Source of the DNA: a virus
Lineage: Duplodnaviria > Heunggongvirae > Uroviricota > Caudoviricetes
Length of the DNA: 44,368 nucleotides
Virus record (IMG/VR): IMGVR_UViG_2541047889_000001
Reading direction: 5' to 3' (one strand)
How positions within the stretch are numbered: the first letter of the stretch is position 1; every line of letters begins with the position of its first letter. Positions 1-44,368 of this stretch are shown here, one piece after another. The notes under the pieces were generated by a model. It was given only the letters and a program-made list of their open reading frames with translations. It made no database searches and was not told the origin of the DNA. Both the position numbers and the translations under genes were made by a program.

Positions 1-91
1 CACAACATCCGAGGACAGCAACACCCGATACTTTTTCCTGGCTTCCAGCAACGGGGTTTCTTCCTCCGTTGCATATACAGCTCACCTTTTT

Positions 92-385
92 TCACCCACG
101 ATTAACCAACAGCCAGACCAGCAGACACGCCACCACCGGCACAGCAAAATCCATCAGGCTTGCCACATCCCAAGCTCGCGGATCAAAACCGCCCCACCAC
201 GGCATATTCATTCGCTTGCCATGCCCGAACATTTCAATCCAGCGATATTCTGCCTGGGTATGTTCACGCGCAATGAAGAACGTACAACCGGCTATCGCTC
301 CGTAAGCCCAGTTTCCGGTAAAAAGACCAACCAGTATCTGCGCAGCCACAGCACAAAGTGCATGAAGTAAGGGGCTTATATCCAT
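92..385 (-). CDS. Hypothetical small membrane protein (about 3 hydrophobic segments)
   Basis: 97-aa ORF with ATG at 385 preceded by a strong AGGAGG Shine-Dalgarno. Hydrophobic stretches AVAAQILVGLF and AVPVVACLLVWLL. No family recognised. Confidence 0.45.
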   Translation of the reverse strand: MDISPLLHALCAVAAQILVGLFTGNWAYGAIAGCTFFIAREHTQAEYRWIEMFGHGKRMNMPWWGGFDPRAWDVASLMDFAVPVVACLLVWLLVNRG

Positions 386-397
386 TATTTCCTCCTT

Positions 398-676
398 TCA
401 GCTCCATTCCCGAAGCGGTGTTTCCAGCTCCACGACATAATCAGAGAATACAGAAACATCAAACAAGTCATCAAGAATGCGAATGTTGACAAAATAACCA
501 TCATTCCGGATACAGACAGGTTCTCCCTCTTCTGTTACCCCTGTTTCTGTGTAGGTGAAACCAATTTCATCAACTAACAGTTTATTCTGGAGGTCTTCAT
601 CTTCCGCCCAGCCAAGAGATGACAGGAAGGCCTTAAACTGCAGTTTGTCATGAAACTTCAAAGTTAAATCTTTCAT
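398..676 (-). CDS. Hypothetical acidic protein, translationally coupled to stf (possible fibre accessory or chaperone)
   Basis: 92-aa ORF whose ATG (676..674) overlaps the stf stop TGA (675..673) as ATGA. It occupies the position where lambda has tfa but does not resemble lambda Tfa. Confidence 0.45.
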   Translation of the reverse strand: MKDLTLKFHDKLQFKAFLSSLGWAEDEDLQNKLLVDEIGFTYTETGVTEEGEPVCIRNDGYFVNIRILDDLFDVSVFSDYVVELETPLREWS

Positions 677-2733
677 ACGACCTCTTTTAATTGCCTGTCA
701 TTTAATTCTTTATGCCATATGCGGAAATTGCGAATATGGCCAAACAGATGTCGTTCTCCAGTATTCGTCTGCCCTCCAAATCGGATATTTTTATCAGCGG
801 TCACGCCATTATATTCACAATAAACTTCATTAACCGCTTTACCATTTGTCACCACATGAAAGTGACCATCAGCTTTTGCAATACATCCAAATGTGGTTTT
901 CTCTGCAAATACATCTGTCGCTGCGCTATTAACATACGAGCCTGAAGGGTTTGACAGACTCATATATAACTTACCACTACCTCTGTTGATTGCTGCAATT
1001 GCTGATTGCCCGGTATTGGCTGCTGCTATATCCCACACGCGGGGTGCGGCGTTTGGTGCAATATCCCAGTTTTTATGAATCTCAAGTAAAAAAGTAAATG
1101 GTAACTTATAAAGATTATTTCTGGTGGGGATACTAACCAAATCACTGGCTCTTGTCGTTGCGCTGCCTCCTGAAATAATAAATGATGATACACACGGCCC
1201 ATTCTCTACTTGTGGGGTGGCAAGATAAATATAGTCACCAGATACTGTTGCCCCACCCTGCCCAGGAGAATACTGTATCTGAGAGCCTATTTTTAACTCA
1301 CCATCAATTGCCTGAATCGTTGCCTCTGCAAAAATCCAGCCCGTGGTCTTATCCTTCCTGACTCGTGCCGTAATTCTGCCGGCAGCACCACCTGTCATAC
1401 TAATTTCAAGCGTTTGCGTATCAATGTACGCATCGCCAAGAAAAGTTGTTGCACTACCATCATACTTATCAAACCGTATACGTAACCTTACCTGTCGTTC
1501 TGTTTTAAAACGGCATGAGGTTGTCACGTACTTGTTATCGCCTGAGACATCAACTGACTTTGTTGCAGCAATTGATGCCATATTAATAGCCGAAGTTTGC
1601 CCAACCAGAGAATCGTTGCAGACAAACTTTCCATAAGTAAAACCAAAACTATCCGTCCCGGTTTCGGGCACATCCATGTTTGATGACTTCCCCCAGCTGG
1701 CTGGACTTTCCGAATTGAGCATGTAGTTCGTTCTTTGTCCCTCAATAAGCAGGCCATCACACTCAAATCGCGGCTCATTAATTTCCGCCGTTTTCAGTTC
1801 GCCAGATTTGTTGATATATGTTGCCGTTGATGCGCGACTGAAATTAACCTGTTTATCACTGGCGACCTGAACCACATCGTCACCAATAGCTATTTTTTTA
1901 TAGCCCGGAGAAAAACCCGCAATCATATCCAGTGAATCGTTAAACGGTATCCACACATCAGGCAGCGGCGGCACTATATTCGCACAGGGCTCTGCAGTCA
2001 CTTCCGCTGCGGCTTCTGCGCGGTCTGCCGCCTTTTCAGCTCGTGTCGCTGCCGACAGAGCCTCATCCTTTTTCTGCCCGGCCTTTGTTGCGTCTGCTGC
2101 GGCCTCCCGCGCTTTTGTGGTGGCGACTCCGGCATTTTCAGCGGCTGACTCTGCATTACGGCGGGAAGCCTCTTCACTGTCTGCGGAGGCTTCTTCTGAC
2201 GCACGGGCATTTGTCTCTGAACGTTCTGCCGCTGTTGCTGCGTTTTGTGCGGCTGTTTTTGAAGAAGCTGCCGCTTTCGCGCTGTTACCTGCATTCGTCT
2301 CTGATGTTTTCGCCGCGTTCCTGGACGATGCCGCTGCTGTTTCTGATTTCTTTGCTGCCGCTGCGCTCTGAGAGGCGGCTTCAGCGTTGCGTGCCGCCTC
2401 TTCCACCATCTTTTCAAAACGATACAGTGCCTCCGGACAAACATCATCTTCTGTTGCAGCGCCCAGAAAATCATTCAATGTCCCCGGCTTAGAATCCTCA
2501 TACACGGTGATGGTCCCGGCATGTGAAGGCGGAAAACCTTCAACCAGCAGGGCGACGCTGTACTGGCCATACTCAACATCCATGCTGTAACGTCCGGCTT
2601 CATCCGGATTTTCTGAGGCCACCGTGTTCACCACAACTGTGGTGCTGTTACGTTTTGCTTTCAGCTGGATTGTGCAGTTCTGTACCGGTTTTCCTGTGCC
2701 GTCTTTCAGTACACCTGAAATCTTTACTGCCAT
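673..2733 (-). CDS. stf: Side tail fibre protein: lambda Stf-like N-terminus, Ala-rich shaft, divergent C-terminal domain
   Basis: N-terminus MAVKISGVLKDGTGKPVQNCTIQLKA...YSMDVEYGQYSV matches lambda Stf from memory. Start placed at ATG 2733 (the ORF track begins two codons upstream at a GTG). Confidence 0.8.
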   Translation of the reverse strand: MAVKISGVLKDGTGKPVQNCTIQLKAKRNSTTVVVNTVASENPDEAGRYSMDVEYGQYSVALLVEGFPPSHAGTITVYEDSKPGTLNDFLGAATEDDVCPEALYRFEKMVEEAARNAEAASQSAAAAKKSETAAASSRNAAKTSETNAGNSAKAAASSKTAAQNAATAAERSETNARASEEASADSEEASRRNAESAAENAGVATTKAREAAADATKAGQKKDEALSAATRAEKAADRAEAAAEVTAEPCANIVPPLPDVWIPFNDSLDMIAGFSPGYKKIAIGDDVVQVASDKQVNFSRASTATYINKSGELKTAEINEPRFECDGLLIEGQRTNYMLNSESPASWGKSSNMDVPETGTDSFGFTYGKFVCNDSLVGQTSAINMASIAATKSVDVSGDNKYVTTSCRFKTERQVRLRIRFDKYDGSATTFLGDAYIDTQTLEISMTGGAAGRITARVRKDKTTGWIFAEATIQAIDGELKIGSQIQYSPGQGGATVSGDYIYLATPQVENGPCVSSFIISGGSATTRASDLVSIPTRNNLYKLPFTFLLEIHKNWDIAPNAAPRVWDIAAANTGQSAIAAINRGSGKLYMSLSNPSGSYVNSAATDVFAEKTTFGCIAKADGHFHVVTNGKAVNEVYCEYNGVTADKNIRFGGQTNTGERHLFGHIRNFRIWHKELNDRQLKEVV

Positions 2734-2744
2734 ATTCACCCCAC

Positions 2745-2770
2745 AAAAAAGCCCGCCTGAACCGGCGGGC
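2745..2770 (-). terminator. Rho-independent terminator downstream of lom
   Basis: Plus strand aaaaaa-gcccgcc-tgaacc-ggcgggc; on the minus strand this is a GC stem followed by a T6 tract, lying between the lom stop and the stf start. Confidence 0.6.
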
Positions 2771-2797
2771 TGTCATAACACTGTGTTACCTGGCTAA

Positions 2798-3397
2798 TCA
2801 GAACTTATAACCGACACCCACGATGAAACCGTCAGTGCGCCAGTCGCCACTGCCGGAGCCTTCATAAGCAATATCAATGGCCACGGATTCGGTCGGGTTA
2901 AACTGCACGCCAGCTCCCCACGCCAGAGACGTGTTGCTGTGGCGACCGTCATCACTTCCGGTCAGCACGTCGTGCGTTTTCCCCTTGTTGTCAGTTACGC
3001 GGAGATAATCCCCGGAGAAAGTCGACACACGGCTGTAAGCCATACCCGCCATCGCATACGCGCTGAACCATTCATTCACGCGCACAGACGGCCCCACCAT
3101 CACGCTGAACCAGCGGTTACGCACGGAATCTTCATGCCAGCGGGTATCGCTGTAACGGGTAAGCTGGCGATTCTTGTCTCCTGCATAGCTGAATGACGTC
3201 ACCAGCCCCAGTGTGTCCGTAAACTCATAACGGTATTTCACGTTAATCCCGTTAAGATCATCGCTGCCGGGAACGTTCGTCGAGGCATGAAGATACCCCG
3301 CGCTCAGCGTGGACTGATGTTCAGATGCCCATGCAGGCGCACCGGATACGGCCAGACAAATGGCTGCGGACAAAATGGCGGCATAAAGTTTACGCAT
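2798..3397 (-). CDS. lom: Lom outer-membrane protein (Ail/Lom family)
   Basis: 199 aa, [39 protein letters not shown]...GVGYKF; near-identical to lambda Lom from memory, with signal peptide and C-terminal Phe typical of beta-barrel proteins. Confidence 0.93.
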
Positions 3398-3421
3398 AAT
3401 TACCTCTCGCTTTTCTGCAAT

Positions 3422-3445
3422 AAAAAAGGCACCATTTCTGGTGCC
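3422..3445 (-). terminator. Rho-independent terminator after J
   Basis: Plus strand aaaaaa-ggcacc-atttct-ggtgcc; on the minus strand a hairpin followed by a T6 tract, between the J stop (3467) and the lom start (3397). Confidence 0.6.
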
Positions 3446-3466
3446 CTTATATGGGTTATAACAATT

Positions 3467-6400
3467 TCAACGAATACTGATGCCGGAAGCGGCTTTTTTG
3501 GTCACAATCACCGTACAGTCGGTGATATTACCTGCCCACTGATTGCCTTTATGGAAAACCTTAAACTCCAGAGTGACGCTTCCCCTGCCACTCGGCATAT
3601 CAATAACCGCACTGTAGCTACCGGGAATGGCCCCTTTAGTTTCTCTGGATGCGATTAATACACCGTTTTTGCGAACTTCAAAACCATAACCCGTGTATCT
3701 TGTACCTCCCGGGTTATTACCACTTCCCGGATCGCTATACGCTATTCCGTTAAAGATAATGGGCGGAATAATGATTTGACGGTCAAAGTTATGATCATCG
3801 CTGATGGTGACTGTAACCGTCCCGTTTGGTGTTTCCGTGTTACCCCACGTACCAGCCTGTTTCGGAAATGATTTGGATACAGCTTTAACGAAGTCACCTC
3901 TGACCTGAGTCGCCTCCAGCATGCCCTTAATCGTACAGTTTTCATTTACCGTGACATTGTTGAGCGTCCCGGCGTTCGCATTCACACTGCCACTGATATC
4001 CGCATTTTTAGCGGTCAGCTTTCCGTCTGATGTCAGGGAAAATACCGGAGGACTGCCACCACTGGTAATGGTGGGGGCCGTCAGGCGCTTCAGGAACACG
4101 TCGTTCATGAATATCTGATTGCCCTGCGCCACAAACATCGGCGTTTCATTCCCGTTTGCCGGGTCAATAAATGCGATACGGTTAGCGGCAACCAGAAACT
4201 GACTCAGTTTGCCTTCCTCCGTGTCCTCCATGCTGAGGCCAATACCCGCGACATAATGTTTGCCGTCTTTGGTCTGCTCAATTTTGACGCCCCACATGGC
4301 ATTCCACTTATCGTTGGCGTCCTTCCACTCTTTCGAAAACTCCTCCAGTCTGCTGGCGTTATCCTCCGTCAGCTCGACTTTTTCCAGCAGCTCCTTGCCG
4401 AGATGGGATTCGGTTATCTTGCCTTTGAAAAAATCCAGGTAACCTTCCGCATCATCGCTCGCCCGACCGACGGCCTCCACGAATGCCGATTTGCCAACGG
4501 TGTTCACACTGCGGATATAAAAGTAATAATCATGGCCCGGTTTGATATTGATACTGGCGGCTATCCAGTACAGCGCCGTACCAAGATAGCGGGCTGTGGT
4601 TTCAACCTGCCTGATATCGGTAATCCGCTTTTCCGAGAACCAGAACTCAAACTGTACCGTCGGGTCATAAACGGCAAGATGCGGCGTGGCGGTTATCTGA
4701 AAATAGCCCGGCGTCAGCTCAATCCTCGACGGTGCTGCCGGTGCGGCAATCCGGAACGATACCGACGCCGGATCGCCCTGCTGCCCCCACGCATTTACCG
4801 CCCGGACTGTCAGCCTGTAGTTCCCCAGCGCCAGTTGCCTGAAGCGGTATGTGGTTTCCGTCGTCCGGGCCGTGCTGACCAGCCGCTCACTGCCGTCATC
4901 CGCTGTTACGGTCAGACGGAGCAGGAAGCTCACGCCCTTCACCACCTTCGGCGTGTCCCAGCGCGCCAGCACCTGATATTCCCCGCTGTCTGCGGTGACT
5001 TCGGCGGTCAGGTGCTGCACCGCTGGCGGCGTGACACCATTCACCGTGCCGCTCTGGTCGCCGTCAAAGTACGCCCCGTTATCCACGATGGCCTCTTTTT
5101 CCGGTACATGCTGCACGGCGGTGATGGCATACGTGCCGTCGTCGTTCTCACGGATACTCACGCAGCGGAACAGGCGCTGGCGCAGCGTCGGCAGCTTCAG
5201 CCCCCACACGCTGTATTCAGCAACACCGTCAGGAACACGGCTCACTTTCACCTTCACGCCGTCGGTGACGGACTGAACCTCCACGCTGATCGGATTGCCA
5301 CTTCCGTCAACCAGGCTTATCAGCGTGGTACCGGAGGATGGCAGCGTGATTTCACGGTCGAGCGTCAGCGTCCGGGTCTGGCTGTTTACCGCCAGCACGC
5401 GCCCGCCGATGCTGATACCGGCATAGTCATCATCACAGATTTCAATGACATCGCCCGGTACATGGCGAAGCCCTTCTGCGCCCACGCAGAAGTCCACGGT
5501 CTGCGTTTCCAGCAGTTCTGTTTTAATCAGCCACAGCCCGGCGCGGTGTGCCTGCCCCCGGCTGGTACAGCCAAAAGCATCCATCTTCGTGACGTTACGA
5601 CCGTAACGGGCAATGGCCTGCGTATCCTCCACAAGCTCTGTCGCCGTCTCCCAGCCGTTGTTCGGGTCAATCCAGTTCACCTCAACGGCATTATGGCGGT
5701 CTTTCAGGGCGCTGAAACTGTAGCGGAACGGCGCGCCATCATCCGGCATCACCACATTACTGCGGTTATAGGTCCACACCTTATCCGACGGTCGGTCCTG
5801 CACGAACGTCAGCGTCTGCCCGTTCCATACCGGCATACAGCGCATCGCCGAGCAGAAATCACTGAGCACATCCCACGCCTTGCGCTGTGTGGTCAGGTAC
5901 GCATTACAGGTGATGCGCGGCTCCGTGCCGCCAAAGCCGTCCGGCACTGACTGGTCGCAGTACTGGCCGATGACATACAGCGCCCATTTGTCCACATCCG
6001 CCGCACCAAGACGTTTCCCCATGCCGTAGCGTGGATGGGTCAGCATATCCCACAGACACCAGGCCATGTTATTGCTGTATGCTGGCTTAAACGTTCCGTC
6101 CCAGATACCGCTGTATTGCCGCGTCTGCGGGTTATAGTTCGACGGCACCTGCAGAATACGCCCGCGCAGATGATAATTACGGCTCACCTGCTGGCTGCCG
6201 AACTGCTCCGAATCCACCTGTACGCCGACCAGTGCCGTGTTCGGGTAGCACTGTTTCACATCGATGATTTCGGTGTATGACGACCAGAGCGTTTTGTTCT
6301 GCAGCTGGTCTGTGGTGCTGTCCGGCGTCATCCTGCGCATCCGGATATTGAACGGGCGCGGCGGCAGGTTACCCACCACCACCGAGGCCAGATACTGTGA

Positions 6401-6880
6401 GGTGGTTTTGCCTTTAATGGTGATGTCTTTTTCCGTCACCCAGCCACCGTTACGCTGTATCTGAACCAGCAGGCGGACTTCCGACGGATTCCGGTCCCCC
6501 TTTGAGGTGGTTTCCACCAGTGCCTGCACACCGAAGGTAAAGCGCAGACGGTCGATGTTTGCAGACGTGATGGTCCGGGTAATCGGCGTGTCGTACTTCA
6601 CTTCCGTACCCAGCACCGTCTCGGAGCCGGAGGATTCAAATCCCTCCGGCGGTGTCTGCTCCTGCTCACCTGCCCGGAAAACCACCGTGACACCGGAGAT
6701 ATTGGTATTCCCCTCACTGTCCAGCACTGGCGTACTGTTCAGCAGCACACTTTTTAATCCGTCCACCGGACCTTCAATCGGCCCTTCACTGATGGCGTCT
6801 ATCACGCTCAGCATCTGGGATGATTTCAGGTTGTCCTTCGCTTCGCGCGGGGTATGCCCCTTACTGCTGCCTTTACCCAT
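3467..6880 (-). CDS. J: Tail tip / host specificity protein J (central fibre)
   Basis: 1137 aa; N-terminus [20 protein letters not shown] and most of the length match lambda gpJ from memory. The C-terminal roughly 150 aa appear to differ from lambda. Confidence 0.93.
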
Positions 6881-6940
6881 TCCTCACGCTCCAGAAACGA
6901 CAAAACCGCCCTGAGGCGGTTTCACATAAAACGTTTTTCA

Positions 6941-7612
6941 TCAACGACCAATCACCACAACCTGACCACCGTCCCCCTCGTCTGCCGTGCTGATCTCCTG
7001 AGAAGCCACCCGCGACCCCACGCGCATTTCACCGTACAGAACAGGCAGAACATTGCCCTGGGCAACCATGTTATCCAGTGAGGAGAAATAGGTGTTCTGC
7101 TTACCGTTATCCGTTGTCTGTGTACGGGGAGTTCTAGCTTTCGGTGCCAGCATCTGCGCCACACCACCAAGTACCATACTGGCACCGAGAGAAAACAGGA
7201 TACCGGTCATACCACCGGCCCCAATGGCTGCCCCCCATGCTGCAAGGGTGGCTCCGGCAGTAAAGAATGATCCGGCAATGGCGGTAGCCCCCAGAACAAT
7301 CTGGAATACGCCCCCTGACTTGGCCCCGGCGACTCTGGGAACAATATGAATCACAGCGCCGTCAGGCAGAACCTCATGTAACTGCGCCGTCAATCCGGAC
7401 GTGCTGACGTCCCGCCCGGCAATCCGTACCTGATACCAGCCGTCGCTCAGTTTCTGACGAAACGCCGGGAGCTGTGTGGCCAGCGCCCGGATGGCTTCAG
7501 CCCCCGTTTTCACACGAAGGTCGATGCGGCGGCCAAATCGTTGTAAATCCCCGTAAAGGCAGATGCGCGCCATGCCCGGTGACGCCAGAGGGAGTGTGTG
7601 CGTCGCTGCCAT
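6941..7612 (-). CDS. I: Tail tip assembly protein I
   Basis: 223 aa, MAATHTLPLASPGMARICLYGDLQRFGRRIDLRVKTGAEAIRAL...; matches lambda gpI from memory. Overlaps the end of K. Confidence 0.93.
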   Translation of the reverse strand: MAATHTLPLASPGMARICLYGDLQRFGRRIDLRVKTGAEAIRALATQLPAFRQKLSDGWYQVRIAGRDVSTSGLTAQLHEVLPDGAVIHIVPRVAGAKSGGVFQIVLGATAIAGSFFTAGATLAAWGAAIGAGGMTGILFSLGASMVLGGVAQMLAPKARTPRTQTTDNGKQNTYFSSLDNMVAQGNVLPVLYGEMRVGSRVASQEISTADEGDGGQVVVIGR

Positions 7613-8253
7613 TTGTCGGTATACCTCTCTCGTTTGCTCAGTTGTTCAGGAATATGGTGCAGCAGCTCGCCATCACCACAGTAAATGGCGGCATGATTCG
7701 GCACCGATGAACCAAAACAGCACAGCAGCACATCGCCCGGTTGTGCTGATGACAACGGCACCTGATACAGCCCTGTGGCCTCCAGATTATCCAGATAGAG
7801 ATTCTGACCGTGACGCCACCAGTCATCCCCGCGATGAAAATCCGGCATCTCAATCCCCGCCAGATGATAAGCATCCCGGAACAGCGTGTAACAGTCCGTC
7901 ACCCCGTGCTCAAAGCGCCGCCCGGTAAGATGCGGCACACAGCGGAATTTATGAATCTCACCCCGGCAGACCAGCCACCACGGCAAATCGCTCTGCACCT
8001 GCAGCCGCCTGTCAGCCTCACTCAGCCAGGGCAGACCACCGGGGTGGCTGTGGACCAGCGCCACAATCTCACCCTGCATCTCTGCCCGCAGCCAGTCCTC
8101 CGGCGACATCCGGAAATACGCCTCCGGCTCACCGGAGATATTCACGCAGGGAAAATATCTTTCCCCCTTCGGCGTTCTCACCACGAAGCCACACGACTCC
8201 GCTGGCGCACATCGCCGGGCGTGCGCCAGAATCGCTGATTCTGTCTGTGTCAT
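7510..8253 (-). CDS. K: Tail tip assembly protein K (JAMM/MPN plus NlpC/P60-type)
   Basis: Start set at ATG 8253 (MTQTESAILAHARRCAPAESCGFVV), a few bases past the L stop. JAMM-like HSHPGG...SEADR motif visible. Matches lambda gpK from memory. Confidence 0.88.
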   Translation of the reverse strand: MTQTESAILAHARRCAPAESCGFVVRTPKGERYFPCVNISGEPEAYFRMSPEDWLRAEMQGEIVALVHSHPGGLPWLSEADRRLQVQSDLPWWLVCRGEIHKFRCVPHLTGRRFEHGVTDCYTLFRDAYHLAGIEMPDFHRGDDWWRHGQNLYLDNLEATGLYQVPLSSAQPGDVLLCCFGSSVPNHAAIYCGDGELLHHIPEQLSKRERYTDKWQRRTHSLWRHRAWRASAFTGIYNDLAAASTFV

Positions 8254-8257
8254 GGGA

Positions 8258-8956
8258 TTACTGCGAAAGTTTGTTAATGGAAAGGAAGCCGCCAAAGTTG
8301 CCGACGTTATTGCGGAACTTACAACCGCTCAGGCATTTGCTGCATTTATCCTTCGTGATATCGGACGTTGGCTGGTCATATTCATCCGCGACAGCCGGAC
8401 CGCTATAACCGCACTCGTCACCGCGATAGGTCCAGGTGCAGGTGTTGGCCAGCATGATACGTCCCGGAAAAACAGCGCCATCCGTTTCCGTCGGCGTGGA
8501 CAGTACAAAGGAGGCACTCACCGCGCTCAGTTCGCTGCACTGCTCAATGCGCCAGCGGCTGATCACCTCCTGCTCCGGATCGGCATAACTGTTTCCGTTG
8601 ACGAAGTTCACCGCATCCAGAAAACGGGCGTAAACCTTACGCCGGACCACCGTTCCGCCGACCAGACTCTGCAGATCTTCCGCCATCCCGGTGACCATAC
8701 CGTACAGGTTAGAAACCGTCAGCGTGGGGCGCGTACTGGTGCCTTTGCCATTCAGTTCAAAACCGCTCCCCTGAATGGGATACGGCTGATACTGTCGCCC
8801 CTGCCAGGTGACCGGCTCACCTTTTTCGTTCTGCTCATTACAGAAAAAATAACGTTCTCCACCGACCTCTGTCAGGTCGATTTCCCAGAGCACCACGCTG
8901 GCCGACTGCTCCGCACGGGTGCATTCATTCAGTGTTTCCTGCCGGATATCCTGCAT
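8258..8956 (-). CDS. L: Tail tip protein L
   Basis: 232 aa, MQDIRQETLNECTRAEQSASVVLWEIDLTEVGGERYFFCNEQ...; matches lambda gpL from memory. Confidence 0.93.
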   Translation of the reverse strand: MQDIRQETLNECTRAEQSASVVLWEIDLTEVGGERYFFCNEQNEKGEPVTWQGRQYQPYPIQGSGFELNGKGTSTRPTLTVSNLYGMVTGMAEDLQSLVGGTVVRRKVYARFLDAVNFVNGNSYADPEQEVISRWRIEQCSELSAVSASFVLSTPTETDGAVFPGRIMLANTCTWTYRGDECGYSGPAVADEYDQPTSDITKDKCSKCLSGCKFRNNVGNFGGFLSINKLSQ

Positions 8957-9285
8957 CAGTTCACCACCTGTTCAAACTCTGCGCTGAACTCAACACGCAG
9001 CATACTGACCCGCGACGACCATTTTGCGCAGGTCACCTTTATCTGCCGCCACTCATAAGGCGGCGTCCACAGAAAGGATTTCCAGCCCCCGTGCTCTTCC
9101 AGAAACGACTCCAGTACCGTGGCCTCCTCACGGGGGACAGAAAGCGTCACGCTGTACGTTTTCAGGTTGGCATTCAGCCCGGCAGGCGCTCGCTGAGAAT
9201 AGCCATCACCAAAGCGCACCTTTCTTACAGAAGGGACCGAAGCCACATCCATACCGGGTTTCACTTTCCAGCGGAAGGTCTTCAT
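8956..9285 (-). CDS. M: Tail tip protein M
   Basis: 109 aa, MKTFRWKVKPGMDVASVPSVRKVRFGDGYSQRAPAGLNANLK...; matches lambda gpM from memory. Confidence 0.93.
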   Translation of the reverse strand: MKTFRWKVKPGMDVASVPSVRKVRFGDGYSQRAPAGLNANLKTYSVTLSVPREEATVLESFLEEHGGWKSFLWTPPYEWRQIKVTCAKWSSRVSMLRVEFSAEFEQVVN

Positions 9286-11843
9286 CGTCCACCTCCGGAG
9301 AACAGGCCACCATCACGCATCTGTGTCTGAATTTCATCACGGGCACCCTTGCGGGCCATGTCATACACCGCCTTCAGAGCAGCCGGACCTATCTGCCCGT
9401 TCGTGCCGTCGTTGTTAATCACCACATGGTTATTCTGCTCAAACGTCCCGGACGCCTGCGACCGGCTGTCTGCCATGCTGCCCGGTGTACCGACATAACC
9501 GCCGGTGGCATAGCCGCGCATCAGCCGGTAAAGATTCCCCACGCCAATCCGGCTGGTTGCCTCCTTCGTGAAGACAAACTCACCACGGTGAACAATCCCC
9601 GCTGGCTCATATTTGCCGCCGGTTCCCGTAAATCCTCCGGTTGCAAAATGGAATTTCGCCGCAGCGGCCTGAATGGCTGTACCGCCTGACGCGGATGCGC
9701 CGCCACCAACAGCCCCGCCAATGGCGCTGCCGATACTCCCGACAATCCCCACCATTGCCTGCTTAAGCAGAATTTCTGTCATCATGGACAGCACGGAACG
9801 GGTGAAGCTGCGCCAGTTCTGCTCACTGCCGGTCAGCATCGCCGCCATATTCTGTGCAATACCATCAAAGGTCTGCGTGGCTGCACTTTTTACCTGCGAC
9901 ATACTGTCCGTGGCGCTCTCTTCCCACTCACTCCAGCCGGACTTCAGGCCTGCCATCCAGTTCCCGCGAAGCTGGTCTTCAGCCGCCCAGGTCTTTTTCT
10001 GCTCTGACATGACGTTATTCAGCGCCAGCGGATTATCGCCATACTGTTCCTTCAGGCGCTGTTCCGTGGCTTCCCGTTCTGCCTGCCGGTCAGTCAGCCC
10101 CCGGCTTTTCGCATCAATGGCGGCCCGTTTTGCCCGTTGCTGCTGTGCGAATTTATCCGCCTGCTGCGCCAGCGCGTTCAGGCGCTCCTGATACGTAACC
10201 TTGTCGCCAAGTGCAGCCAGCTGGCGTTTGTACTCCAGCGTCTCATCTTTATGCGCCAGCAGGGATTTCTCCTGTGCAGACAGCTGGCGACGTTGCGCCG
10301 CCTCCTCCAGTACCGCGAACTGACTCTCCGCCTTCCACAAATCCCGGCGCTGCTGGCTGATTTTCTCATTTGCTCCGGCATGCTTCTCCAGCGTCCGGAG
10401 TTCAGCCTGAAGCGTCAGCAGGGCAGCATGAGCACTGTCTTCCTGACGATCGCCCGCAGACACCTTCACGCCGGACTGCTTCGGCTTTTTCAGTGTCGTT
10501 TCATAGTCCTTTTTCGCTGCCGCCATCAGCGTGTTGTAATCTGCCTGCAGGATTTTTCCGTCTTTCAGGGCCTTATTCAGTTCTTCCTGACGGGCGGCAT
10601 ATTTCTCCAGCGGCGTCTGCAGCCGTTCGTAAGCCTTCTGCGCCTCTTCGGTATATTTCAGCCGTGACGCTTCGGTATCGCTCTGCTGCTGCGCATTTTT
10701 GTCCTGTTGACTCTGCTGTTCAGCCTTCTTTCGGGCGGCTTCAAGCGCAAGACGGGCCTTTTCACGATCATCCCAGTAACGCGCCCGCGCTTCATCGTTA
10801 ACAAAATAATCATCCTTGCGCAGATTCCAGATGTCGTCTGCTTTCTTAAACGCAGCCTCTGCCTTAATCAGCATCTCCTGCGCGGTATCAGGACGACCAA
10901 TATCCAGCACCGCATCCCACATGGATTTGAATGCCCGCGCAGTCCTGTCTGCCCAGGTCTCCAGCGTGCCCATGTTCTCTTTCAGGCGGCGGGTCTGGTC
11001 ATCAAACCCTTTCGTTGCGGCCTCGTTCGCTGCCTGCAATGCCCCGGCCTCATCGCCGGAACGCTGCAACTGAGCAACATACGCAATTTGCTCCGCCGTC
11101 ACGTTATGGAACTGGCGCGCCATCGCCGTCAGCCCCGACGTCGGGTCAGTGGTCAGCTTCCCGAAGGCTTCAGCGACCTTGTCCACCTCCACGCCGGATG
11201 CAGAGGAGAAACGCGCCACACTCTGGCTGATGGACGCAATCTGAGCCTCACCGCTTACCCCCGCCTTAACCAGTGCACTGAGTGACTCGCTGGTCTGGTT
11301 AAACGTCAGCCCTGCCGCCTGCCCGGCTCTGGACAGGACCAGCATACGATCTGCCGTCAGACCCGACTGATTACCGGAAAGGACCAGCGTTTTGTTGAAA
11401 TCGGACAGGGTTGAGTTACCCTGATACCAGGCATACGCCAGCGCACCGGTCGCCACCGCCAGCGAGGTGGCCCCGACCATCGGCAGGGTGATCGCACCGG
11501 CAAGCCCCCGGAACATGGGGATCATCCCGCCGAAGGAGTCCTTAACCTGACCACCCTGTTGCAGCAGGATCAGCCACGGACTTTGCCCGCCTGCAAGCTG
11601 CGTGGCCACGTCGGTGAACTGCGCAGGCAGCATACGCATGGCAGCTTTATACTGCCCGACGGAAATCCCCGCTTTCTGTGCAGCCAGCGCCTGCCGGTTC
11701 ATCGACTGTTCAACGACTGCCGCTGTTTTTTTCGCATCAGTTTCCGTACCGGAAAAATGACGCCTGACTCTGGCCATCTGCTCGTCAAATCTGGCCGCAT
11801 CCAGACTTAAATCAACGACCAGATCGCCTACCGGTTCAGCCAT
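9282..11843 (-). CDS. H: Tail tape measure protein H
   Basis: 853 aa, the same length as lambda gpH; coiled-coil Ala/Gln/Glu-rich centre and Gly-rich C-terminal segment. Confidence 0.93.
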   Translation of the reverse strand: MAEPVGDLVVDLSLDAARFDEQMARVRRHFSGTETDAKKTAAVVEQSMNRQALAAQKAGISVGQYKAAMRMLPAQFTDVATQLAGGQSPWLILLQQGGQVKDSFGGMIPMFRGLAGAITLPMVGATSLAVATGALAYAWYQGNSTLSDFNKTLVLSGNQSGLTADRMLVLSRAGQAAGLTFNQTSESLSALVKAGVSGEAQIASISQSVARFSSASGVEVDKVAEAFGKLTTDPTSGLTAMARQFHNVTAEQIAYVAQLQRSGDEAGALQAANEAATKGFDDQTRRLKENMGTLETWADRTARAFKSMWDAVLDIGRPDTAQEMLIKAEAAFKKADDIWNLRKDDYFVNDEARARYWDDREKARLALEAARKKAEQQSQQDKNAQQQSDTEASRLKYTEEAQKAYERLQTPLEKYAARQEELNKALKDGKILQADYNTLMAAAKKDYETTLKKPKQSGVKVSAGDRQEDSAHAALLTLQAELRTLEKHAGANEKISQQRRDLWKAESQFAVLEEAAQRRQLSAQEKSLLAHKDETLEYKRQLAALGDKVTYQERLNALAQQADKFAQQQRAKRAAIDAKSRGLTDRQAEREATEQRLKEQYGDNPLALNNVMSEQKKTWAAEDQLRGNWMAGLKSGWSEWEESATDSMSQVKSAATQTFDGIAQNMAAMLTGSEQNWRSFTRSVLSMMTEILLKQAMVGIVGSIGSAIGGAVGGGASASGGTAIQAAAAKFHFATGGFTGTGGKYEPAGIVHRGEFVFTKEATSRIGVGNLYRLMRGYATGGYVGTPGSMADSRSQASGTFEQNNHVVINNDGTNGQIGPAALKAVYDMARKGARDEIQTQMRDGGLFSGGGR

Positions 11844-12270
11844 ACCGGACTCCTCCTGCGATCCCTTCTGATACTGTCATCAGCATTACGTCATCCTCCG
11901 TCATGCCCGTCACATCCGGGGAAGCGGGGATAACTTCATTCCCGTCCGGGTCAAAGCGGACGCCTCCGGCAAGCCCTGCCGCTTTCTGCATCAGCACATC
12001 ATCTTCAGGCTCTTCGTCAGCCTCACGCCGGTTCAGCAGACTGAAATCCAGCGGATGCATATCCGGATCGCTGAAAAACAGGCTGAGTACGGTGTACGTC
12101 AGCCCGGAAAAGTGCATATCCAGCAGAACATCATGAAAATAGTGGGTACTGTAAAAGCGGTGCCAGTCGGCATACTCCGTGGATGACATCCCGGCAAGCA
12201 TGGCGCGCCAGTCGGGTCGCCCCATCTCACGCGCCAGTTTCAGGGCAAAACTCAGCTCACCGTCGAACAC
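11836..12270 (-). CDS. T: T frame of the tail assembly chaperone; expressed only as a G-T fusion by -1 frameshift
   Basis: The ...FDGELSFALKLAREMGRPDWRAMLAGMSSTEYADWHRFY... frame matches lambda T from memory. It has no independent ATG; the track's first codon is a GTG just downstream of the slippery heptamer. Confidence 0.85.
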   Translation of the reverse strand: MFDGELSFALKLAREMGRPDWRAMLAGMSSTEYADWHRFYSTHYFHDVLLDMHFSGLTYTVLSLFFSDPDMHPLDFSLLNRREADEEPEDDVLMQKAAGLAGGVRFDPDGNEVIPASPDVTGMTEDDVMLMTVSEGIAGGVRYG

Positions 12271-12674
12271 TTTCCCGCAGAAACAGGCTCTGCAGGCCCG
12301 GCGTCCTCTGCCTGTTCAGGGGCATTATTCACCACAAACTCAGACATACCGGACAGCCGGTACACCACGTTTTCAGCATGAGAAATTGCCTCTGTGGGCC
12401 AGGTGGTAAGCACTTCCTGCTCAATCTGTTTAACGGCCTCATTCATGGACGGCATCTGCGTCTTCTTCGGATGGTTATGCCACAGGGACATCGCCACCAC
12501 AAAAGCACCGGTTCTGATGACGTCTTCCACAGTAACCTGCCGGTTGCTGTCTGACTCCGCCTGTTCTGCCTGCCGTTTCATCAGGGCAAGATGCTCAATA
12601 CGCTGCAGGGCTGACAGTTCAGAAAGCGTGACGGTCACGCCGTTATGTTCAAATGATTCGGTTTTCAGGAACAT
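12252..12674 (-). CDS. G: Tail assembly chaperone G
   Basis: 140 aa, MFLKTESFEHNGVTVTLSELSALQRIEHLALMKRQAEQ...SAGKCSTVS; matches lambda gpG from memory. Confidence 0.93.
   Translation of the reverse strand: MFLKTESFEHNGVTVTLSELSALQRIEHLALMKRQAEQAESDSNRQVTVEDVIRTGAFVVAMSLWHNHPKKTQMPSMNEAVKQIEQEVLTTWPTEAISHAENVVYRLSGMSEFVVNNAPEQAEDAGPAEPVSAGKCSTVS
12270..12276 (-). other. Programmed -1 ribosomal frameshift slippery heptamer G_GGA_AAG (G to G-T)
   Basis: Minus-strand GGGAAAG (plus strand ctttccc at 12270..12276) sits in the G frame as G GGA AAG, six codons before the G stop; shifting -1 continues into the T frame (…GK VFDGELSFAL…). Confidence 0.85.
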
Positions 12675-12689
12675 CGCTGACTCTCCGGA

Positions 12690-13430
12690 TTAACTGGCGG
12701 TGACGGTGATTTCTGCAACCGCAGCAAACTCACCATTACCGGATACAACCGGAATGTTGACCCTGCCTGCAGCAACGCCGTTCACGGTGATGGTCATACC
12801 ACTGACCGACACGGTGGCTTTTGTTTTATCCGCAGACACCGCACGGAAGCTCTTGTCGGTTGCGCCTTCCGGCTGGAATGCCACGGTCAGCGTCGTGCTC
12901 TGCCCTTTCACCACCGAGGTGCTGGCAGGCGTCACGGTCATGCCGGTTGCCGCTGTGACCGTGCTGCGATCTTCTGCCATCGACGGGCGTCCCACATTGG
13001 TGACCTTCACCGTGCGGGTGATCACTTCCTTCGCCGTCACCGCTTTACCGATACTGCTGACCCAGCCACGGAACACATCGACCGTGCCGTTCGGGAAGCG
13101 GATTTTATAGGCACGGGTATCACCTTCATTAAACCACGCCAGCAGCGCCTGCTGCCCCTGTTCTCCGGGCATCCACGCCAGCGTGAAGCTGGTATCTCCG
13201 GCTGATTTCTGCCCCTGCCCGGTCGCAGTCCAGTCCGCATCTTCATCATCGAGATAGCTGTCGTCATAGGACTCAGCGGTCAGTTCGCCGGGCGTCAGGT
13301 CTTTAACTTTTGCCAGACGCGACCAGTCCACGTCTGAAAGCGGGTTCGCATAAGGGTCACCGTTCCCCTTATAAACCCACAGTGTGGTCCCGGCACCTTT
13401 CACCGGCATTGTAGGATTTGGTACAGGCAT
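12690..13430 (-). CDS. V: Major tail tube protein V
   Basis: Start at ATG 13430 ([22 protein letters not shown]...) with a GAGGA Shine-Dalgarno; matches lambda gpV from memory including the C-terminal Ig-like domain. Confidence 0.93.
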
Positions 13431-13437
13431 ATCGTCC

Positions 13438-13833
13438 TCACATTTCATAGGTAATGACATAAGTCAGATCGGCTGAACTCCACAGGCCCGCATCATCGTC
13501 GCGTCGGTAGTCATAGCCACTGGCCACCATACTGGTGATCAAATCTGACAGTGCCGGGATATCGCTCATCACCGGATAAATCCGGGACTCCATCCACGAA
13601 TCCAGCGCTGAATCCGGCACCTGAGCAGGCAGGAAAACTTCAATATGCAGCTCCGCCTGCCAGGTATCGCTGTCCAGCTCTTCGCCCGTGTATTCAGCGC
13701 CGGTGAGATAAACGGCAATTGCCGGAAAATCCGCCTCATCAAAAACAGCGGGGCGACCATCAAAAAGCGTCGCCCCGGTGTCATATTTTTCCAGTGCATC
13801 CAGTACGGCTGCACGGAGTTCAGTATGTTTCAT
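13438..13833 (-). CDS. U: Tail terminator protein U
   Basis: 131 aa, [52 protein letters not shown]...; matches lambda gpU from memory. Confidence 0.93.
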
Positions 13834-14408
13834 CGCTTTATTACCATCCTCAGTTGATGCTGCAGCGCATAGCCCAGCTCTTTCGGAAGACGCTCACGCC
13901 GTATCCGCTCAATATTCTGTTTAAACGCCGTGGTCAGCGGCACCGCCATCGGAATTTTCACCACATCAATGGGGTAACGGTTTTTCCCGGCCACACGCTG
14001 CATGACATGCCAGCGGCCATTTTTCAGTTGCTGAATAAACGCGCCGGGAATACGACGGTTTCCCACCACAAGCACGCTGCCGCCACCTTTCAGGGATGAA
14101 CGCTGCCCCTTTTTACGACGCCTGCGTCGGGACAGGACAACCCGCGCGTTACCCAGCCTGATTACGGGCAAATCCCCCCGGTTAACTTTGATTCTGGCCT
14201 GCGGATTTTTGACTGTGGCCCTTTTCAGCCTGGCCCTTTCCTTTACCAGTTTCCGGCGTACCTTTGTCTCACGGGCAACCTGTGCCACCGACTGCGATAT
14301 CGCGGATGAAGCAACGCGGTTAATGGCCATTGCGGCGGCACCGGGCACCGCCGTTCTGCTGATACGGCTGAGGTTTTCAACGGCCTGCTCAAGACCTTTT
14401 ATGGCCAT
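13830..14408 (-). CDS. Z: Tail completion protein Z
   Basis: 192 aa, MAIKGLEQAVENLSRISRTAVPGAAAMAINRVASSAISQS...; matches lambda gpZ from memory. Confidence 0.92.
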   Translation of the reverse strand: MAIKGLEQAVENLSRISRTAVPGAAAMAINRVASSAISQSVAQVARETKVRRKLVKERARLKRATVKNPQARIKVNRGDLPVIRLGNARVVLSRRRRRKKGQRSSLKGGGSVLVVGNRRIPGAFIQQLKNGRWHVMQRVAGKNRYPIDVVKIPMAVPLTTAFKQNIERIRRERLPKELGYALQHQLRMVIKR

Positions 14409-14419
14409 ACATCCCCCTT

Positions 14420-14773
14420 TCAGCGGCGACGGTTAACGGCAGGCGGTACGCCCCGCCCAAGCCAGAGATGACAGCTTCCGCCATCATCCGGCGAAATCCG
14501 GTCTATCCAGAAGTTTTCCTCACCGATGGTCAGCGTGTCGCCGCGCCGCAGCTGCCGCACATCATCAGTCCGGACAAACAGGGACGGGCTGGAGCCTTCA
14601 ACGCGCACGCCCTGTCCGGCATAGCTGATATTTTCAGGGTCATCAAAAACACCACGTATCACAGCACCGGACTGCTCACCGGATGTCATGGTGGCTGACG
14701 TTCCCATGTACCCGCGTATCGTTTCATCGGCGCAGGCAATGGCAGCATCGAACAGGTTATCGAAATCAGCCAC
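14420..14773 (-). CDS. FII: Head-tail connector protein FII
   Basis: 117 aa, MADFDNLFDAAIACADETIRGYMGTSATMTSGEQSGAVIRGVF...; matches lambda gpFII from memory. Confidence 0.92.
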   Translation of the reverse strand: MADFDNLFDAAIACADETIRGYMGTSATMTSGEQSGAVIRGVFDDPENISYAGQGVRVEGSSPSLFVRTDDVRQLRRGDTLTIGEENFWIDRISPDDGGSCHLWLGRGVPPAVNRRR

Positions 14774-14784
14774 AGCGCCTCCCG

Positions 14785-15180
14785 TTATTGTATTCTGGCC
14801 AGGCCGCGCTCTGTCATTTCAGCTGCCACACCGGCAGAGACACGGAACGCCGTTCCCGGCAGCACAAATGCCACAGCCTCATCCCGCGTGGCGTGAAGTG
14901 CATCAGTATGCAGCGTCACCAGTGCCACAACCGTGACCAGATCAGCCGTATCAGTCACGGTATCCGGCTGCGCTGATACAACCTCATTTTCATGTCCGGT
15001 CAGCACATTTTCCGGGCTGAGAGGGATATCCTGACCGGCAGTGTCGCCCGTGTCATCAAGCTCTTCTTCCAGTTCTGCCACACGGAGCGCCAGTTCTTCT
15101 TTCGTCCCCGTCAGGCTGATATCACGGTTCAGTTGTTCACCCAGCGAGCGGAGACGGGCAATCAGTTCATCTTTCGTCAT
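14785..15180 (-). CDS. FI: DNA packaging protein FI
   Basis: Start at ATG 15180 (MTKDELIARLRSLGEQLNRD...) preceded by GGAGGA; matches lambda gpFI from memory. The track ORF extends 13 codons further upstream. Confidence 0.9.
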   Translation of the reverse strand: MTKDELIARLRSLGEQLNRDISLTGTKEELALRVAELEEELDDTGDTAGQDIPLSPENVLTGHENEVVSAQPDTVTDTADLVTVVALVTLHTDALHATRDEAVAFVLPGTAFRVSAGVAAEMTERGLARIQ

Positions 15181-15221
15181 GGACTCCTCCACAGAGAAAC
15201 AATGGCCCCGAAGGGCCATGA

Positions 15222-16247
15222 TTACGCCAGTTGTACAGACACGAACTCATCAGGGTCAGCCAGCAGCATCAGCGGTGCTGACTGAATCATGGTGAACTCA
15301 CGCGCCGGGTCGCCGGTGGTCACCCAGTTTTTCGGGTAACGGGCAGAGGCGTTAATGCCTTCGCGCTGTGCGTCCGCATCCTGAATGCAACCATAGGTGC
15401 GCAGACCGCGTGCCTGAGTGTTCCCCAGCACCATCGTGTTGTCCGGCAGGAAGTTCTTTTTGACGCCGTTTTCCACGTACTGTCCGGAATACACGACGAT
15501 GGCCACATCGCCATACATTCCCTTATAAGACACCGCTTTGCCCAGGTCTTTTACCGCTGTCTCCAGCTCGGAATGAGAGCCGCGACGGGTATCCAGCTTC
15601 TCCTTGACGGCTTTGAAGGAACGGAACAGCGCCCAGCCTTTCGGATCAAACACGATGATATTCACCACACCGCTGGCGTTCAGCGCGTAGGCTTCGATAT
15701 CGTCGGTCGGGTCATACGTGGACTTGTCACGCTTGCTCCACTCCGTGCCGCCGGACTGCGTGATGTTATTCGCCTCACTGCGGCCCATATCCACCTCAAC
15801 CGGATCGAAGGCTTCACCGGTCATGGTATATTTGCCCTTAAGCACGGCAGAAACTGCCTGCATCTCTTCGACCTGGGCAATCGCCAGATTTTCATCCAGC
15901 ATATTCTGCCGAATAATACGGCGACGACGGTAAGCCGGGTCAGCCAGGTTCTGCGGATCTTCATCCGGCAGGCGACGCAGGGTCATCTGCGGATTCACCT
16001 CATGCTTGGGTTTGACATAACCCGGCGTAAATTCAGAGGTGGAGCCGCCACGGGATCGGATAACCTCACCGGAAACAATCGGCGAAACGTACAGCGCCAT
16101 GTTTACCAGTCCCGGAATTTGTGAGAGATAGACTTTTTCCGTGGTGAAAGGATAGGTTTCACGGAAAAACAGGCGCAGAAACAGCGGATCGAACTTAAAG
16201 TGATGCTGGGTCGATGCCAGTAATTCTGCAGTTGTATATACAGACAT
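15222..16247 (-). CDS. E: Major capsid protein E
   Basis: 341 aa, MSVYTTAELLASTQHHFKFDPLFLRLFFRETYPFTTEKVYLSQIPGLV...; matches lambda gpE from memory. Confidence 0.95.
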   Translation of the reverse strand: MSVYTTAELLASTQHHFKFDPLFLRLFFRETYPFTTEKVYLSQIPGLVNMALYVSPIVSGEVIRSRGGSTSEFTPGYVKPKHEVNPQMTLRRLPDEDPQNLADPAYRRRRIIRQNMLDENLAIAQVEEMQAVSAVLKGKYTMTGEAFDPVEVDMGRSEANNITQSGGTEWSKRDKSTYDPTDDIEAYALNASGVVNIIVFDPKGWALFRSFKAVKEKLDTRRGSHSELETAVKDLGKAVSYKGMYGDVAIVVYSGQYVENGVKKNFLPDNTMVLGNTQARGLRTYGCIQDADAQREGINASARYPKNWVTTGDPAREFTMIQSAPLMLLADPDEFVSVQLA

Positions 16248-16258
16248 AAATTATTTCC

Positions 16259-16283
16259 ATAAAAAAAGCCGCACAGGCGGCCT
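16259..16283 (-). other. Intergenic hairpin with T-tract between D and E
   Basis: Minus strand reads GGCCGCCTGTGCGGC followed by TTTTTTT, directly upstream of the E start. Could be an mRNA processing, stability or partial termination element. Confidence 0.35.
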
Positions 16284-16302
16284 TTGTTGATGAAGGGGAA
16301 GA

Positions 16303-16635
16303 TTAAACGATGCTGATTGCCGTTCCGGCAAACGCGGTCCGTTTTTTCGTCTCGTCGCTGGCAGCCTCCGGCCAGAGCACATCCTCATAACGGAACGAGC
16401 CGGACTTGTAGAACGTCAGTGTGGTGCTGGTCTGGTCAGCAGCAACCGCAAGAATGCCAACGGCTGCACCGTCGGTGGTGCCATCCCACACAACCAGCTT
16501 ACGGGTAGTGCCATCCAGCATCAGTGGGGTCATTGCAGGCGTTTTCGCACTCAATCCGCCAGGCGCAATTGCTGTATGAGCCGGATCACTGTTACCCAGC
16601 GGCTGGTAATGGTTAAACTCTTCTTTTGTCGCCAT
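16303..16635 (-). CDS. D: Head decoration protein D
   Basis: 110 aa, [63 protein letters not shown]...; matches lambda gpD from memory. Confidence 0.95.
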
Positions 16636-16644
16636 AACTGCCTC

Positions 16645-17052
16645 TTATACCGGTAAAGCTTCAGGTGTATTAAGTAATTCTTTATTGGTATCAGATGCCA
16701 GGTTACCTGCAGCCAGCGGTGCCGGTGCACCCTGCATCAGACGATCCAGCGCAGTGTCACTGCGCGCCTGTGCACTCTGTGGTGCTGCGGCCAGAATGCG
16801 GCGGGCCGTTTCCACGGTCATTCCGGGGGTTTCTGCCAGAACGCGCGCCTGTTCTTCGCGTCCGTGAGCCTCCTCACAGTTGAGGATCCCCATAATGCGG
16901 CTGTTTTCTGCCGCAACCGCTGCGGTGATCTGTGCGTTCACATCCGGCTGCGCCGCGCTGGCGTTTTCGCCCTCCTTCGCAGGCTCCACGGTGGTGATGT
17001 CAGCCTGCGAAGCAGTGGCTGAAACAGTTGTTGATTGAGTCTCTTTGGTCAT
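16645..17052 (-). CDS. Nu3: Scaffolding protein Nu3, nested in-frame in the 3' part of C
   Basis: Internal ATG at 17052 (MTKETQSTTVSATASQ...) preceded by a strong AGGAGG, sharing frame and stop with C; matches lambda Nu3 from memory. Confidence 0.75.
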   Translation of the reverse strand: MTKETQSTTVSATASQADITTVEPAKEGENASAAQPDVNAQITAAVAAENSRIMGILNCEEAHGREEQARVLAETPGMTVETARRILAAAPQSAQARSDTALDRLMQGAPAPLAAGNLASDTNKELLNTPEALPV

Positions 17053-17956
17053 TCGCCCTCCTGAGAGACGGGATTTACGTGCATCCAGTGCATCACGCAT
17101 GACGGTGATCGCATCGCTGCTGTTAACAAGTTCATCAGCCAGTCCGGCATCAATGGCCTCCTGACCGCTGTACACTGCAGCCTCGGTATCCAGCACAGCC
17201 TGCACAGACAGGCCGGTATATGCCGACACCTTCTGCGCAAACATCTGGCGGGTTGCGTCCATCCGGGACTGCAGTGTCTCCCGGACGTCATCCGGAAGAT
17301 GGCTGTAGGGATTGCCATCCACCTTATGGCTGCCGCTGTAAATCAGCGTGATTTCCACACCCTGTTTCTCCAGGACAGCACCGTAATTACTGTGAGCCAT
17401 CATGACGCCGATGGAGCCTGTCCGGGCGGTCTGCGTGACCAGACGCCGGGAGGCGGCACTGGCAAGCAGCTGACCTGCACTGCAGTTCATGTCGTTGGCC
17501 AGCGCCCATACCGGTTTTATGTCACGCACACGGGCGATGATGTCAGCGCAGTCAAATGCCCCCGCCACCATTCCGCCTGGCGTGTCCATATCGAGCAGAA
17601 TGCCGTCCACCATCGGGTCGCTGGCAGCCTGTTGCAGACGGGCGATAATGCCGTTGTAACCGGTCATCCCCGAGTACGGCTGCAGCGCCCGCGTCCGGCT
17701 GACCAGCGTGCCGGACACCGGCAGCACGGCGATGCCGTTCATGACCTGATAACTCCGGGCCTGTCGTGGTCCGTCATCATCACCGGATAATGCCAGCGTC
17801 GCGAGTGCCTCCTGGGCAGTCAGGCTGTCGCCGGACACCGCATCCGTCAGGCGGCTGATCCCAAGCTGGCCTGCAAGCGCACAAAAGAAAACCCGCGCAT
17901 AGGCGGGTTCAAGCATCAGCGGCTCATTAAAGGCCATGCTGGCAATATGCGGGAGA

Positions 17957-17976
<20 letters not shown>
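16645..17976 (-). CDS. C: Head maturation protease / scaffold C
   Basis: Start assigned to GTG 17976 (V-TAELRNLPHIASMAFNEPLMLEPAYARV...), preceded by GGAGGAG and overlapping the end of B. Matches lambda gpC from memory. The track ORF runs 49 codons further upstream in the same frame. Confidence 0.88.
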
Positions 17977-21657
<3,681 letters not shown>

Positions 21658-21683
<26 letters not shown>

Positions 21684-22203
21684 TCAGCAACCCCGGTATC
21701 AGTTCATCCAGCGCGGCTGCTTTGTTCATGGCTTTGATGATATCCCGTTTCAGGAAATCAACATGTCGGTTTTCCAGTTCCGGAAAACGCCGCTGCACCG
21801 ACAGGGGGAGCCCGTCGAGAATACTGGCAATTTCACCTGCGATCCGCGACAACACGAAAGTACAGAATGCGGTTTCCACCACTTCAGCGGAGTCTCTGGC
21901 ATTCTTCAGTTCCTGTGCGTCGGCCTGCGCACGCGTAAGTCGATGGCGTTCGTACTCAATAGTCCCTGGCTGGAGATCTGCCTCGCTGGCCTGCCGCAGT
22001 TCTTCAACCTCCCGGCGCAGCTTTTCGTTCTCAATTTCAGCATCCCTTTCGGCATACCATTTTATGACGGCGGCAGAGTCATAAAGCACCTCATTACCCT
22101 TCCCACCACCTCGCAGAACGGGCATTCCCTGCTCCTGCCAGTTCTGAATGGTACGGATACTCGCACCGAAAATGTCAGCCAGCTGCTTTTTGTTGACTTC
22201 CAT
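21658..22203 (-). CDS. Nu1: Terminase small subunit Nu1
   Basis: 181 aa, MEVNKKQLADIFGASIRTIQNWQEQGMPVLRGGGKGNEVLYDSAAVIKWYAERD...; matches lambda Nu1 from memory. Confidence 0.95.
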
Positions 22204-22204
22204 T

Positions 22205-22420
22205 GTTCATTCCACGGACAAAAACAGAGAAAGGAAACGACAGAGGCTAAAAAGCCCGTTTTCAGCACCTGTCGTTTCCTTTCTTTTCAGGGGGTGTTTT
22301 AAATAAAAACATTAGGTTACGGCGAAGAAGAACGGAAACGCCTTAAACCGGAAAATTTTCATAAATAGCGAAAACCCGCGAGGTCGCCGCCCCGTAACCT
22401 GTTGGATCGACGGAAAGGAC
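22205..22420. other. cos region; cosN 12-nt cohesive-end sequence at 22381..22392
   Basis: Plus strand aggtcgccgccc at 22381..22392 is the reverse complement of the lambda cohesive end GGGCGGCGACCT. It lies about 180 bp upstream of the Nu1 start, where lambda has cosN and cosB. Confidence 0.85.
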
Positions 22421-22540
22421 CCGAAAACGAGAATAATTATCACTTACAGCAAGAATCGAATCTGATCTATTATGGTGCTTGCTATTATGTGCCGGCACAA
22501 GTGCGTCGTTTACCGTCATTTCACACAGAGGCATCATCAA

Positions 22541-22792
22541 ATGAAAATCAGAAATATTCTCGCTATCTCCCTTGCGACATCATCCTTCAGTTGCCTGGCA
22601 TTTAAATCCTCGCCCAATGTGCTACCAGGACCAACGAATCAACTAACTGCGGTAGAAAGTAAAATTATCGGACATTTTTATGCCCCACACAGTACATTAC
22701 CCGGAACAACCATCACAGGGACATGTGACGCCTCCCCCGTCCCGGGATGCACCTGTCCGTTTTGTACTATGCTGCGTAGCCAAAACCGATAA
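22541..22792 (+). CDS. Hypothetical small secreted protein
   Basis: ATG at 22541 with GAGG upstream; N-terminal signal-like MKIRNILAISLATSSFSCLA; Cys-rich C-terminus. No family recognised. Confidence 0.3.
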   Translation: MKIRNILAISLATSSFSCLAFKSSPNVLPGPTNQLTAVESKIIGHFYAPHSTLPGTTITGTCDASPVPGCTCPFCTMLRSQNR

Positions 22793-22853
22793 CATCCGCA
22801 TTTACCTGGTATTCCATGATGAGTTCACGCAGCGACTGATAGAGGAAGGAAAG

Positions 22854-23033
22854 ATGGTTAGTAAAAGCAAGGCGCATTGCCGCCGCATGCTGCAGGCATT
22901 GCAACAGACGAGAGCAGGTATTTTTGACCAGTTGGAAAACTGCCAGCATACTTTGCCCGAGTATATCGCCATCTCATCGGAAACCAGTGCAACTCTTATT
23001 CATCGGGTTCCACCAGAGAAAAAGAAGAAATGA
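22854..23033 (+). CDS. Hypothetical small protein (59 aa)
   Basis: ATG at 22854 preceded by a strong GAGGAAGGAAAG Shine-Dalgarno; basic C-terminal KKKK. No family recognised. Confidence 0.3.
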   Translation: MVSKSKAHCRRMLQALQQTRAGIFDQLENCQHTLPEYIAISSETSATLIHRVPPEKKKK

Positions 23034-23155
23034 ACAGTGAGGCGTTGTGTGGCATACAACGCCTTCTTCCATCATTCCTCGTCAGCCATGACAAAAATAT
23101 AACCGCTGGCTCTTTCATTTTTCTCCTGCTTCCAGCCCCTCTCTACCTGGAAGCA

Positions 23156-23482
23156 TCAAGGACGTGACGGCGTAAAGATAAATTGTCTCTTCACTCCCTG
23201 ACAGGGGCGATTCTTTTCAAATCGCCATTTCGCCATGGCCTTCACCACTTCATCACGAAACAAATTATGAGGCTCTGAGCGGAGAAAAACGATCCGTGTC
23301 ACAGTCCCATCAGCACCAATATCGAACTTAACCTCAACCAGCCCCTTGATATAATTTGCTGCAGCATATTCCGGATATCGTGGATACACCGTCACTAATT
23401 GCCGGGGCTCATCAGCTTTTTGCTGCGAGCATCCCACTGCCAGGACAGATAACAGAAAAAGTAGTAAAAGGCGTCTTTTCAT
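23156..23482 (-). CDS. Small lipoprotein with a TonB C-terminal-like domain
   Basis: Start at MKRRLLLLFLLSVLAVGC (lipobox AVGC) followed by YPRYPEYAAANYIKGLVEVKFDIGADGTVTRIVFLRS, a pattern typical of the TonB C-terminal fold. Confidence 0.5.
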   Translation of the reverse strand: MKRRLLLLFLLSVLAVGCSQQKADEPRQLVTVYPRYPEYAAANYIKGLVEVKFDIGADGTVTRIVFLRSEPHNLFRDEVVKAMAKWRFEKNRPCQGVKRQFIFTPSRP

Positions 23483-23962
23483 TTTTATTCCTACGGGTCT
23501 TATTCTGACAATATATCCTGTGTTCCAGACTGCCACATCACCACATCCTGTGCCATTATCTGACTCACATTACATACATCGCATCGGGATACAGTAGTAG
23601 CACTTTCTGTAATACAGCTTCCTGTTTCTTCCACCATCGCACCGGGATAAACCCGCGAATCATTAACGCGGTAAAAACCCGGTGTGCATCGTTTTTAATT
23701 ATTCCCGCACACTCACGCAGAAGGAATTCCCCGTCGGGCTACGGTCATGGTTAATGCGGGAATACGGCGACGATACAGCGCAGCTAAAAGGGTAATGGAC
23801 GGATAGACCGGTTTATTTCATTCCACAGGATTCTGAGTGTCCCCAACTTCCTCCAATAGTCTGAGCCCACCTGTGTAGTTTTAATTTTCATCAATCCATT
23901 TAACTATCGTTTAATTGTTGTCACATAGGATTCTGCCGTTTTTAACAATGCAGGATAATAAG

Positions 23963-24256
23963 ATGAAAAAAATGTTGTTTTCTGCCGCTCTGGCAATGCT
24001 TATTACAGGATGTGCTCAACAGACGTTTACTGTTGGAAACAAACCTACAGCAGTAACACCAAAGGAAACCATCACCCATCATTTCTTCGTTTCGGGAATT
24101 GGACAGGAGAAAACTGTTGATGCAGCCAAAATTTGTGGCGGCGCAGAAAATGTTGTTAAAACAGAAACCCAGCAAACATTCGTAAATGGATTGCTCGGTT
24201 TTATTACTTTAGGCATTTATACTCCGCTGGAAGCGCGTGTGTATTGCTCACAATAA
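23963..24256 (+). CDS. bor: Bor lipoprotein (serum-resistance, Iss-like)
   Basis: 97 aa, MKKMLFSAALAMLITGCAQQTFTVGNKPTAVTPKETITHHFFVSGIGQEK...ARVYCSQ; matches lambda Bor from memory. Oriented opposite to the late operon as in lambda. Confidence 0.9.
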   Translation: MKKMLFSAALAMLITGCAQQTFTVGNKPTAVTPKETITHHFFVSGIGQEKTVDAAKICGGAENVVKTETQQTFVNGLLGFITLGIYTPLEARVYCSQ

Positions 24257-24287
24257 TTGCATGAGTTGCCCATCGATATGGGCAGCT

Positions 24288-24749
24288 CTATCTGCACTGC
24301 TCATTAATATACTTCTGGGTTCCTTCCAGTTGTTTTTGCATAGTGATCAGCCTCTCTCTGAGGGTGAAATAATCCCGTTCAGCGGTGTCTGCCAGTCGGG
24401 GGGAGGCTGCATTATCCACGCCGGAGGCGGTGGTGGCTTCACGCACTGACTGACAGACTGCTTTGATGTGCAACCGACGACGACCAGCGGCAACATCATC
24501 ACGCAGAGCATCATTTTCAGCTTTCGCATCAGCTAACTCCTTCGTGTATTTTGCATCGAGCGCAGCAACATCACGCTGACGCATCTGTATGTCAGTAATT
24601 GCCGCGTTCGCCAGCGTCAGTTCTCTGGCATTTTTGTCGCGCTGGGCTTTGTAGGTAATCGCGTTATCGCGGTAATGATTAACAGCCCAAGACAGGCAGA
24701 CGATGATGCAGATAACCAGAGCGGAGATAATCGCGGCAACTCTTCTCAC
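24288..24749 (-). CDS. Rz: Inner-membrane spanin Rz
   Basis: Start assigned to GTG 24749 ([39 protein letters not shown]...) with GGGGGA upstream, overlapping the endolysin stop. Near-identical to lambda Rz from memory. Confidence 0.9.
24347..24529 (-). CDS. Rz1: Outer-membrane lipoprotein spanin Rz1, embedded in the +1 frame of Rz
   Basis: 60 aa, [60 protein letters not shown]; lipobox VVGC and proline-rich region. Matches lambda Rz1 from memory. Confidence 0.9.
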
Positions 24750-25279
24750 TGATCTATCCCCCAACAGGCTAATGCGCTTTCCTGGTCACGACGAATAACC
24801 TGTCCGTAGCAGTTATTTGAACGTGTGCGGCAATCACGCCCACCGTCCTTAATCCACCAGCGAATCGACTCACAGGCACCTTTACGATCACCGGCATTAA
24901 GCCGCTTATAAAACGTCGACGGGAAACACTTACCGGGGCCAATGTTATAGGGGCAAAATGACGCGATACCTGCTTTTTGTGGCTCGGTCAGTGGAACTTT
25001 TATATTACGCTCCACCCATGCCAGCGCCTTATCCCGCTCAATGGCGTTAACCTGGGCGCATTTTTCCTTCGACAGTTTCATGCCCGGAATAACAGGTTTA
25101 CCATCCACCACCGTGGCACCCCGGCAAATGGTCCATATGCCGGAACCATCGCGGTATGCCTTTGTGTGGTTACCCTCTTTTTCGTCCAGAAACTGGTCAA
25201 GTATCTGAGGAGCAGACGCGCCTGCGGCAATCAGCGCCAGAACAGCAGCCGACAGGCCGTATCTGATTTTTACGTTCAT
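24746..25279 (-). CDS. R: Endolysin (phage lysozyme) with N-terminal signal-anchor-release-like segment
   Basis: 177 aa, [56 protein letters not shown]...; resembles E. coli prophage lysozymes (RrrQ/YdfQ-like) from memory. Confidence 0.85.
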
Positions 25280-25413
25280 GGATATTTATCAGGATTTATC
25301 GGTTTCTGAACCCTGGATATGTTAAGCATTCAGCCCGTCAGTGGTAGGACACTGGCGCTCTGGTTAAGGATTATGGGGGATGCTGGCTGAGCTACCCCAT
25401 CTGAGGATTTGAT

Positions 25414-25653
25414 ATGCAAAAAGAAGTTTTTATCAATATTACAGCTGACTGCTCATCTCCTGCATCAACAGCAAAAGAAATTGAAGCTCTTAAATATATG
25501 ATTACAGTAATATTTTCCGTATTGGACCAGAATGAAAAAAATGGAATCATTCATCAATTAAATGAACATGTAAATAATCCATATATCAAAAGCAATCTGG
25601 AAATGCTGCTACCAATGAAAGATATTGGAAAACCAACTGAAACAAAAGGCTAA
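25414..25653 (+). CDS. Hypothetical protein, AT-rich, convergent with the late operon
   Basis: 79 aa; ATG at 25414 preceded by GAGGA with 7-nt spacing. No family recognised. Confidence 0.35.
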   Translation: MQKEVFINITADCSSPASTAKEIEALKYMITVIFSVLDQNEKNGIIHQLNEHVNNPYIKSNLEMLLPMKDIGKPTETKG

Positions 25654-25964
25654 CAACCAGTAATCGAGTTATCTGAACTGTTAATTTTTATGGTATACCG
25701 CGCCTCTGAACAGGGGCGCGTTTCTGGCAACAGCTCGTCCCCTTCACATAACCCGGCAGCAACATCCAGGAAGACCTGTCTGATGCTCCTTCTGGCTGCA
25801 GCCTCATAAAACTCCAGCGCGGCACCTTCAACACGGTCCAGCGAGATGTCCAGGTCAAAAATTTCACCGTCAAAGCGTTTTTTGTCCCGTAACGCTAAAG
25901 TTACCGTAACTTTATTCTCAAAATTGCGGATCCCTTTCACAATCAGTTCATAGTTTTGAGTCAT
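25650..25964 (-). CDS. YdfR-like protein (DUF1327-type) inserted between holin and endolysin
   Basis: 104 aa; the position (between holin and lysozyme) and length match the Qin prophage ydfR arrangement as remembered. The family name is from memory and unverified. Confidence 0.5.
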   Translation of the reverse strand: MTQNYELIVKGIRNFENKVTVTLALRDKKRFDGEIFDLDISLDRVEGAALEFYEAAARRSIRQVFLDVAAGLCEGDELLPETRPCSEARYTIKINSSDNSITGC

Positions 25965-25968
25965 TGAA

Positions 25969-26184
25969 TTACTCTCCCCGTGCAGCCTTACGCTTATCTT
26001 CTTTAATCTTGAAATAAAGGTTTGTCAGGTACGTCAGCAGGCCAAATACCAGGCTACCCAGCACACCTATTGCCGCCCACTGTGAGGGCGTGACTTTATC
26101 GAGCAACTGTAAAAACCAGTACCCGGCACTACCTGCTGAGGTGCCATAGGCGACACCCGTTGTTAACTTATCCATGGATTTCAT
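25969..26184 (-). CDS. S: Class II holin / pinholin (phage 21 S-like) with dual-start motif
   Basis: 71 aa, [71 protein letters not shown]; Met1 and Met4 (MKSM) give antiholin and holin starts as in phage 21 S. Confidence 0.88.
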
Positions 26185-26320
26185 AACCCCACCTCGCAGA
26201 CAAAGCGGGTGTAAATTAAGGGGATACTACGTATCGCAATAAAGGCAGAAACGTAACAGATTCGGAGTCAGTGAATAACTCAGGTATTGGGTTATCAGCT
26301 AATATCGAGACTCAAAAAAT

Positions 26321-26347
26321 GGAAAAACCCGCTCGACGGCGGGTTTA
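26321..26347 (-). terminator. Rho-independent terminator; candidate late terminator tR' upstream of the holin
   Basis: Minus strand AAACCCGC-CGTCGA-GCGGGTTTTT, about 140 nt upstream of the holin start in an AT-rich intergenic region. The palindrome could also act on the plus strand. Confidence 0.45.
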
Positions 26348-26773
26348 AGCTGTGTGACGAAGTAACCACTCTTAACAGCATAACCAATTTTTTACGTACG
26401 TAAACTACTAAATGATATTTGTGAGAATGCCACCGAGTGTTCAAAACACCACCACAAATACATAAGAAAACTTCAACAAATAACCAATGAATAATTTCCG
26501 ATGTTATTTTTAGTTTGTTTAAATTAAGCTAAAGAATTATAGAGTGCTTATAAATAAGTGCCATTAATATAAATTAGCTAATAGATTTATTTTCGTTCAA
26601 ACAAGAGCCATGAATAGGATTAGATAGAAAAGGTTCAGATAAAAATAGAGATCTACTTCACAAATTAAATGAGAAACTAAAACTTACATCTTGAAATAAT
26701 CGCATTGATTAGATGAATATTTATCGCGCAGTGACATCATTTTTTAATAATAGTTCAAAAAAAAGGGCGTACA

Positions 26774-27856
26774 ATGAAAAAATTAACAGTGGCAATTTCT
26801 GCTGTAGCTGCATCAGTACTGATGGCGATGTCTGCTCAGGCAGCTGAAATTTATAATAAAGACAGTAACAAGCTGGATCTATACGGGAAAGTTAATGCCA
26901 AGCACTACTTCTCCTCTAATGATGCAGATGATGGTGATACTACTTATGCCCGTCTTGGCTTCAAAGGTGAAACCCAAATCAACGATCAACTGACTGGTTT
27001 CGGTCAGTGGGAATATGAATTCAAAGGCAACCGTGCTGAATCTCAAGGTTCTTCCAAAGACAAAACCCGTCTTGCATTTGCAGGCCTGAAATTTGGTGAT
27101 TACGGCTCAATCGATTACGGCCGTAACTACGGTGTAGCATACGACATCGGTGCGTGGACTGACGTCCTGCCAGAATTCGGTGGTGATACCTGGACCCAAA
27201 CAGATGTGTTCATGACTGGTCGCACTACTGGTGTTGCAACTTATCGTAACAACGACTTCTTTGGTCTGGTCGATGGCCTGAACTTTGCTGCTCAGTATCA
27301 GGGTAAAAATGACCGCACTGACGTAACTGAAGCCAATGGTGATGGTTTCGGTTTCTCCACTACTTATGAGTATGAAGGATTCGGCGTGGGTGCAACCTAT
27401 GCTAAATCAGATCGCACTGACGGTCAGGTCGCCTATGGTAAGAGCAAATTCAATGCCTCCGGCAAAAATGCGGAAGTATGGGCTGCAGGCCTGAAATATG
27501 ATGCGAACAATATCTATCTGGCTACCACATATTCTGAAACTCAGAATATGACCGTTTTTGGTAATAACCATATTGCAAACAAAGCACAAAACTTTGAAGC
27601 AGTAGCACAATATCAGTTTGACTTCGGTCTGCGACCATCTGTTGCTTACCTTCAGTCAAAAGGTAAAGACCTTGGTGTTCATGGTGACCGAGACTTAGTC
27701 AAGTATGTCGATGTCGGTGCTACTTACTACTTTAATAAAAACATGTCCACTTTTGTTGATTACAAAATCAACTTAATTGACGATAGTAAGTTTACCAAAA
27801 CAGCTGGTATTGATACCGACGACATCGTCGCTGTAGGTCTGGTTTATCAGTTCTAA
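26774..27856 (+). CDS. Outer-membrane general porin (OmpC/OmpF family; phage Lc / NmpC-like)
   Basis: 360 aa; signal peptide [23 protein letters not shown] followed by [17 protein letters not shown]...; ends VGLVYQF. Oriented opposite to Q and the lysis genes, as for nmpC in DLP12. Confidence 0.92.
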
Positions 27857-27884
27857 TCTGACTTACGAAAAAGATATGTTGCGG

Positions 27885-27914
27885 GAGGCTTTGCCTCCGC
27901 AACATATAAGTGGA
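27885..27914 (-). terminator. Long perfect hairpin between porin and Q; terminator-like on the minus strand
   Basis: atgttgcgggaggc-tttg-gcctccgcaacat with a T5 run following on the minus strand (plus strand aaaaa at 27878..27882). Confidence 0.45.
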
Positions 27915-27993
27915 GCCCTCAAGCCACTTCCTTTAGAAGCACTACCTTGCTTCTTACTATATAAACCTTCTGTTATATATTACCCTTTATTTT

Positions 27994-28018
27994 GGGGGCG
28001 TTTCCACGCCCCATTTTT
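27994..28018 (+). terminator. Rho-independent terminator (plus strand) downstream of the porin gene
   Basis: ggggcgt-ttcc-acgcccc followed by atttttaa on the plus strand. Confidence 0.5.
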
Positions 28019-28044
28019 AATAACTTTTAGTAAACAATTGCATA

Positions 28045-28428
28045 TCAATTAGAATTATTAGCAACGATATCCATATCTAACCGGATATCTAATGCCATTA
28101 ACATCCCTTCAATTATGCCCTCAGCCTTCTGTAACCTTTTCCCGATATAACCATCCGAGCAGCAATGCTTACTTGCCAGTGACATGAATGTCATACCACA
28201 TACATAATAATCTACTAATAAATCGTGTAAATCGCTGTTGTTCTTTTTCAGACGGGCCATGCACCCGCAAATGATCATCGCGTCATCGTCACAACATTGC
28301 GGGCGAGATTTTACTTTTGAAGGAATTAATCCCTTAAAACCGGCGGCAACGGACGACCTGGTCACATCTTCATGATTATTAGCCGCCCACGCTCCCCAAC
28401 GCTCAAGAACCATCTGAATATCACGCAT
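28045..28428 (-). CDS. Q: Late-gene antiterminator Q (phage 82 / QuuD-like)
   Basis: Start at ATG 28428 ([23 protein letters not shown]...) with GGAG upstream; Cys-rich zinc-binding region [16 protein letters not shown]. Matches DLP12 QuuD from memory. Confidence 0.85.
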
Positions 28429-28513
28429 CAACTTACTCCACAAAAATCAGACCAGAACGCCAATTACAAGCAAAAATCAACAAAACAGTATTAGTTGATT
28501 GTTATCTCTGACT

Positions 28514-28651
28514 TCATACTCCTGCTCCTGTCAGGGTTTTGGCGTAATTCTTCAGTATTCGGTAATCGGTCAAAACAGAACCAGGAAAACGATATAAGCG
28601 CAGGCGCACCCAGCGGCGGCGAAGACGCTCTGCCATATAAGACTCAAACAT
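28514..28651 (-). CDS. ylcG: Small ORF in the ylcG position (45 aa)
   Basis: Not in the ORF track (under 60 aa). Translated by hand: [45 protein letters not shown]. Its ATG overlaps the rusA stop as TGATG. Position matches DLP12 ylcG; sequence identity is not verified. Confidence 0.5.
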   Translation of the reverse strand: MFESYMAERLRRRWVRLRLYRFPGSVLTDYRILKNYAKTLTGAGV

Positions 28652-29013
28652 CATTCATCTCCCAGTTCAGTGATAGTCAGCTCCAGCTTCCCACCTTTGG
28701 TAACGGGCATCTTCACAACGCGGTAATCAACGACCTGAGCATCATCCAGCCAGAAACCTGCTTTGGTGAGTGCGTCAAAAGCGGCCTTTTGCAGATTATC
28801 AAGGTCACGGCGACGGCGATCCGGCATGTGGCACTCAATGCTGATTTTCACAGGAATAGCCAGGCCGATATCCAGCATTGCGTTTTTAATGATTCGGGCG
28901 ACATTATCGCGGTATGCCTGCCCCTCTGCGCTGATATGCGTGCGTCCGCGATTATGGCGGTAATAGCGATTATTGCTCGGCGGCCAGGGTAATGTGATGC
29001 TGTAGGTATTCAC
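28651..29013 (-). CDS. rusA: Holliday junction resolvase RusA
   Basis: 120 aa, [50 protein letters not shown]...; matches DLP12 RusA from memory. Confidence 0.93.
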
Positions 29014-29300
29014 GCCTCAATAACCCCCTCTTTCAACCAGATAACCTGTGTTCTCGCCATACCTTCCAGCGCGCATTCTTTTGCATATCCAGCGTCAACA
29101 AAATGCGTGCGACGGTCGATTTCGTCGTGGCAGGCAGAACATGCAATGGTGGCAATCAGGTCTGGCGGTTTGGTACCGGTGCCACACAATCCAGCCAGCC
29201 GGATATGTGCCAGTACAGACGTTTCAGAATTGCCATTACATACGCCAGGGATTCTTACCTGGCATTCCCGACCACGCGCTGCTTTTCTCAAATCAGCCAT
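29010..29300 (-). CDS. ybcO: YbcO-like nin-region protein (Cys-rich, putative nuclease)
   Basis: Start at ATG 29300 ([24 protein letters not shown]...); Cys-rich CSACHDE. Matches DLP12 YbcO from memory. The track ORF extends 13 codons upstream. Confidence 0.75.
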
Positions 29301-29463
29301 GATTCCTCCTTGCTGCCAGTCGCAACCATTTTTTATCAACCAGGCTGGCGGTATATCCGAGCAGAGTTGGTATTTCGGATGGCTTCAGCTCAGGTTTACG
29401 CTTACGACGATTTGGTACTTTGTAGATGTGTCCGTTCATGACACGAATAAGCGGTGTAGCCAT
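29293..29463 (-). CDS. ninE: NinE
   Basis: Not in the ORF track (56 aa). Translated by hand: [56 protein letters not shown]. Its ATG overlaps the ninB stop and its stop overlaps the ybcO start. Matches NinE from memory. Confidence 0.75.
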   Translation of the reverse strand: MATPLIRVMNGHIYKVPNRRKRKPELKPSEIPTLLGYTASLVDKKWLRLAARRNHG

Positions 29464-29918
29464 TACGCCTCCTGCTTGTCGCGCAGCAGCTGGAACTCGC
29501 AGCTCTGCGGAATAGTCAGGTGGCAGCCAATATTCATCGCCCAGGCTTCAACCTTACACAGGAAGACATACATCTCTCCGGTATCAAGATCGGAGGTATG
29601 GCGTAACGACTGGATAGTAGTGATTTCGCCGGTTACGACATCAACCAGGTCCTTGGTTTCATAACCGAGGTATGTGTGTTTGAGAGCATCTTTTACCCAT
29701 GCTGCGGTAGCGAACGATTTCCCCCTGCTGATGAGGTATTCACTGATTTCGCTGTACCACATATGGCTGAGTGCATTCTGGGAAAGACTGCGTTTCTCAC
29801 GCCACGGTTTAAGCACCATGCGAAAGCATTTTCCGTCCTCCAGATAAGGCTGGATCTGCTGGCCGATAGCGATGAAGTTACCGCGATGCAGTTTGATGCC
29901 ATCTTGTGGTAGGTTCAC
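29463..29918 (-). CDS. ninB: NinB-family recombination protein (YbcN-like)
   Basis: 151 aa, [62 protein letters not shown]...; matches DLP12 YbcN from memory. Confidence 0.8.
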
Positions 29919-30365
29919 GCTTCACCTCCACAGAGGTCAGACGCTGGATGCAAAAAAACGCAGGTGCATTTCTGCATCTGTGAAGGGAGAAGAGAGTTTG
30001 GATTGTGTGTGCGCATAAACGTCCCCGTTTAGCGCAGAAGTCACCGGAGTTGTTCAGGCTCCGGTGATACAATTATGGCGAATTGATTATTCATAATCAA
30101 ACAAGATAAGGTCTCAAACTTCATGCAAGCCAAGATTTATTTCTGACAGAATTATACAAAGAAGCTATTGGTCAGAATCTACTCGGACTGTAAAACATAC
30201 GCATAACCTTAAGCTCTCACTTTAAGCATTGTTGAAATAATAGCCGTCAAGTACAACCTTAACCACGACTGGGATATTTCTCTGGCTACCACGAGTTGTA
30301 CGGCTATTAAACTGCCGTTAAATTCAGTAAGAGAATTTCATCCGATAAGTCAAGGCATGTAAAAC

Positions 30366-31409
30366 ATGAAAATTAACAAGATATTATCATCTGCAACACT
30401 ATTGTATGGTATGTCAATGGCCATGTCGGTCGGGAGTTGTGCAACACCTGTCCAGACTAATCTTCCTGGTTACACCCCGGGTGCAGATATCATTAGTGTT
30501 TCACCGACCAGAAACCAGGTCGATCTCATTGGTGATGTTGTTTATTCCCAGATAAAAGGAACTCGTTCTGTCAGACAGCTTCACATGTCAGTTCTTGTCC
30601 CGCGAACAAATGATTTAAAACCAGCCATTATTTATTATCCCGGCGGCGGATTCATGTCTTCTGAACATGACAAATTTATTGAAATGAGAATGGCTCTGGC
30701 AGAAGCTGGTTTTGTTGTGGCCGCTGTAGAATACAGAACAATTCCTGATACATTTCCAGCACCAGTTGAGGATGGAAAAGCTGCAATACGTTACCTGAGA
30801 GAGCATGCCAGCAATTATGGGATTGATCCTCAAAGAATCGGAGTTCTGGGTGACTCTGCCGGTGGATGGCTTGCCCAGATGATGGGAACTACAAATGGTG
30901 ACAAAACCTTTGATAAAGGTGACTTTCTTCAGCAATCCTCAGATGTTCAGGCAGTTGCCACACTTTATGGGATTTCTGACTTGTTGAATATTGGCGAGGG
31001 GTTCCCTGAATCAGTGCAGGAGGTTCATCGCTCTCCTGCCGTAACCGAAGCCTTAATGATCAATGGCCCTGCATTCAGAAATTTTGCGGGAGCCCCCATC
31101 ACAGCGTCAAAAGAAAAAGCGCTAAACGCCAGTCCAATCGGACATATGAAAGGAGTAAAACCCCCATTTCTTATTATGCATGGTAGCAAAGACACTCTGG
31201 TTTCACCTGAGCAAAGCGCCAAACTATTCAGGATGTTGAAGAAGAACGGTGATAACGCTGAGTACGTGCTGGTAGAAGGGGCCGAGCATGGCGATAATAC
31301 ATGGTATCAGCCAATTATTATAAACAGAGTTGTTGAGTGGTTTACTAAAAACCTGGGAACCCCCATAAAAAACGCTACCCAACAACAAAAAACAAACGCT
31401 GACCTGTAA
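30366..31409 (+). CDS. Lipoprotein alpha/beta-hydrolase-fold esterase/lipase
   Basis: 347 aa; lipoprotein-type signal MKINKILSSATLLYGMSMAMSVGSC; oxyanion-hole motif YYPGGGF and nucleophile elbow GDSAGG. Flanked by AT-rich DNA and opposite in orientation to the surrounding operon. Confidence 0.75.
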   Translation: MKINKILSSATLLYGMSMAMSVGSCATPVQTNLPGYTPGADIISVSPTRNQVDLIGDVVYSQIKGTRSVRQLHMSVLVPRTNDLKPAIIYYPGGGFMSSEHDKFIEMRMALAEAGFVVAAVEYRTIPDTFPAPVEDGKAAIRYLREHASNYGIDPQRIGVLGDSAGGWLAQMMGTTNGDKTFDKGDFLQQSSDVQAVATLYGISDLLNIGEGFPESVQEVHRSPAVTEALMINGPAFRNFAGAPITASKEKALNASPIGHMKGVKPPFLIMHGSKDTLVSPEQSAKLFRMLKKNGDNAEYVLVEGAEHGDNTWYQPIIINRVVEWFTKNLGTPIKNATQQQKTNADL

Positions 31410-31415
31410 AAAGCA

Positions 31416-31433
31416 GCCCGCACTTATGCGGGC
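31416..31433 (+). terminator. Hairpin downstream of the esterase gene (weak terminator)
   Basis: gcccgca-ctta-tgcgggc immediately after the esterase stop; no strong T-tract on the plus strand. Confidence 0.35.
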
Positions 31434-31758
31434 TAACCTATTTCACTCGATTCAAAAGAAATTATTTTTAATGGGGGCGTGACCAGCCTCTCGGTGCTCA
31501 GATACTTAATGAAGTGGAGTGGCATTCTGGCAAGAGGTTAACATCACCTGTTCGCCATAACCAAGCACGTGCACAAAGTTTGTTATCAGTGAATTGTTTT
31601 GTGATTGGGTATTGTTGAGCTACTAGAGCAAGAATGCCAACATCCAGTGACAGTGCCTATAGTAAAACTATAGCTCAGGGCGCTTCGTTCAAGATAGTTA
31701 ATATCATATTAGTTACTTTACTTTCATACCATAGCACGGTTGAAAAAGTGATTATTAC

Positions 31759-33285
31759 TCAAAAATAAACCTCACCATCAACCATATATTTAAGAGTACT
31801 TATCGCCTGCTGGGCGGATATTACTTTCATTAAAGGATAGTGTTTAAAAACAATGCCATTCATAAAATAGATATCACAGGTTTTATTATCTGTATTAATT
31901 ATAATTTTTTCGAATATTTTATAGGCAAGTGTACGACATAGCTCTCGCCCATTTTTACTGGTTAAATCAATAGCATGAAAATCACCAAGTGAACTCACCC
32001 CTTTACTCTTCAAAGTTTTTAATGATACCGAAGCCCTTCGTAATTCCTTATCTAATAGTCTTATTTTCTCTGCTATAGCGGTAACTTCAGGCGCGACAGA
32101 CAATGCAACGATTAAATTATTAATTTTCATCTGAAGCTCAATAATTTTTAACTCTAAAGTTTCATTAGCATCTTTCTTGTTTTCAACTGGTTGAATTTTG
32201 CTACAATTAAAAAGCAATTCATTAATGATATTATAATCAACCAAATCTCTTTTTATTGATGGCCTGTCACATCGATGTAATCTTCTCATCGGACAAACAT
32301 AATAGCCATGCAAACGTCCAGATACCGCATGAACAATCATGGTATTACCACAAGCCTCACACTTCATAACTGTTCGAAGTAGATTTATTAGCATAGGATT
32401 CTTGCTACTATTGCTAATACCAAAAGGTGCCAACCGAATTTCCTGTACAGCGTAAAACAAATCATCTGATATGACTCTGGGATAATAGCCAGCGATTTCA
32501 CTTATCCCTTTCCCTCTTGCACGATATGAAGGTACGCATATACCTATCAGAGCTTTATTCGCTAATAATTTTTCAATTACAGAAGGCCCCCATGCACTTT
32601 CTTTTCCTGAAAAATTTTTTACAGCATGATCATTTAAATACTTAGCTATTGCATTCAATGATCGCCTTTCCATCCTGAGTTTAAAAATTAGCTCAATCGT
32701 TTTCACCCTGTCGGGGTCTGGAATAAAAGCTGTTCTTTTGTCATCCAATGAGAGCCATCTCGGACAAGACGCCGTCATAATCGTGCCTGATTCCAGTGCA
32801 TCCTGCCGTTTTTTCTTCCATGATAATTTAACCCGACTTGACTTTATCTCGCTTTCTTCATTTGCCCTTTGTGCTATAAGTATGGCTTTTATTAATGAAT
32901 ATGGCTCATTCAATGAGTCTATATTATAGACTGTATTATCGCAAAGAGTTATAACATCAATACCGTGATTCAAAATCAATTTCAGACGCTCAATCGCTTC
33001 ACCGACTTTTTCTCTTGAAAGTCTGTCCAGACTTTCAACTAACAATGTAGTCCCTGGCAATATGTAACCATGTTCTATAGCATCTAAAAATTCCGAAAAA
33101 GCTCCTGATTGTGCATGCTTTCCATTGAATGCGCTTAACCCCAAATCTTCATACGTTACGGTATCAAGGTAATAATCACTATTTACCTTTAGCCATTCAG
33201 TAATAAGCCTTCTCTGGCGGTTTAATGAATCACCAGACATCTGACCTGGTGATGAAAATCGCATATATGCTATGGCTTTTTTCAT
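31759..33285 (-). CDS. Large serine recombinase (resolvase/invertase catalytic domain plus recombinase and zinc-ribbon domains), DLP12 YbcK-like
   Basis: 508 aa; N-terminal AIAYMRFSSPGQ...SLNRQRR catalytic-serine motif; Cys-rich CEACGN...YYVCP...HRC region; coiled-coil C-terminus. Flanked by AT-rich DNA. Confidence 0.85.
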   Translation of the reverse strand: MKKAIAYMRFSSPGQMSGDSLNRQRRLITEWLKVNSDYYLDTVTYEDLGLSAFNGKHAQSGAFSEFLDAIEHGYILPGTTLLVESLDRLSREKVGEAIERLKLILNHGIDVITLCDNTVYNIDSLNEPYSLIKAILIAQRANEESEIKSSRVKLSWKKKRQDALESGTIMTASCPRWLSLDDKRTAFIPDPDRVKTIELIFKLRMERRSLNAIAKYLNDHAVKNFSGKESAWGPSVIEKLLANKALIGICVPSYRARGKGISEIAGYYPRVISDDLFYAVQEIRLAPFGISNSSKNPMLINLLRTVMKCEACGNTMIVHAVSGRLHGYYVCPMRRLHRCDRPSIKRDLVDYNIINELLFNCSKIQPVENKKDANETLELKIIELQMKINNLIVALSVAPEVTAIAEKIRLLDKELRRASVSLKTLKSKGVSSLGDFHAIDLTSKNGRELCRTLAYKIFEKIIINTDNKTCDIYFMNGIVFKHYPLMKVISAQQAISTLKYMVDGEVYF

Positions 33286-33540
33286 GGTGACACCTGCTAA
33301 AGTATGCTTTTATAAACCTTAGTGGTGAGATATGATTTTTGTTTAATTTTTATTTAAAAAGACAATTAAGGTCACATTATCTTGAATATACAACAATAAT
33401 CGTATTGCAATTTTCTTACACCATGATCTTGAAAGATCAAAAGAATGAATAAAAACTAAAGACATTAACAAAAAGCATAAAACGAGGCCCATACAAATAT
33501 ACGAACCTCCATATTTTAGTCGTTTAAAAATAAATTATTT

Positions 33541-33873
33541 TTAATGTGGTGTGCTTCGTGACAATAAATTAATAACCAACACACCGGCACAAATCAACAT
33601 CATGCCTATAATGGCTGGCAGGTCCAACCGTTGGCCGAAAAATCCCCATGATAGTAAGCTAATCAGGACAATACCGACTCCTGACCAGATAGCATAAGCA
33701 ATCCCTGTAGGTATATAAGCCAGCGTCTGAGCTAATAACCAGAATGATGCACAATAACAAATAATTGTACCAACAGATGGCCATAACCGTGTAAAACCTT
33801 CTGAAAACTTCATTAAGGTTGTACCAATGACCTCTGCAAGTATTGCACCACCAAGATAAATATAAGGGTTCAT
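33541..33873 (-). CDS. emrE: Small multidrug resistance efflux protein EmrE
   Basis: Start at ATG 33873 (MNPYIYLGGAILAEVIGTTLMKFSEGFTRLWPSVGTIICYCASFWLLAQTLAYIPTGIAYAIWSG...) with AGGAAAG upstream; near-identical to E. coli EmrE from memory. Confidence 0.92.
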   Translation of the reverse strand: MNPYIYLGGAILAEVIGTTLMKFSEGFTRLWPSVGTIICYCASFWLLAQTLAYIPTGIAYAIWSGVGIVLISLLSWGFFGQRLDLPAIIGMMLICAGVLVINLLSRSTPH

Positions 33874-33940
33874 AGCATATTCTTTCCTGTTCAAACTGGA
33901 GAGAATTGTACTACAGTTTGAACTCAACTCACCTGTTTCA

Positions 33941-34243
33941 TCATTGTGTACCCATTGATGTTCTTTTATATACCCTCAATACCCGTTTCATCGCGGCACT
34001 CTGGCGACACTCCTTAAAAATCAAATTCGCGCTCACCTTTCCTTCCCGTTCTTCTCTGGTAGCGAACCGATAATACACCGTTCGCCAGACCTTACCATCA
34101 ACGACCAGGATTCCTGCCCGCGCCATTTTAGCCACAGCCTGATTTATGCTGGTTACGGTTGCGCCTGTTACCGCGGCAACGTCCTGTGCACAGAAGCTCT
34201 TATGCGTCCCCAGGTAATGAATAATTGCCTCTTTGCCCGTCAT
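33941..34243 (-). CDS. ren: Ren protein
   Basis: 100 aa, MTGKEAIIHYLGTHKSFCAQDVAAVTGATVTSINQAVAKMARAGILVVDGKVWRTVYYRFATREEREGK...; matches lambda Ren from memory. ATG overlaps the P stop (ATGA). Confidence 0.88.
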   Translation of the reverse strand: MTGKEAIIHYLGTHKSFCAQDVAAVTGATVTSINQAVAKMARAGILVVDGKVWRTVYYRFATREEREGKVSANLIFKECRQSAAMKRVLRVYKRTSMGTQ

Positions 34244-34941
34244 ACACTTGCTCCTTTCAGTCCGAACTTAGCTTTGATTTCTGCGATCTTCGCCAGAGCC
34301 TGTGCACGATTTAGAGGTCTACCGCCCATGACAGGAAGTTGTTTTACTGGTTCAGGGATCGCCTCACCACGGTTAATTCTCGCAGTCATATGGACAAGCT
34401 CATCTGCGGCCTTACGGCGTAATTCCGCATCAGTAAGCGCATTGGCCCGCATGTTCTGATACAGGTTGGTAACCAGCCAGTAGTGCGCGTTTGATTTCCA
34501 CGGATAAGACTCCGCATCCGGATACAGGCCTCGCTTCCGGCAATACTCGTAAACCATATCAACCAGCTCGCTGACGTTTGGCAGTCCGGCGATAACGGAT
34601 GCTTCTTCCCGGCACCATGCAACAAACTGCCCGGGTGATGGCAGAAATGGTCGATTCTGCCGACGGGCTACGCGCATTCCTGCGTTAACCTGTTCCATTG
34701 TGGTGATCCCGTTTTCCCGGAAAGCCAGAACCCACTGGCGGCGGATTTCATTCAGTTCGTTCTGGTCACGGTTAGCCAGACTCGCCGGGAAAGTTGCCAG
34801 TAACTGGCTGAACACACCGTTGATGATCTGCGCTACCTGCTGTACCTGCGGCTTTTCGTCGTACTGTTCCGGCATGTTGTTGGCGATCCGGCGCATCTGC
34901 TCACGGTCAAAGTTAACCATCTGTGCGGCGATGTTTTTCAT
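34240..34941 (-). CDS. P: Replication protein P (DnaB helicase loader)
   Basis: 233 aa, MKNIAAQMVNFDREQMRRIANNMPEQYDEKPQVQQVAQIINGVFSQLLATFPASLANRDQNE...; matches lambda gpP from memory. Confidence 0.95.
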   Translation of the reverse strand: MKNIAAQMVNFDREQMRRIANNMPEQYDEKPQVQQVAQIINGVFSQLLATFPASLANRDQNELNEIRRQWVLAFRENGITTMEQVNAGMRVARRQNRPFLPSPGQFVAWCREEASVIAGLPNVSELVDMVYEYCRKRGLYPDAESYPWKSNAHYWLVTNLYQNMRANALTDAELRRKAADELVHMTARINRGEAIPEPVKQLPVMGGRPLNRAQALAKIAEIKAKFGLKGASV

Positions 34942-35915
34942 AAATCCACCCCGTAAATCCAGTCAGTGTTTGTCAGGTCGAGTTTTGATTTTCCGGCTGT
35001 CACGCCAGCCTGTTGCTTGTTACGGTTGATTTCGAGTTGAGTCCACTTGTCGCGGAGTTTGGCCGGACTCAGCACGTTACCGGACCAGAAGTTGTCCTGG
35101 CATGCCCAGCGGAACAGCACGCACATGTCGCGGTGGTTACGTCCGTCACGTTCACGCATCAGGCGGATATCGTTAGCCCACCCTGCAAAATTTGGTTTTC
35201 TGGCTGATGGCGCGATGGTCTTCACCATGTCAAACATCCACTCTGCGGCGGTCAGGTCTTCTGCTGTCCCCCACTTGCTGCCGCTCTGAATTGCAGCATC
35301 CGGTTTCACCACAGGAAGATCGTTTTCTGGCTGGTCAGAGGATTCGTCAGAATTCTCGGACGAAAAAGGTTTTATATTGTCTTTTGTTAGTTTGTCTTTT
35401 GTGTTTACCTGATTCGGGTAAACGCCTTTACCTGATTTGGGTAAACTTTTCTTACCTGATTCAGGTAAATTTACCTCTTTCAGGTAAACTTTATTTTTCT
35501 TACCTGATTCAGGTAAATTTACCTCTTTCAGGTAAACTTTATTTTTCTTACCTGATTCGGGTAATGTTGACCATTCACTGACCACATTATTAATGCCGAT
35601 ATTCCGCCCGCTCTGAATAAAAATCCCACGCTTTACCAGAACACTTTTTGCAGCAGAACACTTGTGCGGCAATATCCCGGTCAACTCGGAAAGTTGCTCG
35701 TTGCTCACCCAATCCAGTTTTTTATTAAAGCCATATGTTTTGCGCATGACAGCCAGGAAGACCAGAAGCTGGTGCTGTGTTAATCCGGCCAGCATCACAG
35801 CTTCCAGCAACTCATTTGCAATGCGCGTATAACCATCATCGAGATCTGCCACGCGCGGCTCCTTTTGTGCCACATCCGGCACTGGAAAATTGAATATCTC
35901 AGCAGTGTTTGCCAT
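34938..35915 (-). CDS. O: Replication initiator O: non-lambda N-terminal iteron-binding domain, lambda-like C-terminal domain
   Basis: Start placed at ATG 35915 (MANTAEIFNFPVPD...) with a strong GGGAGG upstream; an alternative start is ATG 36005, which overlaps the upstream stop. The C-terminal half matches lambda O from memory; the ori iterons lie inside the gene. Confidence 0.88.
   Translation of the reverse strand: MANTAEIFNFPVPDVAQKEPRVADLDDGYTRIANELLEAVMLAGLTQHQLLVFLAVMRKTYGFNKKLDWVSNEQLSELTGILPHKCSAAKSVLVKRGIFIQSGRNIGINNVVSEWSTLPESGKKNKVYLKEVNLPESGKKNKVYLKEVNLPESGKKSLPKSGKGVYPNQVNTKDKLTKDNIKPFSSENSDESSDQPENDLPVVKPDAAIQSGSKWGTAEDLTAAEWMFDMVKTIAPSARKPNFAGWANDIRLMRERDGRNHRDMCVLFRWACQDNFWSGNVLSPAKLRDKWTQLEINRNKQQAGVTAGKSKLDLTNTDWIYGVDL
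35405..35565. repeat. Replication origin iterons (seven 18-bp TTACCTGATTCRGGTAAA-like repeats) within O, including a 48-bp perfect tandem duplication
   Basis: Repeats at 35405, 35428, 35452, 35471, 35500, 35519 and 35548, five with clear dyad symmetry (TACCTGA / TCAGGTA). Units 35452..35499 and 35500..35547 are identical. An AT-rich tract follows at about 35335..35404. Confidence 0.8.
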
Positions 35916-36001
35916 AATTCCTCCCGCAATGAGTGTGTTACGATTTGCACCTGAAAGTCGGTTCTGTTCGCGCAGACCGGCTTTCGCCATTTCCGAACCT
36001 G

Positions 36002-36547
36002 TCATATTGCCCCCAGCATGGTGGTGACCATCGCCATCAGTGGACCAGCCAGATCCGGGTCCACACGAAACATCGACACAATGCCTTCACTCATCTCCTT
36101 CAGTTTCTGGTGGCGTGGTGCGTTGAGAATGACAGCCTGTTTTGCCTCACTGAGTTCCTTTTCCATTTCAGCCAGCCGAGCCATGAAGCTATCCTGCTCA
36201 ACCAGGTGGCCGCGATATTCCAGCGGTAGTACCGCCAGAATTGCCGGGGTCAGTTCACGCACGTTATTTCGGTATTTTTCAGAATCGAATTTGTTATCGA
36301 GGAAGCGGAACAGCTTCTGGCGTGCACGGCTGACATCATCAGGAAAATCGATGGTGCCGCCGCCCTGCTCCCGATACTCATTCACAATGAGTGCGGCAAC
36401 AACATCCTGATTATCTGCAGCCGACCAGGCGCGAACGGCATCACGGATTTTTTCGTGGCCTGGCGCCTGTTTTGTTTGAGAACGATTTATCACCGCAGTC
36501 GGGCTAAATCCGCTAGTCTGTTGGTATGTAAGTGGTTGCATAGTCAT
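36002..36547 (-). CDS. YdaT-like protein in the cII position (Rac-type regulator)
   Basis: 181 aa; segments NEYREQGGGTIDFP and RNNVRELTPAILAVLPLEYRGHL resemble Rac YdaT as remembered. Stop overlaps the upstream ATG at 36005. Confidence 0.55.
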   Translation of the reverse strand: MTMQPLTYQQTSGFSPTAVINRSQTKQAPGHEKIRDAVRAWSAADNQDVVAALIVNEYREQGGGTIDFPDDVSRARQKLFRFLDNKFDSEKYRNNVRELTPAILAVLPLEYRGHLVEQDSFMARLAEMEKELSEAKQAVILNAPRHQKLKEMSEGIVSMFRVDPDLAGPLMAMVTTMLGAI

Positions 36548-36571
36548 TGCCTTATCAGTTAACGCCGCAGA

Positions 36572-36799
36572 TTAGGCGGCAGAATTACTCGCGTTAAACA
36601 ATGGTGCGAGGTCGGGACGAATATCTGCTGGTTTAATCTTTCCACCAGTGGCTGAGACAATTTTCATTACATAGCGGGCATCAATTCCGCCACCGTGTAG
36701 CCAACGCCAAACAGTGGGCTGGGCTACACCGCATAGATCTGCCAGTCGTTTTTGACTACCTGTAATACTGATTGCGAGTTGAATGGTTTGATTTGTCAT
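36572..36799 (-). CDS. cro: Cro-like small HTH regulator (YdaS-type)
   Basis: 75 aa, MTNQTIQLAISITGSQKRLADLCGVAQPTVWRWLHGG...; ATG at 36799 with AGGA upstream. First gene of the rightward early operon, divergent from the repressor gene. Confidence 0.7.
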   Translation of the reverse strand: MTNQTIQLAISITGSQKRLADLCGVAQPTVWRWLHGGGIDARYVMKIVSATGGKIKPADIRPDLAPLFNASNSAA

Positions 36800-36909
36800 T
36801 ATTAATTCCTATTGGTATTACAATGAATAAATAATAGCAATGCGTATTAATCATAACAATAGCAAAACGTGTTTTGACCATCAATACGCAAGCGTATAAA
36901 TTAAAACTT
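36800..36909. promoter_or_regulatory. Right operator/promoter region: divergent pR (minus) and pRM-like (plus) promoters with three operator-like sites
   Basis: Minus-strand pR: -35 TTGTTA (36859..36854), 17-bp spacer, -10 TATTAT (36836..36831). Plus-strand pRM-like: -35 TTGACC (36874..36879), -10 TATAAA (36895..36900), no Shine-Dalgarno before the cI ATG at 36910. Operator-like AATA-N8-TATT sites at 36832..36849, 36857..36873 and 36881..36898. Confidence 0.6.
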
Positions 36910-37602
36910 ATGAAAAAAGAAACTCTTGCTGATCGCTTAAACCTAGCGATGGAACAATCTGGAATGTCTCAAGGCGCTCTTGCAAAGGCGTCTGGCGTAG
37001 CTCAACCCACAATCTGGAGACTGACAAGCGGCAACGCGCGCGGCTCAACAAAAATTGTTGAAATAGCTAATGCATTGGGTGTTCGAACAGAGTGGCTCTC
37101 ATCAGGCATAGGCCCGATGAGAAATGACGGTCAACAATTAGGGAAGCCTACTGCCAACCATCCCAAATACTTCAAGATTGACGTTCTTGATATAGAAGTG
37201 AGTGCCGGGCCGGGAGTCATCAACCGTGAGTTTGTAGAAGTTCTACGCTCGGTTGAGTACTCGTTTGACGATGCTCGTCACATGTTCGATGGTAGGAAGG
37301 CAGAAAATATCCGCATCATTAACGTACGCGGTGACAGCATGTCAGGAACGATTGAACCTGGTGATCTTCTATTCGTTGATATCACGGTTAAATCTTTCGA
37401 CGGTGATGGTATCTATGCGTTTCTGTACGACGACACAGCCCATGTAAAGCGCCTGCAAATGATGAAGGATAAGCTGCTGGTTATCTCTGATAACAAAAGC
37501 TACTCACCGTGGGACCCGATCGAGAAAGATGAGATGAACCGGGTATTTATCTTCGGGAAAGTTATTGGGAGCATGCCGCAGACGTATAGGAAGCATGGAT
37601 AG
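36910..37602 (+). CDS. cI: CI-like prophage repressor (N-terminal HTH, C-terminal S24 LexA-like peptidase domain)
   Basis: Start at ATG 36910 (MKKETLADRLNLAMEQSGMSQGALAKASGVAQPTIWRL...); C-terminal VRGDSMSGTIEPGDLLFVD and a downstream Lys (HVKRL) form the Ser-Lys dyad; Ala-Gly cleavage-type site EVSAGPG. The track ORF starts at an upstream TTG. Confidence 0.85.
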   Translation: MKKETLADRLNLAMEQSGMSQGALAKASGVAQPTIWRLTSGNARGSTKIVEIANALGVRTEWLSSGIGPMRNDGQQLGKPTANHPKYFKIDVLDIEVSAGPGVINREFVEVLRSVEYSFDDARHMFDGRKAENIRIINVRGDSMSGTIEPGDLLFVDITVKSFDGDGIYAFLYDDTAHVKRLQMMKDKLLVISDNKSYSPWDPIEKDEMNRVFIFGKVIGSMPQTYRKHG

Positions 37603-37682
37603 TACCAATTAAAAATTATCAACCGGGCATTGTGCTCATTCAGTAAAACAACTTAATTATTCATTTTAGAATGGAGAACTTA

Positions 37683-38744
37683 ATGGATACTTTAAAATAT
37701 GAGAAATTCTCTGATTTTGATCACAATGACCCATTTTTTGACTCTTTAAAAAAAGATTATAAAGAGTTTCCTCTTTGGTTAGAAAAAAAAGCCAGAGAAG
37801 GAGAATCAGCTTATGTGCTCTATGATGACAAGCATAAAATCGAAGGTTTTATGTATCTAAAAGAAAATGATGATGCAAATGACATTAATCCAGCGCTCCC
37901 ACCAGGACGTCATCTAAAGATAGGAACATTCAAATTTGAATCTAAAGGCACCCTTCGCGGACAACGATTTCTAAAAAAAGCGTTTGACCATGCATTTTCA
38001 TCAAAATCTGATGATATTTATGTTACTGTTTTCGACAAACACGTCCATCTAATAAAACTTTTCCAAACGTACGGATTTTACATTCATGGTGAAAAAGAAA
38101 CACATAACGGGAAAGAGTTTGTATATGCGAGGTCTTTGCATGAGCCTTATGGTGATATTTTATTAGATTACCCTCGAATAATGACATCAAGGGCCAACAA
38201 ATATTTACTGGCGATTTATCCCGAATATCACACTAGACTATTCCCTGATTCAAAACTTGTAAATGAATCACCAGATATTGTCAAAGATATATCCCATGCT
38301 AACAGCATTCATAAAATTTACATATGTGGAATGCGTTCTGTGATGGGAATGAAAAGAGGAGATATCATTGTCATCTATAGAACCGGAGACAAAAAAGGGC
38401 CAGCTCGCTATCGTTCTGTAGCCAGTACATTATGTGTAGTTGAGAGCGTAAAAAATATTTCTGAATTTTTAAGCGAAGATAGTTTTGTAGACTATTGTAT
38501 TCGTTTTAGCGTATTTTCTGAAGATGAACTCAGAAAAATCTATAAAGAACGTCGATACCCTTTCATTATAAGATTCACATACAATCTGTCTTTGTCAAAG
38601 AGACCCAATCGTGCTATTTTAATAGATCATGTGGGGCTAAATGGTTCGCGTGCATTCCGATGGAGTCACTTTAAACTCACAAATGAGCAGTTCTTAAAGA
38701 TCATCGAGTTAGGCAAGATAAATGAAAGTTTTATTATCCATTAA
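37683..38744 (+). CDS. Hypothetical two-domain protein: N-terminal GNAT-like acetyltransferase fold, C-terminal PUA-like/unknown domain
   Basis: AT-rich gene immediately downstream of cI. ATG 37683 is preceded by GGAG; the track starts at ATG 37671, which has no Shine-Dalgarno. GNAT-like motifs LRGQRFLKKAF and LIKLFQTYGFYIHGE. Domain assignment is by eye only. Confidence 0.6.
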   Translation: MDTLKYEKFSDFDHNDPFFDSLKKDYKEFPLWLEKKAREGESAYVLYDDKHKIEGFMYLKENDDANDINPALPPGRHLKIGTFKFESKGTLRGQRFLKKAFDHAFSSKSDDIYVTVFDKHVHLIKLFQTYGFYIHGEKETHNGKEFVYARSLHEPYGDILLDYPRIMTSRANKYLLAIYPEYHTRLFPDSKLVNESPDIVKDISHANSIHKIYICGMRSVMGMKRGDIIVIYRTGDKKGPARYRSVASTLCVVESVKNISEFLSEDSFVDYCIRFSVFSEDELRKIYKERRYPFIIRFTYNLSLSKRPNRAILIDHVGLNGSRAFRWSHFKLTNEQFLKIIELGKINESFIIH

Positions 38745-39099
38745 GCCTGAGTTTGCAGAAAAAATATTGAACGGAACAAAGCGGTTCGAGTTTCGTAAAG
38801 GTATATTCAAAAATCCGCAAATTAGCACCGTTGTTATTTATGCCACGATGCCATTAGGTAAAGTTGTTGGTCAATTCCGTATTGAATCAATACTAAGTGA
38901 CGAACCGGAATCTCTTTGGAAAAAGACGGAAAAACACGCAGGTATTTCTAAGCAATTTTATGACTCATATTATTCAGGTAGAGAAAAGGCCTACGCAATA
39001 AAAATTGGTGAAGTGGAAAGATATAAAGAACCAATTCCTATCTCTGCTCTAGGTAGTAATATTAAGCCACCACAATCATATCTTTACCTACCTGCGTAA
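38722..39099 (+). CDS. ASCH-domain protein (PUA-like)
   Basis: 125 aa, MKVLLSIKPEFAEKILNGTKRFEFRKG...; canonical ASCH N-terminal pattern. Overlaps the upstream gene by 23 nt; AT-rich. Confidence 0.65.
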   Translation: MKVLLSIKPEFAEKILNGTKRFEFRKGIFKNPQISTVVIYATMPLGKVVGQFRIESILSDEPESLWKKTEKHAGISKQFYDSYYSGREKAYAIKIGEVERYKEPIPISALGSNIKPPQSYLYLPA

Positions 39100-39103
39100 G
39101 AAT

Positions 39104-39130
39104 CCCGGCCACCGTGCCGGGTTTTCTTTT
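39104..39130 (+). terminator. Rho-independent terminator after the cI-proximal cassette
   Basis: cccggc-caccgt-gccggg followed by ttttctttt on the plus strand, 5 nt after the ASCH gene stop. Confidence 0.7.
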
Positions 39131-39252
39131 GTCCCCTCATCACACAAACCGTTCGAAAAACCACCACATCCTCCCTTCAGTTATCGCTATGCGATACAAG
39201 TCACAAAATTAATTCTTTTTGCTATCAAACAGTTAATATCAAAACACATCAA

Positions 39253-39297
39253 TCAATAGCAATAAGTATTGATACAGCCAATAGCAATAGCTATTAT
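39253..39297 (+). promoter_or_regulatory. pL-like promoter with two operator-like sites (OL)
   Basis: -35 TTGATA (39269..39274), 17-bp spacer, -10 TATTAT (39292..39297). Operator-like TCAATAGCAATAAGTATTGA (39253..39272) and CAATAGCAATAGCTATTA (39279..39296) share the AATA-N8-TATT pattern with the OR sites. Confidence 0.6.
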
Positions 39298-39370
39298 CAC
39301 CATGTCGCAACAACACAACGATACGGCAATCACCTGATTCACCGTTGCGATGACCGCTTAGATCCGCAGC

Positions 39371-39781
39371 TTGAATTTCAGCAGGCTCCGGGGAGTGCGA
39401 GGGGTGAAGCGGACGCGTGAACGTCGGTGTGACCAGCTGAAATCAACTCAACACCTCATACCTCAGTCGCTTCAACGAGGCGGCTTAGTTATGACAACCG
39501 GCGGCCATCCACCGCCTGAATACGCGCAGAAGTCTCTATATGTTCAGCAGCCCAGCTTACGGGCAGGAGTTTTTATGGTTCATCAACATTACGGAACGCA
39601 GACCGTTAATCGCGGTGCGGTCATGCCAGGAATGCTGGTCAAACACAAAGATGGTACCTGGACTGCATCAGCTAATTTACGCGGACGGCTTTATCTGCAT
39701 CGCGGCATCGAGCGCACTTATACCCGTGATTTGCTCGTGGAAGTTTTTCTCGACGGACGCGGCAACGGCCTGAATCACTAA
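39371..39781 (+). CDS. Possible N-like antiterminator (Arg-rich N-terminal motif); start uncertain
   Basis: First ORF after the pL-like promoter. If translated from TTG 39371 or GTG 39404 the N-terminus contains [16 protein letters not shown], resembling the Arg-rich motif of N proteins. The first ATG is at 39491 ([11 protein letters not shown]...). Confidence 0.35.
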
Positions 39782-39856
39782 TCCCCTTTCCTGTTTACCT
39801 AATCAGCCCGGCATTTCGCAGGCGATATTTTCACAGCCATTTTCAGGAGTTCAGCC

Positions 39857-40153
39857 ATGAACGCTTATTACATTCAGGATCGTCTTGAGGCTCAAAGCTG
39901 GGCGCGTCACTACCAGCAGATCGCCCGTGAAGAGAAAGAGGCAGAACTGGCAGACGACATGGAAAAAGGTCTTCCACAGCACCTGTTTGAATCACTCTGC
40001 ATCGATCATTTGCAACGCTGCGGGGCCAACAAAAAAGCCATTACCCGTGCGTTTGATGACGATGTTGAGTTTCAGGAGCGCATGGCAGAACACATCCGGT
40101 ACATGGTTGAAACCATTGCTCACCACCATGTTGATATTGATTCAGAGGTATAA
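39857..40153 (+). CDS. gam: Gam, host RecBCD inhibitor (short form)
   Basis: 98 aa, [54 protein letters not shown]...; matches the C-terminal 98 aa of lambda Gam from memory. Confidence 0.9.
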
Positions 40154-40158
40154 AACGG

Positions 40159-40944
40159 ATGAGTACAGCACTCGCAACGCTAGCCGGGAAGCTGGCTGAA
40201 CGTGTCGGCATGGATTCTGTCGACCCACAGGAACTGATCACCACTCTTCGTCAGACGGCATTTAAAGGTGATGCCAGCGATGCGCAGTTCATCGCATTGC
40301 TGATCGTCGCCAACCAGTACGGCCTTAATCCGTGGACGAAAGAAATTTACGCCTTCCCTGATAAGCAGAACGGCATCGTTCCGGTGGTGGGCGTTGATGG
40401 CTGGTCCCGCATCATCAATGAAAACCAGCAGTTTGATGGCATGGACTTTGAGCAGGACAATGAATCATGTACGTGCCGGATTTACCGCAAAGACCGCAAT
40501 CATCCGATCTGCGTTACCGAATGGATGGATGAATGCCGCCGCGAACCATTCAAAACTCGCGAAGGCAGAGAAATCACGGGGCCGTGGCAGTCGCATCCCA
40601 AACGGATGTTACGGCATAAAGCCATGATTCAGTGTGCCCGTCTGGCCTTCGGATTTGCTGGTATCTATGACAAGGATGAAGCCGAGCGCATTGTCGAAAA
40701 TACTGCATACACTGCGGAACGTCAGCCGGAACGCGACATCACTCCGGTTAACGATGAAACCATGCAGGAGATTAACACTCTGCTGATCGCCCTGGATAAA
40801 ACATGGGATGACGACTTATTGCCGCTCTGTTCCCAGATATTTCGCCGCGACATTCGCGCATCGTCAGAACTGACACAAGCCGAAGCAGTGAAAGCTCTTG
40901 GATTCCTGAAACAGAAAGCCACTGAGCAGAAGGTGGCAGCATGA
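40159..40944 (+). CDS. bet: Bet single-strand annealing recombinase (Red-beta)
   Basis: 261 aa, [66 protein letters not shown]...; matches lambda Bet from memory. Confidence 0.96.
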
Positions 40945-41621
40945 CACCGGACATTATCCTGCAGCGTACCGGGATCGACGTGAGAGCTGTCGAACAGGGG
41001 GATGATGCATGGCACAAATTACGGCTCGGCGTCATCACCGCTTCAGAAGTTCACAACGTGATAGCAAAGCCCCGCTCAGGAAAGAAGTGGCCTGACATGA
41101 AAATGTCCTACTTCCACACCTTGCTGGCTGAGGTTTGCACCGGTGTGGCTCCGGAAGTTAATGCTAAGGCGCTGGCCTGGGGAAAACAGTACGAGAACGA
41201 CGCCAGAACCCTGTTTAAATTCACTTCCGGCGTGAATGTTACTGAATCCCCGATCATCTATCGCGACGAAAGTATGCGCACCGCCTGCTCTCCCGATGGT
41301 TTATGCAGTGACGGCAATGGCCTTGAGCTGAAATGCCCGTTTACCTCCCGGGATTTCATGAAGTTCCGGCTCGGTGGTTTCGAGGCCATAAAGTCGGCTT
41401 ACATGGCCCAGGTGCAGTACAGCATGTGGGTGACGCGAAAAGATGCCTGGTACTTTGCCAACTATGACCCGCGTATGAAGCGTGAAGGACTGCATTATGT
41501 CGTGGTTGAGCGGGATGAAAAGTACATGGCGAGTTTTGACGAGATGGTGCCGGAGTTCATCGAAAAAATGGACGAGGCACTGGCTGAAATTGGTTTTGTA
41601 TTTGGGGAGCAATGGCGATGA
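40941..41621 (+). CDS. exo: Exo 5'-3' exonuclease (Red-alpha)
   Basis: 226 aa, [65 protein letters not shown]...; matches lambda Exo from memory. Confidence 0.96.
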
Positions 41622-41800
41622 CGCATCCTCACGATAATATCCGGGTAGGCGCGATCACTTTCGTCTACTCCGTTACAAAGCGAGGCTGGGTATTTCCCGG
41701 CCTTTCTGTTATCCAAAATCCACTGAAAGCCCAGCGGCTGGCTGAGGAGATAAATAATAAACGGGGGGCTGTATGCACAAAGCATCTCCCGTTGAGTTAA
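41612..41800 (+). CDS. Small hypothetical protein in the pL operon (62 aa)
   Basis: Overlaps the exo stop; [30 protein letters not shown].... Same position as small lambda early-left ORFs. Confidence 0.45.
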
Positions 41801-41964
41801 GAACGAGTATCGAGATGGCACATAGCCTCGCTCAAATTGGAGTCAGGTTTGTGCCAATACCAGTAGAAACAGACGAAGAATTTCATACGTTAGCCACATC
41901 CCTTTCACAAAAGCTGGAAATGATGGTGGCGAAAGCAGAAGCAGATGAGAGAGACCAGGTATGA
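41773..41964 (+). CDS. Small hypothetical protein in the pL operon (63 aa)
   Basis: [44 protein letters not shown]...; its stop overlaps the next ATG (ATGA). Confidence 0.45.
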   Translation: MHKASPVELRTSIEMAHSLAQIGVRFVPIPVETDEEFHTLATSLSQKLEMMVAKAEADERDQV

Positions 41965-42044
41965 CAACCACTGAATGCATTTTTCTGGCAGCGGGCTTCA
42001 TATTCTGTGTGCTTATGCTTGCCGACATGGGACTTGCTCAATGA
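41961..42044 (+). CDS. Possible 27-aa hydrophobic micropeptide
   Basis: Not in the ORF track. MTTTECIFLAAGFIFCVLMLADMGLAQ; ATGA overlaps on both sides link it to the neighbouring small ORFs. Confidence 0.3.
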   Translation: MTTTECIFLAAGFIFCVLMLADMGLAQ

Positions 42045-42256
42045 CACCTCAGCAAGAAAACGCCCTTCGCAGTATTGCCCGTCAGGCTAATTATGAAATC
42101 AAAAAAGCCAGACAGCAGTTTCCGGATAAAAACGTCGATGACATTTGCCGTAGCGTACTGAAGAAGCACCGCGAAACGGTAACGCTGATGGGATTCACAC
42201 CGACTCATTTAAGCCTGGCGATCGGCATGTTAAACGGCGTCTTTAAGGAACGGTGA
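42041..42256 (+). CDS. Small hypothetical protein in the pL operon (71 aa)
   Basis: Start at ATG 42041 (MTPQQENALRSIARQANYEIKKARQQFPDKNVDDICRSVLKKHRET...). The track ORF starts 22 codons upstream. Confidence 0.45.
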   Translation: MTPQQENALRSIARQANYEIKKARQQFPDKNVDDICRSVLKKHRETVTLMGFTPTHLSLAIGMLNGVFKER

Positions 42257-42354
42257 ACATGAAAAATAAAATCATCATGGAGCTACAGGCTCCTTTTTTA
42301 TTATTCGCATTCACCCTCAAGCGTATTAACCAACAATTCAGGGATTAATGAAAG

Positions 42355-42573
42355 ATGGCAGACATCATTGATTCAGCATCAGAAATTGAAGAATTACAGC
42401 GCAACACAGCAATAAAAATGCGCCGCCTGAACCACCAGGCTATATCTGCCACTCATTGTTGTGAGTGTGGCGATCCGATAGATGAACGAAGACGCCTGGC
42501 CGTTCAGGGTTGTCGGACTTGTGCAAGTTGCCAGGAGGAGATCGAACTTAAGAACAAACAATGGGGACTGTGA
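42355..42573 (+). CDS. TraR/DksA-family C4 zinc-finger protein
   Basis: 72 aa with CxxC...CxxC (CCECGDPIDERRRLAVQGCRTCASC) after an acidic helical N-terminus, the TraR/DksA pattern. Confidence 0.6.
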   Translation: MADIIDSASEIEELQRNTAIKMRRLNHQAISATHCCECGDPIDERRRLAVQGCRTCASCQEEIELKNKQWGL

Positions 42574-42620
42574 TGGCCTCAAAGCAGCAAATTTCAACAT
42601 CGTCCAACTGAGGTGTAAAA

Positions 42621-42860
42621 ATGTTCAGAATCATTTTTCCTAACACCTGGTACGTCGACCACCACGGCACTCCCTGCAAAATCCTGCGTTCTACCCACAA
42701 CAAAGTTCACTACATCCGAAAAGGCAGAACATGTATCGCCAGCATGTTCCGCTTTAATCATGACTTTGAACCTGTGAATAAAGCTGATGCAGATCGGATA
42801 GCCGAAGAGATCGATACAGCAGAACACATTAAGAAGTTACGTGCCATACGCAGGAAATAG
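42621..42860 (+). CDS. Hypothetical protein (79 aa)
   Basis: MFRIIFPNTWYVDHHGTPCKILRSTHNKVHYIRKGRTC...; no family recognised. Confidence 0.4.
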   Translation: MFRIIFPNTWYVDHHGTPCKILRSTHNKVHYIRKGRTCIASMFRFNHDFEPVNKADADRIAEEIDTAEHIKKLRAIRRK

Positions 42861-42999
42861 AAAAATTGATAAATTCAATACTGCATTTCTCAGCATTAAA
42901 TTTATCTCTATGACCAGTCAAGAGATGTACCTGCCATGAGCTTAATATCATGTCAGATATATCGGTCACAAACTCCCTCAGTAGCTAAGAGGAGGACAA

Positions 43000-43236
43000 A
43001 TGTCTCGACTAATCACTTTACAGGACTGGGCTAAAGAAGAATTTGGGGACTTAGCACCAAGTGAGCGAGTTCTGAAAAAATACGCGCAAGGGAAAATGAT
43101 GGCCCCACCCGCTATAAAAGTTGGTCGCTACTGGATGATTGACCGAAATTCCCGTTTTGTAGGAACGCTTGCAGAACCGCAACTCCCAATAAACGCAAAC
43201 CCAAAACTCCAACGGATAATCGCTGATGGCTGCTAG
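43000..43236 (+). CDS. xis: Excisionase-like protein
   Basis: 78 aa; ATG preceded by AGGAGG; directly upstream of and overlapping int. Pattern LITLQDWAKEEF...VGRYWMIDRNSRF resembles lambda Xis (LTLQEWNARQ...). Confidence 0.6.
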   Translation: MSRLITLQDWAKEEFGDLAPSERVLKKYAQGKMMAPPAIKVGRYWMIDRNSRFVGTLAEPQLPINANPKLQRIIADGC

Positions 43237-44368
43237 ACCCCGATCTCACAAAATCTCTATACCCAATTTATATTGCAAATTAGATAAGCGAACCGGAAAG
43301 GTATATTGGCAATACAAACATCCACTATCCGGTCGTTTTCATAGCTTAGGAACTGATGAGAATGAAGCAAAACAAGTTGCTACTGAAGCAAATACCATTA
43401 TTGCTGAACAACGTACCCGACAAATATTAAGCGTCAATGAGCGTCTGGAAAGAATGAAAGGCAGGCGCTCAGACATTACGGTGACAGAATGGCTTGATAA
43501 ATATATTTCTATCCAGGAGGACAGGCTGCAACATAATGAACTAAGACCCAACTCCTATCGGCAAAAAGGCAAACCCATTCGTCTTTTCCGTGAGCATTGT
43601 GGAATGCAACACCTCAAGGATATTACCGCACTTGATATTGCCGAAATAATTGATGCTGTAAAGGCTGAAGGTCATAACAGGATGGCGCAAGTCGTGAGAA
43701 TGGTGTTAATCGACGTCTTCAAAGAAGCACAACACGCAGGACATGTTCCGCCAGGATTTAACCCAGCGCAGGCAACAAAACAACCGCGAAATCGAGTAAA
43801 CCGCCAAAGATTATCACTGCCCGAATGGCAGGCAATATTTGACAGCGTAAGCAGACGGCAGCCCTATTTAAAATGCGGGATGCTACTTGCTCTTGTCACT
43901 GGACAACGTTTAGGCGATATCTGCAATTTGAAATTCTCTGATATCTGGGACGACATGTTGCACATTACTCAGGAAAAAACCGGTTCAAAACTTGCTATTC
44001 CGCTTAACCTGAAATGCGATGCTCTGAATATTACCCTTCGTGAAGTTATATCTCAGTGCAGGGATGCTGTTGTTAGTAAATATCTGGTCCATTACCGTCA
44101 CACAACCTCTCAAGCAAACAGAGGAGACCAGGTTTCTGCGAATACTCTGACAACGGCTTTTAAAAAGGCCAGGGAAAAATGTGGCATAAAATGGGAGCAA
44201 GGAACTGCGCCCACATTTCATGAGCAGCGATCTCTGTCAGAACGGTTATATCGGGAACAGGGTCTGGATACGCAAAAGTTGTTAGGCCATAAATCCAGAA
44301 AAATGACCGACCGATACAATGATGATCGTGGTAAAGACTGGATTATCGTAGATATCAAAACAGCATAG
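43226..44368 (+). CDS. int: Tyrosine-type site-specific integrase
   Basis: 380 aa; C-terminal catalytic region with ALVTGQRLGDI, HEQRSLSERLY and GHKSRKMTDRY. The stop codon TAG is the last three bases of the window. Confidence 0.9.
   Translation: MAARPRSHKISIPNLYCKLDKRTGKVYWQYKHPLSGRFHSLGTDENEAKQVATEANTIIAEQRTRQILSVNERLERMKGRRSDITVTEWLDKYISIQEDRLQHNELRPNSYRQKGKPIRLFREHCGMQHLKDITALDIAEIIDAVKAEGHNRMAQVVRMVLIDVFKEAQHAGHVPPGFNPAQATKQPRNRVNRQRLSLPEWQAIFDSVSRRQPYLKCGMLLALVTGQRLGDICNLKFSDIWDDMLHITQEKTGSKLAIPLNLKCDALNITLREVISQCRDAVVSKYLVHYRHTTSQANRGDQVSANTLTTAFKKAREKCGIKWEQGTAPTFHEQRSLSERLYREQGLDTQKLLGHKSRKMTDRYNDDRGKDWIIVDIKTA

Follow-up and report, generated by a model that had tools for sequence, protein, structure and literature searches.

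The side tail fibre cassette of Escherichia coli phage Perceval combines a lambda-type stalk with a predicted lectin-like head and carries two small genes at the position of tfa

The closest described counterpart of the locus analysed here is the Stf-Tfa pair of phage lambda (and, with it, Tfa of the Mu/P2 type), in which a side tail fibre with an N-terminal anchor and an Ala-rich shaft is followed immediately by a small, translationally coupled gene. In relatives, the same gene position is occupied by alternative solutions to fibre maturation, namely the Peptidase_S74 intramolecular chaperone and DUF4376 domains. A second relevant system is the head spike fibre of RcGTA, GhsB (Rcc01080), a protein that binds capsular polysaccharide and for which an AlphaFold model is lectin-like. 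This fibre is located on the capsid with one subunit per spike, it has a short N-terminal anchor, and genes for capsule biosynthesis come next after its own gene. Small envelope proteins that are encoded beside receptor-binding genes or block entry are also known, among them Llp of T5, Cor of phi80, N15 and HK022, and Imm of T4.

The window, that is, the whole stretch of 44,368 nucleotides that was analysed, is a 100% match to phage Perceval, a prophage of E. coli LF82, and phage 21 contains the same stf-orf92-orf97 cassette with 98.6% identity. This cassette encodes the side tail fibre in both of these known E. coli phages and lies at the distal end of a lambdoid tail gene cluster of the Perceval/phage 21 type. 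Its first gene, stf, is annotated as a tail fibre in Perceval and as a side tail fibre in phage 21, and literature searches found no published study of the small genes orf92 and orf97 of this cassette. All three genes lie on the minus strand, and the features are listed below; residue numbers for Stf refer to the 688-aa form that starts at an in-frame GTG at 2739, with the ATG giving 686 aa.

2750..2771, minus strand: intrinsic-terminator-like hairpin and T run between lom and stf (8-bp stem with 7 GC pairs, then TTTTTTGTGGG)
673..2733, minus strand: stf, side tail fibre (686 aa from ATG; PF08400, E 6e-68; phrog_1419, tail protein)
2341..2733, minus strand: lambda-like N-terminal anchor domain of Stf (residues 3-133; PF08400)
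1990..2439, minus strand: Ala-rich shaft of Stf (residues about 101-250; 32-38% Ala per 50-residue block)
1105..1845, minus strand: Stf head domain (residues 299-545) with homology to the head spike fibre of RcGTA
691..1056, minus strand: C-terminal LamG/ConA-like domain of Stf (residues 562-683)
673..676, minus strand: ATGA in which the stf stop and the orf92 start overlap, read from the sequence
398..676, minus strand: orf92, acidic alpha/beta protein of 92 aa (open reading frame; PHROG 1361; synteny with fibre heads)
391..397, minus strand: Shine-Dalgarno sequence AAGGAGG of orf97, adjoining the orf92 stop, read from the sequence
92..385, minus strand: orf97, 97 aa with three predicted membrane helices (open reading frame; PHROG 1443; central loop highly conserved)
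13..72, minus strand: relic of the 3' end of a lambda-type tfa gene (tblastn, lambda Tfa residues 156-175, 80% identity, E 2e-4)

The hairpin corresponds in position to a terminator that is annotated upstream of stf in phage 21. As the preliminary description had stated, the N terminus of Stf is lambda-like: residues 3-160 are 75% identical to lambda orf-401, PF08400 (prophage tail fibre N-terminal domain) scores 227 bits on residues 3-133 against a cut-off of 26.6, and the tail fiber protein of PDB entry 9e7m matches residues 3-96 with an E value of 6e-51. Identity to lambda orf-401 is still 53% in the Ala-rich stretch, presumed to be a coiled coil, up to about residue 242. Beyond approximately residue 250, sequence comparison found no match to lambda orf-401 or orf-314, and therefore the part that is foreign to lambda comprises about 440 aa and not the 300 aa estimated earlier. 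Within this part, residues 299-545 align with residues 44-285 of the Rcc01080 chain of PDB entry 6tb9 (phmmer, E 6e-10), and NCBIfam model NF048003, GTA_spike_fiber, scores 56.8 bits against a cut-off of 36. PF13385 (Laminin_G_3) reaches 24.6 bits on residues 562-683, which is below its cut-off of 27.6; a homologous fibre in the P1-like Leclercia element L391 carries a precomputed Laminin_G_3 match, and the C-terminal motif is conserved across fibre heads. No Peptidase_S74 or DUF4376 domain was found by Pfam in the Perceval fibre, which distinguishes it from fibres that rely on those domains. By homology, Stf is thus a lambda-type stalk that bears a head of predicted sugar-binding (lectin-like) type. 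While this head shares a domain with GhsB and is unrelated to lambda orf-314, it differs from the RcGTA protein in being fused to a lambda side-fibre stalk, in having an additional LamG-like domain at its C terminus, and in being followed by orf92.

An intact lambda-type tfa was found nowhere in the window, in agreement with the earlier observation that none follows stf. What is left of this gene is a stretch of 20 codons, ATEEETPLLEARKKYRVLL compared with ATKEETSLLEAWKKYRVLL in lambda Tfa, which comes shortly after the end of orf97 and places the cassette exactly at the position of tfa in lambda. From the location of the relic just after orf97 it follows that the cassette replaced the distal part of stf together with tfa. 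We read the locus as a mosaic in which a lambda-type anchor and Ala-rich shaft were recombined onto a lectin-like head of about 440 aa, made up of the RcGTA spike-homologous domain and the LamG-like domain, with tfa replaced in the same recombination event.

The two small open reading frames were as first described. The acidic 92-aa frame (pI 4.2; 20 D+E and 8 K+R) starts on the ATGA that overlaps the stf stop, and its own stop codon (398-400) is followed directly by the strong Shine-Dalgarno sequence AAGGAGG (391-397), a 5-nt spacer and the ATG of orf97 (383-385). Both are real genes, as indicated by their PHROG families, their hundreds of homologues, confident structural models and the transcripts listed for LF82 in S4 Table of PMC9928086. 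The profile matches are full length, with E 3e-42 over residues 1-91 of 92 for orf92 and phrog_1361 and E 2e-58 over residues 1-96 of 97 for orf97 and phrog_1443. Neither protein belongs to a family in Pfam, NCBIfam or PADLOC (no PADLOC match at E values up to 1), which agrees with the expectation that they lie outside the known tail fibre assembly families, and comparison with PDB sequences gave nothing meaningful for either. The AlphaFold model of orf92 (mean pLDDT, 90) is a generic two-layer alpha/beta sandwich that matched no known chaperone fold. At about half the size of lambda Tfa (92 versus 194 aa), orf92 has no sequence or profile similarity to it, with an hhalign probability of 0.05% for the family profile and no blastp match. 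Likewise, DUF4376 (PF14301) gave no Pfam match to orf92, and hhalign against the L189 DUF4376 protein yielded 0.24%.

What orf92 does share with Tfa is its position directly downstream of a fibre gene and its coinheritance with that gene. Both small genes are kept in every close relative with enough sequence: orf97 in 76/76 and orf92 in 78/78 E. coli-type viral loci, in each of the latter directly 3' of this fibre head with a 4-nt overlap. All 80 Leclercia-type viral loci likewise pair the fibre head with an orf92 homologue that is about 30% identical, and in every one of these loci that was inspected the last base of the fibre gene is the first base of the homologue. The pairing extends to prophages of Comamonas, Pantoea and Chelativorans, and in L391 the two fibres of this kind, of 703 and 437 aa, have an orf92 paralogue apiece. 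The interposed second fibre of phage 2G7b, which contains a Peptidase_S74 intramolecular chaperone domain, lacks an orf92. Among the loci examined, orf92 was never found away from a fibre gene. Its sequence identity covaries with that of the head (r = 0.45) and not with that of orf97 (r = 0.03); several LamG head types share one orf92 type, and orf92 is therefore not specific for the tip. From the gene anatomy, homologies, synteny statistics and predicted folds observed here, we infer, with a probability of roughly 0.55, that orf92 is a head-specific accessory or assembly factor, functionally analogous but not homologous to Tfa, and that orf97 is cargo acting on the cell envelope. The first of the possibilities raised earlier, a different fibre chaperone, is favoured by synteny over a wide evolutionary distance, with chaperone activity as a candidate function. 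Translationally coupled to the fibre, orf92 may act on the head during head synthesis or stay bound to it.

A second possibility raised at the outset was a self-chaperoning C terminus. The RcGTA homologue of the Stf head is functional and binds cells when made alone in E. coli, so the head fold is not universally dependent on a helper, and about a third of the distant fibre heads (20/63) have no detectable orf92; self-chaperoning is thus conceivable. If the head does fold by itself, orf92 could be a second structural or adaptor subunit, for instance a cap or a piece onto which another fibre protein docks, or a regulator of the fibre. In many relatives a second fibre gene is indeed located directly 3' of orf92, as a 332-aa protein in the Leclercia group and, in E. 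coli, in the arrangement of phage 2G7b. The sandwich fold, with no chaperone among its matches, would also suit an adaptor. However, Perceval and phage 21 retain orf92 in the absence of a second fibre, and in L391 every LamG-type fibre has its own paralogue, a pattern that suits a protein partnering the head itself. We consider the self-folding head with an adaptor or regulator unlikely, while noting that a cap subunit and a chaperone fit the present data equally well.

The second small protein, orf97, is hydrophobic, and AlphaFold predicts three helices (mean pLDDT, 93), as compared to the two transmembrane domains with both termini inside that the annotators of phage 21 assigned to its counterpart. 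A charge count over 185 family members gave 5.1 K+R and 4.3 D+E for the loop and 1.3 K+R for the C-terminal tail. In E. coli phages orf97 is 93-100% conserved, while the neighbouring heads range from 30 to 100% identity, and it is found 3' of DUF4376 proteins, of a pectate-lyase/S74 tailspike and of other fibres. It is missing from all 80 Leclercia-type loci and from 79/80 distant fibre loci, and in Aeromonas and sphingomonads it is a stand-alone chromosomal gene beside housekeeping genes. Hence, orf97 assorts independently as the last gene of receptor-binding modules of several fibre types. Since members of this family occur irrespective of the type of fibre and on chromosomes as well, the suggestion of fibre-linked cargo was apt for this protein insofar as cargo suits it better than chaperone. 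By this reading, orf97 would act on the cell envelope whatever the specificity of the fibre, as an accessory and not as a fibre chaperone. A role connected with the fibre would also be consistent with how tightly orf97 is coupled, in many phages, to the fibre gene that precedes it. Two further candidates were ruled out. A holin is incompatible with the stand-alone chromosomal homologues and with a lysis cassette located elsewhere, as the S, endolysin and Rz genes of Perceval (PERCE_60-63) are >20 kb from PERCE_22-24 in LF82; moreover, holin loops are usually far less conserved than the loop of orf97. An obligate, toxin-antitoxin-like pair of orf92 and orf97 is excluded by the occurrence of each gene without the other.

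In its small size, membrane location and place immediately behind the receptor-binding genes of many unrelated phages, orf97 resembles Llp, Cor and Imm, and it might accordingly be a protein that excludes superinfecting phages or masks the receptor and is linked to the receptor-binding gene, as with T5 Llp, phi80/N15 Cor and T4 Imm. No homology to these proteins was detected, however, and PADLOC, Pfam and NCBIfam, as stated above, gave no match. The near invariance of orf97 beside heads that vary widely argues against receptor-specific masking, and the identity of about 57-63% between the copies of E. coli phages and those of Aeromonas and Comamonas, together with the chromosomal location outside prophages, sets it further apart. 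Such conservation and stand-alone chromosomal status are unusual for exclusion proteins. Transcription in the lysogen, as reported in S4 Table of PMC9928086, would be in keeping with exclusion; on balance, we regard this role as improbable.

This transcription concerns the whole cassette. In the LF82 RNA-seq data of PMC9928086 (S4 Table; GSE154648), which is the part of that study used here, stf, orf92 and orf97 are transcribed in lysogens while head and tail genes are silent: the Perceval head and tail genes and lom have 0-20 raw counts, and the three cassette genes have 31-264 counts in macrophages, with log2 fold changes (macrophage at 6 h versus LB) of 4.85 for stf, 3.73 for orf92 and 3.0 for orf97. 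Within these data, lysogen transcription of the three genes is moron-like and counts against a role confined to virion assembly. The convergent sitABCD operon was ruled out as the source of the RNA by read-through, with sitA shifting about 30-fold between two DMEM time points in the same data and orf92 and orf97 unchanged. One could thus imagine that orf92 and orf97, possibly with the 3' part of stf, are a moron unit expressed from a promoter that lies within stf or shortly before it, serving the host under stress and not virion assembly. The fpkm order in the same table, orf92 > orf97 > stf, is as expected from an internal start, and the minus strand has promoter-like sites (2001-1973 and 1424-1397). 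However, the three such sites found do not exceed the 4.2 expected by chance, the counts are low, and strand-specific gene counting is not stated in the available part of PMC9928086. The separation of orf92 and orf97 in many genomes is at odds with an obligate pair, and the location of orf92 beside a fibre gene throughout the loci examined also speaks against a moron unit. A moron unit of this kind therefore appears to us quite improbable as the explanation of the cassette.

Going beyond a head-specific orf92 and an envelope-acting orf97 in Perceval, it is possible, and we put it forward only tentatively, that orf92 represents a widespread class, as yet without a name, of small proteins that partner lectin-type (GTA-spike plus LamG) heads in trans, each fibre having its own copy, in sipho- and P1-like myophages whose hosts are alpha-, beta- and gammaproteobacteria. 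Along the same lines, orf97 may be a bacterial membrane protein, conserved and predicted to have three membrane helices, that phages have repeatedly recruited to the end of receptor-binding modules and that is switched on in lysogens inside macrophages, with a generic envelope function that would be new to phage biology.

If this is true, the short list of fibre assembly proteins would gain a new family, and two blank PHROG families, 1361 and 1443, would gain names. As a very conserved small membrane protein that carries no annotation anywhere, that recurs after receptor-binding genes and that, according to the data taken from PMC9928086, is transcribed in a lysogen of a pathogenic E. coli inside macrophages, orf97 is a defined and cheap target for knock-out and trans-expression. 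At least 80% of the cassette is present in about 450 of 5,426 complete E. coli genomes, so that roughly 1 in 12 carries the lectin-type head. Since lambda-type side fibres are engineered to retarget phages and delivery particles, it matters which small genes travel with a head, and orf92, if it does serve as the helper of the lectin-type head, should be included wherever that head is built into a construct.

The genes considered here all lie on the minus strand, in the order J, hairpin, lom, hairpin, stf, orf92, orf97:

3467-6880, minus strand: J
3448-3425, minus strand: strong, intrinsic-terminator-like hairpin after J
2798-3397, minus strand: lom
2771-2750, minus strand: strong, intrinsic-terminator-like hairpin with a T run after lom
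673-2733, minus strand: stf, the side tail fibre gene, counted from its ATG (in-frame GTG at 2739)
673-676, minus strand: ATGA overlap, ending stf and starting orf92
398-676, minus strand: orf92, encoding an acidic 92-aa protein (pI 4.2)
92-385, minus strand: orf97, encoding a 97-aa protein with three predicted membrane helices

Downstream of the orf92 stop come AAGGAGG, five further bases and then the ATG at which orf97 starts. With the hairpin after lom, stf has a terminator immediately before its ribosome-binding site. The preliminary description, a Stf with a divergent C-terminus followed by two coupled small open reading frames in place of the lambda tail fibre assembly gene tfa, held throughout except for the strand, which is minus, and the size of the foreign fibre part (here the head), which is about 440 aa. 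Over its first 2.8 kb, the window shows 100% identity to Perceval, a phage that is an active prophage in E. coli LF82, and 98.6% identity to the classical phage 21. The annotations in both records are tail fibre, hypothetical protein and, for the third product, hypothetical or "putative membrane" protein, and in both the convergent sitABCD operon comes next after the cassette. Among 5,426 complete E. coli genomes, 450 have at least 80% of the cassette. Positions 13-72 (minus strand), which adjoin the orf97 stop, encode ATEEETPLLEARKKYRVLL, the lambda Tfa counterpart being ATKEETSLLEAWKKYRVLL; this is a 3'-terminal remnant (20 codons) of a lambda-type tfa. The head-orf92-orf97 cassette thus replaced distal stf and most of tfa, and the relic marks the recombination that swapped them out.

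Stf residues 3-133 form a prophage tail fibre N-terminal domain (PF08400) and match the N-terminus of lambda Stf, whose structure has been solved (PDB 9e7m; E 6e-51). Stf and lambda orf-401 share 75% identity over residues 3-160 and 53% in the Ala-rich part, which reaches to about residue 242; past that point Stf resembles neither orf-401 nor orf-314 of lambda. Residues 299-545 are homologous to Rcc01080, the head spike fibre of the Rhodobacter gene transfer agent RcGTA (PDB 6tb9; E 6e-10), and score above the NCBIfam threshold for GTA_spike_fiber; a Laminin_G_3 (LamG) match to the last 125 residues is sub-threshold. The RcGTA fibre is a single flexible, capsule-binding subunit, and its AlphaFold model has been described as lectin-like. 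The lambda-like N-terminus, the spike homology and the LamG-like match together suggest that Stf is a lambda stalk bearing a head of the sugar-binding type (about 440 aa).

Among 80 viral loci retrieved by orf92 alone, 78 had enough upstream sequence to judge, and in all 78 a fibre with a GTA-spike/LamG head overlaps orf92 by 4 nt; loci at first seemingly without orf92 carry a divergent 89-aa version at the same position. Each of the 80 loci of a Leclercia prophage group had both the fibre head and a homologue of orf92 at about 30% identity, the last base of the fibre being the first base of the homologue in each locus inspected. The pairing also occurs in Comamonas, Pantoea and Chelativorans prophages, the Chelativorans order being fibre, orf97, orf92. 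In a Leclercia P1-like element (L391, 3890-8295), two LamG-type fibres (703 and 437 aa) are each followed by an orf92 paralogue; P1 tail fibre genes precede the two pairs, and one orf97 homologue and the LydB and DarA genes follow. The cassette therefore has a place in a P1-like element too, the locus carrying genes for P1 Gp16, tail fibre R, LydB and DarA. In phage 2G7b (L005, 3416-4453), an extra fibre between orf92 and orf97 has a Peptidase_S74 self-chaperone domain and lacks an orf92 of its own. Many relatives have a second fibre gene (227-345 aa) at this place (L005 3416-4453 and L134 6307-6990 are examples), and gaps of 731 or 1099 nt are seen in many loci.

Over 85 distinct E. coli combinations, orf92 identity correlated with head identity (r about 0.45), while its correlation with orf97 identity was nil (r 0.03). 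Three observations limit the reading of orf92 as a helper that the head needs. A single orf92 type occurs with several kinds of head; the RcGTA homologue works without a partner (tagged and produced alone in E. coli, it binds cells); and in a reverse test on 63 environmental loci, very diverse and each with its head complete, orf92 was adjacent in 35, nearby in 8 and missing from 20. Weighing the synteny against these limits, we regard orf92 with moderate confidence as a head-coupled accessory or assembly factor, and the present evidence is compatible with both a chaperone and a bound subunit.

In phage 1W (L003, 999-3415), three "mobile element protein" genes, which we read as an IS66-family insertion, remove some 45 codons from the end of stf and leave orf92 and orf97 intact; 3W, D2, 4A7 and Lambda_4C10 give a partial match of identical extent (query 806-2750, 69% covered). 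Like the lambda PaPa stf frameshift, this truncation would be a natural fibre knock-out.

Searches of Pfam, NCBIfam, PADLOC and PDB sequences gave no match to orf92, which belongs to PHROG 1361 (function not assigned). An exhaustive profile search collected 81 cluster representatives of about 85-110 aa sharing the motifs M[KR]D..L[KR]F, D.IG, G[YW][HF]VN.R and P.R.W. A second search returned 568 proteins; among the best 120 listed, those with a source name all go by hypothetical or uncharacterised, and no Pfam domain was seen in any of them. AlphaFold models orf92 with confidence (pLDDT 90; beta-alpha-alpha-beta4), a fold search of PDB and BFVD with it gave no informative resemblance, and profile comparisons with lambda Tfa and a DUF4376 protein were negative. 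In Comamonas and Pantoea prophages (L176, L180 and L187, ~7432-7999), the orf92 domain makes up the N-terminal half of larger proteins of 171-188 aa.

The orf97 product belongs to PHROG 1443, with no other match in Pfam, NCBIfam or PADLOC. A word-indexed search found 577 homologues, and one scan of species-representative genomes gave matches in alpha-, beta- and gammaproteobacteria and Desulfovibrio. Listed Comamonas, Aeromonas, Salmonella, Citrobacter and Leclercia copies are 57-68% identical to orf97, and nearly all positions of REHTQAEYRWI..FG.G.R.NMPWWGGFD are invariant or nearly so. AlphaFold predicts three helices (4-23, 26-52 and 74-96; pLDDT 93), for which the fold search returned generic bundles only; charge counts were compatible with more than one topology. 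In 76/76 E. coli phage loci orf97 closes the fibre cluster. It is absent from 80/80 Leclercia-type loci and from 79/80 diverse fibre loci. Elsewhere it comes after receptor-binding modules of other kinds: it follows a giant J and a 72-aa open reading frame in Comamonas, DUF4376 proteins in Pantoea and Halomonas, and a pectate-lyase/S74 tailspike in Desulfovibrio; in a Pigmentiphaga prophage (L190, 7947-10054) it has fibre-like genes on one side and a reverse transcriptase (RVT_1) on the other, an arrangement that looks like a diversity-generating retroelement cassette. Stand-alone chromosomal homologues occur in Aeromonas, between pirin and RIO1 genes (five loci: L007, L164, L166, L170 and L171), and in sphingomonads, beside ftsZ, pnp or ligA with varying neighbours (L193, L204 and L223). 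One of four tail-gene markers was near orf97 in 14/69 genome loci, and by Pfam a few more were phage-borne. This separability from fibre type and orf92 argues against a fibre-specific chaperone, and the near-invariance of orf97 (93-100% identity among E. coli phages whose heads are 30-100% identical) argues against receptor-specific masking.

S4 Table of PMC9928086 gives re-analysed RNA-seq data of LF82 under five conditions. Under each of the five, lom and the Perceval genes for head and tail show almost no expression, whereas stf, orf92 and orf97 (LF82_181-183, window 92-2739) are detectable in the lysogen and rise 8- to 29-fold in macrophages (log2 fold changes at 6 h versus LB of 4.85, 3.73 and 3.0, respectively). 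By fpkm, orf92 ranks above orf97 and orf97 above stf, and the signal does not track that of the adjacent sit operon. The source paper does not count these three genes among its morons. The table values hint at a start site apart from the late operon, perhaps inside stf; in a promoter scan, sites were no more numerous than expected by chance.

The sequence was in public records before this analysis, and there is nothing out of the ordinary in a fibre gene accompanied by a small helper gene. The putative helper orf92, however, belongs to an unnamed family with unusually clean synteny, and orf97 belongs to a strongly conserved, as yet unexplained membrane protein family.

Follow-up and report, generated by a model that had tools for sequence, protein, structure and literature searches.

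In a tailed-phage genome of 44,368 nucleotides (the whole stretch analysed, hereafter the window), a porin gene lies on the opposite strand between the late antiterminator gene Q and the holin gene. This order raises the question of whether late transcription starts beside Q and runs antisense through the porin gene or starts downstream of it, and of where the first terminator of the late operon lies. The account that emerged, which is considered highly probable as a whole, is that a porin cargo cassette sits between Q and Q's target promoter, pR', in a prophage identical to Perceval.

In this region the window shows 100% identity to Escherichia phage Perceval, which strain LF82 carries as a prophage; the phage is already published, and its porin is catalogued there as an expressed moron (PMC9928086). 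The order Q, opposite-strand porin, holin was found in 2388 of 5426 complete E. coli genomes (about 44%). The gene is the Lc/NmpC porin gene long known from lambda-like E. coli prophages, and its arrangement is ordinary: PA-2 Lc and DLP12 nmpC have been familiar since the 1980s, and nothing in this biology is new. The lc porin region of phage PA-2 is reportedly the work of Blasband, Marcotte and Schnaitman in 1986. As a discovery the locus is thus of small importance, and the practical use of the analysis is annotation, namely coordinates for the late promoter, a candidate Q site and the first terminator of a widespread cassette. Annotation of pR' or its terminator was absent from the records inspected (Perceval, 434B, K-12 DLP12, SfII and Stx2 phage 86).

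The porin cassette

The genes that frame the cassette, and the elements read within it, are as follows.

25969..26184, minus strand: S21-type pinholin with dual start (MKSMDK), the first late gene (PF04971 at 2e-35)
26408..26773, plus strand: AT-rich porin regulatory region (GC 0.276; homology to PA-2 and DLP12)
26647..26662, plus strand: CRP-like site AGAGA-N6-TCACA, aligned with the CRP site annotated in PA-2 J02580
26692..26700, plus strand: candidate extended -10 of the porin gene, TGaAATAAT (pattern reading of the sequence)
26756..26730, minus strand: sigmaE-type promoter match GAACT-N17-TCACT, reading away from the porin gene towards the lysis genes (pattern match)
26763..26767, plus strand: Shine-Dalgarno sequence of the porin gene, AAGGG
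26774..27856, plus strand: intact general porin of the Lc/NmpC/OmpD type, 360 aa including the signal peptide (Porin_1)
27857..28018, plus strand: porin 3' UTR of about 160 nt, the ipeX equivalent, ending at an intrinsic terminator
27868..27907, minus strand: terminator-like hairpin facing Q, with a 15-16 bp stem and one bulge, then CUUUUU
27995..28018, plus strand: intrinsic terminator GGGGCG-UUUCCA-CGCCCC followed by AUUUUU (terminator scan; fold -13.8 kcal/mol, z -3.3)
28045..28428, minus strand: late antiterminator Q (QuuD type, Q21/Q933W family), 127 aa (PF06530 at 7e-52)

The porin matches Pfam Porin_1 (PF00267) at 1.9e-151 (504.7 bits, cut-off 23.7) over profile positions 1-337 of 337, and phrog_410 at 3e-223. 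Its closest PDB relatives are OmpC, OmpK36 and PhoE (about 1e-135 to 1e-120). In the translation, the signal peptide ends in AQA and is followed by AEIYN, the PEFGG constriction motif of loop 3 is present, and the C-terminus reads VGLVYQF with an aromatic last residue. The protein is 91% identical (331/365) to Lc of PA-2; the 34 substitutions and two short indels that separate the two concentrate at residues 181-235, 262-266 and 335-350, which are probably surface loops. Among 28 cassettes in viral contigs, porin identity ranges from 91 to 100%. By sequence, the porin is therefore an Lc/NmpC orthologue and a member of the 16-strand general-porin family, to which Salmonella OmpD and the chromosomal OmpC, OmpF and PhoE also belong. 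Unlike the chromosomal porins, it is carried by a phage and has a separate AT-rich regulatory region, and its 3' UTR has been linked to host-porin repression. The preliminary description, which had read an intact Lc/NmpC-like porin between Q and the holin, encoded on the other strand, was correct on this point. Porins of this type alter antibiotic permeability, heat tolerance and phage receptor display. The RefSeq label for the gene is 'ompC'.

The similarity to PA-2 and DLP12 extends to the flanks of the gene. PA-2 lc (J02580) shares order and orientation, with lysis genes, intergenic region and opposite-strand porin. The porin upstream region is about 90% identical among PA-2, DLP12 and the Perceval-type phage, and the 3' UTR and downstream region is 93% identical to PA-2 and 94% to DLP12 ipeX. 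DLP12 of K-12 further shares the cassette, the pR' block, the S21-type holin, the endolysin, the spanins and Bor. However, an IS5 element splits its nmpC after codon 346 and DLP12 itself is defective, whereas the Perceval gene is intact and the phage active.

The 589-bp region between porin and holin, with a mean GC of 0.333, had been described as very AT-rich. This holds for its porin-proximal part, 26408..26773, whose GC content falls in the lowest 0.2% of 366-bp windows within the 44-kb window, but not for the holin-proximal 223 bp (26185..26407), where GC is a normal 0.426. The AT-rich part is assigned to the regulatory region of the porin itself and not to pR' or tR'.

The sigmaE-type match within this region fits published work on DLP12. 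Expression of the DLP12 lysis genes is reported to be low and RpoE-driven, and these genes are reported to be physiologically active in uninduced K-12. The forward primer of the DLP12 promoter fragment '-121 to +650' in PMC7918800 starts at window position 26846, which would place the published RpoE-dependent +1 near 26725, in keeping with the match. With such a sigmaE-like promoter upstream, pR' and Q would thus not be the sole input to the lysis genes.

At the other end of the cassette, ipeX is described in the literature as belonging to the porin transcript, and this RNA is reported to lower OmpC and OmpF. An Rfam scan of 23000..31000 at E <= 1 returned zero matches, to neither ipeX nor a StxS-like family.

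The Q gene and the late promoter

The Q protein is 95% identical to K-12 quuD and, over residues 5-125, shares about 80% identity with the Q proteins of 933W-type Stx phages, the similarity to 933W Q stopping near codon 121. An ATG at 28428 preceded by GGAG gives the same length as in K-12. A scan of the minus strand between Q and the porin (27857..28044) found no promoter-like sites. What this interval does contain is the hairpin at 27868..27907, a putative terminator that sits 18 nt past the porin stop codon and folds at -23.7 kcal/mol (z -3.9), with 0 of 200 shuffles as good.

A promoter was instead recognized beyond the porin gene, in the part of the intergenic region with normal GC content.

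26404..26370, minus strand: late promoter pR' (assigned by homology with the sequence following Q in Stx phages)
26404..26391, minus strand: perfect 14-bp palindrome TTTACGTACGTAAA, candidate Q-binding element (QBE), -34..-21
26382..26377, minus strand: pR' -10 element TATGCT (homology)
About A26370, minus strand: predicted pR' transcription start (homology to Stx phages)
26346..26314, minus strand: terminator-like hairpin, the tR' candidate, at +25..+46 with a U-tract to +57
26185..26313, minus strand: leader from the hairpin to the holin start, with no further terminator-like element

The stretch 26407..26323 (minus strand) is homologous to the sequence directly 3' of Q in 933W-type Shiga-toxin phages. 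It contains a sigma70-type promoter, TTTACG-N16-TATGCT, upstream of the late genes and homologous to the Sp5 promoter; its -35 is weak (TTTACG, 16-nt spacer), and the first six bases of the palindrome TTTACGTACGTAAA double as that element. The predicted start draws on Sakai Sp5, where a start 7 nt past TATCAT lies exactly 258 nt before the T-run end of the second hairpin and puts a GU/AUU junction at +173. These values agree with the published length of StxS-L (258 nt) and with the RNase E site reported at +173 (Sy et al. 2020, PMC7547250); this use of the Sakai start presumes that coordinates in the paper and in NC_002695.2 differ by 142 nt. The available supplements of PMC7815308 and PMC6131387 list no mapped K-12 5' or 3' ends near essD.

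From the Q stop (28045) to the palindrome (26404) the distance is about 1.64 kb, so the textbook layout of a pR' adjacent to Q is not found here. The separated layout is common to 28 porin loci and to many other cargo loci, and in a set of 120 viral contigs the pR' module lies 3' of PF06530 Q genes, separated from them by about 40 to 3065 nt. Because the search pattern of the collection scan prescribed its 16-mer, the invariance of that 16-mer among those loci is no evidence. Adjacency of Q and pR' is a feature of layout and no functional requirement; it is dispensable because Q acts in trans.

Comparison across Q clades provides further evidence. Palindrome type corresponds to Q clade one-to-one, in 46/46 cases for the Perceval-type clade, in 22/22 and 14/14 for two others, and in several smaller clades. 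Such covariation is the behaviour expected of a QBE, and the palindrome is accordingly regarded as a candidate one. Three independently found lineages share an identical block, TAAGAGTGGTTAC, around the start; no clean -10-like pause hexamer could be placed near it in the initial transcribed region.

Two known systems frame this promoter. The 933W/Sp5 Stx phages, the source of StxS (PMC7547250), have palindrome type TTTACGATCGTAAA in common with it and share the -10 and start-site block, the small 5' hairpin and the first GC-rich hairpin with its U-run. In those phages, pR' abuts the Q stop and the transcript extends to a second terminator, at +258, beyond which tRNAs and stx follow. In contrast, the Perceval-type phage has 1.67 kb of antisense cargo and no second terminator, and its holin follows after 141 nt. 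Phage 21 (PMC6606751; bioRxiv 10.1101/651190) has a Q of the same PF06530 'Q21/Q933W family' and an S21 holin downstream, and its pR' carries a Q site (QBE) between -35 and -10 and an early hairpin with a T7 run. Its Q, however, is only about 33% identical to the present protein. Q21 reads two direct TGAGCA repeats at -25..-12, whereas the candidate site here is a clade-specific 14-bp palindrome at -34..-21; phage 21 also has a pause-type TAAGCT at +2..+7.

Together, the homology of pR' to the 933W-type post-Q region and the absence of promoter-like sites on the minus strand between Q and the porin support a late start downstream of the porin gene, at pR', as the preliminary description had anticipated.

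The promoter-proximal hairpin

The tR' candidate consists of an 8-bp stem, AAACCCGC/GCGGGTTT, at 26346..26325 (minus strand), followed by UUUUUCCAUUUUUU down to 26314, and is located 141 nt upstream of the holin ATG. The stem is modest (-11.5 kcal/mol) and the U-tract is interrupted (UUUUUCCA). Taken alone, the hairpin is not beyond chance, since the scan returned 3 terminator-like sites against 2.1 expected; nor does energy single it out, its folding z-score being -1.4.

The case for the hairpin is comparative. A hairpin with a T-tail is present in 70 of 83 distinct homologous leaders (84%), and in 61 of these it ends by +65; among control segments taken from the same loci the rate is 10-33%. 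Among Q-linked leaders the count is 61/67, and at least four unrelated stem sequences occur with the position conserved. The hairpin is judged real because of this conservation across leaders, which supports reading it as a conserved promoter-proximal terminator-like element of this promoter family; the earlier proposal of a tR' candidate before the holin was thereby strengthened. The PA-2 lineage has one stem mismatch (GCTGG) and fails the hairpin rule used. Neither the terminator scan nor folding found another terminator-like element between pR' and the holin. The leader RNA from pR' is predicted to be about 50-57 nt long. Beyond the hairpin, the segment 26185..26313 shares 73% identity with the sequence before the holin in Shigella phage SfII.

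Mechanism, rival explanations and the cargo slot

These elements suggest the following sequence of events. A 1.67-kb cargo cassette (window about 26408..28075) occupies the space between the Q gene and pR' and brings an intact porin gene oriented opposite to late transcription, with its own AT-rich, presumably CRP-responsive regulatory region that is probably H-NS-silenced. In the lysogen, the porin would be transcribed independently of the phage lytic programme and would change outer-membrane permeability, while its 3' UTR, the ipeX equivalent, would reduce OmpC. OmpC repression and exclusion are established for PA-2 and ipeX, and OmpC reduction is the route by which PA-2 excludes OmpC-dependent phages; this allele would probably act likewise. 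The late operon would start at pR' downstream of the cassette and not beside Q, at or near the predicted position. Without Q, transcripts would mostly halt at the +25..+46 hairpin and yield a leader of about 50 nt, so that expression of the pinholin, SAR-endolysin and spanin genes would be absent or very low. Once the prophage is induced, Q supplied by the early operon would act in trans, binding the palindrome at -34..-21 and loading onto RNA polymerase at a putative pause just past the start. The Q-loaded polymerase would then cross the hairpin into S, R and Rz.

Two other explanations touch the placement of the promoter and the role of the cassette. The late promoter could adjoin Q, as in lambda and 933W, with late transcripts running antisense through the whole porin gene; the conserved pre-holin block would then be a mere leader or processing element. 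A pR' is normally found directly after Q genes, and MAFFT aligned GTTTAC..TAAAA..GTTAT just past the Q stop with the pR' block. That 'ghost' promoter was rejected, however, as its local alignment score of 16 compares with 14.4 +/- 2.9 for shuffled sequence (p about 0.29). The minus strand of 27857..28044 also carries a strong terminator-like hairpin in place of any promoter-like site, and the full palindrome, -10 and start block at 26404..26362 tracks Q clade across gaps of up to 3 kb. A Q-adjacent start is thus very improbable. Likewise, the cassette could be a silent relic like K-12 nmpC, with no role in the lysogen and decayed DNA in place of a regulatory region. Foreign AT-rich DNA is commonly silenced, and the gene is broken by IS5 both in K-12 and in the lab phage 434B. 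Yet the porin ORF here is intact and full length, and the upstream conservation among PA-2, DLP12 and this phage includes the annotated CRP site. Whether the porin is silent in lysogens, one of the points on which the preliminary description had staked its reading, is answered by LF82 lysogen RNA-seq, in which NmpC of Perceval lies 10-fold above prophage background (PMC9928086). Similarly, mRNA and protein of the CFT073 nmpC copies have been reported at 37 C, and ompC was lower. A silent relic is therefore an explanation to which almost no credence is given.

The strength of the hairpin is the point on which an alternative carries more weight, though it too is considered unlikely. The element at 26346..26325 might be no tight tR' but a leaky attenuator, or mainly a stabilising 3' end of the leader RNA, in which case the silence of the lysis genes would rest on the weak pR', Rho, RNA decay or sigmaE input. 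The 258-nt StxS-L of the Stx phages includes the homologous hairpin, which some polymerases must therefore traverse in the absence of Q; the mapped tR' of the Stx phages is the second hairpin at +258, which the Perceval-type phage lacks. The modest stem, the interrupted U-tract, the mismatch in the PA-2 lineage and the activity of the DLP12 lysis genes reported for uninduced K-12 point the same way. Against this stand the retention of hairpin and T-tail in 84% of distinct leaders despite unrelated stems, the early terminator-like element also found in the phage-21-type pR', and a pre-holin stretch that offers no alternative. RNA-seq and Term-seq libraries usually fail to retain RNAs as short as about 50 nt, and the lack of such an RNA in the StxS study consequently carries little weight. 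Termination at the conserved hairpin in the absence of Q is the preferred reading.

The only part of the analysis that might merit follow-up is a comparative by-product, the variable Q-to-pR' interval together with the palindromes specific to Q clades. The interval may be a dedicated hypervariable cargo slot in lambdoid phages of the Q933W/QuuD family, in which the porin would be one of at least 15 alternative cassettes, most of them antisense to late transcription. Among these would be candidate anti-phage systems such as PDC-M53 and an OLD-like ATPase paired with a methyltransferase; PADLOC gave no match for most alternative cassettes. The Q proteins of this family may recognise the clade-specific palindrome at -34..-21, which, if true, implies a binding geometry unlike that of the direct repeats read by Q21. 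The pR' leader of roughly 50 nt could also, by analogy with StxS, have a role in trans as a small RNA. Taken as a joint proposal, the cargo slot, the distinct palindrome geometry and the trans-acting leader remain tentative, and their all being correct is given somewhat short of an even chance.

The AIEC prophage small RNA svsR is unrelated to this region, as it maps to cI. The holin is 100% identical to essD-type S in many loci. Relative to DLP12, the window has an additional DUF1327 gene together with an AT-rich islet between S and R.

An intact lc/nmpC porin opposite the late operon

The ORF between Q and the holin matches the Pfam Porin_1 profile from end to end (1.9e-151), and its translation carries a signal peptide, the PEFGG loop-3 motif and a C-terminal phenylalanine. 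These features bear out the preliminary description: the porin is intact and lies antisense to the late operon. The nearest solved structures are OmpC, OmpK36 and PhoE. The lysozyme of the lysis cassette, which has an N-terminal hydrophobic stretch, is read as SAR-type.

Genes at the porin locus (Q, lysis genes and Bor from ORF listing and Pfam scan)
28428..28045, - strand: Q (PF06530)
26774..27856, + strand: porin ORF, 360 aa, between Q and holin
26184..25969, - strand: S21-type pinholin
after the pinholin, - strand: DUF1327 gene, lysozyme, Rz/Rz1
beyond Rz/Rz1 in gene order, + strand: Bor

Sequence comparison identifies the locus as the classical lc/nmpC cassette. The porin protein shares 91% identity with Lc of phage PA-2, while the porin-to-holin intergenic region is ~90% identical, and the porin 3' flank 93-94% identical, to both PA-2 and DLP12 of K-12. 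Its closest counterparts, lc of PA-2 and nmpC/ipeX/quuD/essD of DLP12, belong to the same cassette; in K-12, however, nmpC of DLP12 is disrupted by IS5, whereas the window's porin is intact. The laboratory phage 434B picked up the DLP12 segment and so carries the IS5-disrupted nmpC. Over the 2.6 kb around the porin, the window shows 100% identity with both Escherichia phage Perceval (OV696612) and the chromosome of LF82. At a criterion of ≥80% of the query covered, 2388 of 5426 complete E. coli genomes have the Q-porin-holin layout, as do 36 deposited phages. The feature is already known, and there is nothing new in finding it.

A porin silent in lysogens, which the preliminary description had named as counting against its reading, is excluded by published data from LF82 and CFT073. 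In LF82, the "Outer membrane porin NmpC" of Perceval, a prophage shown to be active as a phage, is listed as a moron transcribed 10-fold over the prophage background in LB (PMC9928086). CFT073 at 37 C shows strong nmpC expression from two prophage copies, as both mRNA and protein, and ompC is lower (PMC12890032).

Other genes in the window were also noted. A 126-aa ORF adjoining bor (23156-23536, - strand) combines a lipoprotein-like N-terminus with a C-terminal TonB domain (1e-12); the LF82 study (PMC9928086) lists it, as "TonB fragment", among the expressed morons of Perceval. Upstream of the NinB/YbcO/RusA-like early genes, an antisense gene (30366-31409, + strand) codes for a 347-aa alpha/beta hydrolase (BD-FAE, 5e-45) whose N-terminus resembles a signal or lipoprotein sequence. 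In phage 434B, a gene for LpxR, a lipid A deacylase, is likewise antisense and lies immediately upstream of the Q region.

The AT-rich region and porin control

The 589-bp porin-holin interval, described earlier as a very AT-rich region of 590 bp, is not uniform in GC. That description holds for 26408..26773 (GC 0.276, in the lowest 0.2% among 366-bp windows of the 44-kb window) but not for 26185..26407 (GC 0.426). The AT-rich part constitutes the upstream region of the porin itself, and the GC-normal part is the late-promoter region. Within the lysis cassette, a second AT-rich islet (25392-25653, GC ~0.30) separates the DUF1327 gene from the endolysin gene; its 79-aa ORF (25414..25653, + strand) matches phrog_21218 (unknown function) over its full length, has no Pfam match and looks like another small antisense moron.

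One of the two CRP sites annotated in the 1986 PA-2 record aligns with AGAGA-N6-TCACA at 26647..26662, and a possible extended -10 of the porin was read at 26692..26700. The other annotated CRP site (J02580 1067-1087) corresponds to window ~26349-26369, in the pR' initial transcribed region GTGGTTACTTCGTCACAC. Its equivalent is also kept in Stx phages without a porin, and a small 5' hairpin is predicted there; this position is probably an element of the leader and not a CRP site of the porin. In the lysogen, the porin would be made from its own promoter, CRP-dependent, temperature-responsive and probably H-NS-silenced, and its 3' UTR would lower OmpC/OmpF, altering permeability and receptor display.

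Terminators between porin and Q
27995..28018, + strand: porin terminator, z -3.3, ending a ~160-nt 3' UTR
27874..27907, - strand: long hairpin and U-run facing Q, downstream of the porin stop codon, dG -23.7, z -3.9

These two convergent terminators are interleaved within window 27868-28018: the hairpin facing Q adjoins the porin stop codon, within the ipeX-equivalent 3' UTR, and the porin's own terminator adjoins the Q stop codon. With this arrangement, an overlap of ~150 nt between the porin transcript and the Q transcript would be expected. During lytic growth, N-modified Q transcripts may pass the 27907..27874 hairpin and run antisense over the porin.

The late promoter and the tR' candidate

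A sensitive BLAST search with the intergenic region matched several hundred Stx-phage records, only via window 26323..26407 and always directly after the Q gene; in Stx2 phage 86 the match starts 15 nt within the end of Q. Over residues 5-125 the window's Q and 933W-type Q are ~80% identical, and only the C-terminal tail sets them apart. The homology of 26407..26323 to the 933W-type pR' region supports the proposal that late transcription starts downstream of the porin. The 933W/Sp5 pR'-StxS region is the same promoter module, there abutting Q. Adjacency of Q and pR', absent from all lc/nmpC phages, is the sole textbook feature lacking here, and it concerns layout, not function.

A study of the StxS small RNA (Sy et al. 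2020, PMC7547250) mapped the 933W-type pR' transcript StxS-L at a length of 258 nt and located an RNase E cut between GU and AUU of a GUAUU at +173. If the Sakai Sp5 transcript is taken to start 7 nt past TATCAT, the distance to the last T of the second hairpin's T-run is exactly 258 nt and a GUAUU falls at +173; the same placement gave the same result in Stx2 phage 86. Absolute coordinates in that study are offset by 142 nt from NC_002695.2, presumably a matter of record version. The start was carried over from Sp5 to the window by alignment.

Late-promoter elements (pR' positions from alignment with Sp5)
26404..26399, - strand: pR' -35 TTTACG, followed by a 16-nt spacer
26382..26377, - strand: pR' -10 TATGCT
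~A26370, - strand: inferred pR' start
26346..26325 (+25..+46), - strand: hairpin with 8-bp stem, then UUUUUCCAUUUUUU

The hairpin proposed earlier as tR' at 26321..26347 was refined to 26346..26325. Taken alone it is unremarkable (folding z -1.4; 3 terminator-like sites observed vs 2.1 expected). Under one fixed rule, a hairpin with a T-rich tail was present in 70 of 83 distinct homologous leaders, 61 ending by +65, against 10-33% for control segments of the same loci. Stems vary by lineage (CCCGCC/GGCGGG, CCTCGC/GCGGGG, ACCGCC/GGTGGG, CCCTGCC/GGCGGGG) while the architecture is kept, and phage-21-type pR' likewise has an early hairpin and a T7 run. Terminator scanning and folding detected no further terminator-like element between the hairpin and the holin ATG, 141 nt downstream. 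Given this result and its conservation in the leaders, the hairpin is a good candidate for tR', and the only one. The preliminary observation is thus confirmed, with the AT-rich span and hairpin coordinates refined, and its interpretation is supported.

In Sp5 and phage 86 (L005:768-795 and L001:715-740 of our viral-contig loci), the homologous hairpin, which has a run of seven U and lies at +24..+45, sits inside the 258-nt StxS-L and is therefore not fully efficient there. The tR' published for Stx phages is the second hairpin at +258, which the window phage lacks. In the window phage, pR' would fire constitutively, with most transcripts stopping at ~+50. After induction, Q would bind a palindrome in pR' and load at a promoter-proximal pause, and the Q-loaded polymerase would pass the hairpin and go on to the genes for lysis and morphogenesis.

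Upstream of pR', a sigmaE-type match was found:
26756..26730, - strand: GAACT-N17-TCACT, divergent from the porin gene

The DLP12 promoter fragment is described as -121 to +650 (PMC7918800). With window 26846 as the first position of its forward primer, the published RpoE-dependent start of the DLP12 lysis promoter comes out near 26725, just past the match. The lysis genes probably have this second, stress-responsive input, which must pass the hairpin too.

Q clades, palindromes and the cargo slot

What seems worth following is limited to two aspects, the cargo slot and the candidate Q sites with their palindromes. Viral contigs were scanned with a 16-mer around the pR' start, TGWTAAGAGTGGTTAC, which returned 120 loci with a PF06530-type Q upstream, at gaps of ~40 to ~3065 nt. 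Within these loci, the search pattern itself forces the 16-mer to be invariant. The window, 933W-type phages and SfII were matched independently by BLAST, and the identity of the 16-mer among them is not pattern-imposed.

Positions -34..-21 (window 26391-26404, - strand) form a palindrome whose type tracks the Q clade without exception: TTTACGWWCGTAAA in 46/46 loci of the QuuD/933W clade, CGCGGTCCGC in all 22 loci of a second clade and GCGTACGC in all 14 of a third, with GGAATTCC, GTCATGAC and GTTATAAC in small clades. It behaves as expected of a Q-binding element and is a candidate for one. Since palindrome type matches Q clade in all loci, the comparison shows that every Q stays paired with its cognate promoter even with cargo between. 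The phage 21 Q system, of the same protein family, uses a different DNA site: two direct TGAGCA repeats at -25..-12, whereas the candidate sites here are palindromic.

The stretch from Q to pR' is a slot for variable cargo: 28 loci have the porin there, and at least 15 different cassettes occur besides it, most of them antisense to late transcription (viral-contig examples include L002:2772-4386, L034, L064, L074, L018 and L096). Many cassettes encode a protein of ~300 aa together with a small multi-pass membrane protein, and the SfII pair matches A and B of the PADLOC candidate system PDC-M53. The L034 cargo encodes an OLD/HEC-04-like ATPase adjoining a 346-aa ORF that, by eye, looks like a cytosine methyltransferase.

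What the first reader, a model, noticed from the sequence alone, without database searches (positions are those of the whole stretch)
30060..31440. Lipoprotein alpha/beta-hydrolase esterase moron, reverse-oriented inside the early-right operon
A 347-aa protein with lipoprotein signal, YYPGGGF oxyanion motif and GDSAGG nucleophile elbow sits between the serine recombinase and the nin genes, on the opposite strand and in AT-rich flanks. This is the position where DLP12 carries ybcL and ybcM as I recall it. An exported esterase expressed from a lysogen could modify host surface or environmental substrates and act as a lysogenic-conversion factor.
Basis: partly seen in the sequence, partly recalled or inferred. 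Interest (0 to 1): 0.55.

Follow-up and report, generated by a model that had tools for sequence, protein, structure and literature searches.

The report
Prophage-borne exported feruloyl-type esterase moron
A lambda-like prophage of gut E. coli carries, backwards inside its early operon, an independently transcribed gene for an exported serine esterase. Its nearest relatives are plant-phenolic (feruloyl) esterases, so it is an ordinary accessory "moron" gene with a testable dietary-phenolic function.

Summary
A 347-aa ORF (30366..31409, +) lies between ybcN/nin genes and the ybcK serine recombinase (both −). It has YYPGGGF (90-96), GDSAGG (162-167) and a lipobox-like signal ending at Cys25.

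The window is a Perceval-type lambdoid prophage (E. coli LF82, ST131). A 1.6-kb cassette (30102..31719) replaces the ybcL-ybcM cassette of K-12 DLP12. The gene occurs in 681 of 5426 complete E. coli genomes and in several sequenced temperate phage genomes.

The protein belongs to Pfam BD-FAE (E 5e-45) and PHROG 3341 "esterase". Ser164/Asp276/His308 align with the solved BD-FAE triad. It is 63-66% identical to one of two Dickeya "ferulate esterases".

Its closest non-phage relatives (74-80%) sit directly downstream of a phenolic acid decarboxylase gene. That pairing recurs in Selenomonas. The best reading is therefore a periplasmic, probably lipid-anchored hydroxycinnamoyl (feruloyl/chlorogenate) esterase.

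Published LF82 RNA-seq shows transcription while the flanking phage genes are silent.

The lipobox is specific to this clade; the wider family has ordinary signal peptides. Enzyme activity, substrate and lipidation remain untested.

This is a new member of a known kind, of moderate interest.

The parts
30102..31719 (.). Accessory cassette (1618 bp) replacing the 1813-bp ybcL-ybcM cassette of K-12 DLP12. The minimal shared module in other prophages is about 30124..31413.
   Evidence: blastn break points against K-12 (L024), ST131 prophages (L005, L006) and Escherichia sp. MOD1 (L013). K-12 annotation. GC 0.43 against 0.50 for the window.
30214..30241 (+). Candidate promoter: weak -35 CTCTCA, 16-nt spacer, extended -10 TGaAATAAT (TG 30233-30234, -10 30236-30241). 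Prediction only.
   Evidence: Own lenient scan. It lies in a block (30214-30242) that is invariant between the window, ST131, L007 and the 94%-identical L013 allele. The standard scan found no + strand promoter at its threshold.
30366..31409 (+). Esterase CDS, 347 aa (LF82_159 / PERCE_52 / WP_000700204-like); Pfam BD-FAE, PHROG 3341.
   Evidence: dN/dS is 0.14-0.16 among prophage alleles and 0.06-0.10 to pad-linked relatives.
30366..30440 (+). Signal peptide (residues 1-24) plus lipobox Cys25 (codon 30438-30440; V-G-S-C, Ala at +2).
   Evidence: The 63-nt segment containing Cys25 is exact in 677 of 682 E. coli records. The Tyr25 variant is exact in none.
30642..30650 (+). GGG of the PGGGF oxyanion-hole motif (Gly93-Gly95).
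   Evidence: Invariant in 38-sequence alignment A1.
30855..30857 (+). Catalytic nucleophile Ser164 (GDSAGG).
   Evidence: Invariant. Aligned with GFSSGG Ser128 of BD-FAE 6TKX and GDSSGG of 6NKF.
31191..31193 (+). Catalytic acid Asp276 (HGSKDTLV).
   Evidence: Invariant. Aligned with Asp237 of BD-FAE.
31287..31289 (+). Catalytic His308 (GAEHGD).
   Evidence: Invariant. Aligned with His269 of BD-FAE.
31414..31435 (.). GC-rich 8-9 bp hairpin 5 nt after the stop codon. On the − strand it is followed by CUUUUUA (terminator-like for transcripts coming from ybcK). On the + strand the U-tract is weak.
   Evidence: −14.8 and −17.5 kcal/mol, z about −3.2. ST131 prophages carry a different hairpin at the same place.
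29463..30016 (-). Left flank: ybcN/ninB (29463..29918) and the small ylcH-like ORF (about 29915..30016). This is where the nin region shared with DLP12 resumes.
31759..33285 (-). Right flank: ybcK large serine recombinase.

Best explanation
The gene is a self-contained accessory (moron) cassette of a Perceval/DLP12-type lambdoid prophage. It encodes an exported Ser-Asp-His carboxylic-ester hydrolase of the BD-FAE / 'CE10' feruloyl-esterase group.

Proposed mechanism, with the status of each step:
- It is transcribed from its own promoter, antisense to the pR/nin operon, in the lysogen. Transcription is shown; the promoter position is inferred.
- The Sec signal takes the protein across the inner membrane. 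This is inferred from sequence, and export is universal in the family.
- Cys25 is probably lipidated, and with Ala at +2 the protein would be sorted to the periplasmic face of the outer membrane. This is inferred only.
- There, Ser164 attacks ester bonds of small hydroxycinnamoyl esters that enter through porins, such as feruloylated or p-coumaroylated oligosaccharides and chlorogenic-acid-like conjugates. Free phenolic acid and the sugar or quinate moiety are released. The substrate class is inferred from orthology and gene neighbourhood and has not been assayed. Some acetyl-esterase side activity is likely, as in BD-FAE.

The cassette was most likely captured from an enterobacterial LysR-pad-esterase operon. 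Only the esterase ORF was retained.
For: Fold and family:
- Pfam BD-FAE scores 154 bits, E 5e-45. PHROG 3341 'esterase' gives E 4e-129.
- The best PDB sequence matches are 6NKF (E 1e-37) and then the BD-FAE/acetyl-xylan-esterase structures 6MLY, 6XYC and 6TKX.
- AF2 model: pTM 0.79, core pLDDT above 90.
- Foldseek: 6NKF E 7e-22, 6XYC/6TKX about 1e-16.

Catalytic residues:
- S164, D276, H308 and G93-95 are invariant in 38 homologs.
- They align with the crystallographic triad Ser128/Asp237/His269 of BD-FAE.

Orthology:
- The protein is 63-66% identical over its full length to Dickeya proteins.
- The D. aquatica copy and a 47%-identical paralog three genes away are both named 'Ferulate esterase' by the Dickeya annotators.

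Neighbourhood:
- The closest non-phage relatives (74-80%) lie 17-34 nt downstream of a phenolic acid decarboxylase gene (PF05870, E 2e-84) with a divergent LysR gene. This includes a copy on an E. coli IncF plasmid.
- PAD is also adjacent in a Selenomonas MAG (44% id) and, as a pseudogene, in Erwinia tracheiphila.

Moron behaviour:
- There is a clean cassette swap with ybcL-ybcM.
- The gene has its own hairpin terminator and lower GC.
- LF82 RNA-seq gives log2(fpkm+5) of 6.9-7.3 in DMEM 1 h and macrophage 1 h, against 2.3-3.1 for ybcN and ybcK (PMC9928086 S1/S4 tables).

Selection: dN/dS is 0.06-0.16.
Against: - No enzymatic data exist for this protein.
- BD-FAE relatives are promiscuous (acetyl as well as feruloyl esters), and the best PDB match is labelled a lipase.
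- PAD linkage is absent in many relatives (Klebsiella oxytoca, Pantoea, Pectobacterium, Enterobacter soli). It is also absent from the prophage itself, which has no PAD remnant.
- E. coli without PAD gains no obvious way to detoxify the released acids.
- I could not read the primary FaeD/FaeT paper. Which Dickeya paralog is FaeD or FaeT therefore rests on annotation names and my memory of the abstract.
- The lipobox has unusual -2 Gly and -1 Ser residues, and SPase-I cleavage is an alternative.
- The LF82 authors did not score the gene as a moron in LB. By my calculation it is about 3.5-4-fold over background, below their 5-fold cut-off.
Confidence: 0.55

Rival explanations
1. It is a carbohydrate acetyl-esterase: a deacetylase of acetylated xylan/pectin oligosaccharides, or of bacterial surface polymers such as O-antigen, capsule or peptidoglycan. 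In the second case it would change the lysogen's surface or its phage susceptibility, which is classical lysogenic conversion.
For: - BD-FAE is bifunctional, releasing acetate from birchwood xylan (PMC8165983).
- 6XYC is deposited as 'acetyl xylan esterase'.
- There are weak NCBIfam hits to acetyl esterase, PaeX and AxeA1, all far below their cut-offs.
- A periplasmic or outer-membrane location would give access to envelope polymers.
Against: - The nearest relatives are linked to phenolic acid decarboxylase and to Dickeya 'ferulate esterases'.
- The family is dominated by plant-associated bacteria.
- There is no match to any PADLOC defence or exclusion model.
- No glycan-modification genes are nearby.
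Confidence: 0.17
2. It is a general short/medium-chain carboxylesterase or lipase acting on host or dietary lipids (for example in macrophage vacuoles or mucus), and so a virulence-associated factor of B2 ExPEC/AIEC strains.
For: - The best solved-structure match, 6NKF, is named a rumen-metagenome lipase.
- The fold resembles the HSL family (Abhydrolase_3, E 1e-22).
- Transcript levels are higher in macrophages than in LB (log2FC 2.26, q 2.7e-13).
- The gene is carried by LF82, NRG857c and ST131 strains.
Against: - Expression is just as high in DMEM alone at 1 h, so induction is not macrophage-specific.
- No lid or cap typical of true lipases was identified.
- The neighbourhood evidence favours phenolic esters.
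- The LF82 CRISPRi gut screen text does not mention the gene.
Confidence: 0.1
3. It is a functionally neutral hitch-hiker: cargo that persists only because it sits in a recombination-prone slot of successful prophages and gives neither phage nor host a benefit.
For: - The slot is highly mosaic, holding ybcL-ybcM, the esterase or an inverse-autotransporter neighbour.
- The ancestral partner genes (PAD, LysR) were lost.
- Expression in LB is low.
Against: - The ORF is intact in about 671 of 681 carrier genomes.
- dN/dS is 0.14-0.16 among prophage alleles.
- The triad and the lipobox Cys are conserved.
- The upstream block is conserved.
- Transcription is autonomous and condition-dependent.
Confidence: 0.1

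Closest known systems
Dickeya feruloyl esterases FaeD/FaeT (Hassan & Hugouvieux-Cotte-Pattat 2011, J Bacteriol 193:963; listed as CE10 in PMC10319131)
   Same: - 63-66% identity over the full length to the 343/344-aa Dickeya proteins, and 47% to the neighbouring 328-aa paralog. Both are named 'Ferulate esterase' in D. aquatica.
- Same PGGGF / G-x-S-A-G-G / HGxxD / xHG motifs.
- N-terminal export signal.
   Different: - The Dickeya proteins have SPase-I type signals with no lipobox Cys.
- They are chromosomal and sit beside LysR regulators and an MFS transporter.
- The E. coli gene is a regulator-less prophage cassette.
- Which paralog is FaeD (secreted by the Out T2SS) and which is FaeT could not be verified here, because the paper is not held.
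BD-FAE, the bifunctional feruloyl/acetyl-xylan esterase from a Bacteroidetes PUL (PDB 6TKX/6XYC; Pfam PF20434; PMC8165983)
   Same: - Same Pfam family (E 5e-45).
- Same alpha/beta fold (Foldseek E about 1e-16).
- The Ser-Asp-His triad is aligned residue for residue.
   Different: - Only about 26% identity.
- BD-FAE lacks the PGGGF motif (it has YGSAW at that place).
- It is PUL-encoded in Bacteroidetes, not phage-borne.
Lip_vut4 (PDB 6NKF), goat-rumen metagenome esterase/lipase
   Same: Closest solved structure: 33% identity, E 1e-37 by sequence, Foldseek E 7e-22, TM 0.66-0.76. The triad and GDSxGG motif are aligned.
   Different: Its substrate is not known to me. It has no signal/lipobox region in the crystallised construct and no phage context.
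Enterobacterial LysR-pad-esterase operons (for example E. coli IncF plasmid pSCU-105-1)
   Same: These are the nearest non-phage relatives: 74-80% identity, with the same clade-specific lipobox-type signal (..STGC / ..SAGC).
   Different: There the esterase is co-transcribed with phenolic acid decarboxylase under a divergent LysR regulator. The prophage copy kept only the ORF, with homology starting about 10 nt before the ATG, and acquired a new upstream region and terminator.
ybcL-ybcM cassette of DLP12, and other lambdoid morons (bor/iss, nmpC, emrE)
   Same: It occupies the identical slot between ybcK and ylcH-ybcN. It encodes an envelope or periplasmic protein expressed from the prophage.
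   Different: The proteins are unrelated: YbcL is a PEBP-family periplasmic protein and YbcM an AraC-type regulator. ybcL and ybcM are co-oriented with the operon, whereas the esterase is reversed.
NanS-p sialate O-acetylesterases of Stx prophages (from my own knowledge)
   Same: Concept only: a prophage-encoded esterase that lets E. coli use an esterified gut substrate.
   Different: A different fold and family. No SGNH/DUF1737-type domain was found among the Pfam hits. The genome position also differs (late region downstream of stx).

Membership tests
Pfam BD-FAE (PF20434) / alpha/beta-hydrolase serine esterases | Profile score above the curated gathering threshold over the whole domain | tested here: met
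   154 bits against a 26.8 cut-off; residues 80-290 match profile positions 7-214 of 215.
Pfam BD-FAE (PF20434) / alpha/beta-hydrolase serine esterases | Ser-Asp-His catalytic triad at the positions seen in the crystal structure | tested here: met
   S164, D276 and H308 are invariant in 38 homologs. They align to Ser128/Asp237/His269 of 6TKX. Three-dimensional geometry was not measured.
Pfam BD-FAE (PF20434) / alpha/beta-hydrolase serine esterases | Alpha/beta-hydrolase fold | tested here: met
   AF2 pTM 0.79. Foldseek probability 1.00 to 6NKF, 6XYC, 6TKX and 6MLY.
Pfam BD-FAE (PF20434) / alpha/beta-hydrolase serine esterases | Feruloyl and/or acetyl esterase activity | not testable with these tools
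   Needs an enzyme assay.
Hormone-sensitive-lipase family (bacterial family IV, Abhydrolase_3) | HGG(G) oxyanion motif and GDSAG nucleophile motif | tested here: inconclusive
   GDSAG is present (162-166). The oxyanion motif is PGGGF, with Pro in place of the canonical His, and this holds throughout the family. PF07859 scores 81 bits but below BD-FAE. All NCBIfam HSL subfamily models are far below their cut-offs.
Dickeya FaeD/FaeT-type feruloyl esterases | Full-length orthology-level similarity to the characterised proteins | tested here: met
   63-66% identity at 94-100% coverage to Dickeya proteins named 'Ferulate esterase'. The link to the experimentally studied D. dadantii genes is by annotation only.
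Dickeya FaeD/FaeT-type feruloyl esterases | Control by an adjacent LysR regulator (FaeR) responding to ferulate | tested here: not met
   There is no regulator gene in the cassette 30102..31719.
Bacterial lipoproteins (Lgt/LspA/Lnt substrates) | Signal peptide with a lipobox ending in an invariant Cys within the first ~35 residues | tested here: met
   SVGS-C25 matches the PROSITE-style pattern, which I wrote from memory. Cys25 is exact in 677 of 682 E. coli records. The motif is shared only with the pad-linked clade.
Bacterial lipoproteins (Lgt/LspA/Lnt substrates) | Actual diacylglyceryl modification and LspA (globomycin-sensitive) cleavage | not testable with these tools
   Needs labelling or fractionation. 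No dedicated predictor (LipoP, SignalP 6) was available.
Phage moron (autonomous accessory gene) | Presence/absence as a discrete cassette between otherwise homologous phage genomes, with deviating composition | tested here: met
   Sharp homology breaks at 30101 and 31720 against DLP12. GC is 0.43 against 0.50.
Phage moron (autonomous accessory gene) | Own terminator and own promoter | tested here: inconclusive
   A hairpin follows the stop codon directly, but its U-tract is better on the opposite strand. Only a predicted extended -10 promoter was found.
Phage moron (autonomous accessory gene) | Expression from the repressed prophage, independent of neighbouring lytic genes | tested here: met
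   Published LF82 RNA-seq: LF82_159 gives 1650/1665 raw reads (DMEM 1 h), against 10/17 for ybcN and 54/61 for ybcK (PMC9928086 S4). It is below the authors' 5-fold criterion in LB.
Anti-phage defence systems (PADLOC) | Match to a known or candidate defence protein model | tested here: not met
   0 families at E <= 0.01.

The most novel reading that the evidence does not exclude
Temperate phages spread a dietary-polyphenol trait among gut E. coli. On this reading, the prophage lipoprotein esterase is the unidentified enzyme behind the strain-variable ability of human colonic E. coli isolates to hydrolyse chlorogenic acid and related hydroxycinnamate esters. Three E. coli strains with this ability were reported by Couteau et al. 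2001, as cited in PMC10340781 and PMC4335975. The gene would give B2 lineages such as AIEC LF82 and ST131 access to quinate or sugar moieties, or alter the local phenolic-acid chemistry in the gut.
Probability: 0.25. Interest if true: 0.55.

Novelty: new member of a known kind. Interest (0 to 1): 0.35.

Why it matters
About one in eight complete E. coli genomes (681/5426) carries this gene on lambdoid prophages. They include the Crohn's-associated strain LF82 and pandemic ST131.

If the enzyme is a hydroxycinnamoyl esterase, it is an example of phage-mediated transfer of a plant/dietary phenolic-processing function into a human gut commensal and pathobiont. It would also be a concrete candidate for the unassigned chlorogenate/cinnamoyl-esterase activity reported in some E. 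coli isolates.

The locus also illustrates how the ybcK|ybcN slot of DLP12-type phages exchanges envelope-directed cargo. The claim can be tested with a simple clone-and-assay experiment and one deletion mutant.

It does not reveal a new kind of system.

Tried and rejected
1. I looked for a remnant of the phenolic acid decarboxylase gene upstream of the esterase. tblastn of two PAD proteins against the whole window gave only chance hits (E >= 0.6). Nucleotide homology to the pad-esterase loci starts about 10 nt before the ATG.

2. The 90%-cluster representative P0001 has Tyr instead of Cys25, so I suspected the lipobox Cys might be a sporadic polymorphism. This was rejected: the Cys-containing 63-mer is exact in 677 of 682 E. 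coli records and the Tyr version in none.

3. An Rfam search of 29800-31900 for a riboswitch or leader gave no hit at E <= 1.

4. A PADLOC search for a defence role gave no hit.

5. I tried to read Hassan & Hugouvieux-Cotte-Pattat 2011 to decide which Dickeya paralog is FaeD and which FaeT. It is not held by DOI or PMC id. A text search for faeR returned only noise.

6. The genome-contig scan with the single protein returned only 7 loci, because it uses exact peptide patterns. It was useful for PAD linkage but not for a census.

7. A literature search for prophage plus feruloyl esterase plus lambdoid found no paper holding all the terms.

8. The standard promoter scan found no + strand sigma-70 site upstream at its threshold. 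Only my more lenient scan gave a candidate.

9. LF82-derived coordinates for the genes next to cI did not fit the window, which differs from LF82 there. I redid this with the window's own ORFs.
Full report
**1. What is there**

It runs 30366..31409 on the + strand, has an ATG start and encodes 347 aa. YYPGGGF lies at residues 90-96 and GDSAGG at 162-167. The only cysteine is Cys25, which closes an N-terminal K-rich plus hydrophobic segment, MKINKILSSATLLYGMSMAMSVGS|C.

All neighbouring genes are on the − strand:
- On one side: ybcN/ninB (29463..29918), ninE, ybcO, rusA, ylcG and Q.
- On the other side: the 508-aa large serine recombinase ybcK (31759..33285), emrE, ren, P and O.

The intergenic flanks have GC 0.38-0.42 and the ORF 0.445, against 0.50 for the window.

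**2. Where the window comes from**

The 1.9-kb region is 100% identical to E. coli FDAARGOS_1372 and 99.9% identical to LF82, NRG857c and SE15. In LF82 it lies in an icd-integrated lambdoid prophage. That prophage is published as 'Perceval' (PMC9928086).

The same protein (99.7% identity) is encoded by the deposited temperate phage genomes Perceval, 4A7, Lambda_4C10, D2, 1W, 3W and PhiR47_2.

The gene alone is found in 681 of 5426 complete E. coli genomes. It covers at least 80% of the query in 671 of them. 174 genomes carry the full ybcN-esterase-ybcK arrangement.

**3. Cassette structure**

K-12 DLP12 has ybcK-ybcL-ybcM-ylcH-ybcN. Homology between DLP12 and the window stops at 30101 and resumes at 31720. 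A 1618-bp esterase cassette therefore replaces the 1813-bp ybcL-ybcM cassette in the same slot.

ST131 prophages share 28513..31413 and then continue with a large inverse-autotransporter gene instead of ybcK/emrE. An Escherichia sp. genome shares 30124..31476. The mobile unit is thus about 1.3-1.4 kb: roughly 250 bp of upstream sequence, the ORF and a terminator.

A stable GC-rich hairpin follows the stop codon at 31414..31435 (−14.8 and −17.5 kcal/mol, z about −3.2). Its U-tract is better on the − strand. I infer that it also stops ybcK-side transcripts from running antisense into the gene in the lysogen. ST131 prophages have a different hairpin at the same place.

No strong sigma-70 promoter was found upstream. 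A candidate extended −10 (TGaAATAAT, ending at 30241) sits in the best-conserved upstream block. No Rfam family matches the region.

**4. Expression**

[quoted passage not shown] I read the column names B1/B6, BLB and MB1/MB6 as DMEM 1 h/6 h, LB stationary, and macrophage 1 h/6 h.

| Condition (my reading) | log2(fpkm+5), two replicates |
|---|---|
| LB stationary | 4.38 / 4.13 |
| DMEM 1 h | 6.92 / 7.19 |
| DMEM 6 h | 5.07 / 5.09 |
| Macrophage 1 h | 6.98 / 7.30 |
| Macrophage 6 h | 6.12 / 6.27 |

The flanking ybcN and ybcK are near the floor, at 2.3-3.1, in LB and in DMEM at 1 h. Macrophage 6 h against LB gives log2FC 2.26, q 2.7e-13.

The gene is therefore transcribed autonomously from the prophage. 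The level in DMEM alone equals that in macrophages, so induction is not macrophage-specific.

The authors did not list it among Perceval's morons. In LB it is only about 3.5-4-fold above the local background by my calculation from their table, below their 5-fold cut-off.

**5. What the protein is**

- Pfam BD-FAE (PF20434) is the best family: 154 bits, E 5e-45. Abhydrolase_3 is second.
- No NCBIfam equivalog reaches its cut-off.
- PHROG 3341 'esterase' matches at E 4e-129.
- The best solved relatives by sequence are 6NKF (goat-rumen Lip_vut4, E 1e-37), the GH43-CE protein 6MLY, and BD-FAE itself (6TKX/6XYC).
- An AF2 model built on 38 homologs has pTM 0.79 and core pLDDT above 90. Low-confidence segments are the signal peptide, residues 50-69 and 233-241.
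- Foldseek returns the same structures first: 6NKF at E 7e-22 and 6XYC at 5e-17.
- Ser164, Asp276, His308 and Gly93-95 are invariant in the alignment.
- These residues align with the crystallographic triad Ser128/Asp237/His269 of BD-FAE (PMC8165983; alignment).
- I could not measure triad distances, because model coordinates are not exposed.
- dN/dS is 0.14-0.16 between prophage alleles and 0.06-0.10 to the nearest non-phage clade. The protein is therefore under purifying selection.

**6. Which substrate**

Two independent lines point to hydroxycinnamoyl esters.

(a) Orthology. The 2586 homologs at E <= 1e-10 are led by plant-associated Enterobacterales and rhizobia: Dickeya, Pectobacterium, Pantoea, Kluyvera, Kosakonia and Rhizobium.
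- In Dickeya aquatica the 343-aa homolog (63-66% identity) and a 328-aa paralog three genes away (47% identity) are both named 'Ferulate esterase'.
- The paralog lies next to a divergent LysR gene.
- This matches the faeT/faeR/faeD genes of Dickeya described by Hassan & Hugouvieux-Cotte-Pattat 2011. The reference is confirmed, and the enzymes are listed as CE10 feruloyl esterases in PMC10319131. Details of that paper come from my memory of the abstract, since it is not held.

(b) Gene neighbourhood.
- The closest non-phage relatives (74-80% identity) lie 17-34 nt downstream of a phenolic acid decarboxylase gene (PF05870, E 2e-84) with a divergent LysR regulator.
- One such copy is on a conjugative IncF plasmid of a human commensal E. 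coli. PGAP annotates it as phenolic acid decarboxylase followed by alpha/beta hydrolase.
- PAD is also immediately upstream of a 44%-identical homolog in a Selenomonas MAG. It is adjacent, as a pseudogene, in Erwinia tracheiphila.

An esterase that frees ferulate or p-coumarate, coupled to the enzyme that decarboxylates those acids, is a coherent two-step pathway.

The prophage copy retained only the esterase ORF. Many other relatives are not PAD-linked.

**7. Export and lipidation**

Every full-length family member has an N-terminal signal peptide, so export is a family trait. Most have ordinary AxA-type cleavage sites and no Cys.

Only the prophage clade (..SVGS-C) and the pad-linked clade (..STG-C..SAG-C) carry a lipobox-type Cys. 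The representative of the 90% cluster has Tyr at this position. Among complete E. coli genomes, however, the Cys-containing segment is exact in 677 of 682 records and the Tyr variant in none.

With Ala at +2, the default E. coli fate would be the inner leaflet of the outer membrane. This follows from established Lol-sorting rules and is inference. Lipidation itself is untested.

**8. Most likely mechanism and rivals**

The best reading (about 0.55) is a periplasmic, probably lipid-anchored hydroxycinnamoyl esterase made by the lysogen. It would act on small feruloyl, p-coumaroyl or caffeoyl esters that pass the porins.

Rivals:
- A carbohydrate or envelope acetyl-esterase (0.17).
- A general lipid/carboxyl esterase linked to virulence (0.10).
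- Neutral cargo (0.10).

None of the rivals is excluded without an assay.

**9. Comparison with what is known, and novelty**

The gene is already annotated as alpha/beta hydrolase or esterase in genomes and phage records. It belongs to described families (Pfam BD-FAE, a PHROG family).

Three points add to the annotation:
- Assignment to the Dickeya ferulate-esterase orthogroup.
- The PAD-operon ancestry.
- The documented lysogen expression.

My literature searches found no paper on these points.

One connection is worth testing. Three human colonic E. coli isolates were reported to hydrolyse chlorogenic acid (Couteau et al. 2001, as cited in PMC10340781 and PMC4335975). As far as I know, no gene has been assigned to that activity.

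**10. Verdict**

This is a new member of a known kind. Interest is moderate to low (0.35), because the feature is an ordinary moron of a known enzyme family, although it carries a neat and cheaply testable functional hypothesis.

Noticed in passing
window 37671..38744 (+) and 38722..39099 (+), just downstream of the cI-like repressor gene 36874..37602 (+): A two-gene module in the rexAB position matches the PADLOC candidate defence system PDC-M11. Protein A (357 aa) gives E 1.9e-133 and has no Pfam domain. Protein B (125 aa) gives E 6.8e-52 and has an ASCH domain. In LF82 the gene in this position (LF82_152, 'transmembrane protein') is the most highly expressed Perceval gene in lysogens (81x background). 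The LF82 sequence differs from the window here.
   Followed up: partly
window 26774..27856 (+): An intact 360-aa OmpC/NmpC-type porin gene sits between the Q antiterminator and the lysis genes, reverse-oriented. It is the intact counterpart of the IS5-disrupted nmpC of K-12 DLP12. It is listed as a Perceval moron (10x background) in PMC9928086.
   Followed up: partly
L005 10081..15682 and L006 12621..16886 (ST131 prophages): In ST131 lambdoid prophages the esterase is convergent with a very large inverse-autotransporter (intimin/invasin-like, about 1421 aa) gene. That gene replaces ren-emrE-ybcK. It is IS2-disrupted in one strain, and separated from the esterase by an ISEc23 insertion in another, where the esterase tail is truncated to 343 aa.
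   Followed up: no
P0001 / L007 6073..6075; also P0005: Rare alleles replace the lipobox Cys by Tyr (TGT to TAT), once in the prophage clade and once in the pad-linked clade. Such variants would be secreted or periplasmic rather than lipid-anchored, if the Cys is indeed lipidated. They are natural controls for localisation.
   Followed up: partly
L025 399..7113 (metagenome contig): An 80%-identical esterase homolog lies next to a SPATE-type serine-protease autotransporter (Peptidase_S6, 1307 aa) and a PerC-family regulator gene. This looks like a virulence plasmid or island context, not a prophage or a pad operon.
   Followed up: no
window 31759..33285 (−) and 33300..33600: The ybcK recombinase gene and the spacer towards emrE are markedly AT-rich (GC 0.27-0.39, against 0.50 for the window). 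This suggests that the whole emrE-ybcK-esterase stretch is a patchwork of foreign cargo inside the pR operon.
   Followed up: no
L028 8829.. (Klebsiella variicola plasmid pKP91) and Pantoea/Klebsiella/Kosakonia plasmids: Signal-peptide-less 317-318-aa versions of the esterase (about 73% identity over residues 32-330) are common on large plasmids of plant-associated Enterobacterales. This suggests cytoplasmic paralogs, comparable to a cytoplasmic FaeT-like form.
   Followed up: no

Follow-up and report, generated by a model that had tools for sequence, protein, structure and literature searches.

Why does a lambdoid prophage with its own integrase carry a large serine recombinase (LSR) in the middle of its early region, and on what DNA would this enzyme act? 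The window analysed here, a stretch of 44,368 nucleotides (IMG/VR record IMGVR_UViG_2541047889_000001), is a near-identical variant of the Escherichia coli phage Perceval (OV696612; prophage 2 of strain LF82, at icd). The two are 99.8–100% identical across most of their length, and differ in that the window has other cargo beside the repressor (37671–39099) and one extra iteron unit in O. Perceval is a complete lambdoid genome for which spontaneous induction in LF82 has been reported. Consistent with the initial annotation, the window encodes a 508-aa LSR, ybcK (31759–33285, minus strand, catalytic S11), together with the SMR efflux pump gene emrE (33541–33873, minus strand, 110 aa; Multi_Drug_Res PF00893, 2e-35), between ren and the nin genes. 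A lambda-type tyrosine integrase also lies at the prophage end, as had been proposed (43226–44368, plus strand; Arm-DNA-bind_1 2e-28, Phage_integrase 9e-24), next to Xis at the icd-proximal end (43000–43236, plus strand). Because the prophage has its own Int/Xis pair, about 10 kb away, YbcK is a second and mechanistically distinct recombinase.

The gene itself is not new. PERCE_51 of Perceval, annotated as 'Large serine recombinase', is 100% identical in protein sequence to the YbcK of the window and sits in a matching ren–emrE–ybcK–hydrolase–ninB arrangement; identical ybcK genes are also found in phages 4A7, Lambda_4C10, D2, 1W, 3W and PhiR47_2. GenBank already names ybcK a large serine recombinase homologous to YbcK of DLP12, so that this part of the finding was known. 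What we report here is a census of ybcK in E. coli, a pair of 38-bp repeats around a 2,073-bp block that contains it, and eight natural alleles that are without this block.

On the minus strand the gene order is O–P–ren–emrE–ylcJ–ybcK, followed by a plus-strand hydrolase gene and then, again on the minus strand, by ylcH–ybcN(ninB)–ninE. The proposed co-orientation with early-right transcription holds, as the minus strand carries O, P, ren and emrE as well as ybcK and the nin genes. The last backbone gene ahead of the variable cargo is ren (33941–34243, minus strand; PHROG 142 Ren-like, 4e-41), and homology to ybcK-less lambdoid phages ends within its 3′ end, at 33977. Backbone homology common to all compared lambdoid phages restarts at 30101, the right edge of the cargo region (29915–30101, minus strand, including ylcH at 29915–30016), and the first nin gene, ybcN (NinB/Orf family), follows at 29463–29918 on the minus strand. 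The emrE stretch is 98% identical to that of K-12; an end coordinate of 33927, given previously, corresponds to an upstream TTG start in the same emrE frame. Two further genes in the interval had been overlooked: ylcJ, which encodes a small hydrophobic protein of 49 aa and lies between emrE and ybcK (33343–33492, minus strand; Pfam YlcJ PF23688, 2e-28), and a separate opposite-strand cargo gene for an alpha/beta hydrolase of the BD-FAE esterase type (30366–31409, plus strand). Behind ybcK lie a non-coding tail of about 120 nt (31640–31758, minus strand), which is kept at lower identity in DLP12 and phage Turner and with which the conserved ybcK block ends on the right, at about 31640–31652; a decayed internal fragment of an rha/P22 antirepressor C-terminal-domain gene (31481–31635, minus strand), with a 5-nt deletion and 82% identity to rha of PhiR5_1 and PhiR26_1; and a GC-rich hairpin followed by a T run that resembles an intrinsic terminator (31414–31435, minus strand). 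In ybcK-less alleles this hairpin stands directly behind emrE. The AT-richness that had been ascribed to the flanks is a property of the block itself, which has 27–42% GC (31600–34000) versus 49–56% on either side. An Rfam scan of the region returned nothing.

The proposed resemblance to DLP12 was borne out by alignment, within limits. DLP12 of K-12 has the order renD–emrE–ylcJ–ybcK–...–ylcH–ybcN–ninE–ybcO–rusA–ylcG–quuD–nmpC–essD, as in the window, and the ren-to-ybcK segment is 96.5% identical over 2,405 nt, which places it in a DLP12-type early-right accessory module. Its YbcK (b0544) is the same 508-aa protein at 98% identity, and the two prophages share the left neighbours ren, emrE and ylcJ as well as the downstream order of nin, Q and lysis genes. 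DLP12, however, is defective and resides at argU with IntD, whereas the prophage in the window resides at icd with another integrase and a complete set of head and tail genes; behind ybcK, K-12 has ybcL–ybcM and the window has the hydrolase. The window is therefore not DLP12 itself, as only 9.1 kb of its 44.4 kb aligns, and this overlap, together with the differing integrase, site and cargo, points to a modular relationship, as is usual for lambdoid phages.

By its predicted architecture YbcK has every hallmark domain of an LSR. Pfam profiles matched Resolvase (PF00239, 8e-19, residues 4–161), Recombinase (PF07508, 2e-14) and Zn_ribbon_recom (PF13408, 5e-8). Residues R9, S11, D87, R88 and R91, and the zinc-ribbon cysteines C309, C312, C331 and C339, do not vary among 18 homologues of 42–61% identity; the catalytic serine, the absence of which would have counted against the initial annotation, is thus in place, and catalysis is predicted. 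In PDB sequences, a profile search gave no match, and a single-sequence HMMER search gave a weak one, aligning residues 167–467 to the C-terminal domain of A118 integrase. The fold was settled by structure comparison: the AlphaFold model (pLDDT 79) has paired long helices (373–397 and 402–427), the predicted coiled-coil insertion of a serine integrase, and Foldseek aligned it over its full length to cryo-EM structures of serine integrases (E 1e-17, for example 9dxd; E 6e-15 for Bxb1). The model therefore shares the fold and the catalytic, recombinase, zinc-ribbon and coiled-coil architecture of Listeria A118/LI Int, Bxb1 and phiC31, at a sequence identity of only 14–22%. Those phage enzymes adjoin attP and are the sole integrase of their phage; YbcK, by contrast, is internal, in a phage with Int/Xis, and has candidate sites only. 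We identified no recombination directionality factor for YbcK. A small serine invertase of the Pin/Gin/Hin type (around 190 aa, with a C-terminal helix–turn–helix) can be rejected, given the 508 aa and the recombinase and zinc-ribbon domains of YbcK. Pin (of e14), PinQ and PinR share the serine-recombinase catalytic domain and residence in E. coli prophages, but are small enzymes acting on inverted repeats around an invertible segment; around ybcK, inverted repeats were limited to weak AT-rich matches, the best of which (15/16 nt) equals chance expectation.

The gene is maintained. Between the Perceval and DLP12 alleles there are 40 synonymous and 12 non-synonymous differences (dN/dS 0.08), and 1,398 of the 1,424 E. 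coli copies (98%) are full length; ybcK is under purifying selection. In lysogens, moreover, its transcription is uncoupled from that of O and P: in RNA-seq of LF82, ybcK rose from log2 3.2 in LB to 5.8 in macrophages (log2FC 3.65, q 5e-19; PMC9928086 tables S1 and S4), whereas O and P stayed at 2.3–3.0 (PMC9928086). In K-12, a Rho/NusG-dependent terminator upstream keeps ybcK silent (PMC4150792), and in BL21(DE3) its over-expression raises tolerance to sabinene and its deletion lowers it (PMC7181518). In agreement with the initial annotation, the literature we found assigns no substrate to YbcK, and reports only the sabinene phenotype and the upstream Rho-dependent terminator.

The distribution of ybcK ties it to emrE. 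We found ybcK in 1,424 of 5,426 complete E. coli genomes, about a quarter, almost always joined to emrE; the emrE–ylcJ–ybcK junction is contiguous in 1,402 genomes, with a single left junction. The linkage is one-way, because emrE occurs without ybcK in around 2,290 genomes, in which homology to the window is lost exactly at 33533. This position is the end of a 15-nt core, CATTAAAAATAATTT, within a sequence that occurs twice in the window. Copy B (33512–33549, minus strand), the candidate attL, overlaps the emrE stop codon, contains the core and a 21-bp palindrome (TTAAAAATAA-T-TTATTTTTAA), and is present in every emrE–ybcK carrier examined. Copy A (31439–31476, minus strand), the candidate attR, matches copy B at 32 of 38 positions, including all 15 of the core, and is restricted to the Perceval-type arrangement; it is preceded by ACGCCCC, which looks like a shortened emrE 3′ end. 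These direct repeats, recovered by the search around 31400–33950 that had been suggested, lie 2,073 nt apart and bracket ylcJ, ybcK and the rha fragment. The pair scores 26/30 against a shuffle maximum of 22, and the 44-kb window contains exactly two occurrences of the motif, where zero are expected.

Eight natural sequences (two complete genomes, four IMG/VR contigs and two metagenome contigs) are without exactly this 2,073-bp block. They read emrE, left part of copy B, core, right part of copy A, terminator and hydrolase, without ylcJ, ybcK or the rha fragment. They comprise two lineages on the emrE side, each 3–4% diverged from every ybcK-linked emrE, which rules out that any of them arose by recent deletion from an occupied allele in the sample. 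A second pair of occupied and unoccupied loci is formed by emrE–ylcJ–ybcK–ybcL–ybcM in DLP12 and emrE–ybcL–ybcM at the chromosomal fliE locus. The 38-bp repeats and the ybcK-less alleles thus constitute a testable candidate for the YbcK target site.

Taken together with the full domain set, the conservation and the expression apart from the lytic operon, the emrE linkage, the bracketing repeats and the ybcK-less alleles lead us to favour, at a probability of roughly 0.35, a reading in which the repeats are att-like sites of YbcK, and ybcK is a complete, still-functional accessory LSR behind emrE and not the integrase of the phage. On this reading ybcK occupies the ren-to-ninB cargo hotspot of a Perceval-type lambdoid phage, and integration of the prophage is left to Int/Xis at the icd end. 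YbcK would have catalysed the site-specific insertion of a block of about 2.1 kb, ylcJ–ybcK, into the 3′ flank of emrE, with the crossover inside the AT-rich 15-bp core; because the core overlaps the stop codon, emrE would stay intact on insertion. Copy B would be attL-like, copy A attR-like, and the emrE–core–terminator sequence of ybcK-less phages attB-like. If the copies and the empty site are read in this way, YbcK could, in this phage, still excise or re-insert the 2,073-bp segment that carries its own gene. In DLP12, phage Turner and most other lineages, the site on the right would have been lost or decayed and the block fixed. The narrower proposal that YbcK is the integrase of a minimal insertion element of about 2.1 kb (ylcJ plus ybcK), targeting the palindromic core at the emrE stop in lambdoid phages while leaving emrE intact, is more doubtful still.

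Known elements offer precedents for parts of this proposal. Common cores of 12–16 bp have been reported for the serine integrases of phiRv1 and SPbeta. TnpX (Tn4451), TndX (Tn5397) and CcrAB (SCCmec) excise and insert their own short elements, which have short terminal direct repeats and ends that are uniform; their circular forms have been demonstrated, and they insert at several sites. The candidate block with its 15-bp core would work like these elements, and in the Perceval-type arrangement, but only there, the end repeats and the exact unoccupied allele expected of a self-mobilising LSR mini-element are both found. Unlike those elements, the block has a non-uniform right end and one left junction only, and no circular intermediate was found: the predicted circle junction (GGTCACGCCCC + core + ATTTTTAAACGACTAAAATA) was absent from viral and metagenome contigs, although assemblies are a weak test for circles. 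A further likeness is to e14 and phage 21 at icd, where tyrosine integrases insert at the 3′ end of the gene and attP supplies a surrogate 3′ end: emrE likewise is left unbroken, and its last nucleotides recur in diverged form at the distal end of the insert. The stretch duplicated here is only about 45 bp, however, and its assignment to a serine enzyme is our interpretation.

Several features argue against YbcK-catalysed insertion, and the possibility that the repeats are a by-product of mosaic recombination ranks nearly as high. According to this tentative alternative, YbcK is an orphan integrase spread by ordinary phage mosaicism: ylcJ–ybcK joined emrE once, the cargo beside it was later swapped by homologous (Red or RecA) and illegitimate recombination, and the substrate of YbcK, if there is one, lies elsewhere. 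Copy A would then come from an illegitimate joint between rha, from a ybcK phage, and the last nucleotides of emrE, from an emrE–hydrolase phage. Consistent with this, rha and the emrE remnant share a GTC microhomology at the right joint, so that an illegitimate-recombination joint would suffice and no recombinase is required. There is no uniform right end: past the 120-nt tail, the filler found in K-12 cannot be aligned to the rha fragment that takes its place here (homology between the two fillers was not significant), and the Turner-type and P0001-type arrangements have no second repeat. The common left breakpoint, 8 nt beyond a stop codon, could be merely the edge of a conserved gene, and the attP-like and attB-like arms are 75–80% alike over about 45 bp, which is unusual for serine integrases. 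The ren-to-ninB interval holds at least six cargo sets with the shared outer boundaries 33977 and 30101, and some of these are free of any recombinase (PD-lambda-1 with Rha, an acyltransferase with a lipoprotein, and an inverse autotransporter). The phage itself encodes Bet and Exo. Around 21 homologues of ybcK, flanking direct repeats did not exceed the shuffle range except for two long gene duplications, in which diverged copies of backbone genes (181 nt at 86% and around 440 nt at 72%) bracket the homologue blocks in the manner typical of mosaic joints; family members share conserved non-coding flanks only over about 85 nt upstream, within Atlantibacter. Contig circle junctions and the fliE locus gave no sign of present-day mobility either, as emrE at the fliE locus is occupied by ybcK in 0 of 5,426 genomes, though strains such as LF82 carry both loci. 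By contrast, a random joint would have to fall in the last 12–25 nt or so of emrE to leave a duplication of only 38–45 bp, and a weak emrE-3′-end-like remnant to the right of ybcK in DLP12, which has no copy A, starts at the same GTCACG (9 of 500 shuffles reach its score). None of the sampled emrE alleles matches the 7 nt (ACGCCCC) that separate the core from the rha-derived DNA, and mosaicism leaves the selection that keeps YbcK unexplained.

That selection is the starting point for another, unlikely explanation, in which YbcK is kept for action in trans, cutting or recombining competing phages and mobile elements or switching a distant host locus, and its linkage to emrE is historical. Purifying selection continues even in the defective DLP12; expression is autonomous and stress-responsive, with induction in macrophages (PMC9928086) and Rho/NusG silencing in K-12 (PMC4150792); and over-expression raises, while deletion lowers, tolerance to sabinene in BL21(DE3) (PMC7181518), although this phenotype comes without a mechanism and may be a polar or over-expression effect. 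The slot holds defence genes in sister phages (PD-lambda-1), SIR2 lies near one homologue, and family members are discrete cassettes in accessory slots of many unrelated prophages, of plasmids and of one conjugative element. However, a PADLOC scan (E ≤ 0.01) of YbcK, EmrE, YlcJ and the hydrolase gave no match, so that YbcK is not a recognised anti-phage defence component, and we found neither known partner genes nor a site in trans.

It is very improbable that the whole phage uses YbcK as a second integrase, which would give Perceval an alternative chromosomal attachment site. YbcK does match PHROG 95 'integrase' (6e-120), and its homologues in Atlantibacter, Yersinia, Erwinia and Ewingella stand at prophage ends past the tail-fibre genes, in one case 540 nt from the 3′ end of ssrA. 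Yet in every E. coli prophage examined ybcK is internal, in the same gene order, with the tyrosine integrase terminal, and none of these prophages is permuted with ybcK at the junction; in Erwinia two other cargo genes separate the recombinase from host DNA, and the Ewingella cassette has three different flanks. As the gene is internal, about 10 kb from an end that has a tyrosine integrase and Xis, YbcK can be rejected as the prophage's own integrase. Equally hard to credit is a functionless, decaying relic: ybcK is silent in LB, lies in a cryptic prophage in K-12 and has no reported activity, but its low dN/dS, full-length copies and invariant catalytic and zinc-binding residues contrast with the neighbouring DLP12 genes xisD, exoD, peaD, renD and nmpC, all of which are pseudogenes.

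Few recombinase genes of E. coli K-12 are both intact and without an assigned substrate, and ybcK is one of them. If mosaicism accounts for the repeats, the locus still illustrates clearly how the ren-to-ninB interval serves lambdoid phages as a hotspot for cargo and defence genes. Should the candidate core be the site of YbcK, E. coli would offer a native, orthogonal serine integrase whose att site is short. The resident serine integrase of K-12 would prove functional, with a defined att site of about 40 bp, strains that host serine-integrase circuits would carry an unrecognised endogenous enzyme, and there would be a mechanistic side to how emrE-linked cargo spreads among temperate phages.

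The 508-aa ORF ybcK (31759–33285, minus strand) encodes a large serine recombinase with all three Pfam domains of such enzymes: Resolvase (8e-19), Recombinase (2e-14) and Zn_ribbon_recom (5e-8). Across 18 aligned family members from Enterobacterales (42–61% identity), R9, D87, R88, R91 and all four cysteines of the zinc ribbon are invariant, as is S11, the catalytic serine on which the initial annotation had made the assignment depend. At the sequence level, only the C-terminal domain of A118 integrase was detected. By fold, the AlphaFold model of YbcK (pLDDT 79) matches full-length cryo-EM serine integrases (E = 1e-17), with E values of around 1e-15 against Bxb1 and phiC31.

Together with emrE (33541–33873, minus strand), which encodes a 110-aa SMR pump, ybcK lies between ren and the nin genes, as originally described: ren (33941–34243), P and O are upstream and ylcH, ybcN(ninB), ninE, ybcO, rusA, ylcG and quuD downstream, all on the minus strand. 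Two genes had been overlooked, ylcJ (33343–33492), between emrE and ybcK, and an alpha/beta hydrolase gene on the plus strand, opposite to ybcK (30366–31409). Directly 3′ of ybcK is a conserved tail of 120 nt, followed by a decayed, non-coding 155-nt rha fragment (31481–31635), derived from a gene for an Rha or P22-antirepressor C-terminal domain, which in related prophages leads on into an intact ORF of 99 aa and then orf169. The block was said to be flanked by AT-rich DNA; in fact, the AT-rich part is the emrE–ybcK block itself (27–42% GC).

The emrE–ybcK region matches several complete Escherichia coli genomes at 100% identity and LF82 at 99.9–100%; in LF82 it belongs to the lambdoid prophage at icd. 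Identical YbcK proteins occur in eight isolated phages, and a 97–98% variant in four more. Because the gene already carries the GenBank label 'Large serine recombinase, DLP12 YbcK homolog', the finding as stated is not novel; the observation is real and correctly interpreted. The resemblance to DLP12 holds for gene order (renD-emrE-ylcJ-ybcK...ylcH-ybcN-ninE-ybcO-rusA-ylcG-quuD-nmpC-essD in K-12) and for the stretch from ren to ybcK (96.5% identical), but it is modular only, because 9.1 of 44.4 kb can be aligned and DLP12 has another integrase and another attachment site. Apart from around 1.5 kb beside the repressor, the whole window is 99.8–100% identical to Escherichia phage Perceval. In that stretch, the place of rexAB, directly behind the CI-like repressor, is taken by two plus-strand genes (37671–39099; 357 aa and 125 aa, with an ASCH domain in the shorter product) that match PDC-M11A/B, a candidate defence pair in PADLOC (2e-133 and 7e-52); this is the sole part that does not align to LF82 or Perceval, which indicates an exchange of cargo at a second hotspot. 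The O gene (34938–36005) contains an origin iteron array (35447–35564; 2.5 copies of a 48-nt unit), and its product, at 355 aa, is one iteron unit longer than the 339-aa LF82 protein.

In all phages compared, backbone homology ends at 33977, inside the 3′ end of ren, and restarts at 30101; the interval between ren and ninB is a hotspot for cargo. It holds emrE-ylcJ-ybcK-hydrolase in the window phage, emrE-ylcJ-ybcK-ybcL-ybcM in DLP12 and PhiR34_1, and emrE-ylcJ-ybcK-'rha-orf169 in Turner and many defective prophages; other sets are PD-lambda-1 with Rha, an acyltransferase with a lipoprotein, Rha with small ORFs, and an inverse autotransporter with the hydrolase. The hydrolase, of the BD-FAE esterase type, is an independent cargo gene found in around 670 E. 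coli genomes, often adjoining a 1,421-aa inverse autotransporter in place of emrE–ybcK.

Short repeats had been proposed as candidate recombination sites, and one pair brackets ylcJ, ybcK, the tail and the rha fragment: a 38-nt direct repeat with copy B at 33512–33549, overlapping the emrE stop codon, and copy A at 31439–31476, on the far side of the rha fragment (32 of 38 positions identical, 2,073 nt apart). The identical core of 15 nt, CATTAAAAATAATTT, lies inside a 21-bp palindrome; the repeat scores 26/30 against a shuffle maximum of 22, and its motif occurs exactly twice in the window, with none expected. Using the junction predicted from recombination within the core as the query, we found natural empty alleles, in which emrE, the left part of copy B, the core, the right part of copy A, the terminator and the hydrolase are joined without ylcJ, ybcK or rha, in the complete genomes of F467 and Rb-50, in four IMG/VR contigs and in two metagenome contigs. 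On the emrE side, these alleles split into two lineages that are 3–4% diverged from every ybcK-linked emrE, so that none of them is a recent deletion from an occupied allele in the sample.

The emrE–ybcK linkage is one-way in the 5,426 genomes surveyed: the emrE–ylcJ–ybcK junction is present in 1,402, and around 2,290 carry emrE without ybcK, with homology to the window stopping at 33533, the end of the core. Most of the latter have a chromosomal remnant, fliE-emrE-ybcL-ybcM-porin-yedK, equivalent to the DLP12 arrangement minus a block of around 2.1 kb. To the right of ybcK in K-12, a weak remnant resembles the emrE 3′ end, with a score reached by 9 of 500 shuffles. The fliE-locus emrE, 93% identical and located in a tiny prophage remnant (E. 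coli UPEC_U013 and also LF82), is a second copy, so many strains have two. The best-supported mechanism, to which we give a probability of about 35%, makes YbcK a functional serine integrase that may have inserted the ylcJ–ybcK block at its cognate site, which would be the core at the stop codon of emrE.

Nearly as likely is that YbcK is an orphan enzyme carried about by ordinary mosaic recombination. The right end of the block is not uniform: the K-12 filler could not be aligned with the rha fragment, and Turner-type loci have no second repeat. A GTC microhomology marks the joint between rha and the emrE-3′-end-like remnant of the window, as expected of an illegitimate joint. The common left breakpoint, 8 nt beyond a stop codon, could be a plain gene boundary, and phage-encoded Bet/Exo could recombine 40-bp homologies. 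No circle junction was found in assembled data, and ybcK never occurs at the fliE-locus emrE, even in strains such as LF82 that have ybcK elsewhere. These observations count against the candidate site. In two other genera, recombinase blocks lie between long, diverged direct duplicates of backbone genes: the 5′ part of the DUF1367 gene (181 nt, 86%; locus L094, 9671–9851 and 12651–12831) and replication gene P (around 440 nt, 72%; locus L031, 9239–9681 and 12174–12616).

None of the papers found on ybcK assigns it a DNA substrate. In LF82 RNA-seq, ybcK is near background in LB and rises around 12-fold in macrophages, with O and P levels flat (PMC9928086, tables S1 and S4), so ybcK is expressed apart from the lytic operon. 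In the same data, ren, emrE, ybcK, the hydrolase gene and ninB (29463–34243) all rise in macrophages with O and P at background, which implies a lysogen-active promoter somewhere downstream of P. In K-12, ybcK is silenced by an upstream Rho/NusG-dependent terminator (PMC4150792), and a sabinene-tolerance phenotype has been reported without a mechanism (PMC7181518).

A trans-acting role for YbcK is improbable, and that YbcK is a second whole-phage integrase is very unlikely. A lambda-type tyrosine integrase, noted in the initial annotation, lies together with Xis at 43000–44368, and the Pantoea prophage (L008) that carries a YbcK homologue also has a tyrosine integrase. Homologues occur among the nin genes of other lambdoid prophages (Atlantibacter-like L094 and L016, and Pantoea L008), at prophage ends after tail-fibre genes (Atlantibacter beside ssrA, Yersinia, Erwinia and Ewingella), and on plasmids or a conjugative element. 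In Ewingella, a 1.94-kb block of recombinase and orf67 (L097, 9993–11932; L018; L019) retains 88% identity across three loci that share neither flank, and the Erwinia homologue is set apart from host DNA by two further cargo genes; the family therefore acts as a discrete accessory-slot cassette rather than as a standard phage integrase. Both Ewingella flanks are unrelated between loci, and homology stops exactly at the stop codon of the 67-aa ORF. In three genera, homologues at prophage ends are accompanied, on one side or the other, by a conserved gene pair (L004, 9092–9684; L095, 12207–12772; L097, 9212–9845) that encodes an 80-aa protein (55–58% identity) and a 107–130-aa protein whose start, MGFPSPAADY, is like that of pre-cleaved UmuD′.

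It is just as hard to regard ybcK as a dead relic: the gene is essentially full length in 1,398 of 1,424 ybcK-positive E. coli genomes, and the Perceval and DLP12 alleles differ by 40 synonymous and 12 non-synonymous changes (dN/dS 0.08). What the analysis adds is a defined pair of candidate substrates of around 40 bp, together with natural empty alleles, which makes the question of the YbcK target directly testable.

Follow-up and report, generated by a model that had tools for sequence, protein, structure and literature searches.

The window (the whole 44,368 nt stretch of DNA analyzed here, an IMG/VR virus record) carries on its minus strand gene O, which encodes a replication initiator (bp 34938-35915). 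From the start codon that aligns with that of λ O (MANTAEIF), the protein is 325 amino acids long, and its residues 21-115 (numbered from the start at 35915) match the Pfam family Phage_rep_O with an E value of 8e-34. RefSeq records a longer, 355 amino acid form (WP_077770645.1) that starts at the ATG at bp 36005 (34938-36005, minus strand) and overlaps the stop codon of the ydaT-like gene; the ATG at 35915 is favored by the λ O alignment and by a GGAGG five bases upstream, and both forms are present among the members of the protein's cluster, as 339 and 309 amino acids. A 129 amino acid plus-strand open reading frame that crosses the repeats described below (35192-35581) was set aside, since the minus strand here is the Pfam-supported O gene. 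The next gene downstream of O is P (34240-34941, minus strand; Pfam Phage_lambda_P, E value 5e-62), which encodes the helicase loader that is the partner of the O C-terminal domain.

The O protein is 63% identical to that of λ overall, but the two ends differ greatly in this respect: identity is 48% over the N-terminal 116 residues and 95% over the C-terminal 145. This agrees with a preliminary description of the locus, made from the sequence, in which the N-terminal DNA-binding domain was considered not to be of the λ type and the repeats to differ accordingly from those of λ. The repeat region is the gap between the two λ-aligned parts. It encodes approximately residues 117-176, and the λ-like C-terminal part begins at about residue 181, so that the array lies inside an O-family gene between the regions for the N-terminal DNA-binding and C-terminal P-binding domains. 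Residues 117-200 of this linker are 77% polar, charged, Gly or Pro, and this composition, together with the λ literature (PMC6022878), suggests that the linker is flexible. Sequence searches found no relative of O in the PDB, and the available O homologs are more than 97% identical.

The element is a λ-like Escherichia coli prophage. Upstream of O lie YdaT-like and YdaS-like genes, the latter in the position of cro, and a divergent S24 repressor gene. The products at the cII and cro positions (36002-36799, minus strand) are thus YdaT-like (181 amino acids) and YdaS-like (75 amino acids) proteins and not λ-type CII and Cro. Beside the CI-like repressor gene, at the position of rexAB in λ, are two plus-strand genes (37671-39099) that match the PADLOC candidate defense system PDC-M11, A (357 amino acids) with an E value of 2e-133 and B (125 amino acids, with an ASCH domain) with an E value of 7e-52. 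The interval that separates the replication genes from the nin region (30366-33927) contains cargo, namely emrE (an SMR efflux pump), a ybcK large serine recombinase gene and an alpha/beta hydrolase gene (BD-FAE). A near-identical prophage is present in strain FDAARGOS_1372 (locus L129), where it adjoins icd; iss, an ompC-like porin gene and a lom-like gene are further cargo of that element, which borders on sitD. Its tail-fiber gene (L129 bp 41746-43450, corresponding approximately to window 900-2700) is marked in the annotation as incomplete, without a C-terminus; the counterpart in the window is a 688 amino acid open reading frame (673-2739, minus strand).

Within O, window bp 35405-35564 contain seven copies of a 17 bp core, TTACC-N7-GGTAA. 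These are the only exact occurrences of the core in the whole window, and when up to three mismatches are allowed the pattern gives 11 strand-matches, none of them outside the array, as against 0.07 predicted from shuffled sequences. Iteron 1 (TTACCTGATTCGGGTAA, 35405-35421) adjoins the AT-rich region and has nine of ten symmetric pairs in a 21 bp frame; it is followed by iteron 2 (TTACCTGATTTGGGTAA, 35428-35444; a core match), iteron 3 (TTACCTGATTCAGGTAA, 35452-35468) and iteron 4 (TTACCTCTTTCAGGTAA, 35471-35487). Iterons 5 (35500-35516) and 6 (35519-35535) are exact repeats of 3 and 4, respectively, and are found in no relative, and iteron 7 (35548-35564), the most distant from the AT-rich region, corresponds to the fifth iteron in the common allele discussed below. 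The start-to-start distances are 23, 24, 19, 29, 19 and 29 bp. Seven repeats had been noticed in the preliminary description, and they stand far above chance, but it saw clear dyad symmetry in five of them. The outer 5 + 5 bp arms are in fact perfect in every copy, so all seven are dyad-symmetric, with seven to nine of the ten possible pairs matched per iteron in the 21 bp frame. The array is thus a tandem series of iterons of about 18 bp with hyphenated dyad symmetry, as in λ, whose O gene has four annotated iterons (the number the preliminary description had given), although the λ sequence is ATCCCTC-N5-GAGGGAT.

Read along the O sense strand, the array is followed directly by the sequence CACAAAAGACAAACTAACAAAAGACAATATAAAACC... 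(35403 down to 35363) and then by a palindrome. The AT-rich segment (35363-35403) has a G+C content of about 25% (25% for bp 35360-35399), and we presume that it is the DNA-unwinding element. It aligns with λ bp 39120-39160 and with the corresponding segments of Salmonella phage SEN34 and Klebsiella phage KO-TP1. The palindrome (35343-35364) is an inverted repeat around an EcoRI site, TTCGTCAGAATTCTCGGACGAA, and aligns with the palindrome to the right of the λ AT-rich region; segment and palindrome together align base-for-base with the part of the λ origin to the right of ITN4 (λ 39120-39180). The earlier suggestion of a replication origin inside O is well borne out by this arrangement: an iteron array in the linker-coding part of the gene, an AT-rich segment of about 40 bp and palindrome aligned with those of λ, and a P-type helicase loader gene next downstream.

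The λ origin consists of four 18 bp iterons and a 38 bp high-AT region (λ 39034-39160), and O dimers bind each iteron to build an O-some that destabilizes the AT-rich DNA (PMC3349717, PMC6022878). By analogy, dimers of the O N-terminal domain would bind each TTACC-N7-GGTAA iteron here and build an O-some that would stress and open the adjacent segment at 35363-35403, and the λ-like C-terminal domain would recruit P with the host DnaB helicase. The binding of O to these iterons and the firing of the origin are in this way extrapolated from λ. The locus has the lambdoid origin layout with a different cassette of iteron and DNA-binding domain.

Part of the array is an exact tandem duplication. 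Tandem Repeats Finder reports a period of 48, 2.5 copies and 98% matches here, and the exactly periodic stretch is the 112 nt from 35447 to 35558, which comprises two 48 bp units (35447-35494 and 35495-35542) and a further 16 nt, TTTTCTTACCTGATTC. This 16 nt sequence is a direct repeat that bounds the unit and is present at 35447-35462, 35495-35510 and 35543-35558, which is why the periodicity continues to 35558. An exact duplication with units at 35452-35499 and 35500-35547 had been described previously; that is a valid alternative phase of the same repeat. As was also recognized then, the duplication is in frame. It adds the residues LPESGKKNKVYLKEVN, which are found twice in tandem in the translation, to the linker of the Phage_rep_O protein; 48 bp is 16 codons, so the O reading frame is kept. 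The additional pair of iterons is inserted after iteron 4 and before the last one, and the four AT-proximal iterons are therefore unchanged. The 48 bp amount to about 4.6 helical turns, which puts the last iteron in a different helical phase from the rest.

This type of origin is very common. The cassette is carried by about 2,390 of 5,426 complete E. coli genomes (∼44%) and by 15 phage records; a 751 bp query finds at least 80% coverage in 2,244 of the 5,426 genomes and in 15 phage records, which include 4A7, Lambda_4C10, 1W, 3W, Perceval and the PhiR series. In all 15 phage records and in the 60 E. coli genomes listed of the 2,244, the matched span is 703 bp versus the window's 751, 48 bp less. 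Among the 116 IMG/VR loci that have both flanks, 114 have a 114 nt array of five iterons and two have four. In this comparison with relatives, which the preliminary description had proposed, the usual copy number of this origin type is therefore five and not four. The commonest five-iteron allele (45 loci) is exactly the window array minus one 48 bp unit. In the two four-iteron alleles an iteron and a spacer are missing: L031 lacks iteron 3 (a 24 nt deletion) and L123 lacks iteron 1 (a 23 nt deletion). As 23 is not a multiple of three, O would be frameshifted in L123, and that prophage may be replication-defective.

Outside this group, KO-TP1 shares the iteron type of the window; four of its copies are good and a fifth is degenerate. 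Salmonella phage SEN34 and phage D2 are partial relatives by the 751 bp query, but they were rejected as having the same iteron type because their repeats differ; SEN34 has the same AT-rich segment but TTAGC-N7-GCTAA repeats, and D2 has λ-type iterons. These two phages and the contrast in identity between the two ends of O point to the swapping of such cassettes among phages. Phage 82 has five iterons, and 1981 work by Moore and colleagues reportedly dealt with the origins of phages 82 and φ80; no phage 82 record is among the full-length phage matches to the 751 bp query.

The seven-iteron allele was sought elsewhere with a 36 nt query across the duplication junction (window 35486-35521), of which the single-copy form shares fewer than 28 consecutive bases; the query was checked locally on the window and on a single-copy locus, and the positive control worked. 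It has no full-length match in the 5,426 complete E. coli genomes and is absent from 50,697 phage records, as well as from IMG/VR, the JGI metagenomes and the GTDB species representatives. Four partial E. coli matches (query positions 8-36) start inside the junction and are probably single-copy arrays with a C-to-T change in a spacer; one of the four, EC7, spans the single-copy 703 bp. A longer, 68 nt query had been dropped for the E. coli genomes since two offset pieces were joined to 100% coverage and it did not discriminate; its sole match of at least 99% identity, H101, has the single-copy form of the array, in which the last iteron is mutated. The exact protein WP_077770645.1 is found on one contig only (KE701581.1, in the scaffold-level assembly GCA_000460195.1), from which the window derives, and the 16 residues are missing from other proteins in its cluster of 7,825.

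The closest relatives tell the same story. When one unit is removed from window bp 31000-40000, the complete genome of FDAARGOS_1372 shows no differences over 8,953 bp, and strain NRG 857C differs at two positions; against the 44 kb window, FDAARGOS_1372 aligns in two pieces that are about 99.8-99.96% identical. The absence of the junction from everything searched and the identity with FDAARGOS_1372 indicate a private and very recent event or, less likely, an assembly error, and they strongly support the earlier view that the duplication may be recent.

We infer that the duplication is a private, very recent product of slippage between the 16 nt direct repeats rather than an error of assembly. 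In a five-iteron ancestor, TTTTCTTACCTGATTC would be present twice, 48 nt apart, once at iteron 3 and once at the last iteron, each time comprising a spacer and the first arm of the iteron. Mispairing of slipped strands during replication, or unequal exchange, between these two 16 nt repeats would duplicate iterons 3 and 4, raising the iteron count to seven and repeating 16 residues of the polar O linker in frame. The additional pair would then lie on the AT-distal side, and the four iterons nearest the unwinding element would retain the ancestral arrangement. Reciprocal events involving other pairs of iterons would account for the two four-iteron alleles, and easy reversion of the duplication is expected. 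A lambdoid origin with such a private and recent slippage duplication of iterons 3 and 4 is, as a whole, the best explanation of the region, and we assign it a probability of roughly 80%.

The alternative that survives best is that the duplication is an artefact, the real genome having five iterons and a short-read assembler having passed around the repeat once too often. The allele is known from one scaffold-level assembly and from none of the five collections searched, and the surrounding 9 kb are identical to those of a finished five-iteron genome; the exactly periodic 112 nt are probably at least as long as the typical short reads of that time. Graph assemblers, on the other hand, usually collapse tandem repeats and do not expand them. 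In addition, the window is without Ns or gaps, natural variants in iteron number exist at the same repeats (the four-iteron alleles of L031 and L123), and the boundaries fit textbook slippage between 16 nt direct repeats. An artefact thus seems unlikely, although it deserves more weight than the other alternatives.

A real duplication could also be adaptive. As has been proposed for the two extra iterons of the Stx phages, the AT-distal iterons might raise the local concentration of O, stabilize the O-some or titrate O, and so alter replication or induction. Iteron number can matter, since the extra iterons of the Stx phage P27 are needed for plasmid establishment (PMC7466680) and ectopic iterons inhibit λ replication (PMC3349717). 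Quite apart from any adaptive role, the linker is not wholly inert in λ, which tells against a duplication with no effect: complementation survives small in-frame deletions in the AT-rich part of λ O but is lost when a 24 bp in-frame deletion removes ITN4 (PMC6022878), and a 16-residue insertion could therefore affect O. Against an adaptive role, the allele shows no sign of spread, being found in a single genome out of the roughly 2,390 that have such an origin, and there is no divergence between the two copies or from the nearest relative; it has the look of a new, unselected mutation. We consider adaptation improbable; the slippage duplication is likely to be neutral or slightly harmful, slippage as the mechanism and the absence of a phenotype both being inferred. 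The related proposition that the seven-iteron allele is real and represents iteron-number evolution in progress, measurably altering O-some assembly or the control of prophage replication, has in our estimation only a slim chance, about one in ten.

The repeats themselves are conserved as DNA. Four iterons start at codon position 1 and are translated as LPESGK or LPKSGK, and three start at codon position 3 and are translated as VYLKEVN or VYPNQVN; one DNA motif is thus read in two codon phases, and it is therefore the DNA and not the peptide that is conserved. In the 114 five-iteron IMG/VR arrays, common polymorphisms (at least 5%) occupy four of 14 free spacer columns and none of 51 free iteron columns, the count being restricted to columns that are not fixed by the search pattern. 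The use of two codon phases and the confinement of common polymorphisms to the spacers are the marks of constraint on DNA sites. The idea that the repeats are kept for the K/S/G/P-rich linker peptide that they encode, and that the origin lies elsewhere, draws on the polar composition of residues 117-200 and their visibly repetitive character as protein, but it is almost certainly wrong, given that the two phases give unrelated peptides, that dyad symmetry, a DNA-level property, is present in every copy, that common polymorphisms avoid the cores, and that the array lies exactly at the position of the λ iterons beside a homologous AT-rich segment.

The locus is thus an ordinary lambdoid origin, and the duplication, a new allele of a common but little-described cassette, is a real but minor finding. 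The comparison documents a replication module that is very widespread among E. coli prophages, that follows the λ plan with five TTACC-N7-GGTAA iterons, and in which iteron number drifts by slippage to give alleles with four, five and seven copies; this has little significance beyond housekeeping. If the allele is real, it and FDAARGOS_1372 form a natural isogenic pair with which AT-distal iterons and a longer O linker could be tested, and the effect of such changes on origin firing has so far been addressed only for the Stx phages.

With the λ origin the present one shares its location in the linker-coding part of O, where the λ iterons occupy the same place, its tandem 17-19 bp iterons with hyphenated dyad symmetry and a spacing of about 19-29 bp, the aligned AT-rich segment and palindrome, the nearly identical (95%) O C-terminal domain and the adjacent λ-type P gene. 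It differs in the iteron sequence and the N-terminal domain of O (48% identical), and in having five iterons as the norm for its type, and seven here, versus four in λ. The plasmid iteron origins of pSC101, F and RK2 similarly have tandem initiator-binding repeats beside an AT-rich unwinding element, but those lie outside the initiator gene, use other Rep families and serve a handcuffing-based copy control. Five-iteron origins with this type of O, as in the E. coli prophages and phage 4A7, are identical in sequence apart from the 48 bp unit, and their O proteins are 16 residues shorter than that of the window.

The closest precedent for the expanded array comes from the Stx phages. Phages 933W and P27 have six iterons versus the four of λ, and their O proteins have 13 additional residues; binding is efficient only at the four AT-proximal iterons, the AT-distal extras being weakly bound, and a higher local concentration of O or stabilization of the O-some has been proposed as the role of the two extra iterons (PMC7466680). 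Three iterons are sufficient in λ according to Moore et al. (1981), as that work is cited in PMC7466680. It is therefore well established that lambdoid origins vary in iteron number and that the length of O varies with it. In both cases two extra iterons lie on the AT-distal side and linker residues are added in frame (13 there and 16 here), and, on the less likely reading of iteron-number evolution in progress, a single slippage step would enlarge the origin and lengthen the initiator linker at once, the same sort of event as the one behind the Stx six-iteron origins. The extra iterons of the window are not a fixed feature of its lineage, as the junction is absent from the five collections searched and the near-identical prophages have five iterons. 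In 933W and P27, in contrast, six iterons are standard, the copies have diverged slightly and the origins have been functionally studied, whereas here the iterons are of another type and the expansion is an exact duplicate known from a single genome.

Follow-up and report, generated by a model that had tools for sequence, protein, structure and literature searches.

The window is the whole 44,368-nt stretch of DNA analyzed here (IMG/VR record IMGVR_UViG_2541047889_000001). The two genes at 36002-36799 are real and encode a Cro-like and a CII-like regulator of the genetic switch in a lambda-like prophage. The gene order is CI (36910-37602, plus strand), Cro (36572-36799, minus strand), and CII (36002-36541, minus strand), followed on the minus strand by O, P, and ren. 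The remaining prophage is mostly lambda (head and tail genes with ~97% identity, P, ren, and exo-bet-gam). Lambda and the immunity segment (35405-39774) show no similarity at the DNA level, while the flanks on both sides are 96-97% lambda.

The repressor CI has 230 aa and is composed of a helix-turn-helix (HTH) domain (HTH_3) and a LexA-like Peptidase_S24 domain (E 1.3e-18), in line with the LexA-like repressor that a preliminary description of this DNA had combined with the Cro/YdaT pair. Its translation contains Ala99-Gly100, Ser143 in the motif GDSM, and Lys180 in VKRL. The Ser-Lys spacing of 37 residues is that of LexA. Judged by these motifs, CI would be an autocleavable LexA-like repressor.

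The cro analogue is the first gene of the operon divergent from the repressor and shares the operators that lie between them. Its 75-aa product is a YdaS-family HTH protein that matches Pfam PF15943 YdaS_toxin (E 9.6e-15, 54.6 bits, cut-off 30) and PHROG 35 'transcriptional repressor' (E 9.4e-24), so the small Cro-like neighbor named in the preliminary description is confirmed. The Cro structures 3bd1 and 5w8y are weak sequence matches. The OR region (36833-36898) has operator repeats AATAGCAAnnnnTATT at 36833-36848 and 36858-36873 and a related palindrome at 36883-36898. Promoter-like sites resembling pR (36859-36831, minus strand) and pRM (36874-36902, plus strand) are located within it. The operator pattern has 15 matches against 3.75 expected, clustered at OR and at OL (39255-39295), where two perfect copies are 25 bp apart. 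As read from the sequence, CI and Cro are transcribed divergently across three copies of the operator motif, which recurs at OL.

Two start codons are available to the cII analogue. The upstream ATG at 36547 gives a protein of 181 aa (36002-36547, minus strand), and the ATG at 36541 gives the 179-aa form that is used by the RefSeq annotation and most homologues. The 181-aa protein matches only one Pfam family, PF06254 YdaT_toxin (E 7.6e-30, 103.6 bits, cut-off 21), and PHROG 163 'CII-like transcriptional activator' (E 4.4e-67). Lambda CII gives no BLASTP alignment with it at E values up to 100. The profile search, which the preliminary description had proposed, thus bears out its view that the protein in the cII position is YdaT-like and not a lambda CII. 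The label 'Rac-type' holds for the families, YdaS and YdaT, and less well for the sequences. Phi80 CII (180 aa) is 67% identical to the window CII across the full length of 179 aa, whereas Rac YdaT is 35% identical over 96 aa only and Rac YdaS is 32% identical to the window Cro. On profile matches and identity, the product of 36002-36541 is a YdaT-family orthologue of phi80 CII.

The YdaT crystal structure 8bt1 is matched by profile (E 5.9e-9). The recognition helix reads QKLFRFLDN in the window CII and QKIFRWLDK in CP-933P YdaT, and the 8bt1 alignment sets FRW on FRF, which retains the recognition-helix Arg (Arg60 in CP-933P, Arg57 in Rac). This Arg is at least 90% conserved in a 32-sequence alignment, where the helix residues R72, R74, Q75, and K76 are invariant. 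An AlphaFold2 model built on the same alignment, with a mean pLDDT of only 57.9, has helices at residues 30-40, 47-58, 70-84, 88-104, 107-113, and 119-138, the order of a POU-like five-helix HTH domain and a long tetramerising helix. A Foldseek search of this low-confidence model against the PDB returned nothing below E 1.9. The model is too poor to support the fold, and the family assessment therefore rests on sequence profiles.

The replication initiator O (34938-35915, minus strand; Phage_rep_O, E 9.3e-34) is located downstream of cII. The YdaT stop TGA (36004-36002) overlaps an ATG (36005-36003), as had been stated and as is read directly from the sequence, and the O reading frame is open as far as this ATG. 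The suggestion that O extends up to it is not upheld. Alignment of lambda O to the window O begins at residue 31, a strong Shine-Dalgarno (SD) sequence, GGGAGG, precedes ATG 35915, and in the phi80 record gene 15 starts at the ATG equivalent to 35915. The cII-O gap in O-type relatives is 84, 85, or 87 nt, which places the ATG equivalent to 36005 out of frame. O therefore probably starts at 35915, not at 36005, which is an annotation correction. O fits the lambda O initiators by its N-terminal Phage_rep_O domain, internal iterons, and predicted P-interacting C-terminus; the C-terminal half is lambda-like, the last 145 residues are near-identical to lambda O, and the lambda DNA homology stops inside O at 35404. 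The ori iterons (35404-35564) include a 48-bp tandem duplication. P (34240-34941, minus strand; Phage_lambda_P) and ren (33941-34243, minus strand) are ~96% identical to lambda DNA, and the replication genes are of lambda type, as first described.

The 86-nt gap between cII and O (35916-36001, plus strand) is located where phi80 has its M3 RNA and lambda its oop antisense RNA. Records annotate an 'M3 RNA' in the phi80 gap and an 'M3-like RNA' in that of HK639, and the distance from cII to the next gene is 82-89 nt in most relatives. The window has a promoter-like TTGAAT-17-CATAAT at 35890-35918 (plus strand) and a hairpin at 35953-35985 with no U-run. The gap cannot be aligned to phi80 M3 RNA and lacks its U-run terminator. 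An Rfam scan of the whole window found no family at gathering score, and only chance-level matches near this gap and near the leader of the nin region. An M3/oop-like RNA, which would differ in sequence from phi80 M3, is a candidate only.

YdaT is already established as a functional CII by genetics, reporters, footprints, and a crystal structure. It activates PRE933P (PMC8630535), and a YdaT tetramer binds the experimentally defined operator TTGATT-N6-AATCAA (PMC9986795). In Rac, a reverse promoter that serves racR is activated as much as 29-fold through the YdaT-box, and the Rac and CP-933P proteins cross-react despite just 30% identity (PMC11879457).

A predicted YdaT-box is located within cII itself, at codons 17-22 (36476-36493; sense strand GTGATA-AATCGT-TCTCAA). 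It is a degenerate copy of the operator, with four mismatches that include a C where the nin-region boxes always have A, and is the tenth-best match of the position weight matrix (PWM) in the 44-kb window. Of 57 relatives, 47 have a score of 3.5 or more at this position. Among 176 cII codon columns in 86 unique genes, an invariant third base, Met and Trp aside, is found at codons 9, 17, and 21 only, and these map onto an antisense -10 and both half-sites. The amino acids at codons 17 and 21 vary, and codon 9 specifies six different amino acids but ends in T in every gene. Positions +23, +27, and +28 of cII are likewise invariant in 72 unique 5' ends. The predicted -10 is TAGTCT (36514-36519, plus strand), of the TAnnnT class, and is separated from the box by 20 nt. 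In Rac, the box is likewise followed by a gap of 20 nt and an antisense TATGAT, with the box adjoining the region that codes for the start of the HTH domain, as in the window. The geometry of predicted box and TAnnnT fits a leftward pRE-like promoter, and from a start that we infer near 36526 the box would be centered at ~-41.5.

The invariant third bases may reflect another constraint, e.g., translation starting internally at codon 17, folding of the mRNA, or binding of a different protein, with the CII-dependent promoter elsewhere, such as inside cro like Rac PracR4. Codon 17 is always ATG, GTG, TTG, or CTG, and no sigma-70-like site is called on the plus strand between 36000 and 36870. Wons et al. 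place the YdaT-dependent promoter of Rac ~190 bp from the box (PMC11879457), and in CP-933P the main operator is said to lie downstream of the start site or to cover it. Placing the box at -41.5 is thus the present reading and not that of those authors. An internal start, however, leaves the invariant T63/C64 and A23...T27 A28 unexplained, and a conserved SD before codon 17 is lacking. The half-site positions match the experimental YdaT-box, and Rac has an identical spacing to TAnnnT. Another constraint of this kind is considered unlikely, though it keeps some weight.

A candidate weaker box covers the cro start codon (36788-36805; minus strand TTAATA-ATGACA-AATCAA). It is the second-best PWM match in the window; since it is unconserved in relatives with the same cro type, it is kept as a weak candidate. 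A consensus YdaT-box across the cII start codon, as observed in Rac, is absent from the window. The conserved ATGCAATCACTTACGTATCAACA motif was considered as a YdaT-box at the cII start and rejected because it does not fit the palindrome.

The only YdaT-box with no mismatch in the window, TTGATT-ATGAAT-AATCAA at 30083-30100, is part of a promoter in the nin region (30072-30100, minus strand; -10 CATAAT at 30077-30072). The palindrome makes up the -35 and the spacer, covering -35 to -18, with a spacer of 17 nt and a -10 that matches at 5/6 positions. The same -35 and -10 are annotated in the phage 82 record X92588. This promoter is upstream of ylcH-ybcN, in the region leading to Q in phage 82, K-12 DLP12, and phi80. 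The box is perfect in phage 82 and DLP12 and is a 2-mismatch palindrome, TTGATA-N6-TATCAA, in phi80. It is also the best-conserved portion of the promoter: in 90 unique copies from viral contigs, the half-sites are invariant, the spacers are of 32 different sequences, and the upstream flanks are random. Each of the 25 phage records that match over the promoter part has a YdaT-type cII as well, which is carried by 39 records in the whole phage collection against 163 with a lambda-type cII. Two viral contigs with a lambda-type cII were found to have the leader, one with a 1-mismatch box and the other with no box, and one YdaT-type contig lacks the nin box. The promoter element occurs in 2823 of the 5426 E. 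coli genomes, among them K-12 with its DLP12 copy.

The promoter is followed by a structured leader and a ylcH-like ORF of 33 codons (29915-30066, minus strand; RNA fold z-score -4.59). Hairpin 1 spans 30042-30066. Hairpin 2 (30011-30035) has an SD-like GGGA in its loop and an ATG (30016) in its 3' arm. The ORF spans 29915-30016 and overlaps the start of ybcN, and K-12 ylcH and phage 82 orf33 are annotated at the same place. Hairpin 1 has 29 arm variants, most of which can still pair, as can all three stem types of hairpin 2. A CA-rich linker raised the idea that the leader is the anti-sRNA AgvB, which was rejected, AgvB being 51-60 nt long and located 3' of pR' (PMC4104026). A relationship to the putL-like RNA of HK639 was also considered, but similarity is not evident.

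As a whole, the locus is best explained as the lysis-lysogeny decision module of a phi80-type lambdoid prophage in which a YdaT-type CII has the roles described here (probability about 0.75). From the published work on Rac and CP-933P YdaT, the window CII would be a tetrameric HTH activator that binds TTGATT-N6-AATCAA. It would switch on leftward transcription of the repressor gene, performing the job of lambda CII with no kinship to it. The activation site would be the degenerate palindrome in its own gene, and the pRE-like promoter activated from there would read through cro into cI. CII probably also binds the perfect palindrome at the ylcH-ybcN promoter, whose operon continues to Q in phage 82 and K-12 DLP12. 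Because this box occupies the core promoter, the effect of CII there is most likely repression, which would delay the late genes while lysogeny is set up, akin to the action of lambda CII through paQ. The logic would resemble lambda pRE, where the activator site and -35 region are also inside the 5' end of the activator gene and a second target is near Q. The second target differs, being a repressed sense promoter in the proposal and an activated antisense promoter (paQ) in lambda.

The full proposal is that one conserved 18-bp palindrome serves phi80-type CII twice, as a weak copy for activating the pRE-like promoter and as a perfect copy for repressing the promoter of ylcH-ybcN...Q. This would be a protein-only counterpart of lambda paQ, and through the DLP12 copy Rac YdaT would cross-regulate another cryptic prophage. 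It is offered tentatively, as a possibility that is somewhat less likely than not.

The nin promoter has the look of a strong one (TTGATT-17-CATAAT), but a lysogen would contain no CII. The way in which Q is kept off in that state cannot be explained by CII repression alone.

The perfect palindrome could be read in the opposite sense, with CII mainly a delayed-early lytic activator of the promoter at 30100 towards Q and repressor establishment secondary. A phage that lacks N and has morons separating pR from Q would, on this reading, need such an activator. No N homologue is seen in the window, the gap between cro and cII leaves no room for nutR or tR1, and ren is separated from the promoter by a convergent hydrolase gene. 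The strong conservation of the box points the same way, as does rusA, which is downstream of the same promoter in K-12 DLP12 and is presumably silent when YdaT is unexpressed. The position of the palindrome, from -35 to -18 in a promoter with a 17-nt spacer and a 5/6 -10, is however typical of a repressor and not of an activator, and the phi80 record names the gene cII, 'decision making protein'. A mainly lytic activator is thus quite improbable.

That the YdaS/YdaT pair is a toxin-antitoxin system captured in a prophage is very improbable, even though the Pfam families are named YdaS_toxin and YdaT_toxin, RefSeq calls the product 'toxin YdaT domain-containing protein', and Rac YdaT is toxic when overexpressed (PMC11879457). 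YdaS and YdaT have been shown to be transcription factors, and no toxin-antitoxin behavior was found (PMC5917428, PMC8630535, PMC9986795). The locus is not a self-contained two-gene operon with co-varying partners. In 55 of 55 species-level loci, i.e., those with an identified upstream divergent ORF out of 61 fetched, that ORF is an HTH repressor, and in most loci the gap after cII leads to a new gene. The cII gene is found behind many unrelated Cro types, a free exchange that a cognate antitoxin would not tolerate. The RefSeq name should be corrected to CII-like regulator.

The phi80-type arrangement of Cro, YdaT-type CII, and cleavable CI is ordinary and was known before. In phi80, with features taken from its GenBank record, the immunity region (cI, gene 30, cII, M3 RNA, and genes 15 and 14) has the gene order and orientation of the window. 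CI is of the S24 type, Cro is ~73-75 aa, and an 85-86-nt gap is followed by an O-like gene with the same SD-ATG and then a P-like gene. The nin leader with its palindrome is also upstream of ybcN, and hairpin 1 is annotated as 'IR4'. Identity is only 23% for cI and ~34% for cro, so these are different alleles and the immunity specificity differs. Phi80 also has an N gene and nut sites, and none are seen in the window. HK639 shares a 75-aa Cro, a 181-aa CII (53% identical), a CI-like repressor of S24 size, and the perfect nin box TTGATTTTCTGGAATCAA with the same leader. It differs in its replication initiator, in the genes around pL, and in relying on a put-like antiterminator RNA; the window contains nothing obviously equivalent to its annotated putL-like RNA. 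HK225 shares the layout of S24 CI, Cro, 180-aa CII, gap, and replication genes.

The other systems are more distant. Rac racR-ydaS-ydaT of E. coli K-12 has the same Pfam families for Cro and CII, but its repressor RacR is short, an HTH protein without an S24 domain. The window CII extends beyond Rac YdaT by 28 residues at the N-terminus and ~40 at the C-terminus, and the replication genes (ydaU, ydaV) are different. CP-933P paaR2-ydaS-ydaT of E. coli O157:H7, the source of 8bt1, has a near-identical recognition helix, and its operator, TTGATT-N6-AATCAA, occurs perfectly in the window (PMC9986795). CP-933P YdaT is ~30% identical to the window CII over residues 24-106 only; there PaaR2 is fused to a toxin-antitoxin operon, and the prophage is defective. 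Lambda has cI, cro, and cII in the same positions and resembles the window in the C-terminal half of O, P, and ren. The CII proteins lack sequence similarity, the expected site is an inverted repeat and not the TTGC-N6-TTGC direct repeat, and the interval between cro and cII in the window is devoid of nutR and tR1.

Phi80-type cII is most often accompanied by an S24 repressor (36 of the 55 loci), and the two together are the majority arrangement across Enterobacteriaceae. A 1.8-kb region here is 100% identical in six deposited records of five phages (4A7, Lambda_4C10, D2, 1W, and 3W) and matches reach a coverage of 80% or more in 717 of the 5426 complete E. coli genomes (~13%). The junction had been described as a mosaic, and the abrupt change from lambda flanks to a segment with no lambda similarity agrees with a rare, recent recombinant of a Rac-like prophage and a P22- or 434-like phage, but this has almost no chance of being correct given the same layout in phi80, HK639, and HK225 and its occurrence in these phages and genomes.

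The combination of YdaT-type CII and cleavable CI is the textbook phi80 arrangement, and the original observation of it adds nothing new. No precedent was found in the searchable literature for two predictions. One is the precise location of the pRE-like promoter, with its geometry, across the whole phi80-type cII family. The other is a further operator, perfectly conserved, on the promoter that precedes the nin and Q genes. If true, they would explain how repressor establishment is coupled to late-gene delay in N-less or phi80-like phages, and would provide a concrete case of cross-talk between cryptic prophages.

The cII position of the window is occupied by a YdaT-family ORF of 181 aa (36002-36547, minus strand). 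It lies beside a 75-aa YdaS-family ORF (36572-36799) and is followed by O (34938-36005 in its longest form; Phage_rep_O), P (34240-34941; Phage_lambda_P), and ren (33941-34243), all on the minus strand. The divergent repressor ORF, which ends at 37602 on the plus strand, contains HTH_3 and Peptidase_S24 domains; its residues Ala99-Gly100, Ser143 (GDSM), and Lys180 (VKRL) have the spacing of LexA. For the 181-aa product, Pfam YdaT_toxin scores 103.6 bits (E 7.6e-30; cut-off 21) and PHROG 163, "CII-like transcriptional activator", gives E 4.4e-67; lambda CII shows no detectable resemblance to it. The 75-aa product hits YdaS_toxin (E 9.6e-15) and, weakly, P22_Cro. The stop of the YdaT gene overlaps an ATG as ATGA (36005-36002). 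The preliminary description had reported a YdaT-like protein rather than a lambda-type CII, a small Cro-like regulator, a LexA-like CI, lambda-type replication genes, and the overlapping ATG, and was right in all of these details, ORF positions included.

The label "Rac-type" fits less well. K-12 Rac YdaT is 35% identical to the 181-aa protein over 96 residues (BLASTP), whereas the phi80 cII product is 67% identical over all 179 residues (E 2e-93). By these alignments, the window protein is not specifically Rac-type. A profile of 32 homologues matches the crystal structure of CP-933P YdaT, 8bt1, across the HTH domain (E 5.9e-9) and also 3c4r, its O6:H1 homologue. The recognition helix reads QKLFRFLDN in the window and QKIFRWLDK in CP-933P YdaT; it contains the Arg that has been reported to be the family's only invariant residue (PMC9986795). 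Compared with Rac and CP-933P YdaT, the window subfamily has a 28-residue N-terminal extension, predicted to be disordered, and about 40 extra C-terminal residues with two predicted helices. The AlphaFold2 model of the window protein (pLDDT 57.9) is too weak to judge the fold, and a fold search with it gave no match. The likely cII start is ATG 36541, given the 179-180 aa of most homologues and the 179 aa of the RefSeq annotation.

The finding is real and rightly located, and the module is the known, widespread phi80-type cI-cro-cII. The phi80 GenBank record has the same order: cI, gene 30 (a 73-aa HTH protein), cII (180 aa), M3 RNA (annotated "homolog of lambda oop RNA"), gene 15 (O-like), and gene 14 (P-like). 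HK639 and HK225 share this gene order. Phi80 CI is a RecA-cleavable repressor, and its size and alignment with the window S24 repressor agree with this. The homology of CP-933P YdaT to phi80 CII was previously noted by Jurenas et al. (PMC8630535). The equivalence of YdaS/YdaT to Cro/CII dates to Casjens 2003 and Jobling 2018 (PMC5917428) and has since been supported by reporters, footprints, and a crystal structure (PMC8630535, PMC9986795, PMC11879457). Phages 4A7, Lambda_4C10, D2, 1W, and 3W carry region 35900-37700 with 100% identity; of 5426 complete E. coli genomes, 717 cover it to at least 80% and 2228 contain part of it. Among 61 loci, one genome per species, an upstream divergent ORF was identifiable in 55. 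The partner is an S24 repressor in 36 of these and a short HTH-only repressor in the remainder, while the preceding cro is of many unrelated types. An S24 partner is therefore the norm for this cII. The mosaicism, proposed earlier as a junction worth documenting, is real yet routine, and the module has already been documented.

The window matches lambda at 96-97% identity in the head and tail genes, in 33968-35404 (ren, P, and the C-terminal half of O), and in 39775-42550 (kil/gam to exo). The left lambda junction is the end of the iterons inside O, a classical exchange point. The non-lambda segment, 35405-39774, contains the origin-binding half of O with the iterons, cII, cro, cI, a gene pair matching PDC-M11, and OL. 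Directly following cI, where lambda has rexA/rexB, this pair (37671-38744 and 38722-39099, plus strand) matches components A (E 1.9e-133) and B (E 6.8e-52; ASCH domain) of the PADLOC candidate defence system. A DLP12-like moron set lies between ren and the nin genes (30366-33927). It is made up of emrE (an SMR efflux pump), a ybcK-like large serine recombinase (31759-33285, minus strand), and a BD-FAE/alpha-beta hydrolase (30366-31409, plus strand) that converges on the early rightward operon.

The operator motif AATAGCAAnnnnTATT is found in OR at 36833 and 36858, with a related palindrome at 36883, and in OL at 39255 and 39280. With up to two mismatches it has 15 matches against 3.75 expected. 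Promoters resembling pR and pRM overlap the OR copies. The pRM-like -10 (TAAATT, within 36874-36910, plus strand) stops 7 nt short of the cI ATG, and no SD is visible in this region, so the cI message may be leaderless. In lambda, the cI message is leaderless. The same holds for the CP-933P repressor mRNA (PMC8630535). The interval from OL to kil (39100-39575) showed no N-like gene, and the cro-cII gap of just 24-30 nt (36548-36571) leaves no space for nutR/tR1. The related phage HK639 has an annotated put-like antiterminator RNA.

ATG 36005, from which O might be extended upstream, is the O start in RefSeq and in some phage depositors' records. The evidence favours ATG 35915, and the extension is unlikely. 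The alignment to lambda O starts at residue 31, ATG 35915 is preceded at 5 nt by GGGAGG, and the phi80 record uses the aligned ATG as the start of gene 15. Where relatives have an O-type initiator, 84, 85, or 87 nt separate the cII stop from the O ATG, so the overlapping ATG is out of frame; the 86 nt of the window place it in frame by chance. A gap of 82-89 nt downstream of cII is kept in most loci, irrespective of the replication gene that follows. In phi80 and HK639, an antisense M3/oop-like RNA is annotated here. The window gap has an antisense promoter-like TTGAAT-17-CATAAT with TG (35890-35918, plus strand) and a 13-bp hairpin (35953-35985, plus strand), with neither a U-run nor M3 sequence similarity found; an oop-like RNA is possible. 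Among the iterons inside O (35404-35564) is a tandem duplication with a 48-bp unit (2.5 copies, 98% identity). In strain DA33135 the annotated O is shorter by 48 bp (16 codons), which agrees with one fewer unit; prophages that are otherwise identical thus seem to differ in their number of iterons.

The YdaT proteins described in the literature bind TTGATT-N6-AATCAA. In Rac the site overlaps the start codon of ydaT, and leftward racR transcription depends on it for an activation of up to 29-fold (PMC11879457). No such box straddles the cII start codon in the window. Among the 5' ends of 72-86 unique genes of its cII subfamily, the third base is (almost) invariant in 7 of 176 codon columns, four of them Met or Trp. 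It is always T at codons 9 and 21, each across six amino acids, and always G at codon 17 (Met, Leu, or Val). Codons 17-22 spell a YdaT-box, xTGATw-N6-xxTCAa, and more divergent members have near-consensus boxes (TTGATTTTTGAAAATCAG, ATGATAAATCGCAATCAA, TTGATAAATCGCTATCAA). Positions +23, +27, and +28 are invariant and read TAnnnT in antisense, 20 nt from the box; in Rac, TATGAT follows the footprinted box after the same 20 nt. Sequence conservation thus predicts a pRE-like promoter with a box at 36476-36493, weak in the window (four mismatches), and a -10 at 36514-36519 (plus strand). Leftward transcription would start near 36526, with the box centred at about -41.5, the usual site for an activator overlapping the -35 region. 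YdaT-type CII would act here on a repressor-establishment promoter. The promoter may instead lie elsewhere, as published papers place YdaT-dependent promoters differently.

The sole exact TTGATT-N6-AATCAA in the 44-kb window lies at 30083-30100, in the nin region. On the early rightward operon strand, CATAAT follows after 5 nt, making the left half-site a -35 at 17-nt spacing. Exactly these hexamers are annotated in phage 82 (X92588) as a putative promoter preceding orf33, orf151 (ybcN), ninE, rus, and Q; no description of the YdaT site was found in the searchable literature. The element (29915-30100, minus strand) turns up in at least 120 viral contigs and in 2823 of 5426 E. coli genomes. Across 90 unique copies the half-sites are essentially invariant, the 6-nt spacer has 32 forms, and the upstream flank is unrelated. 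The leader 3' of the promoter forms two hairpins (fold z-score -4.59). Pairing in the first is kept in most of 29 arm variants. The second has three stem types, all paired, and a constant GGGA loop; the SD of ylcH/orf33 lies in this loop and its start codon in the 3' arm. This ORF has 33 codons and overlaps the start of ybcN.

In the phage collection, where 39 records have a YdaT-type and 163 a lambda-type cII, the 25 records in which the match extends to the promoter part are all YdaT-type, covering at least six cII lineages (52-100% identity). Element-bearing viral contigs with at least 7 kb upstream have 26 YdaT-type and two lambda-type cII genes. Because the box is constant across immunity types and the YdaT recognition helix is invariant, YdaT/CII is the best candidate binder. 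Repression is suggested by the palindrome itself, which spans -35 to -18; CII bound there would repress the promoter and delay Q. The rival reading is activation of this promoter, made plausible by the lack of N and the need for it to stay quiet in lysogens. In K-12, the DLP12 copy (L192, 1284-1470) has a perfect box, so Rac YdaT may cross-regulate DLP12. Separately, the interior of Rac ydaW (L004, 6119-6136), 2.4 kb downstream of ydaT, contains a perfect palindrome, CTGATT-N6-AATCAG, with two outer mismatches to the YdaT-box, possibly a further Rac site. For this known module, the analysis contributes two specific cis-elements as testable predictions and corrects the annotation at two points.

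Follow-up and report, generated by a model that had tools for sequence, protein, structure and literature searches.

Five 16-bp operator-like dyads in the ST104/BTP1-type immunity region of a lambdoid prophage

Which DNA sites does the repressor of this lambdoid prophage recognize, and do they give it an immunity of its own? We addressed this in a virus record of 44,368 nucleotides (IMGVR_UViG_2541047889_000001; "the window" below is this whole stretch of DNA), for which an original prediction had proposed three OR and two OL sites with a common half-site pattern, a non-lambda specificity and a leaderless cI mRNA. The immunity region holds five 16-bp dyads at its two early promoter regions. 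We think it very likely that the region serves a lambdoid prophage as its immunity module and works as a bistable switch of the lambda type that has a DNA specificity of its own. This reading draws on the sites and their statistics, on how they are conserved and inherited together with the recognition helix, on the domains of the proteins and on a geometry like that of promoters. It would be an ordinary lambda-style switch whose repressor's own DNA sites appear never to have been described before. Searching the literature with the operator sequences themselves gave no matches, we found no paper giving ST104/BTP1-type operators, binding, footprint or transcript data, and the Bievrevirus papers that we found do not treat the switch.

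Genes and dyads of the immunity region

The repressor gene cI (36910..37602, plus strand; 230 aa) encodes a 434-like helix-turn-helix (GVAQPTIWRL) and an S24 autopeptidase domain. Pfam recognizes both domains (Peptidase_S24, E=1.3e-18; HTH_3, E=1.8e-6), the PDB matches include the 434 repressor N-terminal domain (E=1.5e-5) and UmuD (E=9e-5) and no lambda CI chain, and the cleavage and catalytic residues are present (Ala99-Gly100, Ser143 in GDSM and Lys180 in VKRL). The repressor is thus an S24 protein, as had been proposed. Lambda CI is also an S24 protein, so being "LexA-like S24" does not by itself set this repressor apart from that of lambda. Over its whole length the protein is 40% identical to HK022 CI, and its C-terminal domain is of the HK022-CI family.

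Divergent from cI, across 110 bp that carry three dyads over pR and pRM, lies cro (36572..36799, minus strand; 75 aa), which encodes a YdaS-type protein with the helix-turn-helix GVAQPTVWRW (Pfam YdaS_toxin, E=9.6e-15; PDB matches 3bd1 and 5w8y, of the Xfaso-1 Cro family). Cro and the CI N-terminal domain are 32% identical, and the block GVAQPT[IV]WR is found in both. The gene in the CII position (36002..36547, minus strand; 181 aa) encodes a YdaT-family protein (Pfam YdaT_toxin, E=7.6e-30) that matches PHROG 163, "CII-like transcriptional activator" (E=4.4e-67); near OR, the YdaT-type motif TTGATT-N6-AATCAA gave only a two-mismatch match, over the cro start.

Downstream of cI, in the position of rexAB, are two cargo genes (37671..39099, plus strand) for a 357-aa protein and a 125-aa ASCH protein. 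They match PADLOC PDC-M11A (E=1.9e-133) and PDC-M11B (E=6.8e-52), and in phage PhiR47_2 the pair bears the annotation "GevT toxin / GevA antitoxin"; a literature search on GevT/GevA returned only unrelated papers. The cI-cargo operon is closed, before OL is reached, by an intrinsic terminator (39104..39131, plus strand; six G-C pairs, then TTTTCTTTTG) that is conserved in relatives. Nothing resembling the HK639 putL-like RNA was seen in the leader that follows pL, whose fold is unexceptional (z = -1.5). Rfam, searched at E<=1 across 36000-40200, returned eukaryotic matches alone, all attributable to chance.

The dyads follow the pattern AATA-N8-TATT. OR1 (36833..36848, AATAGCAATGCGTATT) is exact and overlaps the pR -10; OR2 (36858..36873, AATAGCAAAACGTGTT), with one mismatch, lies between the -35 hexamers of pR and pRM, its centre at -44.5 relative to the cI ATG; and OR3 (36883..36898, AATACGCAAGCGTATA), also with one mismatch, overlaps the spacer and -10 of pRM. 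The mismatch in OR3 falls at 36898, on the A that is the second base of the pRM -10 TAAATT. At the other promoter region, OL2 (39255..39270, AATAGCAATAAGTATT) abuts the pL -35 and OL1 (39280..39295, AATAGCAATAGCTATT) overlaps the pL -10, and both are exact dyads. The five predicted sites are therefore present, but the common half-site pattern holds exactly for three of them, OR2 and OR3 being one base off each. Their spacing, put at about 24.5 bp in the original prediction, is exactly 25 bp from OR1 to OR2, from OR2 to OR3 and from OL2 to OL1. We infer an operator consensus of AATA(G/C)(C/G)-N4-(G/C)(C/G)TATT, a 16-bp dyad repeated at 25-bp spacing. As expected for operators unlike those of lambda, no lambda-type operator was found in OR or OL even with three mismatches; 434-type ACAA-N6-TTGT has zero matches anywhere in the window.

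Might the dyads instead be chance AT-rich repeats, or promoter elements (-10 or UP-like), and not operators? The OR and OL regions are about 74% A+T, two of the half-sites double as -10 hexamers (TATT+AT), and one-mismatch matches to AATA-N8-TATT are only modestly enriched across the window (26 vs 16 expected). Exact matches number three in the 44-kb window (at 36833, 39255 and 39280) where 0.43 are expected, and all are OR or OL sites. When all 256 four-base half-sites were enumerated with spacers of 4-12 in an unbiased dyad search, AATA-N8-TATT had the top count in the two regulatory regions, with 6 matches there and 20 in the rest of the window. Markov models of the local AT-rich composition give P ~2e-4 for three evenly spaced sites within 110 bp resembling OR, and P ~1.7e-4 for a pair of exact sites within 101 bp resembling OL. 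A position weight matrix (PWM) built from 25 non-identical orthologous sites of other genomes, which for that reason is not independent of the window, ranks the same five sites as the top five (OR1 28.9, the best in the window; OL2 27.4; OL1 24.0; OR3 21.7; OR2 16.2), the next-best score being 9.6 if one doubtful pair at 36798/36804 is left aside. The half-sites are, moreover, invariant in eight loci from three genera while the intervening spacers diverge. Together with the replacement of the dyads as a set, described below, these results make a chance origin barely credible, and we treat the five dyads as operators.

Conservation and a natural cassette swap

We compared 13 loci from 7 genera, all with the repressor helix QPTIWRL, and the OR sites lie at -77, -52 and -27 from the cI ATG throughout. 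In an alignment of eight of these loci, from E. coli, Salmonella (ST104 and BTP1) and Klebsiella, none of the 24 half-site columns is variable, against 4 of 24 columns in the centres and 34 of 68 elsewhere. Five further genomes with the same helix (three Kluyvera, one Citrobacter, one Raoultella) keep the OR sites at exactly these positions and carry an OL pair 1.8 to 2.9 kb downstream, irrespective of the cargo; an OL pair 25 bp apart was found in 12 of 12 relatives. The OR1 half-sites are invariant in the eight aligned loci, and one of the five further genomes has GATA for AATA. At OR2 it is the non-consensus half, TGTT, that is conserved (13 of 13 loci), and OR3 is conserved at its -27 position.

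A cassette swap between sister phages has exchanged these sites. Type-B heteroimmune sister phages (PhiR47_2 and others) have kept the C-terminal domain of cI and the flanks of OL, with cro, OR and the cI N-terminal domain replaced and, separately, a ~95-bp block at OL. Their sites are ACAACC-NN-GGTTGT, again three at OR and two at OL, and one type-B locus has no PWM match of >=10 in 10.7 kb. This natural swap supports the proposal that the prophage has its own immunity specificity, and the replacement of the dyads as a set when the recognition helix changes is the main argument against their being chance repeats. A published "evolutionary code" for Cro pairs Gln at H1 with A+2, Ser/Thr at H3 with G+5 and Lys at H6 with C+6 (PMC6649833). 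It fits the half-site A-A-T-A-G-C with residues Q, T and R and also x-A-C-A-A-C with Q, A and K, the residues of type B, so that the change from Thr to Ala at H3 goes together with that from G to A at base 5, in a comparison whose register was chosen after the fact and in which Arg at H6 lies outside the published code.

Two additional candidate sites bear on whether the layout is the three plus two of lambda. A doubtful fourth OR dyad (36804..36819, AATTCCTATTGGTATT) lies in the cro leader, where it overlaps the cro Shine-Dalgarno (SD) sequence; OR2 barely outscores it (16.2 vs 14.8), so functional OR sites could number four. Both halves of this dyad have been retained across five genera (E. 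coli, Klebsiella, Kluyvera, Citrobacter and Raoultella) while its centre varies, and the E. coli O157:H7 prophage CP-933P has four repeats at OR (PMC8630535). However, it stands 29 bp from OR1 in the window and 28 bp from it in Kluyvera instead of the constant 25 bp, it is missing in ST104 and BTP1, and its conservation is explicable by the cro SD within it. At OL, a degenerate third site (39235..39250, AATATCAAAACACATC) stands 20 bp upstream of OL2, inside the ~95-bp block exchanged between immunity types, which reaches ~45 bp upstream of OL2. At this offset, BTP1 (AATAACAAAAACCATT) and Klebsiella phage KpVIM8.2 (AATAGCCATTGCTATC) have sites with one mismatch each and Raoultella has a good one (PWM 18.7), but in the window the right half is gone (CATC) and the score is only 6.5. 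Taken jointly, a layout of four OR and three OL sites and the use of partly different site subsets by CI and Cro, as proposed for CP-933P, seem to us unlikely, and we continue with three OR and two OL operators.

Promoters, the start of cI and the proposed switch

The dyads overlap sigma-70-like pR, pRM and pL in the arrangement seen in lambda. pR (36831..36859, minus strand) consists of a -35 TTGTTA (36859-36854), a 17-bp spacer and a -10 TATTAT (36836-36831) and scores 9/12 in a promoter scan, with a TG extension; in the eight aligned loci its -10 is invariant and the TTG of its -35 is kept. pRM (36874..36902, plus strand; -35 TTGACC, 17-bp spacer, -10 TAAATT at 36897-36902) also scores 9/12, and both hexamers are invariant in the same loci. 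pL (39269..39297, plus strand; -35 TTGATA, 17-bp spacer, -10 TATTAT) scores 10/12, joint-best in the region. pR and pL have in common the -10 TATTAT, an operator half-site followed by AT, and they are mirror images in geometry. Since the region has no excess of promoter-like sites (8 vs 9.0 in shuffled sequence), these promoters rest on position and conservation and not on the scan alone.

The cI mRNA had been predicted to be leaderless, with the pRM -10 about 10 bp before the ATG and no SD. The gap from the end of TAAATT to the ATG at 36910 is in fact 7 nt; the SD is indeed absent, while cro by contrast has AGGA 7 nt before its ATG. Across relatives the sequence of the 7 nt drifts and its length stays constant. 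Transcription from pRM probably starts at, or a few nucleotides from, the A of the cI ATG, which makes a leaderless mRNA plausible. Experimentally leaderless examples are the lambda cI mRNA and that of paaR2, the CP-933P repressor gene, the latter by 5' RACE and N-terminal sequencing (PMC8630535).

The switch could also be real and cI not leaderless, with transcription starting further upstream or translation starting at an in-frame TTG at 36874, from which the reading frame is open. Several GenBank records place the cI start at the upstream TTG (756 or 726 bp), a longer cI being annotated in BTP1, PhiR5_1, PhiR34_1 and Turner, and a cI translated from there would not be leaderless. The 12 codons upstream of the ATG are without a stop in all relatives. 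One relative, SaltyDalty, has GGAGG ~9 nt before the cI ATG, so not every relative is leaderless. Yet TTG 36874 coincides with the pRM -35 hexamer and is not preceded by an SD, a stop-free run of 12 codons is not unlikely by chance, and the distance from -10 to ATG is fixed. The 12 upstream codons change amino acids freely among relatives, the last three reading LKL, LNI, FEI, LKT or LKI, and the N-terminus MKKETLA(D/E)RLN is nearly constant, a pattern that points to non-coding sequence before the ATG. In BTP1 this ATG maps to D23580 coordinate 379527. We place the non-leaderless alternative on the unlikely side and keep to the ATG at 36910 as the probable start of a leaderless message.

How would such a switch work? 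CI and Cro, both with Q-P-T-x-W-R, would bind the 16-bp dyad as dimers. In lysogeny, CI on OR1 and OR2 would cover the pR -10 and abut its -35, and CI on OL1 and OL2 would act likewise at pL, so that the lytic genes would be shut off. OR2, from its distance to the cI start, is placed where it could activate pRM as lambda CI does; as a conserved weak site it would probably be filled only by cooperation with OR1, 25 bp away, and the fixed spacing and the conserved weakness of OR2 are suggestive of cooperative binding and of OL-OR looping. OR3, over the pRM -10, could let CI regulate itself negatively and Cro repress cI. Induction would proceed by RecA-stimulated self-cleavage at Ala99-Gly100.

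Distribution and comparison with known systems

Among 5,426 complete E. coli genomes, 726 (~13%) carry the module, O157:H7 included. It also occurs in the temperate Bievrevirus coliphages 4A7 and Perceval, in the coliphages Lambda_4C10, D2, 1W and 3W, in the Salmonella phages BTP1, ST104 and SE1, and in prophages of Klebsiella, Kluyvera, Citrobacter and Raoultella. Knowing the operator makes homoimmune phages predictable across genera and virion types, and should aid the design of reporters or virulent mutants and the interpretation of expression of defence cargo co-transcribed with cI. The type-A and type-B cassettes are a clean natural data point for the Cro/CI code (Thr/Ala at H3, G/A at base 5). 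None of these results alters how such switches are understood.

Could the ST104/BTP1-type switch be built leaky, with its conserved weak OR2 and a third OL site vestigial in the E. coli lineage? We consider this quite unlikely. If it were so, the switch would, like 933W without OL3, have little loop-mediated control of OR3 and a "hair-trigger" or high spontaneous induction; this might be why homoimmune BTP1 is reported to induce spontaneously at a very high rate, and the same behaviour would be predicted for the module-carrying prophages of E. coli.

As in lambda, divergent cI and cro genes flank three intergenic operators over pR and pRM, a second operator set lies at pL (here ~2.4 kb from OR), the repressor is a self-cleaving S24 protein, cargo genes and a terminator separate cI from OL (compare rexAB), and the pRM -10 stands just before the cI ATG. 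The lambda operator is 17 bp long with a central base pair. Here, by contrast, the dyad is 16 bp and its symmetry falls between two base pairs (for operator symmetry, PMC6649833), the spacing is 25 bp, the repressor helix-turn-helix is 434-like, there are two strong OL sites, a YdaT-family protein occupies the CII position, and no N gene is recognisable downstream of pL. With no lambda-type operators in OR or OL and no lambda CI match in the PDB, the window does not carry lambda immunity (imm-lambda).

The 434 system is alike in that its repressor's DNA-binding domain is matched by the N-terminal domain of the window's cI (E=1.5e-5), and in that the latter and Cro are recognizably homologous, with a common recognition helix; the 434 cro gene derives from a duplicated cI N-terminal domain (PMC6649833). 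It differs in that the window's Cro is of the YdaS / Xfaso-1 Cro family and that ACAA-N6-TTGT operators, present in the type-B sister phage, are absent here. Zero operators of that type, and the helix QPTIWRL where imm-434 would have QQSIEQL, set the window apart from 434 immunity. Since the cI of ST104 is described in its record as "similar to HK022", we tested whether the specificity comes from HK022 and rejected this: HK022 CI is only 40% identical, and its operators are of the TGAAC-N-GTTCA type. 933W resembles the window in its three OR sites and an OL without a third site (PMC5977221), but its repressor and operator sequences are different, and a third OL site does exist in some of the window's relatives. 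Binding of the 933W repressor to OR1 and OR2 is non-cooperative (PMC5977221).

CP-933P of E. coli O157:H7 shares the YdaS-type Cro and YdaT-type CII partners and the OR-like and OL-like operator sets, and shows bistability (PMC8630535). Its PaaR2, at ~15 kDa, would from its mass be too small to hold an S24 domain, its cargo is the paaA2-parE2 toxin-antitoxin pair, and its repeats, four of them at OR, have the consensus GTTTAGTAA; for these repeats we rejected it as a system of the same specificity, despite the matching partners.

The closest system is that of the P22-like Salmonella phages ST104, BTP1 and Para-1. "ST104" was listed as a distinct, unstudied specificity by Villafane et al. 2008 (PMC2629481), and the cI-bstA operon of BTP1 has a single transcription start in lysogens (PMC7067206). 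These phages are P22-like podoviruses and the window is a lambda-like Bievrevirus, with different virion and replication modules; they also differ from it in CII type, in cargo (bstA) and in having an N/gene-24 antiterminator, and the 102 N-terminal residues of cI are only 77% identical overall. On the side of likeness, CI residues 19-58 are identical to those of ST104 CI, as is the Cro helix QPTVWRW; two of the OR sites, OR2 and OR3, match exactly, and OR1 has a single-nucleotide difference in its centre; the OR spacing is the same, with OL in a two-site or three-site form. With the same CI and Cro helices and the same operators, the window has the immunity specificity of the ST104/BTP1 type.

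Predicted operators and promoters of the two control regions

The early region of the window is lambdoid, with its orientation reversed relative to lambda. On the minus strand lie an O-like replication gene (34938-36005), a YdaT-family gene in the cII position (36002-36547) and cro (36572-36799; 75 aa, YdaS/Xfaso-1 Cro family). The plus strand carries cI (36910-37602; 230 aa), two cargo genes (37671-39099), a terminator (39104-39131), Kil (match from about 39548, end at 39781), Gam (39857-40153), Bet (40159-40944) and Exo (40941-41621). The OR intergenic region spans 110 bp (36800-36909), and the AT-rich pL/OL region lies at about 39210-39300. As originally predicted, the repressor is an S24 protein: CI is made up of a 434-like HTH_3 and a Peptidase_S24 domain; Ala99-Gly100 forms its cleavage site, and Ser143 and Lys180 are its catalytic residues.

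All five of the sites predicted to share AATA-N8-TATT were found, namely OR1 (36833-36848), OR2 (36858-36873), OR3 (36883-36898), OL2 (39255-39270) and OL1 (39280-39295), but the match is exact in three and has one mismatch in OR2 and OR3. The dyads are spaced exactly 25 bp apart in both OR and OL, which replaces the 24.5 bp first given for OR. Three exact matches occur in the 44-kb window, compared to 0.43 expected, and all three are inside the two regulatory regions. In an assumption-free enumeration of every four-base inverted half-site with spacers of 4 to 12, AATA-N8-TATT had the top match count in these regions. Under Markov models built on the AT-rich regulatory regions' own sequence, P is about 2e-4 for three evenly spaced sites in a sequence as long as OR and about 1.7e-4 for two exact sites in one as long as OL. 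A symmetrized PWM trained on 25 nonidentical orthologous sites from other genomes gave its five highest scores in the window to the five dyads (OR1, 28.9; OL2, 27.4; OL1, 24.0; OR3, 21.7; OR2, 16.2), followed by an overlapping pair in the cro leader (36798 and 36804; 15.0 and 14.8) and then by scores of 9.6 or less. The refined motif is AATA(G/C)(C/G)-N4-(G/C)(C/G)TATT, with the two central positions favoring A/T.

Two OL sites are strong, and a third candidate, 20 bp upstream of OL2, is degenerate (39235-39250, AATATCAAAACACATC; PWM score, 6.5). The corresponding position holds a good site in Raoultella (18.7) and sites with one mismatch in BTP1 and Klebsiella phage ST11-VIM1phi8.2. In OR, a candidate fourth dyad (36804-36819) overlaps the cro Shine-Dalgarno (SD) sequence and has a PWM score nearly equal to that of OR2. 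Its half-sites are kept across five genera; it is missing in ST104 and BTP1, and its spacing from OR1 is 29 or 28 bp, compared to 25 bp between the other sites.

Promoters were placed by a promoter scan combined with direct reading of the sequence. The scan alone is no evidence for them, as shuffled sequence yielded just as many promoter-like sites; the hexamers are conserved among relatives. On the minus strand, pR has -35 TTGTTA (36859-36854) and -10 TATTAT (36836-36831); on the plus strand, pRM has TTGACC (36874-36879) and TAAATT (36897-36902), and pL has TTGATA (39269-39274) and TATTAT (39292-39297). OR1 and OL1 overlap the -10 elements of pR and pL, each of which consists of the operator half-site TATT plus AT, and OR2 and OL2 adjoin the respective -35 elements. 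The centers of OR2 and OR3 precede the cI ATG by 44.5 and 19.5 bp, respectively; the one mismatch of OR3, the A at 36898, is position 2 of the pRM -10.

Conservation and a natural swap of the immunity block

The temperate coliphages 4A7, Lambda_4C10, D2, 1W and 3W are 99.9% identical to the window region, and Perceval has the same cro-OR-cI module at 98.7% identity. The segment from cro through OR to the cI N terminus is present in 726 of 5,426 complete E. coli genomes, and P22-like phages of Salmonella (ST104 and BTP1) as well as Klebsiella phages share its recognition helices and operators. When eight loci were compared without gaps, none of the 24 half-site columns varied, while variation was seen in 4 of 24 operator-center columns and 34 of 68 other columns. 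A scan with one genome per species added three Kluyvera species, Citrobacter pasteurii and Raoultella lignicola. All of them have the helix QPTIWRL, and their OR sites fall at exactly -77, -52 and -27 relative to the cI ATG, with an OL pair at 25-bp spacing 1.8 to 2.9 kb downstream. In O157:H7 strains (TB21-1 locus L008, 4001-4223; H40-H45), the immunity module is about 97.5% identical. The TB21-1 prophage has a SIR2 gene as cargo and a cro annotated as frameshifted, and it may be locked in the repressed state.

A heteroimmune sister cassette, type B, is found in PhiR47_2, PhiR5_1, PhiR34_1, PhiR26_1, Turner, IdasGreatGrand and a Klebsiella grimontii prophage. Its cI has essentially the same C-terminal domain as that of the window and a different HTH (SQAAIQKIETG), its Cro differs as well, and its operators, ACAACC-NN-GGTTGT (that is, ACAA-N6-TTGT), number three at OR and two at OL. 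When the window and type B were aligned at OL, the flanks were nearly identical and only an operator block of ~95 bp was replaced. The PWM of the window's own type had no match scoring at least 10 within a 10.7-kb type-B locus; the dyads thus travel with the recognition helix, as expected of operators. At the sequence level, this natural swap confirms a distinct immunity specificity for the window's prophage, as had been predicted. Overall, the original prediction was right in observation and interpretation, with small numerical details corrected.

The type-B operators (PhiR47_2 locus L002, 1875-1935 and 4295-4332; L023) are 434-like, 14 bp long and 23 to 24 bp apart, and a -10 TACATT is located 6 nt before the cI ATG, a geometry that likewise looks leaderless. 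Between the cargo terminator and OL, the window also has a perfect palindrome, TATCGC-TAT-GCGATA (39182-39196), that is missing in the O157:H7 version. As it is kept in phages of both types, it lies outside the swapped immunity block.

The cI start and neighboring features

No purine-rich SD sequence precedes the cI ATG at 36910, in agreement with the original prediction, while cro has AGGA 7 nt ahead of its ATG. The gap between the pRM -10 and the cI ATG, first put at about 10 bp, is 7 nt and keeps this length in 13 of 13 loci, as its sequence drifts (AAAACTT, GAATATT, TGAGATT, AAAAACC and others). Some records annotate a TTG start for cI; the three in-frame codons just before the ATG encode amino acids that vary freely among relatives, while the N terminus MKKETLA(D/E)RLN is nearly constant, which argues against that start. 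Counting from the -10, the 7th base is a T and the 8th is the A of the ATG, so that a purine start at this A is reasonable for sigma-70 start-site selection. We consider the cI mRNA to be probably leaderless. Lambda cI and CP-933P paaR2 are leaderless by experiment, and the CP-933P switch likewise has YdaS and YdaT partners (PMC8630535); the BTP1 cI-bstA operon was reported to have a single transcription start (PMC7067206).

The cargo pair occupies the rexAB slot in the orientation of cI. It matches the PADLOC candidate defense system PDC-M11 (A, E = 1.9e-133; B, an ASCH protein, E = 6.8e-52) and is annotated in PhiR47_2 as "GevT toxin/GevA antitoxin." Relatives have a SIR2 protein, a DUF6932 pair, a HipA-like pair, bstA or a ParA-like protein in this slot, which makes it a hotspot for cargo expressed in lysogens.

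Downstream of pL, we found no recognizable N antiterminator gene. A plus-strand stretch (39298-39575) of roughly 270 nt without an annotated gene precedes Kil; it gave no Rfam match and no similarity to the HK639 putL-like RNA, and its fold is unexceptional (z = -1.5). An open reading frame (ORF) from TTG 39371 has an arginine-rich start that recalls N-protein arginine-rich motifs; its Kil match is confined to residues 60 to 136. Elsewhere, an exact TTGATT-N6-AATCAA (30083-30100), for which we estimate about 0.003 chance occurrences in 44 kb, lies in the intergenic region between a leftward gene (end near 29918) and a rightward 347-aa ORF, which has a hydrophobic N terminus and may encode a secreted hydrolase. 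CP-933P YdaT recognizes this inverted repeat (PMC9986795), and the YdaT-like CII of the window might target this site.

Proposed base recognition and comparison with known switches

CI and Cro share the block G-V-A-Q-P-T-(I/V)-W-R, and Cro is 32% identical to the cI N-terminal domain (36910-37140) in a 65-residue alignment (pairwise E = 4e-9). Most third codon positions of the block differ, so that it looks like the product of old paralogy under selection and not of recent gene conversion. In an ungapped alignment of the HTH motif to lambda Cro, positions H1, H3 and H6 fall on Gln, Thr and Arg, respectively. Under the Cro "evolutionary code," the partner of A+2 is Gln at H1, that of G+5 is Ser or Thr at H3 and that of C+6 is Lys at H6 (PMC6649833). 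The half-site A1-A2-T3-A4-G5-C6 agrees with all three pairings, provided that Arg counts as Lys-like, and the type-B half-site x-A-C-A-A-C (Gln, Ala, Lys) agrees with Ala H3 and A+5; as the register was picked after the data were seen, this agreement is supporting only.

The "ST104" repressor has been listed as a distinct specificity without experimental study (Villafane et al. 2008, PMC2629481), and the immunity region common to ST104 and BTP1 has been noted to differ from that of P22 (Owen et al., PMC5322425). The operator sequences were not found in searchable papers; most subscription journals lie outside this coverage, and an earlier description is possible. In sum, the window carries a typical lambdoid switch whose immunity type is widespread and experimentally uncharacterized. 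It has the same switch architecture as lambda; unlike in lambda, its Cro and cI N-terminal domain are detectably homologous, which parallels 434, whose cro comes from a duplicated cI N-terminal domain (PMC6649833). The two-site OL recalls 933W (PMC5977221), and the YdaS/YdaT partners and leaderless-looking repressor recall CP-933P.
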